NCBI RefSeq assembly: GCF_041146345.1
Contig: NW_027191417.1
Coordinates: 744,001-808,000, forward strand
DNA length: 64,000 nt
Origin: Neodothiora populina
Lineage: Eukaryota
Direction: 5' to 3'
Positions 1 through 64,000 of this stretch are shown here, in pieces (position 1 is the stretch's first letter; each line of letters begins with the position of its first letter). The notes beneath the pieces are model-generated. The model saw only the letters and a program-made list of their open reading frames with translations. It was not told the origin of the DNA and ran no database searches. The position numbers and the translations under genes were made by a program.

Positions 1-117
1 TGGTTCATCGTCCCGGATGGAGAGTTACAGTACTTTGATGAAGCCATGTATCCCACTTTCACCTTTGGTGGTCAGAAGGGGCAAAGTGTGTGTACCCTCA
101 TATTCCGAAAGCGATAG
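1..117 (+). CDS. Possible C-terminal end of a gene running in from the left edge (WFIVPDGELQYFDEAMYPTFTFGGQKGQSVCTLIFRKR*)
   Basis: Frame 1 is open from base 1 to TAG at 115-117 and looks protein-like; family not recognised. Confidence 0.35.
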   Translation, partial: WFIVPDGELQYFDEAMYPTFTFGGQKGQSVCTLIFRKR

Positions 118-481
118 TCCGACTTGCGCTTGCAACAAAGAAAAAGAATTCAGTTTGAGATACCCTATTTTGCCTCGCTTAGATACAGTTTGCAACTATC
201 ATCATTCAAGTGTCTGAGATAGCACGTCCGACGCGCGAAAGCACTCTGGACTGCCCGCTTTTCCTTGACACCTCACTGCTTAGCTCCCTAGATTTTTCCG
301 CCTGTAATCATTGTTTCCATTGAACAACAGTGCCACACTTGGAAGGGGTCTATAATCACACCTTGGTATATCTTTATTATCGCCAGCCTGGTAGAGACTT
401 CTGCTCGGGCGAGATACCCTAGACTCCGTCTCCCTCTCCTCCTGCCTCGGCCATCTCAACATCGCTTTTACATGCTCCTCT

Positions 482-1213
482 TCATCCTCGAGTACCCTCT
501 TCCTTCGTGATCTCAACAGTGACAGGGTTGTCCTTGACCGTCTGATCCTTGCCTTTGGTCTCGAGAGTCTGGCCGTCGGAGGCATCCTCGACAGGAGAAG
601 CAATAGCATTCTTCGCATCTTCCTCGACGGCGATTTCGGCCTTTGGTGTGGCAGCAGCGGTTGACCTACGTACCCTTTTAGTGGCACGAGGCGCGGTGAT
701 GATAGCATAGTCATCGGCATCGCTATCTTCATCGGCAGCAACAGGGACTGCGCGCTTGCCGCCCTTCTTGTTGGGTTTCTTGACGGTCTTCTTGTCTCCT
801 TTCTTGTCTCCTTTTTCATCTCCTTTCTTGCCACCTTTAGCCTTGGCAGTGACGGCAGGCTCATCGTTATCGTTGGCGGGCTTCTTCGATCTATACAGAG
901 CATTTAGCAACGGACATTTGCAATAAAGGAGCAGTGATCCTGCATACTCAGCCGCCTCAAAGTCCTTTCTAGCAAGAACTCTCAACTTCTTGATTCTGGA
1001 CTCGACTGCATTGGGAGTGCAGGTGACTTCTGGGGTCGACATGGCTGCAGCGGCAGCTTCGTAGTCGAGCTTCACGGCGCTATCCTTGAGAAAGAACAGG
1101 AACAGCTTGCGGTCAGTCTCGGCTGGTCGAGCGTCAGCAAGATTCGTCATGATGTATTTTGTTACTCGCAAGGGTTAAGGGGGAGATTTACCGCTCCAAG
1201 TGACTCCAGGCAT
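482..1213 (-). CDS. Small fungal protein with an N-terminal Myb/SANT-like helical domain and a K/D/E-rich disordered tail; 3 exons
   Basis: ATG 1213 (MPGVTWS), intron 1191-1123 (GTAAAT..CTGAC..CAG), exon AETDRKLFLFFLKDSAVKLDYEAAAAAM..TPNAVESRIKKLR, 57-nt intron 947-891 (GTATGC..TAG), stop 482. Confidence 0.7.
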
Positions 1214-1725
1214 CTTGAAGTTTGTATATAGGTGTGGGCCTTTGAGATAGAATACACCGAGAGAATGTGTGTAAGAGGGGCAGGTTGACGTTGCAAGGAT
1301 GGTACAAGATGAAAGAGGAAGAAGAGAAGGTGGAAGGGTAGATGTCGAGTTGTAAGGCACCAGCAAGCAGTCCACGGGAAGTACAATATGCTTCACTGTA
1401 GAAAGCAATGCATGTGAGGACTAGAGCACGGGGAAATGTAAGTGACGATGTAGTCCCAGACCTCTGAGGCTTTCAGTGAGTGTTTTTGATGATTCAGAAG
1501 GATTAGTCCGAGACAGAGCCCGCTTTGCACCGTGTGGAAAGTGTGTTGTTATGCTTCACTTGACGCATGTCGAACATCAGTGGAGGGGAAACGGGGTGTT
1601 GCTTCTCTTCATATCTGTTCAGCCGTGATTCGATTCCGTCACTCGCATCTATGTGATCAGTTCTCATTCAGTCATCGACAAGCCTATCGTTGGCATACTC
1701 TATGTACACGGGTCCGCGTCCGGCG

Positions 1726-2681
1726 TCACGAACTGTTCCTCTTCAGTCTCGCTATAGTGAGCCACCTCTTCCTCTCGGTGACATTCTCTCGACCTCCATC
1801 TTTCTCCTTGGCCCACTCTCTCCTGACGCCATTTGCATCCTCTTCATAGATTTCCACCACGCCGAGCCCTTCCTCCTCTGCGACATGGAAGAAAGCAGCC
1901 AGCTTCGCACGACCCGTGTGGAAGCCACCGATTACCAGAGCGGTAGCGTCGTCGCCCTTGGACGCAGAGAGGAAGTGGAGCATGGAGCGAGCGAGGTTCC
2001 GATGTTGTCCTGGCATCCAGAAACAGTCTGCGGCGATGATCCTGCTGTACTGACCTTTGTTTTCGCGCGCGAAGTCGTTGTCGTCGTCTAGCTGTCCCCA
2101 CTCGTGGCCCTCTACCACCACTTGGGGAAGGGGTCGCTCAGCCATGTTTCGTTTGACGTTTCCCTTGATGTTGGTTAGGATCACTGGCGCAGGGTAATCG
2201 GATATGGTGACTTGTTTGGCGCCTGCCAGCGCAGCGACTATACCAGCCAGTCCGACGCCTTTTTTTTTGCAAGAACAAAAGCCCAGAATCAGCCCGCCGG
2301 CTCTGTGAGATATATTGACGTTGTTGGTATCGACGCCGCACCTGCTCCTAATTCCAGGACTCTATGGTCCTTCAGACTCCACTCGCTGCGTTCCGCATCC
2401 GACAGCAGTCGTTGGCCGCTGACTCTTTCGGCCATCAGCACCCCTGCGTTCCACAGGTAGTGGCTGAACAGGGTCCGTTCGTCTTCCTTGGCTGGGTCGC
2501 ATGTCGTCAGGGCGATTTCGCCAAAGGGCTTGCTCTTGTAGATGATGATGTCGCCGGGTGAGCCGTGGAGGTTCTGCAGGTCGTCGGTGAAGAGGAAGCC
2601 TGGTGCTGAGGCGAAGATGTCTTCGGGCGTTTCTTCAGTGTCTGGGGGGATGATCTTGATCAGATCCGTGAGGCTCGACAT
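1726..2681 (-). CDS. SAM-dependent protein methyltransferase, METTL21/NNT1-EFM7-like family
   Basis: LFSHYLWNAG, VLELGAG|VGLAGIVAALAGAKQVTISDYP (joined across one intron with an AAG acceptor), GHEWG, IIAADCFW motifs. Confidence 0.88.
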
Positions 2682-2690
2682 GGCTGTCCG

Positions 2691-2709
2691 CTCTCTCTCT
2701 CTCTCTCTC
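2691..2709. repeat. (CT)n microsatellite just upstream of the methyltransferase start
   Basis: ctctctctctctctctctc read directly. Confidence 0.95.
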
Positions 2710-3096
2710 ACGCACACACAGACGTGCAAAGACCCGGGAGGATTGTCGTTGATAGGATTACAAATCATTCAGCGTAGCATCATTGTGGTTGATATTATTA
2801 TACAAAGTACAGCGATCATGTTGTGCACGAGCCGCTTTTTCGGTCATGTCCCCGTTGCGGTTGCGGGGTATCTCGATACTTTATCATTATAACTCTATGG
2901 GCATTCGAACCCCTCCTTCGATGTTCGTCTTCAAGGAATATAAGTAGATGCTGGACGCTGCAGAGTCAGGTGTTGTCGTAAAGCAATGCAGAGATTACAA
3001 TATACCCAGAAAGCTCAGAGCAGAATAATCACAAAGTAAAAGCAGCGGGATTGCACAATTTACACCCTACAGCTCTGCATCAACGTCATATCTGCA

Positions 3097-3744
3097 ATGC
3101 TCACCTTGATAAGCGCGACGCCATCTCCATACGCGCGAAAGGTGCGCATAGCACTCGCGGAGAAGAAGATAGCCTTCACACTGCAGACAGAAGTTCCCTG
3201 GGACCAGACGACGCAGACACCGCAGTACAACCCACTGGAGAAAGTGCCGGTGCTCATCCTCGACGACGGCAAAGCAGTCTACGAGTCCAGTTTCATTCTG
3301 GAATGGATCGAGGCAAAGTTCCCCGAGCCTAGGCTCCGACCACCAGTGACAGACATCGACGACGGGCTCTTCACCAAGCAAGTCGAAGTCGTGGCCGACG
3401 GTGTCTGCGATGCTCTGGTCTTGGCCTTCTTCGAGAAGATGCGCGACGAAGACAAACAGTCCAAAGCCTGGATCGCCAGACAGATGCGCAAAGTGGATGG
3501 GGGGCTGAAAGCTCTCGCGACTTGGGTTGATGAGAAGCCGGGTGATTTCGTGACTCCTGGTGGGTTTGGGCTGGCTGACATTGCTATTGGGAGTGTCTGT
3601 GGCTACTTGGCTGTGAGGTGGCCCGAACATGGTTGGAAGGAGCAATATCCGGGGTTGAAGAAACACTGGGAGATGCTGGAGACGAGACGGAGCTTCAAGG
3701 ATACGGTACCGTCGCCGCAGAAAATCACAGATACTGTAGTCTAG
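3097..3744 (+). CDS. Glutathione S-transferase, intronless
   Basis: SPYARKVRIALAEK, NPLEKVPVL, YESSFILEWIE, FGLADIA motifs of GST N- and C-domains. Confidence 0.93.
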   Translation: MLTLISATPSPYARKVRIALAEKKIAFTLQTEVPWDQTTQTPQYNPLEKVPVLILDDGKAVYESSFILEWIEAKFPEPRLRPPVTDIDDGLFTKQVEVVADGVCDALVLAFFEKMRDEDKQSKAWIARQMRKVDGGLKALATWVDEKPGDFVTPGGFGLADIAIGSVCGYLAVRWPEHGWKEQYPGLKKHWEMLETRRSFKDTVPSPQKITDTVV

Positions 3745-4060
3745 ATGTGTGATGGTAGTAACATGGCAGAGCGGTATACTAGGTAGTGTTATCTTTGTTG
3801 TCATGTTGTTGTTATCTTATTGTGGCTGGCGCCGACAATGTCCGAGACAAAGACGGTGGACTGTGGGGAACCTTCCTCTGTCTTTCCTGACCACCTGACC
3901 TTCTATCATTCTATACCACCATTACATCCGTTGTGTTTGTCGAGTACGAGTCCGTCGAGCATGCTATCGAGTGACTGAGTTGTCCATGATCATATCTGCC
4001 CTCCTATCCAGGGCTCAAAGTCATCACATCTCCTGCTAGTCGGGAGCCTAGACAGCCTGC

Positions 4061-5513
4061 ATGATGGCGTCGAACAAAGCAATGGTGCCGTTTCTGGTCT
4101 TCATGATGCTCCTCACTGGCGCGTGCAATACTCTGTTCACCAAATACCAGGTATGATGGTAGCTGCAACATATACAGTGAGCGGCGCAGGGCTGACATCG
4201 GATAGGACATGCAATGCGTAGCCAATTGCGACTCCCCAGACCCGAGCAAACACAAGATGTTTGAGCAGCCCGTCATCCAAACCCTTCAGATGTTCATTGG
4301 CGAATGCGGCTGTTGGATTGTCGTTCTCGCTTCTTTCCTCTACCGTCGCTTCATCTCGTCCAAATCCACCTCGGCCAGAGACGACATCGAATACGAGCGC
4401 GTCAGCGACGTTGACGAGACGCAGCCGCTCACTCGCCGGAGAACCGATGAAGAGATAGAACCCACCGATGCTCCCTTCAAGCCGTTTGTTGATGCAGAGG
4501 CAGAAGGAGGAGCAAGACTGCCCCTGAAGGGGTGGAAGGTCATATTGTTAGCATTGCCCGCTTGCTGTGACATTACTGGCACCACCCTCATGAACGTTGG
4601 CTTGCTCTTCGTCGCCGCCAGCATTTACCAGATGACACGAGGTGCTCTGGTCCTTTTCGTCGCTCTCTTCAGTGTCGTCTTCCTCAAGAAGCACCTGGGA
4701 CCTGCCAAATGGCTCAGTCTGTTCGTCGTCGTCTTGGGTGTAGCCGTCGTCGGTCTTGCTGGTGCTTTGGAACAGAGGATACCCGAGATTCCCCATGCCG
4801 ACGAGACTTCGGCCAGCAGTCTCCATCTCGCCGCAAAGGTCGCCAGAGACGCAGTCGTGGCTGCTACCGGCCATACTGCTGCGCAGACTGCCGTTGGTAT
4901 TCTTCTTATTGCCGGCGCTCAGCTCTTTACAGCTTCACAATTCGTCCTCGAGGAAACCATCATGGCCAAGTATGAGTTGGACCCGCTCGCCACTGTCGGC
5001 TGGGAGGGTTTCTTTGGCCTGACCGTCACCATCCTCTGCATGATTGTGCTTCACTTTGCCGTGGGTAGGACACCTGCCGGCCGCGGCGGTTACTTTGATG
5101 CAACCGAGGGACTGAGTCAGATCGCCAACAATCGTGCCATTGCTGTCAGTGGTGTCCTCACCATGATCTCCATAGGGTAAGAAGCACCCAAGTCTCCTCC
5201 TCGCACCGGAGAGAAATACTGACTTTGTCTTTTCAACAGTGGTTTCAACTTCTTCGGTCTCTCTGTCACGCGCACCGTATCCGCCACCGCACGCAGCACA
5301 ATCGACACGTGCAGAACCCTGGTCATCTGGGTCGTGAGTCTGGGTCTGGGATGGGAGTCGTTCAAGTGGCTGCAGGTCGTCGGCTTCGCCTTGCTCGTCT
5401 ACGGCACCGCCGTCTTCAACGAGATTGCTAGGCCGCCGCTCGTGCGCTTGTGGCGTAGGAATGCCGGTGTTTCCTCTTCTTCCTCCGACCCGGAAGGTTC
5501 GAGGAATGAATGA
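4061..5513 (+). CDS. SLC35F6-like drug/metabolite (nucleotide-sugar type) transporter; 3 exons
   Basis: MLLTGACNTLFTKYQ|DMQCV, FEQPVIQTLQMFIGE, LPACCDITGTTLMNVGL, SIYQMTRG, FNFFGLSVTRTVSATARSTIDTCRT; introns 4151-4205 and 5177-5239. Confidence 0.9.
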
Positions 5514-5780
5514 GCGAGGCTGTCGATTCTATGACTGGTCGCTCCGGTCCAGTGTTTTTCCTGCCCTCATACTATATATTTCTGCACATCTTCAATGAAT
5601 ATTCTCTACTATGGAGACGCTATTGTCTTCTTTCCCTCATGTGTGCTCGTTCTCCTGCATCATATCATGTTCAAGTCATGTCACATTCATCACTGGAAAA
5701 GGAGCCAAGAAGTCCATCATGATCATCATCAACATTGTCATTTGTGTCATTTCTCTTTGCATACCTTATCGCTGACTGAC

Positions 5781-5805
5781 TGGCTGGCTGGCTGGCTGGC
5801 TGGCT
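5781..5805. repeat. (GGCT)n microsatellite between convergent genes
   Basis: tggctggctggctggctggctggct read directly. Confidence 0.9.
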
Positions 5806-6089
5806 AAAGTTATCGTGCAGACAAGAAGACAGAGAAAGAGAACATCGTTATCAGAGGAGATGATAGACAGAAAAGAAGAGGAACGAGGAAAAGAAGAAAC
5901 AGATCATTCATCTCGTCCACATGTCGCATGCCTTTTTGCTCGCTAGTAGCGCCATTTCTTTTCTCTCTCCATTCTACGTCCTTATCTTTCTCTCCCCCAG
6001 ATCGATACGCGATAGAGAGGAGGAAATAGAAAGAAAAAAAAGAGAAGCGGAAGAGGAATACAATATGGTACAGTACATGTTCTCAATCC

Positions 6090-9000
6090 TCAGTCCTGGA
6101 CAATTGTAAACGTCGTGATGCCGGGACCCGCCCGTCTCTGAGTCTGAGTCTGACTTGGAGCTGCTGCTGCTGCATCGTCATATCTGCCTCTGCCGCCGCC
6201 GCCACCATTGACGCCCATGACTGCAGCTTTCTCCTCCTGCTGTGCCGCTGCCACCATGACTTTGTCATTGTTCTTGTCGCTCGATGGGCTGTTGCCTTTC
6301 TTGTCGTGCAGCAAAAACGGCGTCGGGTCAAGACAGCAGTCGAAGCGGTAATCCAGCGAGAGTCCGGATAGATGAACGCAATCAGGCGAATCGGCATGCG
6401 TGGCGGCCGTCATGAAATCGCTGTATTTGATCCAGCGCAAGGAGTCCATGGACAAGAATCTGCTGCGGTCGTCGGCGATTTGCAAGCGGGTCTTTTCGGC
6501 CAGCACAAGTTCGGCTATGAGGTCTTCGTGTTCGAAATCCTCGTCTGCTGATGGCAAGGGATGTACCAGGCTGTTCGATTGCAGGCAGAGCAACATTGCT
6601 CGGCGCTGCTCTTGCGATACCTCTATGCTTACCGTTCTCGCCAGTGATGACTGAACGGCCGAGGGATCGACGGGGAGTCCGAGCAAAGCTGCTGCGCCAG
6701 TATTGGTGAGAATCGCCGCCGCTTGGTAGCTCAGCATCCAAAGATCATCCGGTTCTTCGTGTTCCCCTACCACTGACCCTATGTCGACACGCTTGACGAC
6801 CTGTATGGGCAGGAAATGACGTTGCACGTACTTCTGTTTCTCGACCTCGCTTGCCATCGCTGGGCCTAGCACATGGCGCAGAGCACTCGGTAACGCCTGT
6901 AGCAGCTCCTCGGTCTTTACACGTCGCTCCTCCGCCATACGTCGTTGATGCTGTTGTCGAATCTCCTCGGCCTTGCGCTTGGCTTCCATTCTCCGTGCCT
7001 CTTCTTCTTCCTTCTTGACCTGCTCCGCCTTGATTTTCTCCTCGGCCAGTAATTCTGCCTTGATCTTAGCCTCGAGCTCGGCCTTTTCGGCGGCTTCGGC
7101 CTGCGCCTGCGCCTGCGCTTGCGCTGCCAATTCAGCCTCCGCCTGTGCATCGATTTCTTCTCCATGCTGATCGGCGTCTTCCAGCTTGACGCTCTGCTCG
7201 TCATGCGCACGGTCTTCAGCTTCTGACGTAACAGTAGGTTTCTCAACATCTGGAGATTCGAGCGGTTTTCGATGGGTGCGCGGACGAGAGGACGATCTAT
7301 GCTTTTCCTGTACCTCCGAGTTGTGGGATGATGTGCTCGCTTTACGAGGACGGCCACCTTTCCTTCCCTTTGCAGGTTTCGAAGAACGCTTGTCCTGGCA
7401 GTGCGACTCTTCACCATCGACCGAGTCATTATGATCATGGTCAGAATCCGATGATGAGAAAGGTCGGCGTCCGTGACTCGCTTGTCGCATGACTTTCTTC
7501 GAGACCAGACGTCGCCTGCTTCTAGCTTGCTCGTTTGAGTCCAGATCGTCCAACTCAGCATCTGAGTCTGATCGTCGCTGCGGGCTCCGTCTGCGCTTCC
7601 CGTTCTCGCGTCTAGAGACGGGGCTCGAGCTGAGTCTTTCGGATTGCATGCGCTCGTCGTAGAGCCTTTTGAAGAGATCCTTCTCCTGCTGCCAATTCGG
7701 ACCCTGTCGTTGCTGAGCTAGCTCATACCACGTCATCCCGTTGCTTCTGGACCGCCAAGTAGGGTTGAACCCGTCTGCGCCGGTCAGATACTTGACCATC
7801 TCGAAATGCGAAGTTCCAACAACGGCAAGGAGCGGTAGCTCTGGTCGTTTCTTGGCGTCCCTAGGTTTCATCTCAGCTAAGAGCATGCTGACGGTGAACG
7901 TATCGCCAGTCCTAGCCGCGGCGGCCACAATCTCATTGGTAACTTGAACTTGTGCTTTCAATAATTCAAGAATCCCAGCTTGATCGTTCTCACCAGCTAG
8001 GCGCAGAAGATTACTGGAAGTGTAGGCGAGAAAATGTAGCTCCTTGCTCGGTCCAGGCCGCTGCACCGGATCGCCTTCCCTTTGCTGTTGCTGTCCGTCG
8101 TCGTTGTTCCTCCATTCTTCAATGGCTTCACGTAACGCAGCCCGGATCTCCTGTGCGTTTTCCGTGTCCTCGGTAATCACATCGAGCGCTTGCTGACCCT
8201 TCAAGTTTTGTCTCAGAGGATTGACACCAGCCTCAAGTAGTAAGCGCACAACTTCGATATGGCCGTTCTCTACAGCATCTATGAGAGGCGTATCCTGGTC
8301 CGTATTTGCGGTGTGCGGATTACACTTTTCGGCGAGGAGATAGCGGACAATCTCAGGGTATCCGTTGAGCGAAGCGACTTGCAAGGGCGTATTGCCGGCA
8401 AATTCTCTTTGCTCTAGCTGTTCGGGATCTTTATTACGCCATTCCTTGACCGATTCGAGATCACCGTTCTCGCAAGCTTCAGCAAGCCGAGTAAATCCAT
8501 ACTTGTTGACGTGGCGCTTGTGGTCCCGACCCAAAGGTCTTCCAGGCGTCGAGACAGATCTATTCACGTTTCGGGTTAGTCTGTTGAAGTGGTGCTGCTG
8601 TGAAGCCTCCGATGATGTGTCCGAGTCCCAATGATTTCTCGTTGGCTTGACTTCCCGCACAGGGAATTGTGTAGCCGCTCTACGTGATCTCCCAGAAGAA
8701 GGGCCGGTTGAATTCCTGCTCTGGTCCGTCCAGCTTGCCTGAGTCGAGATGGTTCGACGATGCCTACGTAGCTGTGGCGAAGTCGAGCCACCGTTTTCCT
8801 TTCGGCCGTGGGTGCGTGCCTCATCACTTGCTCTGCGGCGTCGACGAGGAGGCTCCATGTTTGCCTGCAAATAGGATTCCCTGCGTTTTCGTTTGCGAGT
8901 GTGTGACGTTTCCCCAATCCGATTCGTCTTGCTCTTTGTATCTTCGTCGTCATCATCGCTGTGCCCACCCTCGTTGTTGTCAACCTTTGCACGCGCTCCA

Positions 9001-9569
9001 CGTAGCAGTCCTTCCGTATCCGAGCCGGCGAAAGAAGATCTCATCGACATGACTTCGCTAAGGTTATCGCTTTCGTCGTCGTCGTCGTCGTGTACTGCCG
9101 CACCTCCGGTGGCATCAGTTTCATTTGTCTCCGGAGCTCCACCATGTTTGCAACGATCCAGTCCTTTCGTGCCATTTTTTTGCTCTGTGCGATTTTCTTC
9201 TTCCGCTGAGTGATGGGTATCTGTTGCGTTGCCGTCCTTGTAAGAAACGTGGTTGCTGTCACGTCTCTCGGCCTCTCTCAATGCTTGACGTTTCTTGACA
9301 GGAGACGATATCAGGGTCTCAGCCTCGGAGTCGTTTTCAATATCTGTGTTGTTTCTAGTGCCATTTCCATTGGGTTCCAGAGCTGAAGGTCCTTTCAAAA
9401 GGCTCTTGCCGTCTTCTTCTTGTTGTAGTTGAGGAGGAGACGACTTGGGCAGGTGCGCTGATGGTGCATTCTGACCATGGGCTACGGAAGACTCATCGAA
9501 GTTGACATATCCCGGTGTACCAGCAAGAACCTGTCTCGGGATAGCAGTTATGCTTGTGCTATCGCTCAT
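6090..9569 (-). CDS. HOS4: Ankyrin-repeat protein, Set3C histone deacetylase complex subunit Hos4-like
   Basis: 1159-aa ORF; ankyrin repeats (GFTRLAEACENGD, GNTPLQVASLNGYPEIV, DTPLIDAVENGHIEVV) flanked by charged disordered regions and a coiled coil; orthology inferred from architecture. Confidence 0.75.
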   Translation of the reverse strand: MSDSTSITAIPRQVLAGTPGYVNFDESSVAHGQNAPSAHLPKSSPPQLQQEEDGKSLLKGPSALEPNGNGTRNNTDIENDSEAETLISSPVKKRQALREAERRDSNHVSYKDGNATDTHHSAEEENRTEQKNGTKGLDRCKHGGAPETNETDATGGAAVHDDDDDESDNLSEVMSMRSSFAGSDTEGLLRGARAKVDNNEGGHSDDDDEDTKSKTNRIGETSHTRKRKRRESYLQANMEPPRRRRRASDEARTHGRKENGGSTSPQLRRHRRTISTQASWTDQSRNSTGPSSGRSRRAATQFPVREVKPTRNHWDSDTSSEASQQHHFNRLTRNVNRSVSTPGRPLGRDHKRHVNKYGFTRLAEACENGDLESVKEWRNKDPEQLEQREFAGNTPLQVASLNGYPEIVRYLLAEKCNPHTANTDQDTPLIDAVENGHIEVVRLLLEAGVNPLRQNLKGQQALDVITEDTENAQEIRAALREAIEEWRNNDDGQQQQREGDPVQRPGPSKELHFLAYTSSNLLRLAGENDQAGILELLKAQVQVTNEIVAAAARTGDTFTVSMLLAEMKPRDAKKRPELPLLAVVGTSHFEMVKYLTGADGFNPTWRSRSNGMTWYELAQQRQGPNWQQEKDLFKRLYDERMQSERLSSSPVSRRENGKRRRSPQRRSDSDAELDDLDSNEQARSRRRLVSKKVMRQASHGRRPFSSSDSDHDHNDSVDGEESHCQDKRSSKPAKGRKGGRPRKASTSSHNSEVQEKHRSSSRPRTHRKPLESPDVEKPTVTSEAEDRAHDEQSVKLEDADQHGEEIDAQAEAELAAQAQAQAQAEAAEKAELEAKIKAELLAEEKIKAEQVKKEEEEARRMEAKRKAEEIRQQHQRRMAEERRVKTEELLQALPSALRHVLGPAMASEVEKQKYVQRHFLPIQVVKRVDIGSVVGEHEEPDDLWMLSYQAAAILTNTGAAALLGLPVDPSAVQSSLARTVSIEVSQEQRRAMLLCLQSNSLVHPLPSADEDFEHEDLIAELVLAEKTRLQIADDRSRFLSMDSLRWIKYSDFMTAATHADSPDCVHLSGLSLDYRFDCCLDPTPFLLHDKKGNSPSSDKNNDKVMVAAAQQEEKAAVMGVNGGGGGRGRYDDAAAAAPSQTQTQRRAGPGITTFTIVQD

Positions 9570-10562
9570 GCCGTATCGACACAGTCAGGCAGCCTCATGC
9601 TCCCTCGAGACTCGGGAATGAAAGGCGATGAAAAGACAAGGTGCCAGCAGATGGCAAATCGGACGAATAACAGACTGGAGCTTTCAGTCCGACGAGTGGG
9701 TGGTGAAGAATGTTGTGACCGGTAAGGAACACCGAGTTGTCGTACTCAAGTTGTCATTTGCGTTGCAGGTGAGGAGGGAAGAAGCCGTTCCATCTTGGAT
9801 TACCCGCACGGACCTCCAGAGTCACGTGCGCGGGATCATGCAACAACATACTCCGTAGTGGATCAGAGGAGGGCAGGATAAAGTGCATCACTGCAGATCA
9901 GATAGACGTTGGAGCAGGCATCGTCTGTCCTGTAGTTATGTACAGTAGCAATCCGTCCATCAAATCTCATGCGTGCATGGAAGATTGCCAGTGGTAAAAG
10001 ATGTGTAGGTTGTTGGTTAAGAAGATTGCTCACCCTTCACTCCACGTATCGACAAGGCATATTTGGTGGACGGAATGGGTCAAAGGCTGGGCAGGCAAAA
10101 CCAAAGTCGAGAAGGCATTTTATTGCCTCATAGTGATGTTACTCTGCATAGTGTTGTACTACCACCCTTTGGGCCGTCGTAGGAAGCATGGGGTCCTTTG
10201 CCACGCCCCTGCTGCACAAGGTATTGTAGTGGTGGTCAGTAGCTAGCAGTCGTGTCCCACATGATGATTCGTAATGCAATATATGCTCAGCTGTGACTTG
10301 AAGAGACCTGAATACATGCAAATAAATACATAGTGAAAATAGAACTTCGAAAATTGTCCTGAAGGAAGTCACATTGAAGCGTGCGACGTGCGACCTGACT
10401 CCGCTGCTGCTGCTGCTGCTCCTTCTGCTCGGCCTACCTTACCCAGCCCCGGCAAGCTTCGACAGGATCGTGCTATGGAACCGAATATTTATTTGGCCAA
10501 TTACAACACATGTAGTATCACACAGTCCGGCATCTACGGTAGTCAATTGCTATTTCTGGCCA

Positions 10563-11586
10563 ATGACAATGGATGCAGTCACTGCAATGAGGGCATGCTA
10601 CGTGGTCGTCGCTTTTTGCGTAAGTATATTACGTCTTCTTGCAGTCAAGGCAGGCACACCTTGACTAATGTCTCAATAGATTGCTGTTGCTGGCTCAGTC
10701 CCAATCCTGTCCAAATGCTTCTTGACGTATGGATCTCGTGAGACTATTCAGGCTTCTGGGGAGGGGAAGACAAACAATGCCGCGGTGCAATTAATCAATA
10801 CACTTGCGACAATCCGCGTTCCTCACAGTTGGTTCGCGTCCTTCTACGTGGTATCCGTAGCGTGTTCGATCTTGTGGGCATCTCAGATGGTCCTAGATGC
10901 CTCTATAGTTCGGACAGTCGCTGCTGCTGCGAAGCAGCGCTCTCACTCAATGAGTATCGAGCAGGTCGCAGTCACCTGGTTACTCATGCTGTTACAGGGA
11001 ACTCGACGATTGTATGAATGCATGACATTGACCAAACCGTCCTCTTCTCAAATGTGGATCGGTCACTGGGCCTTTGGGCTATGGTTTTACACGACCACCA
11101 GTGTAGCAGTGTGGATCGAAGGAAGCTGTAAGTATTCACCATGCCGCTCTACTCTGAGTCTCTATAGCTAACGTTTTGCTTCCCCAAGCCGCTCTTCTTA
11201 GTGCTTCGCAGCAAGCTAAGCACATCTCGTTGCAGTCTCCTAGCCTCCGCACTGTGGTTGGTATAACTGGCTTTTTCGTTGCATCTGCAATCCAGCACTA
11301 CTGTCATGCATACCTTGCATCACTCAAGAAGTACACCGTGCCAAGCCACCCGCTTTTCCATCGCGTTGTATGCCCTCACTACCTAGCAGAGTGCCTCATA
11401 TATATGACCATGTCATTAGTCGCAGCACCTCGCGGCTGTGTGTTCAATCGCACATTATTGGCCGCTCTGTTCTTGGTAGCCGTGAACCTCGGCATTACGG
11501 CTGATGGTACGAAGACTTGGTATAGAGATAAGTTTGGCAAGCAGTCCGTTGAATCACGATGGCGCATGATTCCGTTCATATACTAG
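10563..11586 (+). CDS. DFG10: Polyprenal/polyprenol reductase (steroid 5-alpha-reductase family); 3 exons
   Basis: LTYGSR, RVPHSWFASFY, QGTRRLYEC, HAYLASLKKYTVP, VVCPHYLAECLIY, WRMIPFIY; GTAAGT donors at about 10620 and 11128. Confidence 0.88.
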
Positions 11587-11738
11587 TATCGTAGCTCATC
11601 ATGAAATCTTGACTCAAGTGTCGTTATGACCACGGGTCTCTCAATCATCGTATCCCAGGTCCTCAAGAACGACATGATCCAGGGGTATCGTGGGAAAAGC
11701 AGAAACTCCAAAACGCCATTGCTATCCAGGAGCATATA

Positions 11739-12273
11739 TCAAGCAGAGATCTTTCCGCCGGTACTTTCCACCACTTTTGTTATATCTTCTCGACATTCTG
11801 GCAGGGCACTCATCATCTCCCTTGCCAAAACATCGCGAAAGTCGGCGTATGCTTTGCTTCTTCCTTTCAATTGTTGGTTCAGTCTCTGGACCAGCTCCAC
11901 AAATTCGCGAGTGTAAATGTCGGGGTTGCGCGAGCGTTCCACATAATCGATAATCTCTGGAGGAAGGCCGGTGGGAAGGCGACGTGAGGTCTCGATCAGG
12001 GATAGCAGATTCTGGATGAGCAATTTACTACATTTGTGTAAGTTATGGCCTTGTGCGTCTACATCTGGGTTACCATACATCTCCGCACTCATTGCCTGGG
12101 TGGCATTTGCACTGTGATGGTCGAAAGTCTGGACTATAAGTACATAGAGATTATTGATGATCCCTTTGAGCTGCTCTGGAGAAAAGTCAATACATGAGTG
12201 ATTGTAATATCCTCGTTGTGTACAAACCATCCACCTCGTCCAGACTGGCGACACCCATCTTTTCCTCAGACAT
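11739..12273 (-). CDS. MED10: Mediator complex subunit Med10; 3 exons
   Basis: LPPEIIDYVERSRNPDIYTREFVELVQRLNQQLKGR signature; ATG at 12273 (MSEEKMG). Confidence 0.92.
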
Positions 12274-12589
12274 TATCTCCGCAAGTGACTGAGCAATAGT
12301 TGAGGCATATAACAGTGCTGTATAAGGTAACTTCTAGACATGGAGTCTGGGGAAAGGTTTGGATCTATGGGTTACGAATCCGCACAGACCAGCGCATGGA
12401 GATACATGACTCAATGTAACTCTACAGTGCCTTCCTTACTTTCCAGAAGTGTTACTATGCCTTACCATGCCTTACTTCGTCCAAGTTTCACCACTTTCTT
12501 CGACTAGTCCATGTCCCAGAAAGCTAGTTATTTATCGCTTAAACTCTTGAGAGCAAGTGAATGGCGCATGAGTGTTCTGCAACTATGTT

Positions 12590-15078
12590 ATGATGACTGA
12601 AGACACAGTCATGCCCAAGCGGCAGCACATGAAGGCCAGGAGTACAACATCAGATATCGCGAGTGAGACTCTAGAATCGCCCACAAAACCACGACTTAGC
12701 AGGACTCAGAGTAAACGGACATTGGAGCAGTCCACTTCTGATGAGGCGACAGCGGCTTTCGTGAGGCGTACATTGTGTGGCCATCAGATTCGTTCGGGAC
12801 CTGGTGTTGATGGCACGAAAGCTGTAGCCAACACACCTTCATTGGAAGAAACTCTCCCTCCACTGACCAGCTCTAATGCGGTGGACTTGCAACTCTACGC
12901 TCTCATCGCCATTATCATCAAGGACTTCGTCCAAACATGGTACTCGAAGATTTCGCCGGACCAGCAATTTACCGATAAAGTCCTTCAGATTATTGCGCAT
13001 TGTACTCGCGCCTTAGAGGAGCGCATCCGGCACATTGATATAGAAGCCTTATTACTAGACGAATTGCCTGCGCTTGTAGATGCACATGTTACCGGTACAC
13101 TTCTCTTGCTCGATTTGCAGAGACGATCAATATCTAATGTCTCACAGCGTTTCGCACTGCCATTGGCAATTCATATACGGCATCTCTAGGTGTCAATGCA
13201 CGTGAGGTCTATCATTCGATACACCCACATCCTGCGTTATCACCTGTGCCGCAAGATACCAACCCTGTCTCTGCCATCAGACTTGCTGAGAACGAGATGA
13301 TGTGGAGGCATTTGCTCGTCCAAGCTGCGCTATCTCAACTTCTGCCACCCGAGGAGATAGAGAATCCGTGTCTGAGTCTAGCATTGACTGACATTTTGTC
13401 CGAGGTAATCATTGGCAATGCCGTTTGTGGTAAACTGTGCGAAGGCTGGTTTATATGGGAGACTACGACGAAGCTGATTAACCTTGTACGCCCCGGAACC
13501 GATGTTATTGACAAACCCGAGAAGACTATGCCGACACCCAGCCGCTTGGAGCAATTCGGTCTTGTGCCAGATGCTAAGGCCGAGGACACGGCGCCGACAG
13601 ATGCTCACAAAGTGGGTGCTGTAGAAATGATTTGCATGGTCCTATGGAATATCGTTCAATCTGTTGCCATACTAGCTCTGGCCACCCGCGATTTACTTAT
13701 CTCTTGGTCAAACTCTGTCAGCCTGCCTGCCCGACAGAGCGCCGAGTCTCTGAAGCATGCTCCGAACGCACCGCCCGACGTGCCATATACTGATAAGATG
13801 CAGCAAGACGAATGCACTAAGCCCGTTGCAAAACGCCCTGTTCTTAGCATGTCTGCATGGAGTTGTTCTTTTCACATACTATCTCTCGATTTGCGGATGC
13901 CATGGATCAGTGCAATCTGTAACTTTTTACAGTGGTTTTTAATATATGGTCCTGGAAAGGTGGGCTGCACAAATTCCAGATTAGACAGGTGAGTTGTGCG
14001 CTAGCAGCATTTTCCATTTCACAATCCAGCCCTGCGGCACCCCTCATTCATGCGACACCCCAAAGACGCAGGACCGACCAACAGGAAGCATTTCTCTGAA
14101 CCCATTCCCATAACTGGACGAAGATGTAAACGCCACCGACTGTATGTCTCGATGATCCCGCATGGCCAAACATTCACATGATTTAGCCAGAAAGCCAATC
14201 ACCTCTTAATCCACCGACAACTTCACCGTCGGGAAACATGGCGTTTGTAGCTTGGCGATATTGCGGCTCGCCCACGCGGCTTACTGTGTCATTTGGGAAT
14301 GCGTTGACTGCATACAACATGGCACCATGCTATCTAACTCTCGCGTGGGCCTGAAACCGTGCCTTCGCTATGCATGATATGGGGACGTGCTGATGATCAA
14401 CGGCCTTCTACTCAAGCCGGCACCATGTCCGGTGCGAGACCCTAAAGGACTCAAGCCTTGCTGCTCGTGGTCAATCCCCTCGCCTGCCGTGAGAGTCGCC
14501 AACCCCTCATTCGGCGCATGCCGTTCGAGCCCCCTCGGTGTCCATCGTGTCGATGGACCTCAGTCAGTTCGATGCAGGGGGTCTGAGCCCTGTCATCAGC
14601 GGACCAGATGCATACCAATCGTTATCTTTCTTACATGTCAAATTGAATATCATGCGATGACCGTGACTTGCAGATTCGGCTGACATGAACCACTAGGCTC
14701 ATATCTCACCACCTGTTCGACGTGATCCTTACACCAGATCGTGTACCTTCACTCCTGCTCGCGGTTCGAGTCAATCTATTTCCCAACAATACTCTCGGCC
14801 AAGGCCGACTGCCACCCACGAATGAAGAGGTCCTCGAGATCAAACGTCGATGCGCATCCGCCATAGACAAGTCTCTTCCAAGCATTCTACGGTCTAGCTT
14901 ATTCTTGTCGTCACAAGATGAAGCTTCAATCCAGCAGCAGATTGAAGAGATGCTGGACGTCTTCGGCGATCCATACATGAACAAGCATCTCATGTTTGCC
15001 ATTACAGATTTGCTGTTCTCGAGGCTCTTCCCCGAGATACAGGAGGAAAGCATTGCATCTCTGCTTGATGGAATGTAA
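12590..15078 (+). CDS. PXA-domain protein with a sorting-nexin C-terminal-like last exon; 3 exons
   Basis: LPPLTSSNAVDLQLYALIAIIIKDFVQTWYSKI, HPHPAL, LLPPEEIENPC, GKLCEGWFIWE; last exon VFGDPYMNKHLMFAITDLLFSRLFPE; introns 13095-13147 and 13989-14696 give an unbroken frame. Confidence 0.87.
13989..14696 (+). ncRNA. Candidate structured intronic RNA filling the 708-nt intron of the PXA gene (identity unknown)
   Basis: Many nested perfect helices read by eye (see findings); box C-like TGATGA 14391-14396 and box D-like CTGA 14583-14586; no convincing ORF. Confidence 0.55.
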
Positions 15079-15454
15079 CATCCATTATTGCTATGAGGTG
15101 TTTACGTAAAGGGTAAAGACTGGTCTTTCGCCCACCTGATGAAATTGTTTCCCTAGCTACTTGATTAGCACTGCTACTACTAAATAATGAATACCCTCCG
15201 ATGATCAATTTATCCAGTCCTCCTCCAGAAACGGCTTATATATCAATGCTGCTTGCGGGACAGAAGAAACAGAAGAAGCAGATATACCAATGCTTGTGCG
15301 CCATGCCATGACCGCGTGAGCGAATCCGTGTAATTCATCTTGCCGTCCCGTCATTACCGTAAATTGTTCCATACCACATATAATGTCGTTCCACAGAAGA
15401 AGAAGAAAAGAGTGAACCACCTCGCGGCTGGTCCATATCACTCCCATTCTCTAA

Positions 15455-17193
15455 TCATCTGTAGCGTTCCTTTAGTTTCTCCATGAATCGTCCCATCATA
15501 GCAGTCTCCTCCATGCTCAGGTTCTCATCTGTGCCTCTGGGCTGATTCGCAAAGTACTGCCAGACGACTTTCAGTGCCTGTCTCGCATCCTCCTGACTCG
15601 GGCCTTGACCCCCTGCTCCTTCCCGAGCCGCCACAAATGCATCATGCGACAGGCTTGGAGGAGTCGATAGATCCAGGGCCGAGGACGACGATGGCGGCGA
15701 ACGCATCGCCTGCGAATGACTTGAGCTGACGTGATGCTGCTGCTGTTGCTGTTGTTGAGATTGTTGCATCACGTTCATGTGCATGTCAGTACCGGGAGAT
15801 TCGCCCATGTGTTCGTCTATACTGTCTAAAGCCTGCGCGATACCATCCATAGAAGCGCCCAGAACCTCGTTGTCCATGAAATCTGATCCGCTACCGGCCA
15901 GACCCGCAGATGGCGACGATAGATCTTGGTAGATCATGGGGAATGTTTGACTTCGTGGACGCTGCATTCCGTCACCTGTCGTCGTGGGTGACATGGCTGT
16001 TTTGTCAATTTGACCGAAGAATGACTCCGACGTGGAGAAGAAAGGGGACGACGGGCTCATTAGAGATTTGGGAGAGATCGATGCTGATGCTTCGGTCACG
16101 TGGAGGGAGCTCCCACTCAAGGTCGTCGTGAGATCGCTGAAGCCATCGGATACCTCGGCGTTCAAACTCTCGTCGCTGCGTACACCGCGCAGACCACTGG
16201 GGGATGGAGAAGCATCATTTCGCATTGAACCTGGAGAAATCCCGCTAGGTGAATGATGAGATGAGGTCGACTTCTTCCCCGTGTGCGGATTATCTGATAT
16301 TGACATTTCTCTGCTTGGTCTGCGGTCAGGAATATTGTGTTTCCGCTTGAAAGACGTCAACCAAGCAGGATTACTAGCAGGATTGACCATGGCCGAGTCA
16401 GGTCCAGACACAGAAGAGAAGTACTGGGCTTTCTCACGAATAGCCTCGTCTGATAATATGGTGCCCTTCTTCTGCTCCTTGGTGACCCAACTCGAAAGTG
16501 TTCTCTCGATATCGGGAGATCGTCCTTTCAGACGTCTTTCTGGAGAGCGAACCACTGCTTCGGTGTACTTCTGCAGATACTTCTCCTTTTGACGCAGGAC
16601 CTTGGAAACGGTGCTTTAGCAATCAGTAAAGGTGGTTCGCTATCACGTTGAAACGGATCTCCTTAGCCTACCTTCTCTCGACGCCGAACATTGCTGCGAA
16701 TGGTTAGCATACTCTGGCATAGTGATGAACTAATGACTCAAGACTAACAGCCGATCTCATTCTGCTTAGCGCTTGGATTTTGCTCATGATACTCGCACAT
16801 CTTCCGCCTTTCATCATCTGTCAAAGTCCTGCGCGGTGTAGACCCAGACCGCGTTGACGAGGCAGAGATTGGTGTGAGCAATGGCGTCGGCGAGGTGGTA
16901 CCTAGTTGTCCCTGGGGCATGACTTGAGGATAGTAAGCTGGTACAGGTTGTGTCGATTGACTGCTGAGCATGCTTGGCCACTGTGGTAGGACCAGAGGAT
17001 GTAATGAGGGGTGATTCGGTCGTTGGTAGGACCTTGTGTCGCCCGCCATCTGGGAAGTATGCCAGACAAATCCCGGATACTCGGCTGCAGGCGTTCCATG
17101 GTGTGAGTGCGGATACTGGTGCTGCCCACCCATAGGCATCTGTGCCCCATCAAAGGTAGGATTTACGTTTTGGTTCGGGTCGTCCTCGTCCAT
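15455..17193 (-). CDS. CENP-B/Tc5-type helix-turn-helix DNA-binding protein; 3 exons
   Basis: RRTLTDDERRKMCEYHEQNPSAKQNEIGS|MFGVERS|TVSKVLRQKEKYL, then PDIERTLSSWV..LSDEAIREKA..WLTSFKRKHNI; 22-nt microexon 16693-16672. Confidence 0.87.
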
Positions 17194-18666
17194 CACTTAC
17201 TTGCGTATTGAAGGTTGGATACTGAGGAGGAACACAGAGATTTGCGATGAGGAGAACAGTTGTGCAAGACAAGATACCTAGCAGCAAGGACGGAAGGGAT
17301 CCCCTAAGGATATCGACACGAGGCATGCAGGCTGCCAACCGAGGTGCAATACTACTAGATGGCTGATGACTGGTCCTTTCGGAGGGTTGATATTAATTCA
17401 GGCACAGGTGCAGACTGTAACACAGACTCATCATATGCTTACTGAGATGGCGTAAAGAAACACAGTAGTAGCACGATTGAGATAAAGTGAACCTGCGGGG
17501 GAGGGTGTTATCGAATCAAACTTCCGGGACGGCACGTCCGGGAAGTATGGGCGGTTCGAGGATCAGGGCAGTGAGTGTTGATATATAAACTCAACTCGTT
17601 GATGTGGGTAATATTGGCAAACACCATGCAGGGCGAATAGCGAGAGGTATCCCACTGCTGGGCCATCTCTCTAGTCAGCCTAGTGCATGTGAGCGTAAAA
17701 AGTGGCAGCATTAGACCGCTGTGAGGCACAAGACCACGTTGAGCTGCGGCCTATTTGCTGGCCGGCATATATAGTAGCAAATGGGAAGTTCCCGCGATAC
17801 GTAGCTCCCGCGTTTCGATCGCCTGCTCGGCTCGACACGAAAGCGGGCGGCCATGCGGTCTCGCAGCGTGGTCAAAGCTTGGAGCGCAACCTAGACGGAC
17901 CGCCATCCAATCGTGCTGCGAAGTAGCTATTCTCATTTCTCATTGCTCGCTTGTTGCAAGACAGTACACTTTAGTCTTCCTGGTCGAATGCAGCAATTTC
18001 CGAACATGGCCAAGGTGAAGGGAACGAAACACTAGCCACGACAACTTCGTGGCTCCGCACATACAGGACTCAAGCCTCGCACAACAGCTCCAAGGCTGAT
18101 CGGAGATCCCATATATTGCGGGGACTTCCTAATCGCAGGCTCTGGAAAGGGCAATCAATCAACGACTGGGGAACCAATAGATCGTCTAATGTACCTTAGA
18201 TTTGTATGTTCATTTCGGTGATATTGTACTCTAGCCAGAAAGAGCGATGTGTCGCAACCTGGGGAACCAGCCGCGCCTGGAATTCCTTCGCGAGACCTTG
18301 AAGGCTTGCATGTCGTTCTGCATGTCCCAAGATGGTATGAGAAGTCATGATATCACAAGAGCAACAGGCCAGACACTCCGAACGAGCCCAAATATCCTAT
18401 GCTTCGATAGCCAATATAAGTCGGGATCAAGCCAGGCGGGAGCGATGCAAAAGCATGTTCCTCCGTTGAGCACCCCCATTCGTGACACATATTCGGTCCT
18501 AGTGTTCCAGCGAAGAAAAAGTTTTGCCTCTATTAATTCTGATGCTGCGATACGGTGGTAATTCGGTTGTGAACTACAGAAACAACAAATCAAAACTGTG
18601 TCAGCATACTCGCTTCCAGAAGCGACCTGAGATGCAACATGTTACAGTCGATGCGCTTCGTTGAAT

Positions 18667-20235
18667 TTATCGTTTGATAATCGTGACTGTAAAGAAAAAG
18701 CTTAGCATTATTATCGATTTGCACATTTTCAGGATTTAATGATAATAACTTACTGACGTCCTCGTCCGCCAACTCGTGAGCGAGGCCTACGCGCTGCGGC
18801 TGATGTCTGACTGACTTTCCGTAGACAATAGCCACTCTAAACTGATCAACGATGGTTTTGTGAATGGCGTTACACTGGGGTACGTATTAGCATGAGATAA
18901 ATTGATTGTCCACAGTTCAAACGTACGAAATCTTCCACGGTAGATCTGCCAGCTCTGAGCACTACAGGCGCAGTGTAATCAGGCAATTTACCCTTAGGCT
19001 TTGTGTAGACTCTCCGAAGGTTGAGTTTCTCCCACATTTGCTCCATCAGCTCGTCGACGTTCCAGCCATGCTCAGAACTGATGGGACACGCGTTGGGGAT
19101 CCTGTATAGCAGATCGAGCTCCTCGATGGAGATGGCATCAATCTTGTTCAAAGCATAGATCACAGGAATGTAAGATCTACTCTTGGCCTCAAGTACATCG
19201 ATAAGATCGTCAATTGTGGCATCGCAGCGAATGGCAATATCAGCAGAGGAGATCTTGTATTCTGACATGACAGCCTTGATTTCCTGTTGTGGGTGGTCAA
19301 TATAGGCATTTATCATCCCAAGAGAAATTGTAAAGACTTACATCGTGGTCAATGTGGGTTAGTGGTACGGTGTTAGTGATACTGATTCCACCCTTGTCCT
19401 TCTTTCTAAAGTGAATGTTTGGAGGTTCTTTGTTGATACGGATACCGAATCCTTCGAGTTCTGTTTCAATAACACGCTTATCCGTAAGAGGTTTGTTCAC
19501 ATCAAGCACGATGAAGATGAGATGGCAAGTTTTGGCGACAGCAATGACTTGTCTACCACGACCTTTGCCGTCCTTAGCACCTTGAATAATACCAGGCAAA
19601 TCCAAGATCTGGATCTTTGCACCGTTGTACACCACTTGACCAGGTACCGTCGTAAGCTAGGTGTCTGTTAGAAATATTGACTGGTACAGCTGAAGGGTAG
19701 TAGCGCTTACAGTCGTGAACTCGTACGCAGCTGCTTCGGAATGTTGCCCCGTGAGTCTGCTCATTAATGTACTTTTGCCTACTGACGGAAAGCCAATAAA
19801 TCCACTGTCAAAATCAGTATGCGCTCGTCATAGCACTGCAGGCTAAAGAAACCCAAAGAAGCAGACACTCACACAGACGCCACACCAGTTCTAGCAACAT
19901 CGAAACCGACACCAGCGCCACCACCACTCGACGACGGCGTCAGTAGTTCACGCTTAAGCTTCGCGAGTTTCGCCTTCAGCTGGCCTAGGCCGGAGGTCAA
20001 TATAGCGACAGTCGCAAGATTGTCATTATATCGTACCTAAATGGTAGGACGTCGCCTTGTTCTTCTGAGTCTTGGCCATCTGTGACAGGTTGAGAGTACG
20101 TTCTTGAATTCAAAATCATGCGATCCTACCTCGGCCTCGATCTCCTTGATCTATGTGTGGTATTAGCAGGCTGCATGGCTGTTTGAAATATTCTGTAAAA
20201 ATGTGGCAACGAACCTTGTCCACCGTCGTCGACAT
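18667..20235 (-). CDS. RBG1: DRG-family ribosome-binding GTPase; 9 exons
   Basis: [65 protein letters not shown]-terminal TGS domain ending TIIKR*. Confidence 0.95.
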
Positions 20236-20850
20236 CTTGTCGTTATTCCTATGAGTAGGTGGTTATGGACGTGGTGTAGTTCTACGCTCTTTATGGATGT
20301 ATAGCAAATTAAGACTTGGGAAATGACTTTGTTCGAAGTAGACAGCTCGCTGCACCAAATCGTGTCAATTTCTCGCGTTGTGAGGGGAGAAGTCGATGCT
20401 GCAAAATTTAGCGTAAGATGACGTCCCTGATCAGGGTCAAGCCTGGGGCGGGGAATAGATGACAGTCAGACCAGCAAGGCAGAACTTCGCGAACCTTTTG
20501 ACATCTACCGCACAGTATTCACTCTACTACTTGCTCACCTATGCCACGCGCTGAACATGATTTACTTTTGTCAGAATCACCAGCTTGGAACGGTGCGAAA
20601 ACGACTCTGTGTAGTTCTGTCTCCTACAAGTCACATTCTCGGTAAGACAGCGGCATGAGGTCGCAGGTCGTGACTGCCTCCTGTAGCGTGGTGAAACACA
20701 TTTTTTCCTAAACGCCGACAACCCCGAATATATGTAGTCACCGAAATCGCCGTTCAATTGTCCACCTTCGAAGATAAGTACAGCACACCGCACTCGCTTC
20801 CATCTCTTCCTTCAGCTTCTTCGTAATCTCATCCTCATCAATCAGATAGC

Positions 20851-21609
20851 ATGGCCGTAGCAGCATTACCGCATACTTCGTCGTCAGTGGATCAGAGTTG
20901 TAGTGGGTGTAGTGTTCTTGATCGCAATCCGTCCAGACCCCGAGATACTTTCTCTACACTCGTGTATGAGATTCGCCAATACCTTGGTCAGTCGTCGGGG
21001 ATCGACTCCGCCAATGTTGACCCGGAACACATCAAAGCCTTGATGGCAAAATACACATCCAACCCGAAAGAGTGGGAGCAATATTCCCGGGCAGACACAT
21101 CACGCAACTATACTAGGACTTTAGTTGATAACGTCAATGGCAAGGCCAATCTCGTCAGTAGAACCACATCGGCATCAAGAGATAGTCTTACTGAATCATG
21201 TCCTCGTCGCAGATCCTCATCGTATGGAACCCACAAAAAGGCTCGCTTATCCACGACCATGCCAACGCCCACTGCATCATGAAGATATTGCAAGGAAACC
21301 TTGTGGAGACTATGTATCATATGCCTGAGTCAAAGGATACATCAAAAGGGCCTTTGTCCATAAAGCAGCAAACGACATATACACCTAATGAAGTTGCGTA
21401 TATATCCGACAAGATCGGTCTACACCGCGTCTTCAATCCCGATGCGGACAAATTCGCTATGTCTCTGCACCGTAAGTAGACAAGCTCTTGAAAGTGCAGC
21501 AGACATTAACACTCTATCAGTCTACACGCCTCCAAATGCTGCCGAGTACGGCTTCAACGTGTACGATGAGAGGACTGGGAAGTGCAGCCACGTCCCAGCG
21601 TACGGATGA
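20851..21609 (+). CDS. CDO1: Cysteine dioxygenase; 3 exons
   Basis: YTRTLVD, IHDHANAHC (two Fe-binding His plus Cys), GLHRV, SLH|LYTPP. Confidence 0.93.
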
Positions 21610-22211
21610 TCGTTTACTTTGCAGCTTGCAGCTTTCACTTGTTCTTCTTTCCTTTGTGTTATGGCCGGCGTCTGAGTTTTCTCCTTTCATGGGTTTGAAG
21701 CATATATACCCAACCTGCGGCACCAGCAAGCAATTATTCATCTAGATCGTATCAATAACTTTCACCGTGATTCTGACTACTTTCCTGGCTGCACTACATT
21801 ATCGTGAGAGCAGTGACACTACGCGGCAAATTGACTTTGAAGTTTGGCTTCACAGATGTTGATGCGCCGCATGCCGTATATAGAGAAATGAGCAGTATAT
21901 ATCCTCTACACATGTGGTTTAGAGTGCTTGTACTTGCATATAAAATCGTGTAGTATGGTAGTAGTGCGATGGCCTGAAGCGTACCTCTGCGATAGCGTGC
22001 CAGTAGATTAATGGCGGCTTGGCAGCCCCGGTCGCGCGCAACCCCATAATAACCTAACATTCAATAATGACGAGCCTGGCAGCGCGCGCTAGAGTGTCCT
22101 GGAGTGTTGTGAAGTTGTACCGTGCAAGATACCGTAGACAAATCCGTCGCATCTCGTCCTTTCTCTCGTCAAGGACAGAGTAGTGACAGATTGCCAATAG
22201 GATATTTGGCC

Positions 22212-25200
22212 ATGCTGTCTCTTCCATCCTCACTGATACGCCAGGTCAGTCATGGGTCAGGTTACGTGCTCCCGATCAGCACATGCCTCCTCGCGATTGC
22301 GACCAAGTTGGGAACATCAAACAGACACTCCCTGACGACGAGCGCAATAGCCTGGTTGGCCATATGTATATTGACCCAGCTGAGAATCAAGTCAGGCCAG
22401 CGAGTCACGGCATCTAATGCGCAAAGTCTGGCCTGGTTTGCTGGTGGTCTACTCGCCATGGCAAGCATTTGCGAGAGATCAGTTGGCCGCAGGGACATGT
22501 GGTGGGCAAAGGTCAATTACTCCCATACCAATATACAGAACTCTGACTGAGATGTGCATAAAGGCCCTTGTTCCGGCTATAAGCTACGCTATACAAAGAA
22601 TGGAAGTGTTCAACGGCCGTCATAAACAGGAAAGTGCGACCTCACCGTCCCTCGCCCACAGGGCCAACGTCGAACCATTAGGCAATAGGCGACTGCTCTT
22701 ACTACTTACCGTATCTGCTGCCATTGTACTGAGAGGAAGAACGGAGATCGGAGCGGTGCTTGCGCTCGGCTGCTGTGAGGCATTGCTCCTTGCTGAAGCC
22801 TTCGATTTCCTACAGGACGCCCACATCGAAGCAGACCGGGCAGAGAATAGCAAGGGCAATGTTGTCGCCGTCAACGAATTATTGTCTGCCTCGAACTGGT
22901 CCAAGTCGTCCAGTGGAACAGCGTCGCTATTCATCATCCGCGATGTAGCTTTGGCATCAACCATGACGCTTTTTCTGGGCGCTCTATTCCTCGAGGATTT
23001 GACCTTCTACCGCTTGAGGTATGCCCCAGCGCTGGCCACGACTAACCAGCAGCTTCTGGTCGTCTTTGGTGCATTGGTCATGGTACTTGTTCATGTTATG
23101 TTTAACGTCACCCTGGTCACAACGGTATGCCTTCATATCTTGTCCCCTTTTCGTGCAATATAATACGTAGACCGTGGCGTTTCTTTGCGCGTCTCCAAAA
23201 CGCATCACAGCAGCACATCTTACACGTAGCTCACTTGCCGTAAAGCTAATTGTATCCGCATCGCAGATAATCAACCAAGGCCAATCCCCTGTTGCGTTTT
23301 CCCTGCTTGCGGCCGCCCTGCTTGCACAGCTCAGCGTGAATCAGGACTTCCCGACTGTCTGGTTCACATTTATATCCGCTTCGTGTATCTACGCCCTACT
23401 CAGCGAGAGAGCAGCAGTTCTCTACACGCCTGTCTCCAATGATGTACGGCTGCTGGAGCTGAAGCGCACCATTGTTGCTATCGGCTCCTTATCAATCGCT
23501 GGTTTTGCGATATTCAGCTTCTGGGGTTCTTTTATCGGATCGACATACTCAACCCATTCTACACAGCCCATGGGACCTCTGGGCAATCCTCCAAGCGATG
23601 TTTTGCGTCCCCTATCGATCGCGAGTACCAAAGCGCATCCTATAGATGCGCTTGTAAGAGAAAGTGAATCAGCATTCACGTCATTGCTGCAGAGACAATC
23701 AAAAACCTTAGAAGATGCTGTCGCTGAATACAGGCGTCGGTATCAGATCCCTCCACCACCCCAATTTGACAAGTGGTTCACTTTTGCCAAGGAAAAGCGC
23801 GTACAACTGATTGACGAGTATGATACGATTTACCACTCCTTGCTACCTTTCTGGGCTCTCAAACCTGAGACGATAAGGGCCAGAGTTCGGGAGGCTTTGG
23901 GCTTCGAGGGCAACAATCTCATTGCTCTCCTTATCCGGAATGGGCAAGCTGCGCATGTACACGGTGGACAAGAATGGCAACAAGAAGCCACGATTGGCAT
24001 GATGAAGCAGTTCATCGAATATCTTCCTGACATGGACCTTGCCTTCAATATCCACGACGAGCCCCGGGTTGTGGTCCCTCATGATGAGCTCTCTCAGCTC
24101 ATATCACGCGCGAGAGACGTCAACATGCCAGCCGCTATGGCGAGTTCAGAACTTGCGAACAAGTTCTCGCCGAGACCAAAGGATGTGAGCAGTGGGCGCC
24201 GCGTAGACGAAGTCAAGATCACTCGCTTCAACGTTTTCGCGCATCAGCCCACATGGATACCTTCCCGAATGTCTTGTTCGCCTGACAGTCCCGCCAGAGC
24301 GCTGGATGACGATGCTGCCCGAGATAATTTGACGTCATACGCTTTGGGAGATCTCGGCTTCATCTACAACCATACTGCTTTCAGCGATGTCTGCAACTCT
24401 CCTTCATTTGCTACCTCCCATGGATTTTTCGATCGACCCAATGCATTCAACGTAGTTCACGATCTCTTCCCCATTTTCTCACAGAGTAAGATGAGTAGCT
24501 TCCAAGACATCCTTTACCCATCTCCTTGGTACTGGTATGGTAAGGTTGCCTATGTTGAGGAGAAGGAGATAGACTGGACTGCTAAGATAGATAAATTATG
24601 GTGGGTTGGAAGCACCACAGGTGGCTTCAGTCGTGATGGTGGATGGCGACGTCAGCACAGGCAGCAAGTCGTACACAAACTCAACGCACTGGACACAGCT
24701 AAGATCCTCGTCAACAAGAACGCCGACAGTAGAAACAAGATGTCCGAATCAGCTCCAGATTGGCAGCCGACGGAAGTGCCACGCAAGGACTATCGAGACA
24801 TCGTTGACGTGCATTTCTCGCATGTAGGCCAGTGCGACCCAGGCGATTGCGATGCTCAGCGAGAGTTCTTCGACATTGCGCCACCCGCGGACCAACAAGA
24901 CGCTTGGAAATACAAGTACCTCCTGGATCTTGACGGAAATGCCTTCTCTGGACGTTTCTATGCTTTCCTCAAGTCCAAGTCACTCGTGTTTAAGATGGCT
25001 GTATTTAGAGAATGGCACGAAGAGTGGCTTAAACCGTGGGTACATTACATCCCCTTGAGCTTGAGGGGCGATGAGTCGCTCGAAAGTGTCAGATACTTCA
25101 GCCGTGAAGACGAAGGCAAAGGGCAAGCCTTGCGACTCGCTGATCAAGGACGACAATGGGCCGGCAAAGTACTTAGGAATGAGGACTTTGAAGTTTGGTT

Positions 25201-25326
25201 TTTCAGGCTGATGCTCGAGTAAGTACTTCGAAGCGTCCAAGAAATTCAAAGATTGCTGACAGTATGACCAGGTATGCCCGTGTCATTGACGATAATCGTG
25301 AGAATATCGGATACTCCACTCCGTAG
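22212..25326 (+). CDS. Glycosyltransferase family 90 (CAP10-like) with a long multi-TM N-terminal region; 4 exons
   Basis: EYRRRYQIPPPPQFDKW, LPDMDLAFNIHDEPRV, WKYKYLLDLDGNAFSGRF, WLKPWVHYIP, RLMLE|YARV; introns about 22512-22563, 23125-23266, 25219-25271. Confidence 0.9.
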
Positions 25327-26104
25327 AGAAGCTCACACAAAACTTCAGAGAGAGGTCTCCAATACAAGAACATGGAAATTCCTTCTAATATCAGGAGCTG
25401 TGAGGCCGCCAGCATGAATGCGATTGATGCTCCAGAAAGTTCAAGGGCAGACAGGCTTGCCTTATTGCATAACACGAGTACCTGTTTTTGACAGGATGGT
25501 ATCGAGTGGCTGAGGAACTTATGATATGGCTCAATGCCACGAGTGAACAGACGGCTCAAGCATTGCCTTGCTGCTGGAGAAGCAAGACATTCTCTGTACA
25601 TATACACGTAATGCTACAGACTCAAAATGAATGTGAGCTGAGTGCGACAGACTTGAATGATCTGACAGATGCCGATTGAGGTACTACAGCCTGCTTCTAC
25701 TAGACTGTGTACCACCGTTCCCTCCATGACTTAGAGAGAACCAACCAGCACGACGAGGTTTAGATCTGCAATAAGCTTATAAGTGGCAGTCCTGCACTCG
25801 TGCCTGGCGCTGTCGTGTGACAGATACTACTGTATAACATGGAAGATATACGAAAAGTACAGTGTAGCAAGACCTTGTTGCATGCAACATGATCGCCTAT
25901 GAATGCACGGACCATTATATAAAAGAAAAAGCTTTTATAAAAACATCTGCTATATGTCAACGTGAACGTAGCAGAACTGAGAACAGTGCTGTTCTACACT
26001 AGTCATCTCATCGAAATTAAGTGAACGTCAGCTGGGTCTGAGATCGATTGCGATAATCAAGGTATTGAAGAATCCTATTAGTGAATCGTGTGGTATTGCC
26101 CATC

Positions 26105-27845
26105 ATGGCGGAGGCCCCCGAGTCGAGGGTACTTATTGTCATAACTGGTATGCATGCTCCGTCTTCTCTACCCTAAGTATACTTATCGTTGCGTAAGGTG
26201 GAACAATATGCATGCAACACTCAGATAATGGCCTGGTCCCAGTAAGTAAAAGTCACATTTTCCACTGACTTTGTGTTTACTGACCTCCGTCACAGGCTTC
26301 AGGCTTCCTCAAATCCGGACTTGCCCCCCGACCAGCTTTCAATGATGGATCATATCCGGAACCACTTGAAATCGTGATCGATGACAATGGCAAGCGGAAA
26401 GCTGTACAGAGCTTGCGAACTCCCCTTAGCACTTATTCACGACGAGTTCGCTACAGTGTTCTCGAATTCGAAAATCTACTTGACAGTAGTAGCATTGATG
26501 CCGCAGGCTGGGATCAGATTGCTCGTGTCATCTACCGAAATTACCAACTCTACGATGGATTCGTGGTGCTACACGGAACGGACTCATTGGCTTATAGCAG
26601 CAGTGCACTGAGTTACATGCTCCAGAACCTTGGCAAGCCAGTCATCTTGACCGGATCTCAAGCACCCATCATGATGTTGCAGAGTGACGCGCAAGATAAC
26701 CTTCTTGGAGCTTTGGTGATAGCCGGTCATTTCATGATCCCAGAAGTGTGTCTGTTCTTTAATTTCAAGCTCTTCCGGGGAAATAGAGCAACGAAAGTAT
26801 CAGCGGATGACTTTAACGCTTTTGCGAGTCCAAACATGCCACCTTTGGCAACAGTCAGCAGCTCGAGGACGAATGTACAGTGGGATTTGGTTTACAGACA
26901 CAAGAACACCGCTCCCTTCTGTATTCAGTCAAACCTCGACACTGCCCATGTCGCGTGTCTGCGGGTCTTCCCTGGCATGAAGCCAGAAATGGTTGACTTG
27001 TTCCTGAAGACCGAAGGATTGAAAGGTCTTGTTCTGGAGACTTTCGGAGCTGGAAACACACCAGGGGGTCCTGATTCAATTATGACCAAGGTTCTAGCCG
27101 ACGCGGTCAAGAGGGGTATTGTCATTGTCAATGTCACGCAGTGTCTGAGTGGTAGCGTGAGCCCCTTGTATGCTCCAGCCACAATCCTAGGACGAGTCGG
27201 GGTTGTTTTCGGTCAGGATATGACCACTGAGGCGGCCCTGACAAAGTTGGCCTACCTGCTCGCGCTTCCCAATGCTACCCCTCAAGTGGTCGCAAAGTGG
27301 ATGTCAGTGTCTGTCCGTGGTGAGCTTACTGAGACGTCGAGGACTCATTTCGAGCACCCGAAGAGTGGAGACCTGACTCCAGAGGTATCAAATCTGACTG
27401 CACTTGGATATGCGATCCAAGACGGAGATTTAGGGGGTGTGCGAGAAATTGTCAGGAGAGAGTCCCGATGGCTTCTCAACGATGCGGACTACTCCGGCAA
27501 CACACCGATGGTATGTCTGGTCTTCACGCTGATTGATGCTTTGCAAAGATATTGGACACGATCAAGCTGACACAATTGTCCCCGCAGCATCTTGCTGCCA
27601 CAGGCCCAAATGTAGACATACTTCGCGAATTTCTCAACGACGGTGCCAGCGTACATTTGCGCAACAGGTCGGGACGGACACCACTTTTCCTCGCAGCGCG
27701 TGCTGGGATGAAGGAGAATGTCGAAGTCTTACGGGCAGCTGGAGCTCATCTACACTCAAATGAGATTCCTACTGCCAAAGTACTGGCACAGTCAGGAGAG
27801 AACACGGAAGTATGGCAGCTTGCTGGTGTTGACAACAGCGATTGA
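26105..27845 (+). CDS. Type I L-asparaginase with C-terminal ankyrin repeats (60-kDa lysophospholipase-like); 4 exons
   Basis: VITG|GTICM, LLDSS, HGTDSLAY, VILTGSQ, RGNRATK, ETFGAGN, DMTTEAALTKL; ankyrin GNTPM|HLAA and GRTPLFLAA. Confidence 0.93.
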
Positions 27846-28632
27846 ACGGAGATTCATGGATGTGCCACAACATGCACAACAGATGAGCTGACCGGCATCT
27901 TCGCCAGTAGATTTACCTCTAGCAGACGGTCACATTATTGGGTCTATGGTATATACAGCTTCCGGATTGGAACCAAAAGCTTGAAGCACACTAAGCTGGA
28001 CACTTGCCAAACGGAATCGATCTGTCGTCACGACATCATACAATATGCTGGAGACTAAGAGGACGACAAACACCAGTACACAACATCAACGCACTGTACG
28101 AAATCCGCTTGCGAGAATAGCAGCGGAACATCATACCGGAGTTCGAAGGTGACTGCGAACATAGGATTGACGCTCGATTACGTGGACGAGCTACGGTAAA
28201 CACACGCGATGGCTAGCTACACAGCCCCTTGATCACAGCGGCGCAGATGAGTAGACTGATAAAGGCATATGGTCTAATTTCCCGTGTATCGGCAACCTAC
28301 AACAATCATGCCACTGTGAATGTTGATCAAATGCCGCTCGCTTGCTAGAAAACAGGGCCAGACTATCTTTAGGTAGATTAAGATTAGGGAAATGTAAAAT
28401 TGAGCCAATACAAAAGTATAGATCCACAATTGCGTTGCACACCCACGCACACCACACTATATCATCACTCTTCAATGCCGGATATTGTGCGGTAGACATA
28501 TAAAATATCATTGTATCAGGTTGCTTATACATATAGCAAGACAAACCTCACAGGCCAGCCACTCATGTGCCTGTTTCTCCTCTAATCAAACAGATCTCAT
28601 CAAAGAGCAAACTAGGTCAAGAAGTAAGAAGC

Positions 28633-28651
28633 AAAAATAAAACGATAAAAA
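28633..28651 (-). terminator. Pol III oligo-T terminator for the tRNA-Arg unit
   Basis: TTTTT ATCG TTTT A TTTTT on the minus strand; first T-run of 4 or more after the tRNA. Confidence 0.75.
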
Positions 28652-28657
28652 TTATGT

Positions 28658-28707
28658 TGGCTAATGCGGGAATCTAACCCGCTTACCTAGGCAACCTTGC
28701 TTGGAAG
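28658..28707 (-). pseudogene. tRNA-like 3' half (Gly-TCC-like loop, T arm, acceptor strand) joined to the tRNA-Arg 3' end
   Basis: CTTCCAAGCAAG-GTTGCCTAGGTAA-GCGGG TTAGATT CCCGC-ATTAGCCA. Confidence 0.55.
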
Positions 28708-28779
28708 CACCCAACGTGGGGCTCGAACCCACAGCCTTCAGATTAGAAGTCTGACGCGCTACCATTGCGCCAGCCGGGC
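28708..28779 (-). tRNA. tRNA-Arg, anticodon TCT (UCU), intronless
   Basis: GCCCGGCTGGCGCAATGGTAGCGCGTCAGACTTCTAATCTGAAGGCTGTGGGTTCGAGCCCCACGTTGGGTG folds as a cloverleaf; anticodon loop CT-TCT-AA; A and B boxes intact. Confidence 0.95.
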
Positions 28780-30544
28780 AGGCTTGTTATTGAAGCTTGA
28801 GGTGGACATTCAATGATATAATGCTTTGGTTGAATGTGCGATAACCTGAGGGGTGTTGGCTCAATATTCCTCCTTACTTTAAGCTCCAAGGTATCACTGT
28901 GAGGTGCATTGCTTCATTCGTCATGAGCAACCAACGAAAAACTTCATTCACGATATGGACATCACTCTATTGACTCATTGTGCAATATACTAAGTTTGGA
29001 ATACATGATATTGGCATCTAGCATTTTGCCTCCTGCGTCATGTAAAGCAGATTACACTTTACAGGGTGGTGTAAGCCACCTGCACTTTGAATATACGTTT
29101 CATAGAAGCCTACCGGGACATATTGGCATGACAATATAACGGAATGGCCCCCCTCTTGCACACAATATCCACGACACTGGATCTATCTATTGATCAAACA
29201 AGCAGAAAAATAATTTCTCCCAGGCAGGTCAATCCGGAAGGTAAGGTATCCATGTATCGCCTCCACGACTTTCTCCGAGGTGTTCTTGGCCGACCAGCGA
29301 GTTACGCGAGCCAATAAGAAGATATAACGACGGTCTCGAATTTTCGCGGTGCGGACGACGTTGGTCTACTATTATACATCTGGGACAAAAAACGGCGGCA
29401 GGTGGTGTCACGAGAATCAATTCTGACATAATGCACCTTCAGCTGCATGACATGGATGTGCAATGCAGACCATCCATACTACGACTCCGATCTGACTGCA
29501 TGCTCGAGGCTGGTTTGCTGTGGAGTAAGCAACGACAAAAAATATGGCGAAGTGTGAGATACGATGATCGGGTGTCTGCTTGCCATAGCAACCATCTCAT
29601 TGTCGGCGTCCTGCGGCGCATTGGCCCCTGGCGGGGGCCATGATTATCTGGAGGATAAACTCGACGCAGGGGTAATGACAGCAGGAGTTGGATGGTATAC
29701 GAGATATGAATCATAGAGGCACATTCAAGACTTATGTGGATTCGAAGCAAAGAAATAAATTGACCGCTTATCTGCTCTATGGAACGGGCGTGATGCAATT
29801 TTTGCTTGCTGTGAGACCTTATCCGTCATATTCTGTCGCTAGGAGCGGATTCATCTATAAGGAATATTTCCGTTGGCTGCTCGACGACGTTTTAGAAGCG
29901 TTGAGAGAAACGTTCTTGGGAGTCGTTCAGGTCGACGGGTGAAGTGTGGGGCGTCGTTGAGAATCGTGGGCGACCCTGGTGATGCCCTTTCACCCATCAC
30001 CATGCATGTTGTTGCCAACGTTTTTCTCGAGATGAAATCGCCATCCAGGGGGTCTGTTGTGTTCATCAACTTGAGTGGACAGCAGCGTAAGCAGATACGA
30101 GGGTCTAGGCCTGCAAATCCTGAGTATGCTCTGGAATATGAGAAGCATAGAGAAGAAGCCGCTGAGAGTCTACAGACGGCTAGAAGGGCCGATCGGAAGT
30201 CTTACGAGGTGGTATGAGCAGCTTTCTTGTGATGAACTCTGAATCGTGGAGCAGGAGTTCATTCCACAACGGCCATACATGAGGAAGCCATGCGTGGTAC
30301 GACAAATACTCCAAGCATAGTCGACAAGCAATTGCAGAGCGAAGCTCTTCTGTAACGGAGCCCAGACACACCTGTTGGAAACCCAATGTCGTCAGAATTC
30401 ATATCGAGCGTAAACATATTAGTCTATGCGTAATGACCGCCCTTTAGAACTAGACGAGAGGAAGAACATGCTCTACGACAGTACAACAACAAAGTCCAGA
30501 GATGATGTGTTCGGAGCGATACCGCGAAAATAAGCTCATCAATG

Positions 30545-31030
30545 CTAATTCTTCTTCTTGTGAGACGAGGCAGCTTTAAGTCCCAATCCTAGTAGGAATG
30601 CCGTGCGAAATGTTGCTCCAGCATAGACAAAGCCTAGATTGCCCCAATACATTGCGTTCCATTCCCAGAATCTCCAGTAAACGTCAAAGCCTACGCTGTT
30701 AACACTGTAGAGATGACCAAAATCTGCGAGGAGGAGACCGAAGAGGAAGACCTTCCAGACACGCAGGTTCGCAGTAGACCGCAGAACCAAAGCCTCGTTT
30801 AGAGCAAAGACAGCGTACATGTTGGCAAGCTGCGATAAGACAATACTCTCCCGCGTTGAAGGCCCGAGCAGCGAAGTTTGCGCAGAAGTGTAAGTCATTT
30901 GCAGATAAGCCTGCTGCTGGAAGTGTGCATAGTATGCACCCACAGCTGTCGCAACAGGCTCGATGTAGAGGAAGAACAGACGGTAGACAAGGGGAATGTC
31001 TGAGACATCAGCCGGAGCCACGTGTGCCAT
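30545..31030 (-). CDS. Small multi-TM membrane protein of unknown function
   Basis: 161-aa intronless ORF with about 4 hydrophobic segments (YRLFFLYIEP, QLANMYAVFALNEALVLR, LLLADFGHL, WGNLGFVY). Confidence 0.8.
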   Translation of the reverse strand: MAHVAPADVSDIPLVYRLFFLYIEPVATAVGAYYAHFQQQAYLQMTYTSAQTSLLGPSTRESIVLSQLANMYAVFALNEALVLRSTANLRVWKVFLFGLLLADFGHLYSVNSVGFDVYWRFWEWNAMYWGNLGFVYAGATFRTAFLLGLGLKAASSHKKKN

Positions 31031-31444
31031 GGTCGTCCAAAGAAGCTATTGGAGTTTGTCGACTGTGGTCTCGGGAAAGCGGGAGGTCGAGCGCAGCTCA
31101 GAGGATGGGAAGAGGAAAACACACAACAGCAGTATGGTTGGTCAAGGTAGGATGGTTCGTGAGTCCCGCAGTGGTTGAGGATGATCAGTGGGGGAAGGAC
31201 CGCGGGTAATGATCGTACGGTCACAGGCGTTGCCGGATAGGGGTTGGGACAGCGTGGAAGGCAGCGTAGAAAGCGTGGAAGTCACGGAGAGTTCGGTCGT
31301 CTTGGAAACAAGTGTTGTGCAAGCGAGAGCACAGTTCAGCTACACTTAATGTGACTGCCGCAGGCGAGGTGAGACAGCTATGTCAGGTCGGAGTGCCAAG
31401 CGAAAAGGAGCCAATGTCTCGCACCGAGCTGCGTGCCTATGATT

Positions 31445-31476
<32 letters not shown>
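31445..31476. repeat. (GAT)n microsatellite, intergenic
   Basis: About ten ATG/GAT units read directly. Confidence 0.95.
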
Positions 31477-33441
31477 AACAATAATAAAAGCGTGTCTTAG
31501 GGAGGTCTCAAAAGAAGGCAGCGAGTGGCGCAAAAGACCGAGGGTCGGATGCTAGACGCTAATACGCGAACTGACTAGCGGTGTTGACCGTTGCCAAGGA
31601 AAAAGATGGATTCGAGCATTCGAAGCAAATCCCAATTCGCTGTGAAACCGTGGTCATGCTGCGAAGCAAGGCTGACAGTGTGCAAAGGCCGAATCTTGCA
31701 GATTCGTTGCTGAAAAAGTGACTGATGCAGACAAAACTATTCTAGGACTTGCAATCTGTGTGAGAAAAGACCTGGTTCTTGCCTGTAGTGGGTACGAAGG
31801 TACCGCGAAAGGATTTAAATGTAGGTAATATCGATTCATGCTGGTCGAGCACCACCAGTCGATCAGACCAGGTTTCGAAGGAAAATTGAAGGATGAACTT
31901 ACGAGCTCTGAAGGTAAATCACCCTTTTGATTGCAATCGGGAGCAGACCACCGTCTCCGAGTCGAAGAGATTTGTGTAAGGTTCTATTGTACTCGACCGC
32001 GAGTTTTGAGGTACTGTACAGTACAGCGGACATGGTCACTGTACTGTATACATTCTTCGTAATCCGCAAAAGTTGGAACACCGCAGTGTTGTATGTAAGG
32101 AGGCAGAGTGGAGCAAGCAATCGTGCACTGTACAAGTGCAGGAGAATAGAGTACAAATAGCTTGGTTCGACCATGCACCACCCTACTGCACCTACCCAGA
32201 GGCTGAGTTTAGCACGGCAACGGGACGCCAGGTTGATTTGCGGCCGGCGTGAAAGACTAAGTGTGTGAGGAGTCCATCTCTGCCCGGGTCAGCAAAGCAA
32301 ATTCGGCAGGGCGAGTTGCTGGCCAATACCGGTTGGCTCTCGCGCCGCCCTCGCTGCATCTTATCTTCGAGGTCGCCTCTGCGTGCTTCCGGTGTGCTGG
32401 TGTCCTTCACTACCTTGCTTCATGAATCTTTTTTTCTCCGCTACCCGTAGTGTGAGGTACCTACATACTGTACAAAGCGCCAAGTCAGGTAGACGTAGCT
32501 GATGTAACGACTGTGCAGGACGACCTAACCATCATACTCTGACACTCGTACCGCACGCGGCAGCAAAGCCCAACAGCGGTTCCAGCGAGACAAATTCACG
32601 CGCTACCCGTACCAGCAGAAACGTTCGCACTTTGTCTCCCTCTTCCCTCCCCGTTGCGATTGTGCCACCCAACTTAGCTGCTCTTGTACTCGTCGCCCCA
32701 GTACGCCATCCACCTGCTCTGCAACTGCTTGTGCGCCAGCGAAAGGCCGCTAAATTGTCTCTCTCTGTCGAAACTTACCTGATCTTTTTAGCTACAAGGC
32801 TATCCAACACTATCCAAAACGAGCAGGCCGAGCGAGGCTTCAACCCAGCTTTCGTCTCAGCGTTTCGACGCAGGTATATATCGTCGGACAACGCTTTATC
32901 GCATCGAATCGCAGCTAGTCACCCCTACCTTGCCTTACCTTACTTCCTTCCCCGGTCTTTGCAGTTTAAGCGTCATACTTTATCTCTCAACATCTCCTTC
33001 ATTCCCCTTTCGACTTTTTTCCATTCTTGCTACCACGCATCTTCGCATATCGGTCTCAAAACGGCCAACACGCTCTTTCAATCCGTGCATATAGCATACA
33101 ATCCAATTCAGTATTGAGTCAACTCACCCTGAGTCTGTCTCTACCTCCACCGTCACCCGCTCGAGTGCCTTCTCTCGTCATCAGCGTCAACGTCAACACT
33201 TGTCCCCGCAACACCACATCACTCGGATTGTCATCATCGTCGACGACACCTCACACTCACTCGTTCTGCTTGTTCATTACGAATTGACTCTCGCTCCTGG
33301 TCTATTCCACGGGATTTATTTGTTTTTCTTTCAGACGACGCACGCATCATCCGACGCTTGGTCCCGGAACATCGGCTTAGCAACCGGCGCGACACACAAA
33401 CCCATCTCGCAGCCCGACCAGAGTTACAACCACAACTAACC

Positions 33442-35865
33442 ATGGCCTCCGCAGACGAGTCACTCGCTCGTGTTCATGCGTTGCACAGACAGTACTTTGG
33501 AGATAGAGCCACCGACAGTTCGCTAACGCGGCCTCTGACTTCGCCCATAATTCCTCCCATCTCTGACGAGGAAGTCATTTTCAGCAACCCTTTCTCGTCA
33601 CATAACCAAAACAGCACATCACCCATCCCCATACCGTTTCCCCAGCGAGCCCCAATTTTTGCGTATGCCGAGCCTGGAACCACTACGGCCTCCGCACCCG
33701 TACCGCTACCCATGAACGCCGCTGCACTCACGACAGCGCAACCGGATCTTCAAGCGCCACGACGAGCGCCTACTGCGGGCATATTCAGACAAATCGACTG
33801 GAAAAGCGACGACCAAAGACACTACGGACACGGCTCTACCCTCAAACGTGCCCCGTCTGCATCTTCAAGCGCCAGCGGCAGCACCAAGGTCAAGGCCCAG
33901 AAGGAGGACGGCATCTTCAGGAAGACGTCACAAAGATGTACTAAGATCTCACGGGCGATCATGGGCAGATCTAGACGGCCAAGTGGAAGTGAACTGATGG
34001 AAGGCGTGGAAGCTTCTTCCGCATCAGAAAACACCATACTGGCTATTCCGGCATCGAACGCAGGAATGCCATACATACAGGGCCTGTCGCGACTACCCGC
34101 TAGAATTGGCGCTCTCTCGAAGCAGCCACGCCACGACACACCTCAACCCATCAACGGAGAGATTCCCCAACGCAACCACTACCCGGTTCCAGTCTCTGCC
34201 GTCGGTTCCTCTGTGCTTCCTCCTCACCTAGCTCAACACCGCTACACCGCACAGCACTTCATGGCCCCTGACAACTTTGGTGGCGAGGCTGCGAGACGTG
34301 CTGCCGCTGCCACGAATGGTGCACGCTACTATCAGAACCCACAAGCTGCAGTGGCGATGCCAACGTCACGTCCAGATTACCAGATCAGGAGAGATTCATA
34401 TCGCAGGTCCATCAGCAGCATGCCTAATGCTTCCGATAGCGGTGCAGATCTCGCTTCCGGCGCTGACATTGACATGATTGATATCGAGAAGGTCGCTCCC
34501 GTGAAGATCGACCCCGTCACCGCTCTACCTACCGAGATTGTTACCCTCGTCTTCTCACATCTGGATGCAAAGTCACTCAAGCAATGCCGTGCAGTCACAA
34601 GAAGCTGGGCGGCACTGGCTGTCGACCCCCTCATCTGGAGAGAGCAATATCTCCAACAGTTCGAGAAGCGTGTCTACGTAGACCCAGCACCCATTCAGAT
34701 CGGTGGCACAGGCATGGGTCGTCCGGATCAGCCCATCCAGCCTTGGCAGTTGATGCACGATGCCCGTAACAAGATCAATCAGAATTGGGCTAAGGGCGAG
34801 AACGGTGGTAAGGCTGTGTACCTTTCAGGTCACACCGACTCCGTGTACTGCGTCCAATTCGACGAAGACAAGATCATCACCGGCTCTCGTGATCGCACCA
34901 TCCGTGTCTGGGATATCAACACTTTCAGATGTCTGCGTGTCATCGGAGGTCCTACTGTCAGACCTACCCCCGGACCAAAGCGCTTACGCACTGTCGAGCC
35001 TTCCAAGCTGCTCGGCACTGTCGAGTCTGTCAATGGCACACGCGAGGGTGATGAAATTTACCATATCCCTTCAGATTTCCACAGCGCCAGTATTTTGTGT
35101 CTGCAGTATGATGACGAGATCTTGGTCACTGGATCCAGTGACAACGACCTTCTTGTCTGGGACATCAAGACCTTCGAGCCCATCCGCCGCCTGAAGCGCC
35201 ACGGAGGTGGTGTCCTTGATGTTGCCTTCGACTCCAAGCACATTGTTTCTTGCTCTAAGGATTGCACCATTGTCGTTTGGGATCGCCACACCCTTGAACC
35301 CATCCTGTCCCTGACTGGACACCGTGGACCTGTCAACGCTGTTCAGCTGCGCGGTAACCTCTTGGTCTCTGCTTCTGGTGATGGTGTAGCTCGCCTGTGG
35401 GACCTCACGAAGATGGAGAGTATCCGCGAGTTCCCCCAGAAGGAACGTGGTCTTGCCGCCGTCGAGTTCAGCGATGATGCCAAGTTTGTTCTCGCTGGAG
35501 GCAACGATCACATCACCTATAAATTCGACGTAGCCACTGGAGCCGAAGTTAAGACATTCACGGGCCATACTCAACTCGTACGCTCGCTTTTCCTTGACAC
35601 GCAGAACCGTCGCGTAGTGAGCGGTTCGTACGATCTCGATCTTCGCGTCTACGATTGCGACAGTGGTGAACTGCTCGGACGTTTCGCCGAGTGGACTACT
35701 TCCTGGATGTTGGCTGCTAAGAGCGATTACCGCCGAATTGTATCCACCAGCCAGGATGGTCGTATTCTGATCATTGATTTTGGCCGAGATGAGAACAACA
35801 ACCTGATTCCTGGGGTTAAGATGCTTGAATCGAAGAACTACCCTGAGCCGTGCTTCACCTACTAA
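33442..35865 (+). CDS. F-box/WD40 SCF substrate adaptor, beta-TrCP/FWD-1-like
   Basis: F-box DPVTALPTEIVTLVFSHLD; WD40 repeats GHTDSVYCVQFDEDKIITGSRDRTIRVWD, GHRGPVNAVQL, GHTQLVRSL; first ATG 33442 (ACCATGG). Confidence 0.92.
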   Translation: MASADESLARVHALHRQYFGDRATDSSLTRPLTSPIIPPISDEEVIFSNPFSSHNQNSTSPIPIPFPQRAPIFAYAEPGTTTASAPVPLPMNAAALTTAQPDLQAPRRAPTAGIFRQIDWKSDDQRHYGHGSTLKRAPSASSSASGSTKVKAQKEDGIFRKTSQRCTKISRAIMGRSRRPSGSELMEGVEASSASENTILAIPASNAGMPYIQGLSRLPARIGALSKQPRHDTPQPINGEIPQRNHYPVPVSAVGSSVLPPHLAQHRYTAQHFMAPDNFGGEAARRAAAATNGARYYQNPQAAVAMPTSRPDYQIRRDSYRRSISSMPNASDSGADLASGADIDMIDIEKVAPVKIDPVTALPTEIVTLVFSHLDAKSLKQCRAVTRSWAALAVDPLIWREQYLQQFEKRVYVDPAPIQIGGTGMGRPDQPIQPWQLMHDARNKINQNWAKGENGGKAVYLSGHTDSVYCVQFDEDKIITGSRDRTIRVWDINTFRCLRVIGGPTVRPTPGPKRLRTVEPSKLLGTVESVNGTREGDEIYHIPSDFHSASILCLQYDDEILVTGSSDNDLLVWDIKTFEPIRRLKRHGGGVLDVAFDSKHIVSCSKDCTIVVWDRHTLEPILSLTGHRGPVNAVQLRGNLLVSASGDGVARLWDLTKMESIREFPQKERGLAAVEFSDDAKFVLAGGNDHITYKFDVATGAEVKTFTGHTQLVRSLFLDTQNRRVVSGSYDLDLRVYDCDSGELLGRFAEWTTSWMLAAKSDYRRIVSTSQDGRILIIDFGRDENNNLIPGVKMLESKNYPEPCFTY

Positions 35866-36256
35866 GCATGCATGGAATGGCTTTATGGGGGAGCCTAGCG
35901 CGGGACATCTGCGAGGGGGCTCAAGGGAAGGCGCGTTATGATGCTTGTGTGTTAACAAAGCATCAGGCGCATCTGTGCTTTAGTGTACTTGTTTTAGCGA
36001 GGGAATGGGAACTATGTTCGGGTAGCAGGCGTTTTTTCTCTGTCACAAAACCACTGGGCGTTCTGAGCATATGGGTCTTCAAGAGTACAACTGCGAGCGG
36101 GAATGAACAACGCTTATGCACATATTGACATTCTTTACCAAACCATCAACATTCCTAGAACCCGCGTGTCCCTTGTTCCAACGTGATTACAAAGTCGTAG
36201 TTTCCATATCGTGACGATCGAGTTTTGGAAGGGGCAAGTTATGCTTAATGTTAAGG

Positions 36257-38146
36257 TTAAGCAGCGATCCGTCCTGCACCGAGTATAGTCCAGAAGGCGA
36301 GCTCGCGGCTCTCCTTTGTTCCCTTCGCCGTTCCAGATGCAGCCGCATCTTCGGCTGTCAACTCCGTCTCCCATTCCACTCGCACAAACACGGGTATTTC
36401 CAACACATCCTCATCTACGCTGCTTTCCTTCCCACTTCTATTTGAAGTAGAAGATGAAGGTTCACCAGGCGTCTCAAGCTTCGACTTGGCCGCTCGAGAG
36501 TCCTGCACAGACCCCGGCACGACCTCCATGACCACAGTAGTCCAGTTCCGCCCACGTTCCCACACCTTGCCTGCTTCGGGCTGGCGCTCCTCGCCGTCCC
36601 TGTTGGAGTCCTTGGATCCCGGTCTTTGCGCCTGAGCGGAAGCGGAAGACCCCGTTCCGTTGAGGGCTTCGTCCCACAAGTCGCCGGCTGCGCCTATCTC
36701 GAGGGATGGGCAGAGAATCGTCACACGAGACTCTACGGGCCCGGGCGTGATCGCTGGAGTGGCGAGCGTGACGCGCACGGGATCGAAGAGGGGGTTGGTC
36801 AGTGTGAGGAGGAACTGCACTGGTAGCGAAGGGCGAAGACGCTCGTAATCTGACTCTCGTGCGGATTTGAGCGCGAGTGGGGTCAGAGCAAATGCTGCTA
36901 ATGGGATAGGTGTGAACGTGCTGCTGTTTGTGAAGAGACGCAGGGACAGTCGTGGGATGTGGTTTTGAGCGAGCAGGCGGATTTTGTATCTCGTGCTCCC
37001 GATTTTGGGCTCGGGTTTGGTTAGGATGTGTCGGCATACTCGACAGCGTTTGCTTCGACGCGTACGCAGTAGTGTTGCTATTGGCCATAGGTCCTCGCAG
37101 AATTGGGCTTCGTAGTTAAAAGGATGAGTTCTTCGCTGCTCTAGACTGGCCGTTGCTGCGTGCCCTTGCTGGCGAAGCTTCTCTATCCTTTGAGCATGCT
37201 CAGTCTCAGGCTCCGAAAGCACAAGGCCTTCTGCTGGACTTATTGCTTCGCGCATCGGTTGAGGCTTCTCACGTGACTTCTTCAGAGCAGTATATGAAAG
37301 ACCGCCGTAGAGGCTCATGATTCTCGCGAGGTTGTCGGGGGAGCTGAGACTTGCCCCTGCCATTGAGTTCGAGCCGAGACCAGCAGACTCCGAGAGCTGA
37401 TTCTTGTAGAAGTCTACTAGTGCCGCAAATTGCCCTTGATCAGGACTGACTTCGCTACGTTCTTCCGCGCTTCCGGGGACTTTCAAGGTGATCTCTGAAG
37501 ATTGTCCTGATTGCGATTGCGTTGCTTGACGACTTGCCTGGCGGGCACGTAGTCTGTGCAACTGCTCTGTTATCTTGGTAGGCTTACTTAGTTGGATTCC
37601 AACATCTAGTGAAGACCAGTCACAGCAAGGACAGGACAATATAAAAGGGCCGCTGGGTTGAGAAGTATCCTGGGGACTCAGGTGGTCCTTGGACTGCGAC
37701 TCCAATCCATTTGTGGAGAGCGGCGCTGTGCACGAAGGACAATTATAGCAATTGCGGGTACACCTAACTTGTCATCAGTTTTTTGTATCATGCGAAGGTG
37801 ATAGACATCGCCAGAGCTCACCTTACCTGTTACCATCACTTTTGACAACGCTACTTGGAACTTCGAAGAGACAGCTCGGACAATACCAATTCACGACTTC
37901 TTCGGTCCAACACCTTGGACATCGGATCTGATGACACTCATCACAGTATAGGAGATGATCGTACGGATATAGGGAAAAGTTCGCTCGTGCGTCATGCGAG
38001 TTGAAGGTTGAATTTATAGGCTCTGCTCCCGATACGCCCAAGAGTGGTTGATAACTTGTACGCCTTGACTGGGTGGTCGGAGCCGCACTAGCGGTCAAGG
38101 ACGTACAAGGACATGCCACATGAGAATATGGGAAAGCGGAGGCCAT
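36257..38146 (-). CDS. Dynactin p62 subunit (DCTN4/Ropy-2-like); 2 exons
   Basis: LLYCDECHQIRCPRC, YCPSCLFEVPSS, GNR|CTRNCYNCPSC, CPCCDWSS, LRTRRSKRCRVCRHILTKPE, LTLTNPLFDPV. Confidence 0.92.
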
Positions 38147-39713
38147 GCCGACTGTATGCGTCCTGTCGTGCTATTCAGTTCAAAATCAAAAGTTACCAAT
38201 AAGCGATGTAAATAAGTAACATGGGAGATATACCATTTGCCAAGACAAATTCACCGCTGAGATCCGACTTGGGCAGGAGACTTGGCAGGTGCTCTCGTCT
38301 GTACTGCAGTCGTAGCGAAAACGATGCATGTCACGTACATACAAGTAGATTATCGAGGTAGTGGATCGAAGACAATCTGAGGTACCTCATTGTATCGCCT
38401 ATCTCATAGATCGCTACATAACACATTTGTGTTCTCATTCCACCCCTTTCTCCGTCCACTTTCCTAGATTTACGTCAGCTATCGTGAAAATAACCCGTTC
38501 CGCAGTTGTTGACCTGACTGCGTAAAGGAGTTACCAAGGCAATATAACCACATACAACGACCTCAAGTCATCATCGTAGCTATGCGGTACAATATCGCAG
38601 AGCCCGACCCTCTCTGTGACTTCCAATGACACCAAACACGTGCAACGAACTGAATTGTCATAGGAAGCTGCGGACAGGGTCACCCTCCTTGCGATTGTAC
38701 TTGTGCAGTCATATCCTTACACGGAAACATTGTGGTTCTCTTACCCTGAGTGGCGTAGCAGATACGGATAGCTGGCATTACACGTCCACACTTTGTACCA
38801 TAACCTCGGGCGGTCCAACAGCATTGCCGAGCTCTACGTCGTTCCGTCCGCACGAAGATAGGCTCGCGCTAATACTATATTATGATATTATGATGCCACG
38901 GTCCCTGTACGTCTCGCGTTCGGTGATGCTTCTAGCCCTCCGTGAAGAACTCGGAGACCCAAGTCATGCCCGTTAGTTGTGACGCAACAAATGCAATTCG
39001 CCTTGTAGCGACGTATCTACGAGCTGACTAGAATGTGAACTCTCGACGCCTTCACACGTGGCTGCGCCGATCGCCGAACGTTGGACTATGAGATGTAAGG
39101 CTGAAACAGGTCTCATTGGAGAAACGGTCTGCCACGTGGGTCAAGATCGTATGACAAAATTGATCAAGATTGAGGTGAAACCAACTCACTCCAGGTTACC
39201 CGTTCCGCTCTTGTAAATCCGAGCAATACCGGCAACACTGGGCCTTCTTAGGTATCGTGTTCGGAGCGAGTGATCACGCTTACACGGGTCGTTGGGCAGG
39301 CCAACCCTGAGGTATACCTCAAGGTACCCTGTGTATTCCGCGTTACCTTATGGTGGCTTCTGGCGTACTCTATCTTCGTCCTGTTAAGCATGATAGATTT
39401 ACTCATGCAATCTACAATGTCGTATGCAATAGTTGCCTATACACGATGCATATCATGCTCCACGTCTTACGGCGTAGTCCCACATCCTGTGAACGCTCGA
39501 AGTACGATTCAATAATGATAGCGACCTCCCCACATCGGTCTTCGGTCTGACGTGACACTCATATGGATTTAGCAGTAAGTCCGGACACAGTGCCTTTGGT
39601 CTCCTCTTCACTGTTCTCCGCATCACATACACAAATACACGATCAAAGTGACTATACCTGGTCAATCCGTCTCTTTCACAAGTACCATTGCGTTACTGAT
39701 AGCGTCTATAAAA

Positions 39714-40642
39714 ATGTCCGCCCACGAAGCCAAGCGTCAGCGAACTCAGAGTGTCGACTACGAGCTCCTCTATCATCCTCAGATCCCTGGACGTGCAGAG
39801 TTCATCAGGTTGTTGTTCAAGGCATCTGGCGTCGAATTCACAGATCCAGCGAACGAGGACCCCCCTAATGAGTCTGGGCTTAATGGCTATGCTCTTGTTC
39901 AAGCAGCTTGCTCACCTCGAAGCCTTGGTGACGAAGAGGGCAATCCACCTGCCTTTGCCCCACCAGCTCTGCGCCATAGACAAGCTGGCAAGGACGGCAA
40001 GTCTTTGGTGATTCATCAGACGCCCACCATCATGTCCTACCTGGGCGGTCGCCTTGGTCTTGCTGGTGAAAGTGAGATTGAGAGCGTGTGGATCAATCAG
40101 ATCGCTTTGACTGCCTTGGATATGAACAATGAATGCCACGACACGCATCGTTAGTTCCTATGACCTTTGCGGATGTGAGACGCCTCGCTAATAGACACGC
40201 ATAGATCCAGTAGCAGTCTCAAAATACTACGAAGGTCTGTAGTGCAATCATGCTCCTCGCGACTTCGCGACTGACAAATTCAAAAGAACAAAAACAGGCC
40301 GCCCTGGAGAAGTCCAAGGACTTTAGGGAGACCCGCATGCCTAAGTTCTTCAGTTACTTCGAACGTGTGCTCAAGCATAACAAGGACAGCGGCAACGGCA
40401 AGTACTTAGTCGGCAGTAAGTTGTCATACGCCGACACGACATTGTGGCAGCTTCTTGATGGACTGAAATTCGCCTTCCCGGAAGAGATGAAAGCCAGAAG
40501 CCCTGAATTTCCGTTGTTATTTGAGACATTCTATCCAAGCCTTGAAGAAGAGGCATGGCTGAAAACTTATCTCAAGAGTGCAGAGCGACTGCCATACTCT
40601 ATGGGTGTCTTCAGACATTATCCAGAGCTTGATCGCCAATAG
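39714..40642 (+). CDS. Glutathione S-transferase; 3 exons
   Basis: YHPQIPGRAEFIRL, FAPPAL, HQTPTIMSYLG, HDTH|HPVAVSKYYE|EQK, LSYADTTLWQLLDGLKFAFP, FRHYPELD. Confidence 0.9.
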
Positions 40643-40961
40643 AGACAGTAAGCATCGTGTCGACACCAGAAACAAGTCATGGCAAGGAGATTAAGTGTAT
40701 CGAAAAAATCAATACAAGCGTGTTCCACAATTGATCCAGCGTCCTGGCTTGTATACTTCATGTATTCGAGGCTGCCTTTCTATTACACGATTGACCATCT
40801 ATGGAGACGCGGACCACTAGTAGCCAGAATGACCTTTCAAGTGTGACTTGGATGAGGCTGGCATGCAATGCCCGGCATATTTCCATCGAGGTCACGATCT
40901 GGATAGCGCTGGATGCTGGAGTGCATCCGTGAAGCCAACACGATCTATTTGTCAGCCACGT

Positions 40962-41779
40962 CTATTGATATTTCTTCCCTCCTCCAGACGTAAGGGTGAG
41001 TTCCTGCAGTATCTCCTGACCACTCACGTACGTCATGTAAGATGGCACAATGATCCAGGCTCCGCTGCGTAATAAGTCAGTGCCCATTCGATCTGAAGAA
41101 TGTCGTGCTACACGCTTACTTGGGGATTATCCAGAGAACGACAAGTGAGTACATGTCATTGTGACCTATGTTTGCAAAACCACCAAATGCCTCGTTCAAC
41201 CAGTACAGAACGGTCTTTGACAACGTCATGATAGACGAGCCGTACAAGATCAAGACAGCCCAGGCGGCATACTGACCGCACACGGTCTGGCTCCGCGCAA
41301 GCCACCCAATGGACTTCCGGCTTACTGCACCTCGACCATCAATCTTTTCTTGCTCACCATGGTTAAACAATATCCATAGATAAGCTAAGTATCCAACAGT
41401 CTCGACAACATTCAACGAAGCCTGAGCGGCAGTGAAACCGTTATGGCTGTCGTAGGCAGGCCATCCGTAAATGTAGTCGACTTTCGCATACAGCTCGTAA
41501 GGCATCCAGAGTGGCCACTGCAGGGAACCTCCCGCCATGCTGTGAGGACGAAGGAAGACGTAGCTGGACGCGCTGTTAGAGTATGACCAGTGCAAGGACA
41601 TGCCGACCTTACACAGTATCCCAGATTACCAAAGGCAGCGAAACAGCAAGCCATATGATCGTGAGGTTCGACGGCGTGTGCGCCCACTTGCGTTGATGCC
41701 CAGAACCATCTCCAGTCCTGGATGTTGGTCTAGCCGAGGAAGGCTGTGTCCCCTCTGTTTGACTTCGAGTAGAAACCAT
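40962..41779 (-). CDS. Fungal multi-pass membrane protein, possibly EXPERA/EBP-like; 3 exons
   Basis: WLAVSLPLVIWDT|..LRPHSMAGG..WMPYELYAKVDYIYG, MTLSKTVLYWLNE, WIIPN|GAWIIVPSY; family label is inference. Confidence 0.75.
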
Positions 41780-42871
41780 GGTTGGATGTACTGCAGGAAA
41801 GAAAGAGGAGATCAAGTAATCGAAATAATATTCACTTTACCAAAGACTCTCAGCTTCGCATGAGCCACTCTGCTTACCCTGCACAATTTCAAAGTCAACA
41901 CAGAATTAATACTCCCATGTGTTTACAGTATGGTACGACATGAGGTTTGCGAAACCAGCAGATCCATTACCCCATGCCTTACTTTGGGCGTCCTGAGGCC
42001 TTTGCTCAGATGATAGTTGCGGGGAAAACGAGACGGCGTTTATGCAATAAGTGTGGTAGCTTCTCAAACAGACCTTTAAGTTGACCTTCACTTTACCAAA
42101 TGAGTCGATATTAGTGGACGGCGATTGCTCTATTGCGAGGTCGAAACGACTTCTAGAGCTAGAAATATTGGCAGGTCGATATCAAAGTCTGGTAGTATCA
42201 TACAAGCTTGATTGCTGCGCCTCCACTCGCTCGGCATACTTGTCTTACAACTCCGCGACCTGCTGAAACGTTGATCACGACCAATCAGCGAGATGCGATT
42301 TCAAGACAACCGATACTCAATTCTCACGCAAGAGCTTGCAGACTCTTGGAAGCAACAAGGAGTGATAGCGAAGATGGAACAATCATGCCAATGCGGTGAC
42401 GCGTCGCTGCGGACTTTATGTATCTGTTATCTGTTTCTCGGCCTTCGGATCCCCGCAGCAAGTATACCAACCACACATTTACTGGGCGCTGGGAATTGGC
42501 ACTGCCATCCTTGTATTAGCTGGTAGTATGGAGGCATGCTTCCGCCGGGTAAGCAGACTCATGCGCACTATAATATTGTCCTACAGGTCCTCACTGAAGA
42601 ATATCTGCTGGGCGCAGTCGTCAGCCTCGCAGATCTCCGCTGGGCGCCATAAGTGGTGATATTAAGTTCATGGGCGTTAAGTTAACCTCTCAAAGTTGGT
42701 ATCTATACATCTTATTTCAGTTCTGGATCTTTATTTGAACTCTCGTTCGTCCCCGTTGAACCAGCGCTGTTGAAAAAGACCTGTGACTGCTTACCTTCGA
42801 TTACTTGCTTCCTTTCCTCTTTTCCCTTTGTGTCCCAAGGTACTCTTGAGTGTAGTCAATTGCTAAGTAAA

Positions 42872-44637
42872 ATGAGGTTAATCAATGCAGTGGTGAAGGC
42901 TACACTGACTTTAGGTAAGTCAATATGATCATACATTATAGGTGGTCACTAACGAGTCCAGGGTCGGTGGCATTCGCACAATATGCTCAATCTTGCAATA
43001 GCGACAATGTGTGTTTCTCCTTGAACATACCAGACGCCACTGCAAGCTCTGGTAGTGGCGACATCTACATGCAAATCAGCGCCCCGACAAGTTATTCGTG
43101 GGTGGCGTTGGGTCAAGGCTCGCAGATGGCTGGCGCTCAGATGTTTGTGTTGTACACCGATGCTAGCGGTACCAACGTAACCCTCTCTCCACGTCTTTCG
43201 ACTGGGCACTCAATGCCAACGTACAATTCTGCGGCACAAGTCACATTGCTTGATGGGACAGGAGTGTCAAATGGTGTGATGACCGCTAACTTCCGATGTG
43301 AGTGCTCCAATTCACTTTGACGTGAGCATTCACTTACTTGCTATATCAGGCTCAAGTTGTAGCTCCTGGTCAGGAGGCGATATGGACTTCACAAGCTCGT
43401 CAGGAAATTTCATATATGCAACGAGAACGGGTAGCGGACTCGACTCCGATTCGCCCTCGGCATCGATTTCCCAGCACAATAATCATAATGACTTCCAATT
43501 CGACTTCACTGAGGCAAGAGGTGGTGACTCCATCAACCCCTTTACCAGCGGTACCGCTGCTACCTCTGCCTCAGGTGGAGCCGCCACAGCCTCCAACTCC
43601 GCAGCGGCATCGTCGTCGTGTGTTTCTCGTACAGCATCATCCACGATCGCAGCTCCGTCCGGTTCTGGCTGCCCAACCGCTTGGCCTACAGCATGGTCTA
43701 GCTCTTGGCCTTCTTCTCGACCGACCCAGTACGCTTCGTGTTTCTCCGGCAGGGGCTACGGAAGCTGGCCAACTGCTGCGCCGTATGTCAAAGCCAAGCG
43801 CGACGACGATAGTGACGGAGACGACGACGACAGTGTCAACTACTGCGATTCGAGCTCTGGAAACAGTGGAAGCGGTTCCTCGAGCTCGTCTTCATCCTCT
43901 GGGTCGTCTGGGTCATCTGGGTCATCGTTCAATCTTGACAGCAATGGTGTGCCATTCGGCGGCGACTTTAACAAAGCTAGACATGTCATGATTGCTCACG
44001 GTGTTATGGCCGCGCTTGCATGGGTGATTCTGTTTCCATTCGGATCGATCAGCATCAGATCATTCAGCTTCCCTGGCCTCATTTGGTTCCACGCGATCTT
44101 CCAATCCCTCGCATACTTGGTATACATCGCAGCGTTCGGCCTCGGCATCTACCTCGCGCAAAACACCGTCGGGGTAAGCAATACTGCCTCGGTCAACGAA
44201 AACCTTTTACCTTTGCTAACAAAAGACAAACACAGCTCAACCAGGCACACCCGATCATCGGCATCGTGATCTTCATCCTAGTCTTCTTCCAGCCCTTCCT
44301 GGGCTTCCTGCACCACAAGTTCTTCAAAACCCACAGCCGCCGCACAGTGTGGTCCTACGGCCACATCTGGCTCGGCAGGATCCTGATCACGCTGGCCATG
44401 ATCAACGGCGGGTTGGGGTTGCAGTTGTCTGCCAATTCGCGGACGGGCGAGATCGCGTACGGCGTCATTGCTGGAGTCGTTTGGGTTGCTTATGTGGCGA
44501 GCATCATTTATGGAGAGCGTAAGCGCAAGAGGACTGCGCCCCCTAGCTACGGCAAGTCTATGCAGATGGAGCGATCTAGGAGTTCGAGTGGGAGCCCCAC
44601 GGGTCCTAGGGAGTGGTATGGCAAGGGCAGGAACTAA
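42872..44637 (+). CDS. Cytochrome (DOMON/CDH-type) domain plus cytochrome b561 membrane domain; 4 exons
   Basis: Signal-peptide-like start; WVALGQGSQMAGA, LSPRLSTGHSMP, ISQH (heme ligands Met and His); b561 His motifs IAHGVMAALAW, WFHA, HPIIG, GHIWLGR. Confidence 0.88.
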
Positions 44638-45111
44638 ATGGGGGGTGTTTCATTTTGATTTCTGTTGAGAGACCGACCGACGACTTTGACGAATTTATTG
44701 TTATGTGACCTTGACATTTGTTTGTATGCAGTCATGTGCTATAATATGGACTGGGGCGTTTTGATATGGAGACAGTGATAAATAACATTACCATTATATA
44801 GACCATGATCAGTGTTCACATATGAAAAACTCCAGTGAGGTCTATCTGTGTGTTTATGATTTTGTGTGTGCTTCGTAATGTAGAATGCTTGAATATTCTG
44901 TATCTGTCGAGTCAAGTGGTGAAAGATCGAGTACCAAAAGGCGTTGTTACCTCCAAGCTTATCTTTGCTTCCTACAACGCGACAACAAGTGCGGAGGTTC
45001 ACACGCAAGTGACAACACAAAGCTAGATTCACACCTCTTGATTTGATCATGTCACAAGAATGATACAGGACCGGTAGATATCGACTAGAATCTCCGTGTT
45101 GCGGAGAGCGT

Positions 45112-46547
45112 TCACTTCAACGACCACTGTCCCTCGGCATGCGCAATCTCCACAGCACGCTTCTCGTCCAGACTTACGCGCCCGGCTTCGAGGATGGCTC
45201 CCGTGGCGATGGTGTTCTTGAGAGTGGGCAGTCCTCGCTTGTCCAAGTCCTCCAGAGTCACCTTGCCGTCCTTGAGGTCTGTGACTGCGTCGACGAATTT
45301 CTCGAAGGATACGTAGCCGTAGCCGCCTTGTCCGGCGAAGTTGCCGGCTTCGTCGGGTGCGTACTTCATGTAGAAACTGTGCGCAAAAATCGCAGTTGTT
45401 AGTATTGTGCTTTGTGGAAGAGAGAGTGAGGGATGGAAGCTTACGGATTGTACCAGGTCAAGCCTGACTCGTCCTCGGTGACATCGTAGCCTCTCTTTGC
45501 TTGGTTGACGCGGACCTCGCCCTTGCTGGCCATGTAGTGGAAATACTGGTTGCTGTGTACACCTGCCTTTTGCGGTGCCGTCCAGCTAGAGGTGTAGACA
45601 CCGGTCGCTCTGCGCCCGCTGCCGTCCTGCTTTTCCCAGTCGACAAGAAGTGTGATGGTGTCCTCGGTCTCCTTGACGCAGCCTAGATCGGTGGCGATTC
45701 CTGTGCTGGCGCTCGCGGTGACTTTGGTGGGTTTCCATCCCGGTACCATGCTCTCGTTGACGTCGATGTGGTGCGAGTTGAGGTAGTAGGAGATGTCCGA
45801 TTCTTTGCCGGCCCATGCCTTGAATGTCTCGAGTTGAGACTTGGGCTGTGACATGTAGCTGTAGAAGTAGTTGAAGTCGCCTAACGTCCTTAGTGCACGA
45901 TGACGGGCATCAGCGTACGCTGGATCGAATCTTCAAGATTGGGGTTAGTTCAAGGACTCGCTGATACTGTCTGCTCGTGACAGGAAATGCCTACCTCTTG
46001 TGATGCTCAATGAACACAAAAACATTGTTCTTTTTGGCCTCCTCGAGTAGAGAGATATGCTCGGCCAGTGTCTTCACAGCTGGCTTTGTGATCAAGACAT
46101 GCACTCCTCGTTTGATGGCGTACAGAGCAATTGGGTAGTGTGTTGGGTCCGGGGTGAAGATGGTGATGGCATCGCCAGGTGACAAGGCGTCAATAGCAGT
46201 CTTGTAGGCATCCGGGTCTCGTTGGTCGTTACCAGGGAACGACTCGAAAGAAACGTCCAGCCCATTATATACCTGTGAGATATGCTTGTCCAAATGCTCC
46301 CCTGCTACAGTAAGCACCTATCTTCATACACTCTCTGATAGCTGATCTGGGGATACATACTGATTGCTGGGAACTTGTTGCCGGAAACTCCAACCATTGA
46401 GAGGTTTCCAACTTTCCCTCTCCGTCGCAGGTCGAACAACGTGAGTCCAACGACACCGACCTTTTTGTCAGAGTCCGATTGGCCTCCACCGACGAAACCT
46501 GTCGTATACTCGCCTGTACCGATCATACAAACATTCAAGGGAGCCAT
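45112..46547 (-). CDS. gaaA: D-galacturonate reductase (GFO/IDH/MocA family); 4 exons
   Basis: [83 protein letters not shown]; divergent from gaaC. Confidence 0.92.
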
Positions 46548-47157
46548 GATGATCGTCACTGCTCGAAATTTATAATGTACTATAGTATGGAAGTTTGGGT
46601 ATGTATAAGAGCCCACTGTATGTATGTATGTATGCAGCAAATACAGTCAGATCTGACACAGAAACGTGTGATCGGAGAAAGATACACGAGCGATGAGCAA
46701 TTGAAGAAAGATGCCCGCTGTCTTCCTAATGGCGAGCCCCAACCCGGCGACATCATCAGACGGACAAACATGCGGGGTGTGGAGTAAGAAATGCCGAGCA
46801 TCGGCGTTCTTTATTGCTGATTGGAGGGATAATACCATCCGCGCAGTTCATCCGCCAATCAGAGCCGCCTAGGGTGGATTTCGTCTCTAGTATTGACCTG
46901 TGCGCCCCACGTCGGCGTATGCTCCATACGGCTATAGGAGGGGCATACTAGGCACAAATAACATGATCAAGGTCAACCGATGTACCATAGAGCCTAATAC
47001 AAAGGTAGAATTATCCGTTAATAAGTGCTCCGTATCACCCGTGAAATGATCTTTTCTTGAACCATCGTATTTGTTTTCCTCCCTTCATTGACTTGCCAAT
47101 AGCCTGTCATAGATCCTCCAGTCCACCAATCTAATACACCAAATCCACAGAATAATC
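46548..47157. promoter_or_regulatory. Bidirectional gaaA-gaaC promoter with GARE (CCNCCAAT) boxes and CreA-type SYGGRG sites
   Basis: CCTCCAAT on minus strand 46820-46827, TCCGCCAAT 46851-46859, TCCACCAAT 47122-47130; GCGGGG 46772-46777, GTGGAG 46779-46784. Confidence 0.8.
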
Positions 47158-48114
47158 ATGGCTTCTAAACAACTCACGCCTCTGCGCGATGGCATCTACG
47201 CGCCCACGATGACATTTTTCAACCCAGAGACAGAAGAGCTTGACATCCCCACCATCAAGAAGCATGCAGTCCGTCTAGCAGAAGCAGGCCTCGTCGGTCT
47301 GGTAGCAATGGGCAGCAATGGCGAAGCCGTCCACCTGACCCGCGAGGAGAAGGTCGCTGTGACCAAAGCAACACGAGAGGCTCTTGACGAGGCCGGGTAC
47401 AAGGACGTGCCTGTTATCGTGGGTGCCTCAGAGCAGAGTATCCGGGGTACGATTGAGTTGTGCAAACTTACTTTCGAAGCCGGTGGAGAATACGTGTTGC
47501 TCGTGCCGCCAAGCTACTACCGCTATGCGATGAACGAGGCCGCCATCGAGGAATACTACACCTCGGTGGCCGATGCTTCGCCTGCCCCCATAATCCTGTA
47601 CAATTACCCCGGTGCTGTCGCCGGCATTGATATGGATTCGGATTTCATCATCAAGTTGGCAAAGCACCCCAACATTGTTGGCACCAAGTTCACTTGTGGC
47701 AATACGGGCAAGCTCACTCGTGTGGCCACAGCCACCAACGCCTGCTCGGTTAAGAACAAAGGTAGTGGGTGGATGGCTTTCGGTGGCATCGCAGATTTTA
47801 CTGCCCAGACGGCTGCATCTGGTGGCAGCGGCATCATTGCAGGTGGAGCAAATGTCCTGCCAAAGCTTTGTGTCAAAGTCTGGAAGCTTTGGGGCGAAGG
47901 CAAGTATGACGAAGCCATTGAGTTGCAGAAGATATTGTCCACGGGCGACTGGGTGTTGACCAAAGGCGCCGTCCCGGGCACCAAGGCAGCTATTGAGATG
48001 GAGTATGGCTATGGTGGCTTCCCTCGCAAGCCTCTAGTACGACTGGACGAAGAGGCGAGGCAGAAAATCAAGACTGGTATCTCAGAAGCAATGAAGATCG
48101 AGAAAAGCTTGTAA
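47158..48114 (+). CDS. gaaC: L-threo-3-deoxy-hexulosonate (2-keto-3-deoxy-L-galactonate) aldolase, DHDPS family
   Basis: GIYAPTMTFF, MGSNGEAVHL, LYNYPGAVAGID, IVGTKFTCGNTGKL (Schiff-base Lys); head-to-head with gaaA. Confidence 0.93.
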   Translation: MASKQLTPLRDGIYAPTMTFFNPETEELDIPTIKKHAVRLAEAGLVGLVAMGSNGEAVHLTREEKVAVTKATREALDEAGYKDVPVIVGASEQSIRGTIELCKLTFEAGGEYVLLVPPSYYRYAMNEAAIEEYYTSVADASPAPIILYNYPGAVAGIDMDSDFIIKLAKHPNIVGTKFTCGNTGKLTRVATATNACSVKNKGSGWMAFGGIADFTAQTAASGGSGIIAGGANVLPKLCVKVWKLWGEGKYDEAIELQKILSTGDWVLTKGAVPGTKAAIEMEYGYGGFPRKPLVRLDEEARQKIKTGISEAMKIEKSL

Positions 48115-48427
48115 TCACATTCATAGTTCAGACATAGAATCAGCACAAAGACACTTCAATATAGAACAAATGAAATTGGGTATCTCATGACAATTTTGCA
48201 ACCTAGAGGCTGATTCGGAAGCGACCAATACTTTTATTTATTGACCCACTAGAGCTGCAATAATGGTGGTGTCGAGCGCGGTAGTGGATGTGGTCATGTC
48301 AATGATCAAAACCCCCCAGCGCCGGGCGCTTTTCCACGTGACGACCATTTTGATGTTTTCTGAAGTACATACGCCCTGGTCAATGACCATCTCCATCCGA
48401 GTCTACAGCATCAACTCAACGCTGCGC

Positions 48428-49320
48428 TTAGTACTCCTGGGGAACCTGGGGGAACTCGAAGTTGACACCCTTGCCGGTGAGTCTCTTGTAGACCTCAGAG
48501 TAGGTGTCGAGGCGGTAGTCAACACCACCACGCTCCTTCTCGTCAAGGACGATCTTGAGGACCTTGGCACCATCCTCCTTGGTGCGCATGCGCTTGCCGA
48601 CGATCTCGACGGGGAAGACGAGGTCAGCAAGGATGGCGTCGTGGACGGCAGTAAGAGTCCTGGAACGAGGACGCTTCTGGGTCTGGGAAGTGCGGCTGCG
48701 GTTGGAGCGCTTGGGGCGGGGAAGAATGCGACGGGACGCAATGATGAGGACGTGGCGGTCAGAGAATTTCTTCTCGAGCTCACGGGTCAGGCTGTGACGA
48801 TTGATTAGATCGATACGCAATGTGGTACAAAGACACAAGAGTCGCTGCTTACCGCTGCTGGACCTTGTGGAAGCCCTGGAGGAGAGGGACAGGCACGAAG
48901 ATAACGATAGCCTTGCGTCCGTGGCCAACCTCAATCTGTAAGAATCCTGGTGTCAGCGTTGATTCGCCGCCCAGTGCCCACCGCCTCTTCGATTGTGTTG
49001 GATGTGTATGTGTGATGTGCAATCATAACAATGACTTTTTTCTGCATCTTTCCATCTCTCTTGATTGACTCCGAAAGTCGTCGTTTGCCAAACAGGACCA
49101 ATGGTTGGAATGCGATTTTGTGCAATGTGCTGATTGTTGGGAGCGCTGCTCATCTTCTTACCTCGCGGGCGGAGACGAACTGCAGAGGCCTCAAGGCGCT
49201 GCGCATGTCCGGGATGTTGGTCTCGAGCTCGTAGATAGCATTGGCGATGCTGGTCTCGATCTCGCTGGGGCTGGCCCGAGAAGGAGAGTTGGGAGCGATC
49301 TTGTTGAGTGCTTGAGACAT
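48428..49320 (-). CDS. RPS7: 40S ribosomal protein S7 (eS7); 3 exons
   Basis: [65 protein letters not shown]. Confidence 0.97.
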
Positions 49321-49715
49321 GGCGGCGGTGTTGGCGACGAGAAAGGAGGCCTGGTCGATGGTCGGATGCTGATCGAGAGAAGTCGCTGGCACGAAAACTT
49401 CTAAAGTCGTCAATCGCGAGCGACTTTGACGTGTGCGCTAGTTTCCGGTTAAGCGATCTGCTAACGCCTTGGCGAAATGCTGATCACGTGACATAGTCTC
49501 ACCTCACTCCATCTGAGTTCGATGACAGCGTCAGTTGATCTTTTCACATACGCATGGTATATTTATCGATAGTAGTGTAAGCTGACGTGTTTCTATTCGT
49601 CTTTAGTCCAGTGTTCTGTGTTGCCCTCTCTCTGCTTGTACATATATCGCATCGCAGGTGTATTGTTGACCCATTCTGCTTTTACATTGTCTTGTACTGA
49701 ATTTTCCTTAAGCCG

Positions 49716-50625
49716 ATGGCTTCCGATGGCATAAAGCCGCGGACGATACTCGAGTATGTTGCGATATTGGGAGTTCTGTATTTCTTCTTGGGAGGTCAGT
49801 TTTCTGGGGTCTTACAAGGTCAATCGTCCGAAGAGTACGACGAACCATTTCCTGTTTCGCAAGAGAAGATTGAGTCCCTGGTTTATCCCGACGCGAATCT
49901 GAAATGCCATCATCCCAATTTCGATGTACATATTTTCTCGAGCAGCCCCCTCATAATCTACATAGAGTCTTTCCTTTCTGAGGAAGAAAAGGATCGCCTG
50001 ATGAAAATAAGGTACAGCTAGCATTTTCCATGCAGACAAAGCCCGAGCTTACAGACCCACCAGTGAAGATAAATGGACGCCATCAACTATCTTCAACAAT
50101 GGCGTTGAACTTTCAGACGAATCCGTGCGGAAGTCCGAGAAAGCCATGATTGAGCGAGACCATGTAGTACAGTGCATAGAACAGCGAGCACTCTCTTTCC
50201 AAGGCTGGCCTGAGGATACTTTCGTCGAGCGTCTTTGGACACAACGCTATAACGAGTCTGGCCACTATGCAAATCACTACGACTGGGCACATGCTTCGAA
50301 GCAGGCTCGTCGTGTCAGCACTTTTATGGTCTACGTCAAGGCGGACTGTGTCGGAGGCGGTACCAATTTCCCCCTCTTGAATCGACCCAAGGACGAAAGG
50401 TGGTGCCAGTTCATTGATTGTGAGCAGCCGGTCGAGGAGGGTGTGACCTTCTTAGCAAAGGCTGGAAACGCAGTCTTCTGGGAGAACTTTGATCCAGACG
50501 GGAATGGATGGCGCGAAGGTCTGCACTCGGGAATGCCTGTCAAATCCGGTGTCAAAGTTGGGTTGAACGTGTGGAGTTGGTACCAGCGAGGCCATGGAGC
50601 TACTCTGAAAACTCGTGAAGGTTGA
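49716..50625 (+). CDS. Prolyl 4-hydroxylase-like 2OG-Fe(II) dioxygenase with N-terminal signal anchor; 2 exons
   Basis: SSSPLIIYIESFLS, HYD, GGGTNFP, LHSGMPVKSGVKVGLNVW (HxD..H..K). Confidence 0.88.
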
Positions 50626-50728
50626 ACACCAAAATCTGGTCATGTACTTCTATTCAAATGGCCCTCCAGCAGGCTGTGCTGGCTGATGTATGACTTGGAT
50701 CTAGTTGCTGTATATTCCTCATATCTAG

Positions 50729-52021
50729 CTAAGCAGCTTCCACCTGTTTAGGGTTCTCGCCCTCGGCTTGCTTCATGCAGAGGTCCAGTATCCGCCAGAT
50801 GACTGATGCACGGAGGCCTCTTGGAATTCGTACCCCAGCCTCACCCTCAGGCAGTTTGCTGACCACTGTCCGGCCACACTGTGAATTGTCTCTAGTAATT
50901 TCGTCTACACCATGCTCACCAGCCGTGATAACGTTGACAGAGAATCGCTCGCCGCCTTCATCATTGAAAAGATCTGGCACGAAACAAGCTGCTACCGCAA
51001 GAGGATCGTGCAAGGGAGGGCCCTCCACAAGCGCAAAGACATCAGCGTACGTTTTGGCGAAAAACGTCAGAATTTGCTTGAATAGCACCCGAAGAACGGA
51101 GTTCTCTCTTTGCGAGCCGTAGCCATGCAATAGATTGTCAATGACCTCTGGTGTGGCAATCATCTGATGTGTCAGGTCGATAGGCGCGATTGTTGTCTTC
51201 TCAGCAAGTATAGGGTTCGAGAAGATAGCATGAGCACTCTCTGCATATCAATTTAGCCATTTACTGTCATGCGCACTCGCGGCCCTACGACATGTCTTAC
51301 CAGGATCGATATATATATTAAACTCTGTACGATGTTAGTACACAGCGATCTCAACATTGGGTGTAAAGACTTGCCGGCCCATCTGCTCCAATTGCCCACG
51401 CGCTCTCCTTCGCCCTCAATCTTGCCCATTGGTGCATCGGTAAAGCCGCCGCCGACTGCTCCACCCATGATACTTAGACCAGCAATATGGTCGGCGAGAT
51501 CAGGGTATACTGCAAAGAGTAATGCTACGTTTGTCATTGCCCCGACTGCAACCAGCCAAGCTGTTTTAGGGGGCTGACTGATTAATGCCTTGTACATAGC
51601 AAGAACCGCTGGTTCAGTTTTGGCAGGCACTGTAGGCTCAGGGAGATGCGTAGTACCATCGAGTCCGGATTCACCATGAATATCGGGGGCGGCAGCAGCT
51701 TCTCGGCAGAAAGGCTTACTGGCTCCAGGATAAACTGGCACATCCTCACGATCGATAGCTTTTAAGATTGCTCGAGTGTTGTATGTCGTCTTACTCAACG
51801 GAGCATTTCCATATACCGTACTAACACCAAGCAGTTTCAGGGCAGGACTCTGAGCTGCCAAAAGTATTGCAAATGCATCCTGTCTTTGGCGTTAGGTCGG
51901 CCGCTGGGTCTAGTCGTGAATAATTGCATACATCGTGGCCAGTGTCACAGCATAACCAAACAGGGATTGGATTAGCTGGGTTTCCGCGCCATCTCGTTTC
52001 AGCCTCGGTCTTCTCGTTCAT
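50729..52021 (-). CDS. URH1: Inosine/uridine-preferring nucleoside hydrolase; 4 exons
   Basis: CDTGHD|DAFAI, STVYGN, DIHGESGLDG, GAMTNVAL, IMGG, A|EFNIYIDP|ESA, PPLHDPLAVA. Confidence 0.9.
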
Positions 52022-52468
52022 ATTTCAATCTGTTATTCAACTTCAATTCAAATTGAAGAAGTCAACAATCGTTATTGTTGGGTGTGAGGTCCGAGGTTCC
52101 GAAGGACAATTGTAAAATAGGCGAAAGCGGCGAACACGTGGCTTGGCAAACCTACTATATCGACCTAGGTACCTACCTATTGTGTTCTAGTCACATATAC
52201 GGCAACGACTCTACCCAGATCCGTGTGCATTCACAAAGTACCATTGTAAAGTAGGTGGTCCAGCTTCGCAACTTTGTTGTTTTGTCGTATACAGGAACAT
52301 GGAAACAAACGTGTTTGGCCTGAATGAAGTACCGTAGCTTAAGCAAGGTGCCTAACCGGCCCTTGGCTTGCATGACTGCCCTGGTGACGTGAACCTCAGT
52401 GTGGGGCCAACAACACAGTGTTGTTTACCTTTACTGTCGATCAGCAACCAGCACACATCCATCCATTT

Positions 52469-53131
52469 ATGGAGACGATATCAAGCACCGACTCATCCCA
52501 TCTAGTACAAGCGAAGCAAAGAAAAGGGGACATTGCGGAGTCGGACGCCATGGTTTTGTTGCGCTCCGGGAAATGTATCAATGTAGGAGATGTCGAAAGA
52601 AGGACATCTGGACGGTCACAGAAGACTTCATCGTCAGCTCAAGCTGCCAAACAGCCAATACTGGACGAGGACATGACTTTTAAGATATTTGAAGACGATT
52701 CGTCATGTCCGAGACCTGATCTCCAGGCTTCTCCCTTTCGATGCTGGGAGGCGACAGCTAATGACCAAGAAAACGAAACTCCATTGGCAGAGTGCGACGG
52801 CGAAGCCGTAGCGACGGGTACTGGAGCAGCGAGAGCTGAGAGTCATCAAGGGCATTTGGCAACAGTGCCATGGAAGGCTTCATGCAAAGAGGGATCTGCT
52901 ACTCCCCAGCGACGAGCGCTACAGCCTATTGAACACGAAGACTTCCTCGGTGGCTCGCATTCAAACTCTGTCTCAGAGGCAGCAGTCTCGCCCAAGAGAC
53001 CTCTTGGACAGCTACGTACAGGACCAAAATCTTCATTCACGAATCTGGCCCATTCGAGGTTGGACGAGACGCATAATCCAAAAGTGGCAATATCCGCCGT
53101 GAAGCGAGTCCGTATTATGGATCTCCGTTGA
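52469..53131 (+). CDS. Hypothetical disordered protein
   Basis: 220-codon ORF from ATG 52469, S/E/P-rich, no recognisable domain. Confidence 0.55.
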   Translation: METISSTDSSHLVQAKQRKGDIAESDAMVLLRSGKCINVGDVERRTSGRSQKTSSSAQAAKQPILDEDMTFKIFEDDSSCPRPDLQASPFRCWEATANDQENETPLAECDGEAVATGTGAARAESHQGHLATVPWKASCKEGSATPQRRALQPIEHEDFLGGSHSNSVSEAAVSPKRPLGQLRTGPKSSFTNLAHSRLDETHNPKVAISAVKRVRIMDLR

Positions 53132-53931
53132 AACTCGTGAGAGAGCTGTCTCGTTCAATATGCGAAGTGGCCTGCGCTATATAGCGACAGGACGACCCAT
53201 ACACTCCTTCCTCCAGGTACACAGAGTGGAAGCCCCTCCCCCGATACTCGAGAGACTAGCTCGAGGGTTGCTGCCGGAAACAATGCAAACCGAAGACTTA
53301 GCAGGAAAATCGACAGGCACTTCGGCCCAGCCCGGAGCCCATGCGCACTAGCGAAATGGATGAATAGGCCAGCTATGCTGCGAATGGTGAAACATGATAA
53401 CAGCGACGAACATATTCACGTCGCATTCGTTATTGCGAAGGAGGCTTAGCACACAGGCCCAAGAGTTTACAGTTCATGAATGCAAGTGGAGCTGCAGGCA
53501 GCAATGATCGGGATGGCTTCTTGGCTCTATGGTCAGGCAACGCAATGATTTGAAATGCCGTTCTGATGATAATGTATATATTACTTATGATAATATTTTT
53601 CACCAAAGGTCAGGGAAGGATGGAAGTAACTTGCCTGCAAAACGTATATATAAAGTACGGTACCAAAAAGTACCTAGTGTAGATCATTCCATGTCATCGG
53701 ACCTTGACTCCTGATCCGCGTGCGGCAGGGACAGAATGTGGAGTCAAATGACAAGAACGGCACTGACGCCTCGACGTCATTAACATAGAATACATACTCG
53801 AACCATCATGAGGCGACTTGACTTTTCTTCCCTATTGTATTGTTACACTCGATCTATACTAATTATTATATTTCCTCCCGACTCCGGAGATTAACGTGCA
53901 CTCGATTCTACCTTGAAAATCATACTTAATC

Positions 53932-56039
53932 ATGACGGATTCGGGTCTCGACGCTGAGCAGACCGCAGCACTAGTTGACGTATTATCCCACGTTGCGCTG
54001 TATGATGAGGTATGTGCCTTCAAGACTCCTGCAGCGATCCAAGGATACGGTCGTCCATTCCAAGACCGGAAGGGTAGCTCGGCTCCTCTGCTACAGATCC
54101 TCCTCTCTTCGTTCGTCCTAAAGCTACCTGGTCTTCGTGACATTGCGCCGGACTTCTGGAAGACCCGGGTAGAAAAGCTATTAGAAGATTTGGCTGCAGC
54201 AGAGCTGAGTGAAAGCTACGACAAAGGCGTCTTAGGTATAAGGAAGACTCTGGCCACTGCTGCGTCTGCATTGCTCGAGTATCCTGCACGAGGATGTATC
54301 GGTGGATTTCCTAAAGACGAGTCGGCTTTCAAGGACAGGACATATGATCCTTCCAAGCCTGATGATGTATTGGATGCATGGCAGGACTTCCGCCAGCAAT
54401 TGGTATATGGAGACTTGTTCGATAAGCTCTTCGTCAAAGCAGCAGAGACCGACAATCTGAAGAAACATGATACTCTGGTCCAGGCTGCCCATGAATATGT
54501 TGTTGTAAATCTTGCATCATTTATGCACTATACTCTAGTTCTGTCCCCGGAAGGTCCATCTCTGCTTCGTCTTGTTGAGAATGTGCATAAACTGTCAGAC
54601 TGTCCAGCTTTTACGACTCGAAAGAAACCGAAAATGCTGACTCAAGCGTAGTGCTCCGTATGGAATCATGCGACAGACATTGCGGATCGGCAATGTTGCC
54701 ACGATGCTCAGCGGAATGGTGAGACTCATGCTTGCCAAAGTAAGCGTTGGCACCGTCACAAACTTCCTGGGCCTTAGTAGTGGTGCAGACGAAGGCATGA
54801 ACCTGCTTCAGCAGTGGGTATCTCCTGTCAACGCGATATCTGCGCATGTACTCACGCAATGCTAGAATAATCTCCACCGTTCTCGGATGGGACAAGAAGG
54901 AGTTGAAGAAGCGCGCAGACAAGATCGAGAAAGACAAAGAGGGCCCGTCCAAGGAAGTACGGGAAGCCTTGAAGCAGTGGACCAGTGGTACGCGGAAAGA
55001 GCATGAGGAGTGTCGGGAGAGAAGCAGTAAGTTCATGAAGGCATTGAAAGACGAATCAGTAGCCACAGACTGACTTGCTGCAGAACAAGAATCCATGTCA
55101 ATAGTTGCTGTGATCCTCTCACTTTCCAGCGCAAGTGCGGACATGAGCGAAGAGCAACACGCCAAAGCCCTCGAGTATCTGTCTCTACAGCTGTCGATTC
55201 GTGACCGAGACGAGATCACTCGAGTTCTCTGTCGCAGCAACCCGGATCACCTCACACAGGCAATCCGCGACGGTGTATCAGCATACGAGCCGATGATCCG
55301 CCAAGTCCATCAAGCAGTCGACCTCAGCGCCACAGTGGGAGACTTCCAAGCATTCGTAGACGACATGATCAAGTTGACGAAACCGGACAAGAAGAGCCAG
55401 GCGTCAGAGACCAAATCACCCACAGTCGAGGACTACGTCAAGTTGCTACATACCCACATGGGAGCCTGCCATCGTTTCCTCCACCAAGTCGCGAAGAACG
55501 GCAAAGAAGTGACGAAATGGTTCCAGGACTACGTGCACATCGTAGCCGCCGAGTTCAAGTCCTCGTACAGCACACCGGATACCAAGAAAGACTCGGCACG
55601 CGACATCTACGCCGCAATGCAAGCCTCTTTTACAGCTCTCAACCCCCTAGACCAAACAGTCATCCGCGAAGAGCTAAAGGCAACAACCACCTACCTCTCC
55701 GCGCTCCACGACTCCTCGGCCGCGCGGATTCGCGACGTAATAAACAACACATCATCCACCACCTACGGCCCCGGCGCCTTTCTGGCCCGCTGGCAGGACC
55801 TTCTCGACTCAACGCCCATCACGCCTTCGAAACCGCAAGGACCGGTGCGGACGGGCGCCGACAAATCCGTCAAGCAAGAAGGGAGAAAAGACGTCGACGG
55901 CGAGATCAAAGACGCCGGCATTGATTCTAAACAGGTCGACAAGGAAATTGGGAACAAGACGCCTGAGGCGCCGAGCGCGGAGAATATTCTGAGGGTGCTG
56001 GGACCGAGGTTCAGGGAGTTGTTGGTCGAGATGCAATAG
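53932..56039 (+). CDS. PX-associated domain protein with a long helical C-terminal region; 4 exons
   Basis: ELSESYDKGVLGIRKTLATA, LVQAAHEYVVVNLASFMHY, PYGIMRQTLRIGNVATM, GMNLLQQ|IISTVLGWD, GPGAFLARWQDLLDSTPITP. Confidence 0.85.
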
Positions 56040-56441
56040 ATCTTGCTGAACGGAATGGAGGGTACAGGACAATGGGATCAGGCGGCTTCCTTGCTGTTTG
56101 AGGACAATCGACTGGTCTATTTCTTTTCTCTCTGCTTTCCGCTTCTCTGGATATTCATTGAATCAGTGGGTGCAAGTGAGCACGGAAAATAAAAGCACGC
56201 GGCTGCTCATGCACTGATACAAGTCTGAATAGATTAGGTATAGATGAAGAAGAGCACGAGGAGAAAAGTTACAAGATCAAATGACCGAATGGACCTGTTC
56301 AAATCATACAAAGGCATCAAGATTGTGAGTGTGTGTGTGGTATCAAGCTAAGAAAGAAAGCAGAAAAGAAAGAACCAGCAATAAAACGCGTCACAGCAAG
56401 TTGCAAGAAACCCCCCTGTACTGTATGAAATCTCGCCCCAA

Positions 56442-56686
56442 TCACCGCTGCGGCACAATGCCATTATTCCCCACGCCGAGCTTCAGCTTCTTCCTGCAAT
56501 CTGGACAAAACCACTTCGCGCGGCGCGGCGGCATCTCCCTGAGCCCGACACACTCGAGATGGAACCACTCCTTTTCGCACGGCAGGTTGTCGCAGGCGAT
56601 CATTGTGCCCCACGAGACGTCGCCGCAGACGCAGTAGCGCTCTTCTTCCGGGTCGACGATTTCTTCGTCTTGTGTTGCTGAGGTCA

Positions 56687-56728
<42 letters not shown>

Positions 56729-58874
56729 CGTGGGGTTTGAGCGAAGAAGAAGAAGAGGTCTTGTTGGGTTTTTTGTTGGGCGGTTTGCTTCGCTTGCCGA
56801 TGCTGACTTTGGCGCTGCCGTCTTCTTCGCTCGCTACAACGCCTGGTGCGGGACGGCGTCTGCGGCGTGAGGGGTTGTTGGTCTCTGCGGCGCTTGAGCC
56901 GGGAGCTGGGGCGGGTGACTGTGTGTTTTTGGTCCTGTTATTGTTGCCGTTGGCGCCGGGTAGGGAGGCGTTGGAGCCGCGGCGTAGAGCTCTGCGTGCT
57001 GGTGGCTCGGCGGATGCGGCTTTGGGTCGCTTGAGAGTGATGGTCGGCACTGGCTTTGCGGCGCGCGTGATGTGGACTGTCGGTGTAGCAGCGGAGGAGG
57101 CGGCGGCGGCGGCGGCGGCGGCGGCTTGTTGTTCAGGCACGGCTGATGCGCGTTGGCTTCGAGGACGAGTGGATATGCGAGGACTCGGAGCCGCTCCCGG
57201 AGTTGCGGATTTTGGCTGCGAGATTGTCGAGGTTGTGTCTGCTGCAGGAGGGGCTGCGGGAGGGTGGAGTCGAAGTTTCTTCCTTTCGGGGACCGCACGG
57301 GGTGGGTTCAGGGTGTCTGGAGACTCGAGCGCGGTTTCGGAAGGAGCTGCGTGCGTGGGAGATGCGGCTTCCCTCTTTCGCTTTCTGGATGGTTTCGCCG
57401 CGGGTGCGTCAGACTCGTCATTCTCTGGAGCGGTCAGAGCTACGGCAGGCACGCTTCGTTCTTCTTTCGGAGAACTGGCGGCATCTGTCGCTTCGACGGC
57501 AGCATCGGCAGGTGCTTGACTGGCGCGGCGGTGTTCCCTGCATCTGCTGGATTTGGTCTGTTGCTGAGGGGGCAGGTTTTGTTCTCCGTCGCTCTGCTGG
57601 TGATTGACGGCGTGCTCTTCGGCCTTTTGCATCTCCCGCTTGAGCTTCTTGGCTTCGTTGAGGCGCATGCCCCTATTGATGAGGGCGTCATCGGCATCGT
57701 TCGGTTCTTGCTCTGGACCAAGCATGGCGTTCATCTCGGCCTGTTGTTCTCCTGAAACAGCCATCTTCGTAGGATCGAACCAGGCGCTATCGTGTTGGCC
57801 CTCATCGATGAAAGCGGTCCCGTTGGCTTCAGCTGCGGCTTTGGCGTCTTCCATGGCCTGTACACCTCTGCCGAGGTCCTTCAGCTCGCGATTTCGCATG
57901 GCCGGCGACGGCTTCCAGGCCGCGTTTTTCTTCATCCTCTTGCGCAGGATTGCCAGTTCATATTCGGTCAGTCTTTTCCAAGGGAGCCATTTGCTGCCCG
58001 GCAGCGCATCTGGCGGGGGCTTGGTCAGGGCCATGATGGCGTTGGAGGTACTAATTCCTGCGACAGCCGAATGGGCGTTGGTGCCGGGCGTGCCAGGCAT
58101 GCGAGGACGCGGAGTTTTGTGGGGTTTGTCTTTGGGAGTCTTGTGCGAACGAGGTCCTCTGGGGGTCTTTGGCCCAGCAGGATTCCTCTGGCGCGAATCA
58201 TGCGCACGAGGAGAGACAGGTGGCGGAGAGGCCCAGTCGTCAGGTTCGCTTGGGGGTGGAGAGTCGGGATTCGGAGGAGGCAGAACCTCTCCGGGAACCA
58301 TGATCTTGTCCTTGTTGCGCACTCGCGGAGCGGTCGTCGTACGATGAGCGGCCACTCGCCTGTCGGCAGCCTGTTGCGACTGGGTCTGACCGACTCCTCG
58401 CCTCAGATGCGGCGACGACAGCGCGTGGGCTGTCTCGGGTGCGGCTTCAGGGGTTGCTTCTCTCGACGGCGGCATGGGCAGAGCCTTGAGTTTCTGACCG
58501 ACCAGGTGTAGTCTTCGGGCATCTCTTGTCATCAGGTCCTCGATGCGCGCGGCCTCGGCGGCAGACATGCGCTTGCACTCTTCCAGCTTCTCGTAGGCGT
58601 GGCTGATGTCGCGTCGCATCTGCACGGGGTCTGGCGCATTCTCGCTGATGGTCGGCAGGGTCGAGTATGTGGTGAGCAGATCGTGGATGCGCTTCTGGAA
58701 GGCTGCGGCTTTGCTGTTCAGCGTCTCGATCAGAGTCATAGACCGCAGGACGGCCGAGGGCAGGTGTTCGGTGTAGCTGAGGAAGTCGGACAGGGTGGCC
58801 GAGATGTCGGGATCCATGGCTGCCGGTTGACTCATGGTGCGCAGGTCCGGCGTGGCCATCGTGACCATGGCCAT
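56442..58874 (-). CDS. ING-family-like chromatin protein (N-terminal helical domain, C-terminal PHD finger)
   Basis: DFLSYTEHLPSAVLRSMTLI at the N-terminus; YCVCGDVSWGTMIACDN..C..EWFHLECVGL..KWFCPDC; start set at MAMVTM, downstream of the CTTT-repeat tract. Confidence 0.88.
56687..56728. repeat. (AAC)n coding microsatellite giving poly-Asn just before the PHD finger
   Basis: (GTT)n run on the plus strand. Confidence 0.95.
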
Positions 58875-59578
58875 TGTTTTTTCTTTCTTTCTTTCTTTCT
58901 TTCTTTTATCTTCTCCTTTCCTTCTCTTCTCTATTGCTATTGTAGTCGTCGACGTCGTCGTCGTTGTTGTTGCGGTCTTGGTGCTGCGGGTACGCGACGC
59001 GTCACGCCTGCTGTGGCCCAACTTGGCGGCGTCACAGGTGTGAGCAGATCAGCAGAGTGGCTACTATGACATCTCAGACTCCTTGAACCACCATCATGTA
59101 TAATCGAATATAGAGTCACTTATTTGCAGGGGACAAGGGTGTTGGCACTCCAAGGTTCCATTGTTATGCGCGCGCTGGCGTTAAGTCGACAAGTCAGGCT
59201 TAAGCCCGGAGGTCCACGCGCCTTCCTTCCAGTAGTCCCGACTGCTCGGCACCTTTTAGTCCTCCATCTCTGCTGCATCACGTGCCTTGATCGTCCCCGG
59301 ATTGTTCTACACCTACCTACTGTACCTACCTTACCCGAGACCACGACACCCATGTGGTAAGGTACCTCGCAATATCGATTGCCTTACGAGCCATGTACAT
59401 TCATGATTTATGTTTCCACGAATTATGATCTGATTCCAAATTAGTGACTTTCTGATATTGTTGATATGGCTGTTGGTCTAGCCAAGGAACCACAAGGACA
59501 TTGAGAGATATGATTATTGATTAGTCCTCACTTCTACTAATTTCCTTCGTATATTGCCGACTTTCTTCGTCTCCGCCG

Positions 59579-62500
59579 ATGGAAGCTGCAATCCGCTGGT
59601 CTCCCTTGTCCACGGATGACTCGAGCCGATTCCTACTTGCTGATGTAGCCGGCAATGCACTGACTTTGTGTCAAATCGATGCGCTGAAGAAGGGTCAACT
59701 TCGCTACACTCCCCTTGCTCACCGCGATCGTCTTCCCAACTTCACTGCATTTGACTGGTCAAAGACCGACGACTCGCTCGTTGCTCTGGGTCTGTCGTCC
59801 GGTGAAGCTTCTGTACTCAAGATCTATCCTGAGCAGCCGAATGCCGAATCTGCGCGGAAATTCGAGATCAAGACCCAGCGGAAATGCAACACCATCACTT
59901 TCAGCTCGGACAATTGGTTAGCCGTTGGTCTAGACCGTGTCCGCAACGACCACTGTCTCGCTGTGTATGATCTCAACAACAAGGACAGAACAGAGCCTCT
60001 GAGCAAACTTTGTCTCTCCGAAGCCGTGACCAGTGTTAGGTTCTTTCCCTCGCATCCACTTGAGCTATTGGCTGCTGTCAATCGCTCTACCATCCGTCTG
60101 TACGACCTGAGGGATTCACATACTAGCACTGCCGGTGTTGGGACCTTTGGTCCTACCAAATTGGTCAACAACATCGCCATAGATCCGCTGGACGAGAATT
60201 ACTTTGCCTCCGGTGGTTCCACGGCGGATCCATGCGTCACTGTCTGGGACAAGCGTTTCCTCAACCGATCGGCTGGAACGCCTGGCCCCGAAGGGGCTTC
60301 AAGCGCTGCCGTGCTCGAGCTACGCCCGGCCGTTGATAACAGCCAGACCACGAGTATATGGAGTGTCAGGTTCTCTGGTCTAAAGCGAGGCCGCTTCTGT
60401 CTCCTGTCTAGCTTCGGCGAGTTGAAGGTCTACGACACTTCTCAACACCAATTGACCTCGCCTTCGGTTCCCCCTCCGCCGAATCCCTACGGAGGTGCTT
60501 CATGGAACTCCCAGCACTATGTTTCCAGGACGCACAATCTGAGGGAACCGCATCATAATACCCAGCCACAGCGAGATGCTGCTCCGAAAGTGATTGCATT
60601 TGATTGGTTGTCAACAGGCGATAGCAACGGACAGTCCATGCTTACCTTACACGCAGATCGAAGGGTAGACCTGACTCATGTCCCAAACCCTGCACTTTTG
60701 AGCATGACAGCTCGTAATGATTTGGCGCTCTGTCGCGAGGACGTGCTCGTTTTCGAGCCAAGCGTGAGGCGCGCAAAGGTGTCCGAGGAGATAGCCTTGA
60801 TGAATGGTGAAAAGGAACAGCAAGTACAAATCATCGATCAGACTCCTCCGCCGGGCTTTACCGAGCGCGTCAAGCCACTCGATCAGCAAAGCTTGAGGGT
60901 TCTGAATGGTTCCATCACGACTGCAGCTGCCAGAACCGAGAAATGGCTCGACGACGGAGTCGGGAGCATGCCAGCCATCGTGCGTCAGGAAGATTTTGCT
61001 GATTCCTTGGCTTTACTCACTGTTCCGCGGCGACGCTGTCAGGAGGGATACCTCATGGACTGCAAGCGTAACGTCAAAATCGTCGCTGATGATCCCACTT
61101 TAGTAAAGTTATGGATAACGATAGGCAGACTCGAGGATTTGGCCGGCAACGAAGGCATGGTATCAGAGTCTCTGGACTTGAGCTATCTCGGTGTCAATGC
61201 GATCTGGCAAGGGACGGTTGGAAAGAGCTCAAACAGAATCCTTGAGACACGCTCATCCATACCTCAGAGATTTGAAGACGCGGTCGTGGGCATTCTGGAT
61301 AAGCAAGACCTTCCGCCTTTCGAAGGCGCCGAGTCGGAAAAGCCGCACCAGCGACAGTTGTGCCTAGCCATTTGTGGAGCCTCGTTTCGCCTCGAGGACG
61401 TGAAAGAAAAGTGTGACATGATGAAAGACGACGGGCAGTATTACAAAGCCATCGCGATCGCCATGGTTTATGGTTACAAGAACCTAGCCTTGGGTATTTT
61501 GCGTGTCTTGATCCGTGGGAAGATCATCCCCAACATCGGACTCGGCGCTCTGATTGCTTCTGATGGACTGAACAGCGAGCAGAAGGAGATGTGTTCGTGG
61601 CTCGAGGAAGACGCCACAGACGCCTACCTGCAAGCTATCCTCTTATATCTCGGGACCGGCAGGTGGATCTACGTAGTGAACAAGATGGAGCTAGAGCTCG
61701 ATCTGTCAGACCGACTCATCATCGCCTTGATCCATCTCGACGACAAACAAATCACCACTCTACTCGAAAGACTGACGAGGCTGTTCACGATAGCAGGAAA
61801 CACAGAAGGCGTGCTATTGACCGGTCTGACAGCAGAAGCAATGGATCTGTTCCAGTCCTACATACGCAAGACCAACGACCTGCAAACAGCGGTATTGGCA
61901 ACAGCATTCACGAACCCGCGCTACGTCGACGACGTGAGATGGGATATGTGGAAAGAGACGTATTTCCTGCAGATGCAGTCATGGAGGACATTCATCGAAC
62001 GCACAAAGTTCACCATGCAACACAACCGCAAGTCAGCCACGCACAAGAACCAGATCCTAGTCAAGACTCCACCTCGCCAACTGACACTTCGATGCGCACA
62101 CTGTCAGGGATCCCTAGCCAAACACATTGAGAGCGACCAAACCCAGCAGCAGCAACAGCATGGGCATCATAACCAGCAACACCACCACAACAACAGCCAC
62201 AGCAGTCCCACGAGACCCGGCGGCGGCGGCGGCGGCGGGCCTTTACCACCACCCCCAGCAGCCGCAGCAGCAGCCGCGGCCGAAGCAGCGACCCGCACGC
62301 GCAACACCGGCCCAGCCACAAGCACAGGAACAATCTGTCCGCGCTGCGGCCGCCACCTGCCTCGCTGCGCACTATGCATGCAATGGCTGGGCACCCCCGA
62401 GCCCTTGCGCGTCAAACGACCTCTCAACAACTACCATCACCATCACCACCAGCAGCAAAACTCGTTTGGATACGCAGACAATGCCGCGGCTACAGGACCA

Positions 62501-62689
62501 ACAAGTCTAGACCTGCTGTCAGAAAAAGAAGCAGGAGGAGGAGGAGATGCAGATGTCATGGCTGGCTTCGTGACGTTTTGCGCCAGCTGCACGCACGGCT
62601 TTCACGCGCATCATGCCAGGACGTGGTTCGCTAAACATGCCATGTGTCCCGTGCCGGACTGTAGGTGTCTTTGTGGGTTGAGAGGGTAA
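59579..62689 (+). CDS. SEA4: SEACAT/GATOR2 subunit Sea4 (MIOS)
   Basis: N-terminal WD40 (RKCNTITF, LAVGLDRVRND), GVLLTGLT..LFQSYI..DLQTA solenoid, C-terminal Cys/His zinc modules (CPRCGRHLPRCALC..C..C.HGFH..H...WF..H..CPVPDC.C.C). Confidence 0.92.
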   Translation: MEAAIRWSPLSTDDSSRFLLADVAGNALTLCQIDALKKGQLRYTPLAHRDRLPNFTAFDWSKTDDSLVALGLSSGEASVLKIYPEQPNAESARKFEIKTQRKCNTITFSSDNWLAVGLDRVRNDHCLAVYDLNNKDRTEPLSKLCLSEAVTSVRFFPSHPLELLAAVNRSTIRLYDLRDSHTSTAGVGTFGPTKLVNNIAIDPLDENYFASGGSTADPCVTVWDKRFLNRSAGTPGPEGASSAAVLELRPAVDNSQTTSIWSVRFSGLKRGRFCLLSSFGELKVYDTSQHQLTSPSVPPPPNPYGGASWNSQHYVSRTHNLREPHHNTQPQRDAAPKVIAFDWLSTGDSNGQSMLTLHADRRVDLTHVPNPALLSMTARNDLALCREDVLVFEPSVRRAKVSEEIALMNGEKEQQVQIIDQTPPPGFTERVKPLDQQSLRVLNGSITTAAARTEKWLDDGVGSMPAIVRQEDFADSLALLTVPRRRCQEGYLMDCKRNVKIVADDPTLVKLWITIGRLEDLAGNEGMVSESLDLSYLGVNAIWQGTVGKSSNRILETRSSIPQRFEDAVVGILDKQDLPPFEGAESEKPHQRQLCLAICGASFRLEDVKEKCDMMKDDGQYYKAIAIAMVYGYKNLALGILRVLIRGKIIPNIGLGALIASDGLNSEQKEMCSWLEEDATDAYLQAILLYLGTGRWIYVVNKMELELDLSDRLIIALIHLDDKQITTLLERLTRLFTIAGNTEGVLLTGLTAEAMDLFQSYIRKTNDLQTAVLATAFTNPRYVDDVRWDMWKETYFLQMQSWRTFIERTKFTMQHNRKSATHKNQILVKTPPRQLTLRCAHCQGSLAKHIESDQTQQQQQHGHHNQQHHHNNSHSSPTRPGGGGGGGPLPPPPAAAAAAAAEAATRTRNTGPATSTGTICPRCGRHLPRCALCMQWLGTPEPLRVKRPLNNYHHHHHQQQNSFGYADNAAATGPTSLDLLSEKEAGGGGDADVMAGFVTFCASCTHGFHAHHARTWFAKHAMCPVPDCRCLCGLRG

Positions 62690-63056
62690 TTACTTTACAT
62701 CGGGGGGGAGCGGGGGCGGCAGAAAGTATGGAGTAAATATACAATGATATGGAACAGTGATAGCCCGATGGCTGTATATGCTCAGTTTCTTTCCTGAAAG
62801 TTAGGAATAACATGGATAAAACGCTAAAGACAAGAAGTGGCCAGGAAGAGAGAGAAAAAGGGAGAAAAAGACGAGAGAGGCAGGTAAAAATGGAGAAGAG
62901 ATGTGAGATGTTTTATTTCTTTATACAGTGACATATACATAACCCCTGCCCAGAAAGAACGACAACGGAGGAGAAGGAAAAAAAACAAAAAAAAACAGAG
63001 TGGATGGGTGGAGGTTACATATATAGATAATATGCACAATTCATTGATGATACACG

Positions 63057-63060
<4 letters not shown>

Positions 63061-63089
<29 letters not shown>
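63061..63089. repeat. (TC)n microsatellite between convergent genes
   Basis: tctctc run read directly. Confidence 0.95.
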
Positions 63090-63093
<4 letters not shown>

Positions 63094-63237
63094 GTTCATG
63101 TGGCGAGACAGATGAAGCCATCAGCACTCTCCGCGCTCAATTCCTCCGTGTTCTCCGCCTGTCCTATGCTGTAAAATGCTAACGCTTCATGGCCGACAGC
63201 CTCAGTGCCTTTCTCATTCATGCATGTGGTGGCTACG

Positions 63238-64000
63238 CTATAGCTTCTTAATCTCAAACATAGTAGGAGCGGCAGACCCGGGCGTCGGCGGCAGCGTAGG
63301 GCCATCGTCAGGCTTAGCGGTATCAGGCGTAGCAGAAGGCGGCTCGGGCGGCGGCGCGACGTCCTCGCCAGGGATCTTGCCGCCTCCAAAGTACTTTTCG
63401 AACTCTTCCTTTTCGCCCCACTGTCTGGGACCCAGCAGGCGCACGAGGTCGTCGCGCGAGAGGACTTCCTTGCGCAGCAATTCTTCGGCGACGATGCCGA
63501 TTTCCTTTCGTTTTTCCTCGAGCAGGTCGCGACATTGCTTGTAGGCTTCGTCGACGATGCGCTTGACTTCCTCGTCGATGTTGCGCGCGGTCTCCTCGCT
63601 GTAGGGCTTTTGCAGTTGTTGCGAGGTGTCGTCTTCGTAGTATAGGTAGCCGACCTTCTTGCTCATGCCCCATTTGGTCACCATTGCGCTGGCCATGCGG
63701 GTCACTTTGTTGAAGTCGTCTGATGCGCCGGATGTCACTGTGTCGAAGTGCAGTTCCTCTGATACGCGGCCGGCTAACGTCATGGCCATGCGGTCTAGCA
63801 TCTGAGTTGGGGAAATCATGATTAGTGAGTGGAGATGAAGGGAGAAAGGAACAGAAACTTACTTGATGCATGTTCATGAGGTAGGTGTCACCGGCCGGGA
63901 GGTACTGCGCGTAACCGAGAGCGCCCTGGCCACGGGGAATGATGGAAACCTTGAGTAGGGGATCTGCGTATTGGAAGTACCATCCACAAATGGCATGGCC
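63238..64000 (-). CDS. Mitochondrial m-AAA protease (AFG3/YTA12-like), partial C-terminal M41 peptidase region
   Basis: [32 protein letters not shown]..|[24 protein letters not shown]; runs off the window edge. Confidence 0.93.

Follow-up and report, generated by a model that had tools for sequence, protein, structure and literature searches.

The window, a 64,000-nt stretch of Neodothiora populina DNA, contains a three-exon gene encoding a PXA-domain protein (Table 1). The product of this gene is a 100% match to N. populina AAFC00_004663 (the source's name; hereafter P0001, 568 aa) and, indeed, the translation of the three joined exons is identical to P0001. A Pfam search of the whole protein recovers PXA alone (residues 88-270). 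The last exon, which an earlier note on this DNA had described as nexin-C-like, matches neither Nexin_C nor any other Pfam family at E ≤ 10 (residues 443-568), so that description was not borne out. The precomputed Pfam lists of the orthologues contain PXA, together with PF20179 and PF13824 in three long ones, and no other family. The name 'sorting nexin' is borne by some members of this PXA family.

Table 1. Features of the PXA-domain gene and its second intron (positions in the window)
Feature	Position	Strand	Remarks
Exon 1	12611..13094	+	start codon to first donor; three-exon translation equals P0001; X2 contig over it
Intron 1	13095..13147	+	53 nt, 41.5% GC, ordinary short intron; X2 contig skips 53 nt GT..AG
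Exon 2	13148..13988	+	3' end ...NSRLD plus AG of a split Arg codon
Intron 2	13989..14696	+	708 nt, phase 2, GTGAGT...GCTGAC...TAG, 53.5% GC
Possible vestige of the intronic RNA element	14157..14202	+	CGCAT 14159-14163, 10 nt, TCACATGA 14174-14181, CCAAT 14195-14199
GC-rich block	14429..14612	+	184 nt identical to part of a 362-nt contig from another organism's runs
Hairpin GTCCATCG-TGT-CGATGGAC	14540..14558	+	perfect 8 bp; within the 184-nt block and the only locally stable window
Branch-point-like GCTGAC	14679..14684	+	12 nt before the acceptor TAG (14694-14696)
Exon 3	14697..15078	+	final base of the Arg codon, then 126 codons and a stop; C-terminal domain is conserved but has no Pfam name

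The second intron displays all the signals of a U2-type intron, namely a GT donor, an AG acceptor and a CTRAC-type branch point near the acceptor. Its removal is seen in a contig of run X2, which comes from the same sample as the genome run X1 and joins position 13986 directly to 14695, skipping 708 nt bounded by GT and AG; X2 behaves like a transcriptome, is labelled 'DNA?' and is the sole source of a spliced contig (n = 1). The absence of these 708 nt restores the conserved frame, and the orthologous proteins are continuous over the exon 2/3 junction (...LDR|L(I/L)SH). Intron 2 is a genuine U2-type GT-AG intron, spliced out by the ordinary mechanism. The donor AG|GTGAGT, the GCTGAC, the terminal TAG and the length given in the earlier note were all confirmed, as was its reading of the retained form as GAC AGG TGA; all 15 of the strings that it quotes are exact at their coordinates. 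In a sample consisting of the one spliced X2 contig, no retained-intron or truncated transcript was seen. X2 has no contig over 14012-14653, which is evidence neither way. The GC content of intron 2 is higher than that of the exons (49.6%) and than that of intron 1, the one further intron of the window that was measured.

To place this intron among relatives, 55 fungal loci were fetched, of which 39 reach the exon 2/3 junction. An intron starting with GT at the same codon position is present in 38 of them, and the 39th (L002) is a spliced form. All 25 complete introns measure 270-1473 nt, and six more contigs end 491-984 nt into the intron. In 46 of 51 loci, by comparison, intron 1 of the same genes spans about 49-166 nt; five cDNA-like loci lack it. 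Named by similarity, the loci include Alternaria, Pyrenophora, Parastagonospora, Paraphoma and Didymellaceae, as well as Penicillium (91%), Paecilomyces-like (63%), Polytolypa-like (58%), Sclerotinia-like (49%) and Geoglossum (87%) representatives. Judging from these loci, the phase 2 intron after ...LD is common to Dothideomycetes and to Eurotiomycete-, Leotiomycete- and Geoglossum-like relatives and is always long there, and its length in N. populina appears inherited. That distant fungi keep a long intron at this exact site hints at an old role. None of the fetched orthologues aligns with the intron of the window. Indeed, blastn revealed no similarity between this intron and the 55 loci. 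A 650-column nhmmer profile found nothing in the window up to E ≤ 5000, which is weak evidence, zero residues having passed despite --max.

The helices with which the intron had been described as tiled were assessed by comparing its perfect inverted repeats with those of 300 dinucleotide shuffles. Repeats of at least 6 nt number 47 (50.2 ± 6.9 expected), those of at least 7 nt number 10 (13.1 expected), those of at least 8 nt number 6 (3.5 expected, with 38 of 300 shuffles reaching 6) and those of at least 9 nt number 2 (0.83 expected, with 64 of 300 shuffles reaching 2). The folding energy, for which the earlier note had advised a z-score against dinucleotide shuffles, also lies at background: for the whole intron, 20 shuffles per strand put the z of the minimum free energy at +0.37 (+ strand) and +0.76 (- strand), and the mean over twenty 120-nt windows of the intron is +0.18. 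A single window, 14499-14618, has a low z of -2.9; the lowest value among 15 control windows taken from exons is -2.57. The listed helices are the number expected by chance, and the intron is not a densely folded RNA.

Known RNA families were searched as well. With Rfam at E ≤ 10, positions 13700-15000 of the window gave three chance-level matches (15-16 bits, to be compared with gathering scores of 45-54) and positions 14400-14640 one match of the same kind, whereas the intron of L004 gave none; at gathering score, 14 related loci gave no match either. These scores agree with the earlier note, which could not match the intron by eye to a TPP riboswitch, RNase P/MRP, SRP or U3 RNA, and the Rfam check that had been suggested returned no fitting family for the intron of the window. 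No tRNA was found in 13989-14696. An H/ACA snoRNA gained no support, since no consensus hairpin pair exists in 12 aligned introns and the H/ACA model gives in the window only a 15.5-bit chance match on the opposite strand. In a box C/D reading made by eye, the CUGAUGA at 14390, part of the GCTGATGA that starts at 14389, carries a C in the R position before UGAUGA, its 5' flank finds no pairing partner on either side of the next CUGA downstream (14583), and no terminal stem is visible; the C/D snoRNA families of Rfam did not match the intron of the window. A nested coding gene was rejected: the intron ORFs of 101 and 63 aa have no Pfam match, and the conserved block of the relatives, described below, lacks 3-periodicity and contains frame-breaking indels. 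We also rejected an introner-like element, since the intron is single-copy in the isolate's own run, occupies an ancient shared position and folds no better than shuffles. Its copy number, one contig of that run, rests on the contigs of the run; within the window, there is no second copy of the intron.

Comparison of Pleosporales-like lineages revealed that the first 600 nt of their introns are as similar to each other (identity 0.59-0.73) as are the second exons (0.59-0.72), and the close pair L004/L034 gives 0.76 and 0.79, respectively. The remainder of the intron, in the same comparisons, reaches only 0.48-0.58, and no conserved block exists in the 3' part of the relatives' introns. A coding reading of the block of ~600 nt was rejected on two grounds: its mismatch phase ratio is 1.10, versus 1.39 in the exon, and 62 of its 367 indels are multiples of 3, versus 67 of 71 in the exon. 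By these alignments, the first ~600 nt of the Pleosporales-like intron are conserved like exons and are non-coding. No thermodynamic signal was found in this block (~600-660 nt), the folding z being +0.99, +0.27, +0.56 and -1.54 in four lineages. RNAalifold on the relatives' introns reached no more than -26.8 kcal/mol, and the covariation term was +0.81. In Pleosporales, a long-range rod in which blocks A and B pair shows 8 double-change pairs versus 4.0 ± 1.3 in shuffles, with the structure taken from the same alignment, this same covariation term and z at background. One conserved Pleosporales block, containing GGTTGATCTGCC, resembles what we take to be the 5' end of small-subunit rRNA; by a rough estimate such a match is presumably not rare, and it was dropped.

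A small element with a more definite structure is located in the 5' part of the relatives' intron. Over ~46 nt, a 5-bp stem, CGCAU/AUGYG, encloses a hairpin (NNUC-ACUU-GANN) whose UC-ACUU-GA top is invariant and whose lower pairs covary, for a total of 9 modelled pairs. Beyond the Pleosporales-like lineages, it is found in Eurotiales-, Onygenales-, Helotiales- and Geoglossum-like loci. A search of 634,862 nt recovered the pattern CGCAT-N10-TCA[CT]N[CT]GA from 25 loci and from the window, each time in this intron and on the + strand, and from no other place. Among 20 distinct sequences, the hairpin pair 14:25 is AU in 9, GC in 6, GU in 4 and another combination in 1. The covariation score is 0.269, versus 0.192 ± 0.030 in shuffles (1 of 500 reaches it) and at most 0.163 in slid controls. 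In the outer stem, pairing reaches 95% and includes both G-U and U-G variants; since the structures were chosen from the same sequences as were counted, these counts lean towards them. The motif is absent from six complete introns (270-441 nt) belonging to the clade that local identity places closest to the window (L041-43, L055, L051 and L053), and the covariance model R1 missed the Penicillium-like L003 at E ≤ 1.

The window has one possible copy of this element, at 14157-14202, outside all the helices listed in the earlier note. The strict pattern, defined from the relatives alone, has no match in the window. A relaxed pattern occurs in the window only at this place; it arises in 141 of 200,000 shuffles, and with the CCAAT part in 10 of 200,000, having been relaxed after the window was seen. 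Window-wide, an HMM built without the window ranks this position fourth (E = 2.7) and R1 ranks it 11th of 15 (8.2 bits, E = 6.3); only when rescaled to the intron alone do the two E-values fall to about 0.015-0.035. In this copy, the 3' strand AUGYG is missing at the expected distance, and the hairpin has a U-U mismatch and the loop ACAU. At best, the window possibly carries a weak, perhaps partly decayed copy of the element, which is not significant window-wide.

The intron is thus real, its helices are at chance level, and it occupies a conserved position at which related fungi have a long intron too; a cis-acting role in the window is a plausible candidate. The explanation that we prefer, though with somewhat less than even confidence, is that of an ordinary intron of inherited length, with the relatives' element being a cis-acting pre-mRNA element of which the window retains a weak, partly decayed copy. 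According to this explanation, an ancestral long intron at the phase 2 site after ...LD would have handed down its length to N. populina, and the small element of the relatives would act in cis on the pre-mRNA, governing the handling of the intron. Any splicing failure would end the protein right after its PXA part, because GTRAGT in phase 2 always reads AGG or AAG and then TGA or TAA. Since only a weak, partly decayed element is detectable in the window, such control may be reduced in N. populina. In a stronger version, the long intron of the Pezizomycotina PXA gene, conserved in length, would contain a sense-strand element not described before (the CGCAU/AUGYG stem and UC-ACUU-GA hairpin, with ~600 nt in Pleosporales) that switches between full-length and PXA-only protein, the window being a diverged but working member; this strikes us as unlikely. 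The idea of the earlier note that the intron is more than a spacer gains support from the position and length common to distant relatives and from the conserved non-coding block and small covarying element found in relatives, whereas the helices offered as its evidence do not exceed chance.

The main alternative is that the 708 nt are a pure relic, neutral filler descended from a long ancestor, not yet shrunk and with nothing functional left. We regard this as rather unlikely, even though neither a structure signal nor a family match nor a coding signal was detected in the intron of the window, none of the 55 loci can be aligned with it, the element is only marginally detectable and the sole transcript contig is cleanly spliced. 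Drift alone is hard to reconcile with a length kept at one site across classes, at least 270 nt in all 25 complete orthologous introns next to a short neighbouring intron; moreover, the GC content differs from that of intron 1 and the exons, and the motif, with the right spacing and strand, is confined to this intron. Conservation mainly of primary sequence, with the folding signal absent, could also point to a DNA-level module, an intronic enhancer or internal promoter. E-box-like and CCAAT motifs are transcription-factor sites, and an E-box-like TCACNTGA would lie here beside a CCAAT/CGAAT box: 8 lineages share TCAYNYGA followed by C[CG]AAT, 34-51 nt after CGCAT, as does the window (+36), in an intron that is GC-rich like non-intronic DNA. 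However, the letters of CGAAT/CCAAT coincide with the 3' strand (AAUGYG) of the stem complementary to CGCAU, and the positions flanking TCA...TGA covary between A-U and G-C, with G-U four times and a non-pair in 1 of 20, an asymmetry that favours a sense-strand RNA over a symmetric DNA site and renders the DNA module improbable.

There are two further explanations. Fungal introns host snoRNAs, and a stable ncRNA, snoRNA-like or other, could be released from the excised intron. The text of PMC8216456 reports an intronic H/ACA snoRNA that occurs throughout Pezizomycotina and has a 'vacuolar sorting protein' gene as its host; like that candidate 04, the element of the PXA intron is Pezizomycotina-wide and always in the intron of one trafficking-type gene, but neither the window nor the relatives show the two-hairpin H/ACA architecture or match an H/ACA family. 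In favour of a hosted RNA are also the one locally stable window and the high depth of the 184-nt block in another organism's runs. Set against these, the Rfam scores at chance level, the lack of a consensus two-hairpin fold, the C in place of R before UGAUGA and the absence of a conserved 3' block in relatives leave the hosted RNA suggested by the earlier note without support and make it very improbable. Slightly less credible still is that the 184-nt block is captured or mobile DNA whose arrival made the intron longer in this lineage. The block, with 62% GC the most GC-rich part of the intron, shows 0 differences from a segment of a 362-nt contig of run X4 (another organism and study; depth 131.6), with abruptly unlike flanks on both sides, and a similar small fraction of words is common to four runs of that study. 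On the other hand, it is single-copy in the isolate's own run, on one contig of uniform depth, and inspection by eye revealed neither terminal inverted repeats nor a target duplication. The block does not recur in the window, resembles none of the 55 loci and has no blastn match among plasmids; an exact 27-mer of it is absent from JGI metagenome contigs and prokaryote genomes. Neither of the two loose-end flanks of the foreign contig occurs in the window, and the assembly of the other run is very fragmented (longest contig 911 nt), so that the 362-nt contig could be a chimera or an amplicon artefact. The folding z of the block itself is -0.39 on the + strand and -0.56 on the - strand.

Among known systems, the fungal TPP-riboswitch introns (NMT1/THI4), in which long-distance pairing makes an intron choose between productive and prematurely stopped mRNA, were the model behind the earlier note. 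The PXA intron differs from them in that no TPP model matches, the host is not a thiamine gene, no aptamer-like fold is present and no alternative splice forms were seen in the one contig. Introner-like elements of Dothideomycetes are longer than usual introns, said to fold stably, multi-copy, near-identical and recently gained. As a Dothideomycete intron longer than usual, intron 2 resembles them, but it differs by the copy number, position and folding noted above. Conserved intronic RNA structures have been described in fungal genes, for instance in the introns of metacaspase 1B, lysyl-tRNA synthetase and RPS13 (Gao, Jones and Rivas 2021, PMC8216456), and intronic motifs were reported by Li and Breaker (2017, PMC5640933); the main texts of both papers do not contain the words 'PXA' and 'nexin'. 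Like the elements presented in these texts, that of the PXA intron is short, located in the spliceosomal intron of one gene, kept across Pezizomycotina classes, single-copy, on the sense strand and of presumed cis-regulatory role. Unlike them, it is tiny (9 modelled pairs), comes with a very long conserved intron and, in Pleosporales, with ~600 nt of unstructured constraint; it has no Rfam 15 match, and its covariation support is modest.

That the densely folded intronic RNA does not hold is a negative worth recording. In lineages whose introns almost always measure 50-100 nt, this single intron of one gene has kept a length of 270-1473 nt throughout several classes, which is unexpected for fungal genomics. 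Within it lie a small conserved RNA motif and, in the Pleosporales (Alternaria, Pyrenophora, Parastagonospora and relatives), ~600 nt of non-coding DNA around the motif that are conserved to the same degree as the flanking exons. If these features constitute a switch of splicing or expression, they would represent a new and experimentally tractable intron-based regulation in filamentous fungi. Such a switch would also explain why gene callers frequently truncate or mis-join the gene exactly here: among the orthologue models, P0003 and P0004 stop at ...LDR, and P0007 contains ~110 extra residues at the junction.

Intron 2 of the PXA-domain gene, 708 nt in length, is real and spliced out. The source organism is Neodothiora populina or a strain almost identical to it; the exon 2 translation is 100% identical to the 568-aa protein named by its source 'hypothetical protein AAFC00_004663 [Neodothiora populina]'. 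Since the three exons, once joined, give exactly this protein, the segment is already an intron in the public gene model. Furthermore, a 4058-nt contig of X2, a run from the same sample as the isolate's genome run X1, aligns to 12491-13093, 13147-13986 and 14695-15500, thus omitting 53 nt and 708 nt, each GT..AG; this run is labelled 'DNA?' yet behaves like a transcript assembly. At the junction, ...TNSRLDR is directly followed by L(I/L)SH... in orthologous proteins, without additional residues. The contig skip and the continuity of these proteins indicate that the intron is removed. The splice signals described in an earlier note were all confirmed, namely the donor AG/GTGAGT, GCTGAC 12 nt upstream of the acceptor and the acceptor TAG, as were the read-in GAC AGG TGA and the positions of all 15 strings quoted there. 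On the other hand, the last exon, a conserved C-terminal one (14698-15075) which had been called nexin-C-like, has no match to Nexin_C or any other Pfam family, even at E≤10. The GC content is 53.5% in the long intron, 41.5% in intron 1 and 49.6% in the exons.

Features of the PXA-domain gene, its long intron and the adjacent region
Feature	Position	Strand	Remarks
Exon 1	12611-13094	+	joined translation of exons 1-3 is the exact 568-aa protein
Exon 2	13148-13988	+	as exon 1
Intron 2	13989-14696		708 nt
Exon 3	14697-15078	+	as exon 1
Putative element copy, CGCAT	14159	+	spacing of the three parts right
Putative element copy, TCACATGA	14174	+	
Putative element copy, CCAAT	14195	+	
Shared block	14429-14612		184 nt
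Hairpin	14540-14558		perfect, 8 bp, 3-nt loop: GTCCATCG TGT CGATGGAC
Long ORF	15455-16615	-	386 aa, Ser/Gln-rich, convergent with the PXA gene

The base pairing of this intron, presented in the earlier note as a dense array of perfect helices, is at chance level. Perfect inverted repeats were counted against 300 dinucleotide-preserving shuffles of the intron, and their numbers correspond to expectation: 47 of at least 6 nt versus 50.2 expected (208/300 shuffles reach this count), 10 of at least 7 nt versus 13.1 (259/300), 6 of at least 8 nt versus 3.5 (38/300) and 2 of at least 9 nt versus 0.83 (64/300). Folding is also at background, with a whole-intron minimum free energy of -211.2 kcal/mol versus -213.5±6.3 in 20 shuffles (z +0.37), a z of +0.76 for the opposite strand and a mean z of +0.18 over twenty overlapping 120-nt segments. 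The lowest segment, 14499-14618, has a z of -2.9, and exon controls (n=15) go down to -2.57. This sole low-z segment contains a perfect hairpin (table), absent from the helices listed in the note. Rfam 15 at E≤10 returned just three chance-level matches of 15-16 bits versus gathering scores of 45-54, and one in a narrowed search; ARAGORN detected no tRNA in the intron, and Pfam had nothing for its two longest ORFs. Its identity as an introner-like element, as a TPP riboswitch intron or as a member of any Rfam family was ruled out. Thus, the coordinates and splice signals of the initial observation hold, whereas the dense structure does not, and the interpretation as a functional intron is partly supported by other evidence, its conserved length and a small RNA element at another place in the intron.

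With an alignment of 11 orthologues, 55 fungal contigs (L001-L055) were retrieved from metagenome assemblies; their junctions were located by tblastn (62 residues before, 126 after the junction) and then read directly. The junction was reached in 39 loci, and in 38 of these an intron begins with GT at an identical codon position. In the remaining one, L002, exon 2 is joined directly to exon 3 and intron 1 is absent too, so that it represents a spliced form. The whole intron is held in 25 loci and is long in all of them (270-1473 nt): 270 nt in L041-43 and L055, 271 nt in L053, 441 nt in L051, 602 nt in L054, 922-1024 nt in 16 loci, 1411 nt in L048 and 1473 nt in L049. Six further contigs break off 491-984 nt inside the intron, short of exon 3. 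Among the 16 loci measured, its GC content is 46% in L046 and 54-57% in the other 15. Of 51 loci, 46 have an intron 1 of about 49-166 nt (53 nt in the window), and it is missing in five cDNA-like contigs; L002, L010, L016, L045 and L047, from a 'metagenome' collection, lack it and resemble assembled transcripts, not genomic DNA.

The loci were placed by similarity, in a further protein search followed by tblastn against its named matches: L004/5/25/26 with Alternaria (up to 100%), L034/35 with Pyrenophora (87-93%), L023 with Parastagonospora (89%), L037 with Paraphoma (83%), L001/L002 with Didymellaceae (77-80%) and L054 with Geoglossum (87%), while L003 is Penicillium canescens-like (91%), L049 Penicillium-like (74%), L048 Paecilomyces-like (63%), L044 Polytolypa-like (58%) and L046 Sclerotinia-like (49%). 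Judged from this placement, a long intron at this site is common to Dothideomycetes, Eurotiomycetes, and Leotiomycetes- and Geoglossomycetes-like fungi. Gene models are disrupted at the intron in the orthologue set P0003, P0004, P0007 and P0009; two proteins terminate at ...LDR, and additional residues stand at the junction in the Metarhizium album model (about 110) and in one model from Trichoderma (four).

Between Pleosporales-like lineages, identity is 0.59-0.73 in the first 600 nt of the intron and 0.59-0.72 in exon 2, with exon 3 equal; for the close pair L004/L034 the intron-block and exon 2 comparison gives 0.76 and 0.79. Over the last 300-400 nt the same comparisons give a background of 0.48-0.58. 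About 600 intron nt at exon-level conservation are seen in L004:5347-5990 and the other Pleosporales-like loci of alignment A2. A coding reading of this block was rejected on the absence of codon phase (mismatch ratio 1.10 versus 1.39 in the exon control), on indel lengths (62/367 pairwise indels divisible by three versus 67/71 in the exon) and on ORFs whose frame changes from lineage to lineage. No stable fold was found for the first 660 nt in four lineages (z +0.99, +0.27, +0.56 and -1.54). RNAalifold on 12 sequences gave -26.8 kcal/mol, the covariation term being +0.81, and its structure, derived from the same alignment, has 8 double-change pairs versus 4.0±1.3 in shuffles. Rfam searches were negative for 14 loci at the gathering score and for a single intron at E≤10. 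In A2, a donor-proximal GTRAGTYGCGA is able to pair with GCGAYATCGC about 640 nt downstream, two pairs showing compensatory changes; such pairing would loop out the entire conserved block.

The pattern of a small element, CGCAT-N10-TCA[CT]N[CT]GA, is matched in 25 loci as well as in the window, always on the + strand of this intron and 61-240 nt past the donor, and nowhere else in 634,862 nt on both strands. Its hairpin and stem were picked by eye from the same sequences, which biases the counts towards them: among 20 distinct sequences, the pair flanking the invariant TC-ACTT-GA is A-U in 9, G-C in 6, G-U in 4 and other in 1, and the next pair outward G-C in 12, G-U in 3, A-U in 2 and other in 3; AUGYG, complementary to CGCAU, lies 30-50 nt downstream in 13 lineages; in this stem, pairing reaches 95%, and G-U and U-G variants are seen but not one double change. 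A variable segment separates the hairpin from the AUGYG strand. The hairpin covariation score, 0.269 versus 0.192±0.030, is reached by 1/500 shuffles, and slid controls give 0.002-0.163. Since G-U is tolerated and A-C nearly absent, the pairing pattern favours a sense-strand RNA. R1, a covariance model of stem and hairpin, was tested on loci outside its seed and matched L046 (19 bits, E 0.012), L033 (27 bits, the contig end cutting the element), L054 (13.9 bits, E 0.28) and L044 (13.5 bits, E 0.37), with no match at E≤1 in L003. The CGCAT...TCACTTGA element is absent from the 270-441-nt introns L041:5390-5659, L053:1243-1513 and L051:1506-1946, which hold three or four tandem-like GTGACTT/GTGAC repeats.

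The window itself may keep only a decayed copy of the element, the evidence for homology being weak. This copy has the loop ACAT and one U-U stem pair, misses AUGYG at the expected distance and is not matched by the strict pattern defined from relatives alone. A pattern relaxed after seeing the window occurs in 141/200,000 intron shuffles, falling to 10/200,000 once CCAAT is required as well. In searches of the window, the site comes fourth with an HMM made from sequences other than the window (E=2.7) and 11 of 15 with R1 (8.2 bits, E=6.3); scaled to one strand of the 708-nt intron, these values become roughly 0.015-0.035. Six complete introns of the clade locally nearest to the window's protein lack the element and repeat GTGACTT instead.

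The most GC-rich part of the window's intron, the shared block, matches, without a single difference, the central part of a 362-nt contig (depth 131.6) from X4, a run of another organism and study; the 152-nt and 26-nt flanks of that contig are unlike the window. Three further runs of that study have a similar small fraction of words in common. The isolate's own run has one contig over the block, which is thus single copy in the genome. The block folds no better than shuffles (z -0.39 and -0.56). Searches of plasmids, JGI metagenome contigs, prokaryote genomes, the 55 loci and the remainder of the window returned no match to it. It may be a mobile or captured piece, an ultraconserved core or an assembly artefact, and these data fit all three.

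Collectively, we have a normally spliced intron with chance helices, at an ancient site where every relative fetched has a long intron, with a conserved non-coding block and a small RNA element in relatives. The element would act in cis on the pre-mRNA, and control of splicing versus read-in, or of early termination, is the simplest reading because of its location near the donor, its sense-strand pairing and the fact that GTRAGT in this phase always makes the first codon of the intron a stop. Such control would result in a choice between the full-length and a PXA-only protein. For the window's intron, where the copy may be decayed, we hold cis-acting control to be possible, at somewhat below even chances, and a neutral relic to be rather unlikely, the site being long in every complete relative. 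A DNA-level module binding some factor is improbable, given a pairing pattern that points to RNA.

A stable RNA hosted by the intron is slightly less probable still. A Pezizomycotina-wide intronic H/ACA snoRNA is reported in a 'vacuolar sorting protein' gene (PMC8216456), with the host identifier given only in the supplement, but H/ACA architecture was found neither in the window's intron nor in the aligned relatives. The least probable reading, by a little, is that part of the intron derives from an insert, the shared block being compatible with a captured piece and with other origins. The nearest described cases are conserved intronic structures from fungal screens (PMC5640933, PMC8216456), whose main texts contain neither 'PXA' nor 'nexin'; among the papers listed for the PXA domain, introns and fungi, titles and abstracts hold nothing on this intron. 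No earlier description was found of this long, conserved intron or of the small RNA element in it, and the two make the result modestly interesting.

Downstream of the gene, the X2 contig continues through the gap separating it from the convergent ORF (table). In addition, X5, a run of a third study that is probably DNA, has two short contigs matching window positions 13013-13225 and 14781-14958 exactly. One of these contigs contains intron 1, and the X5 sample thus includes, at low depth, the same organism or one nearly identical to it.
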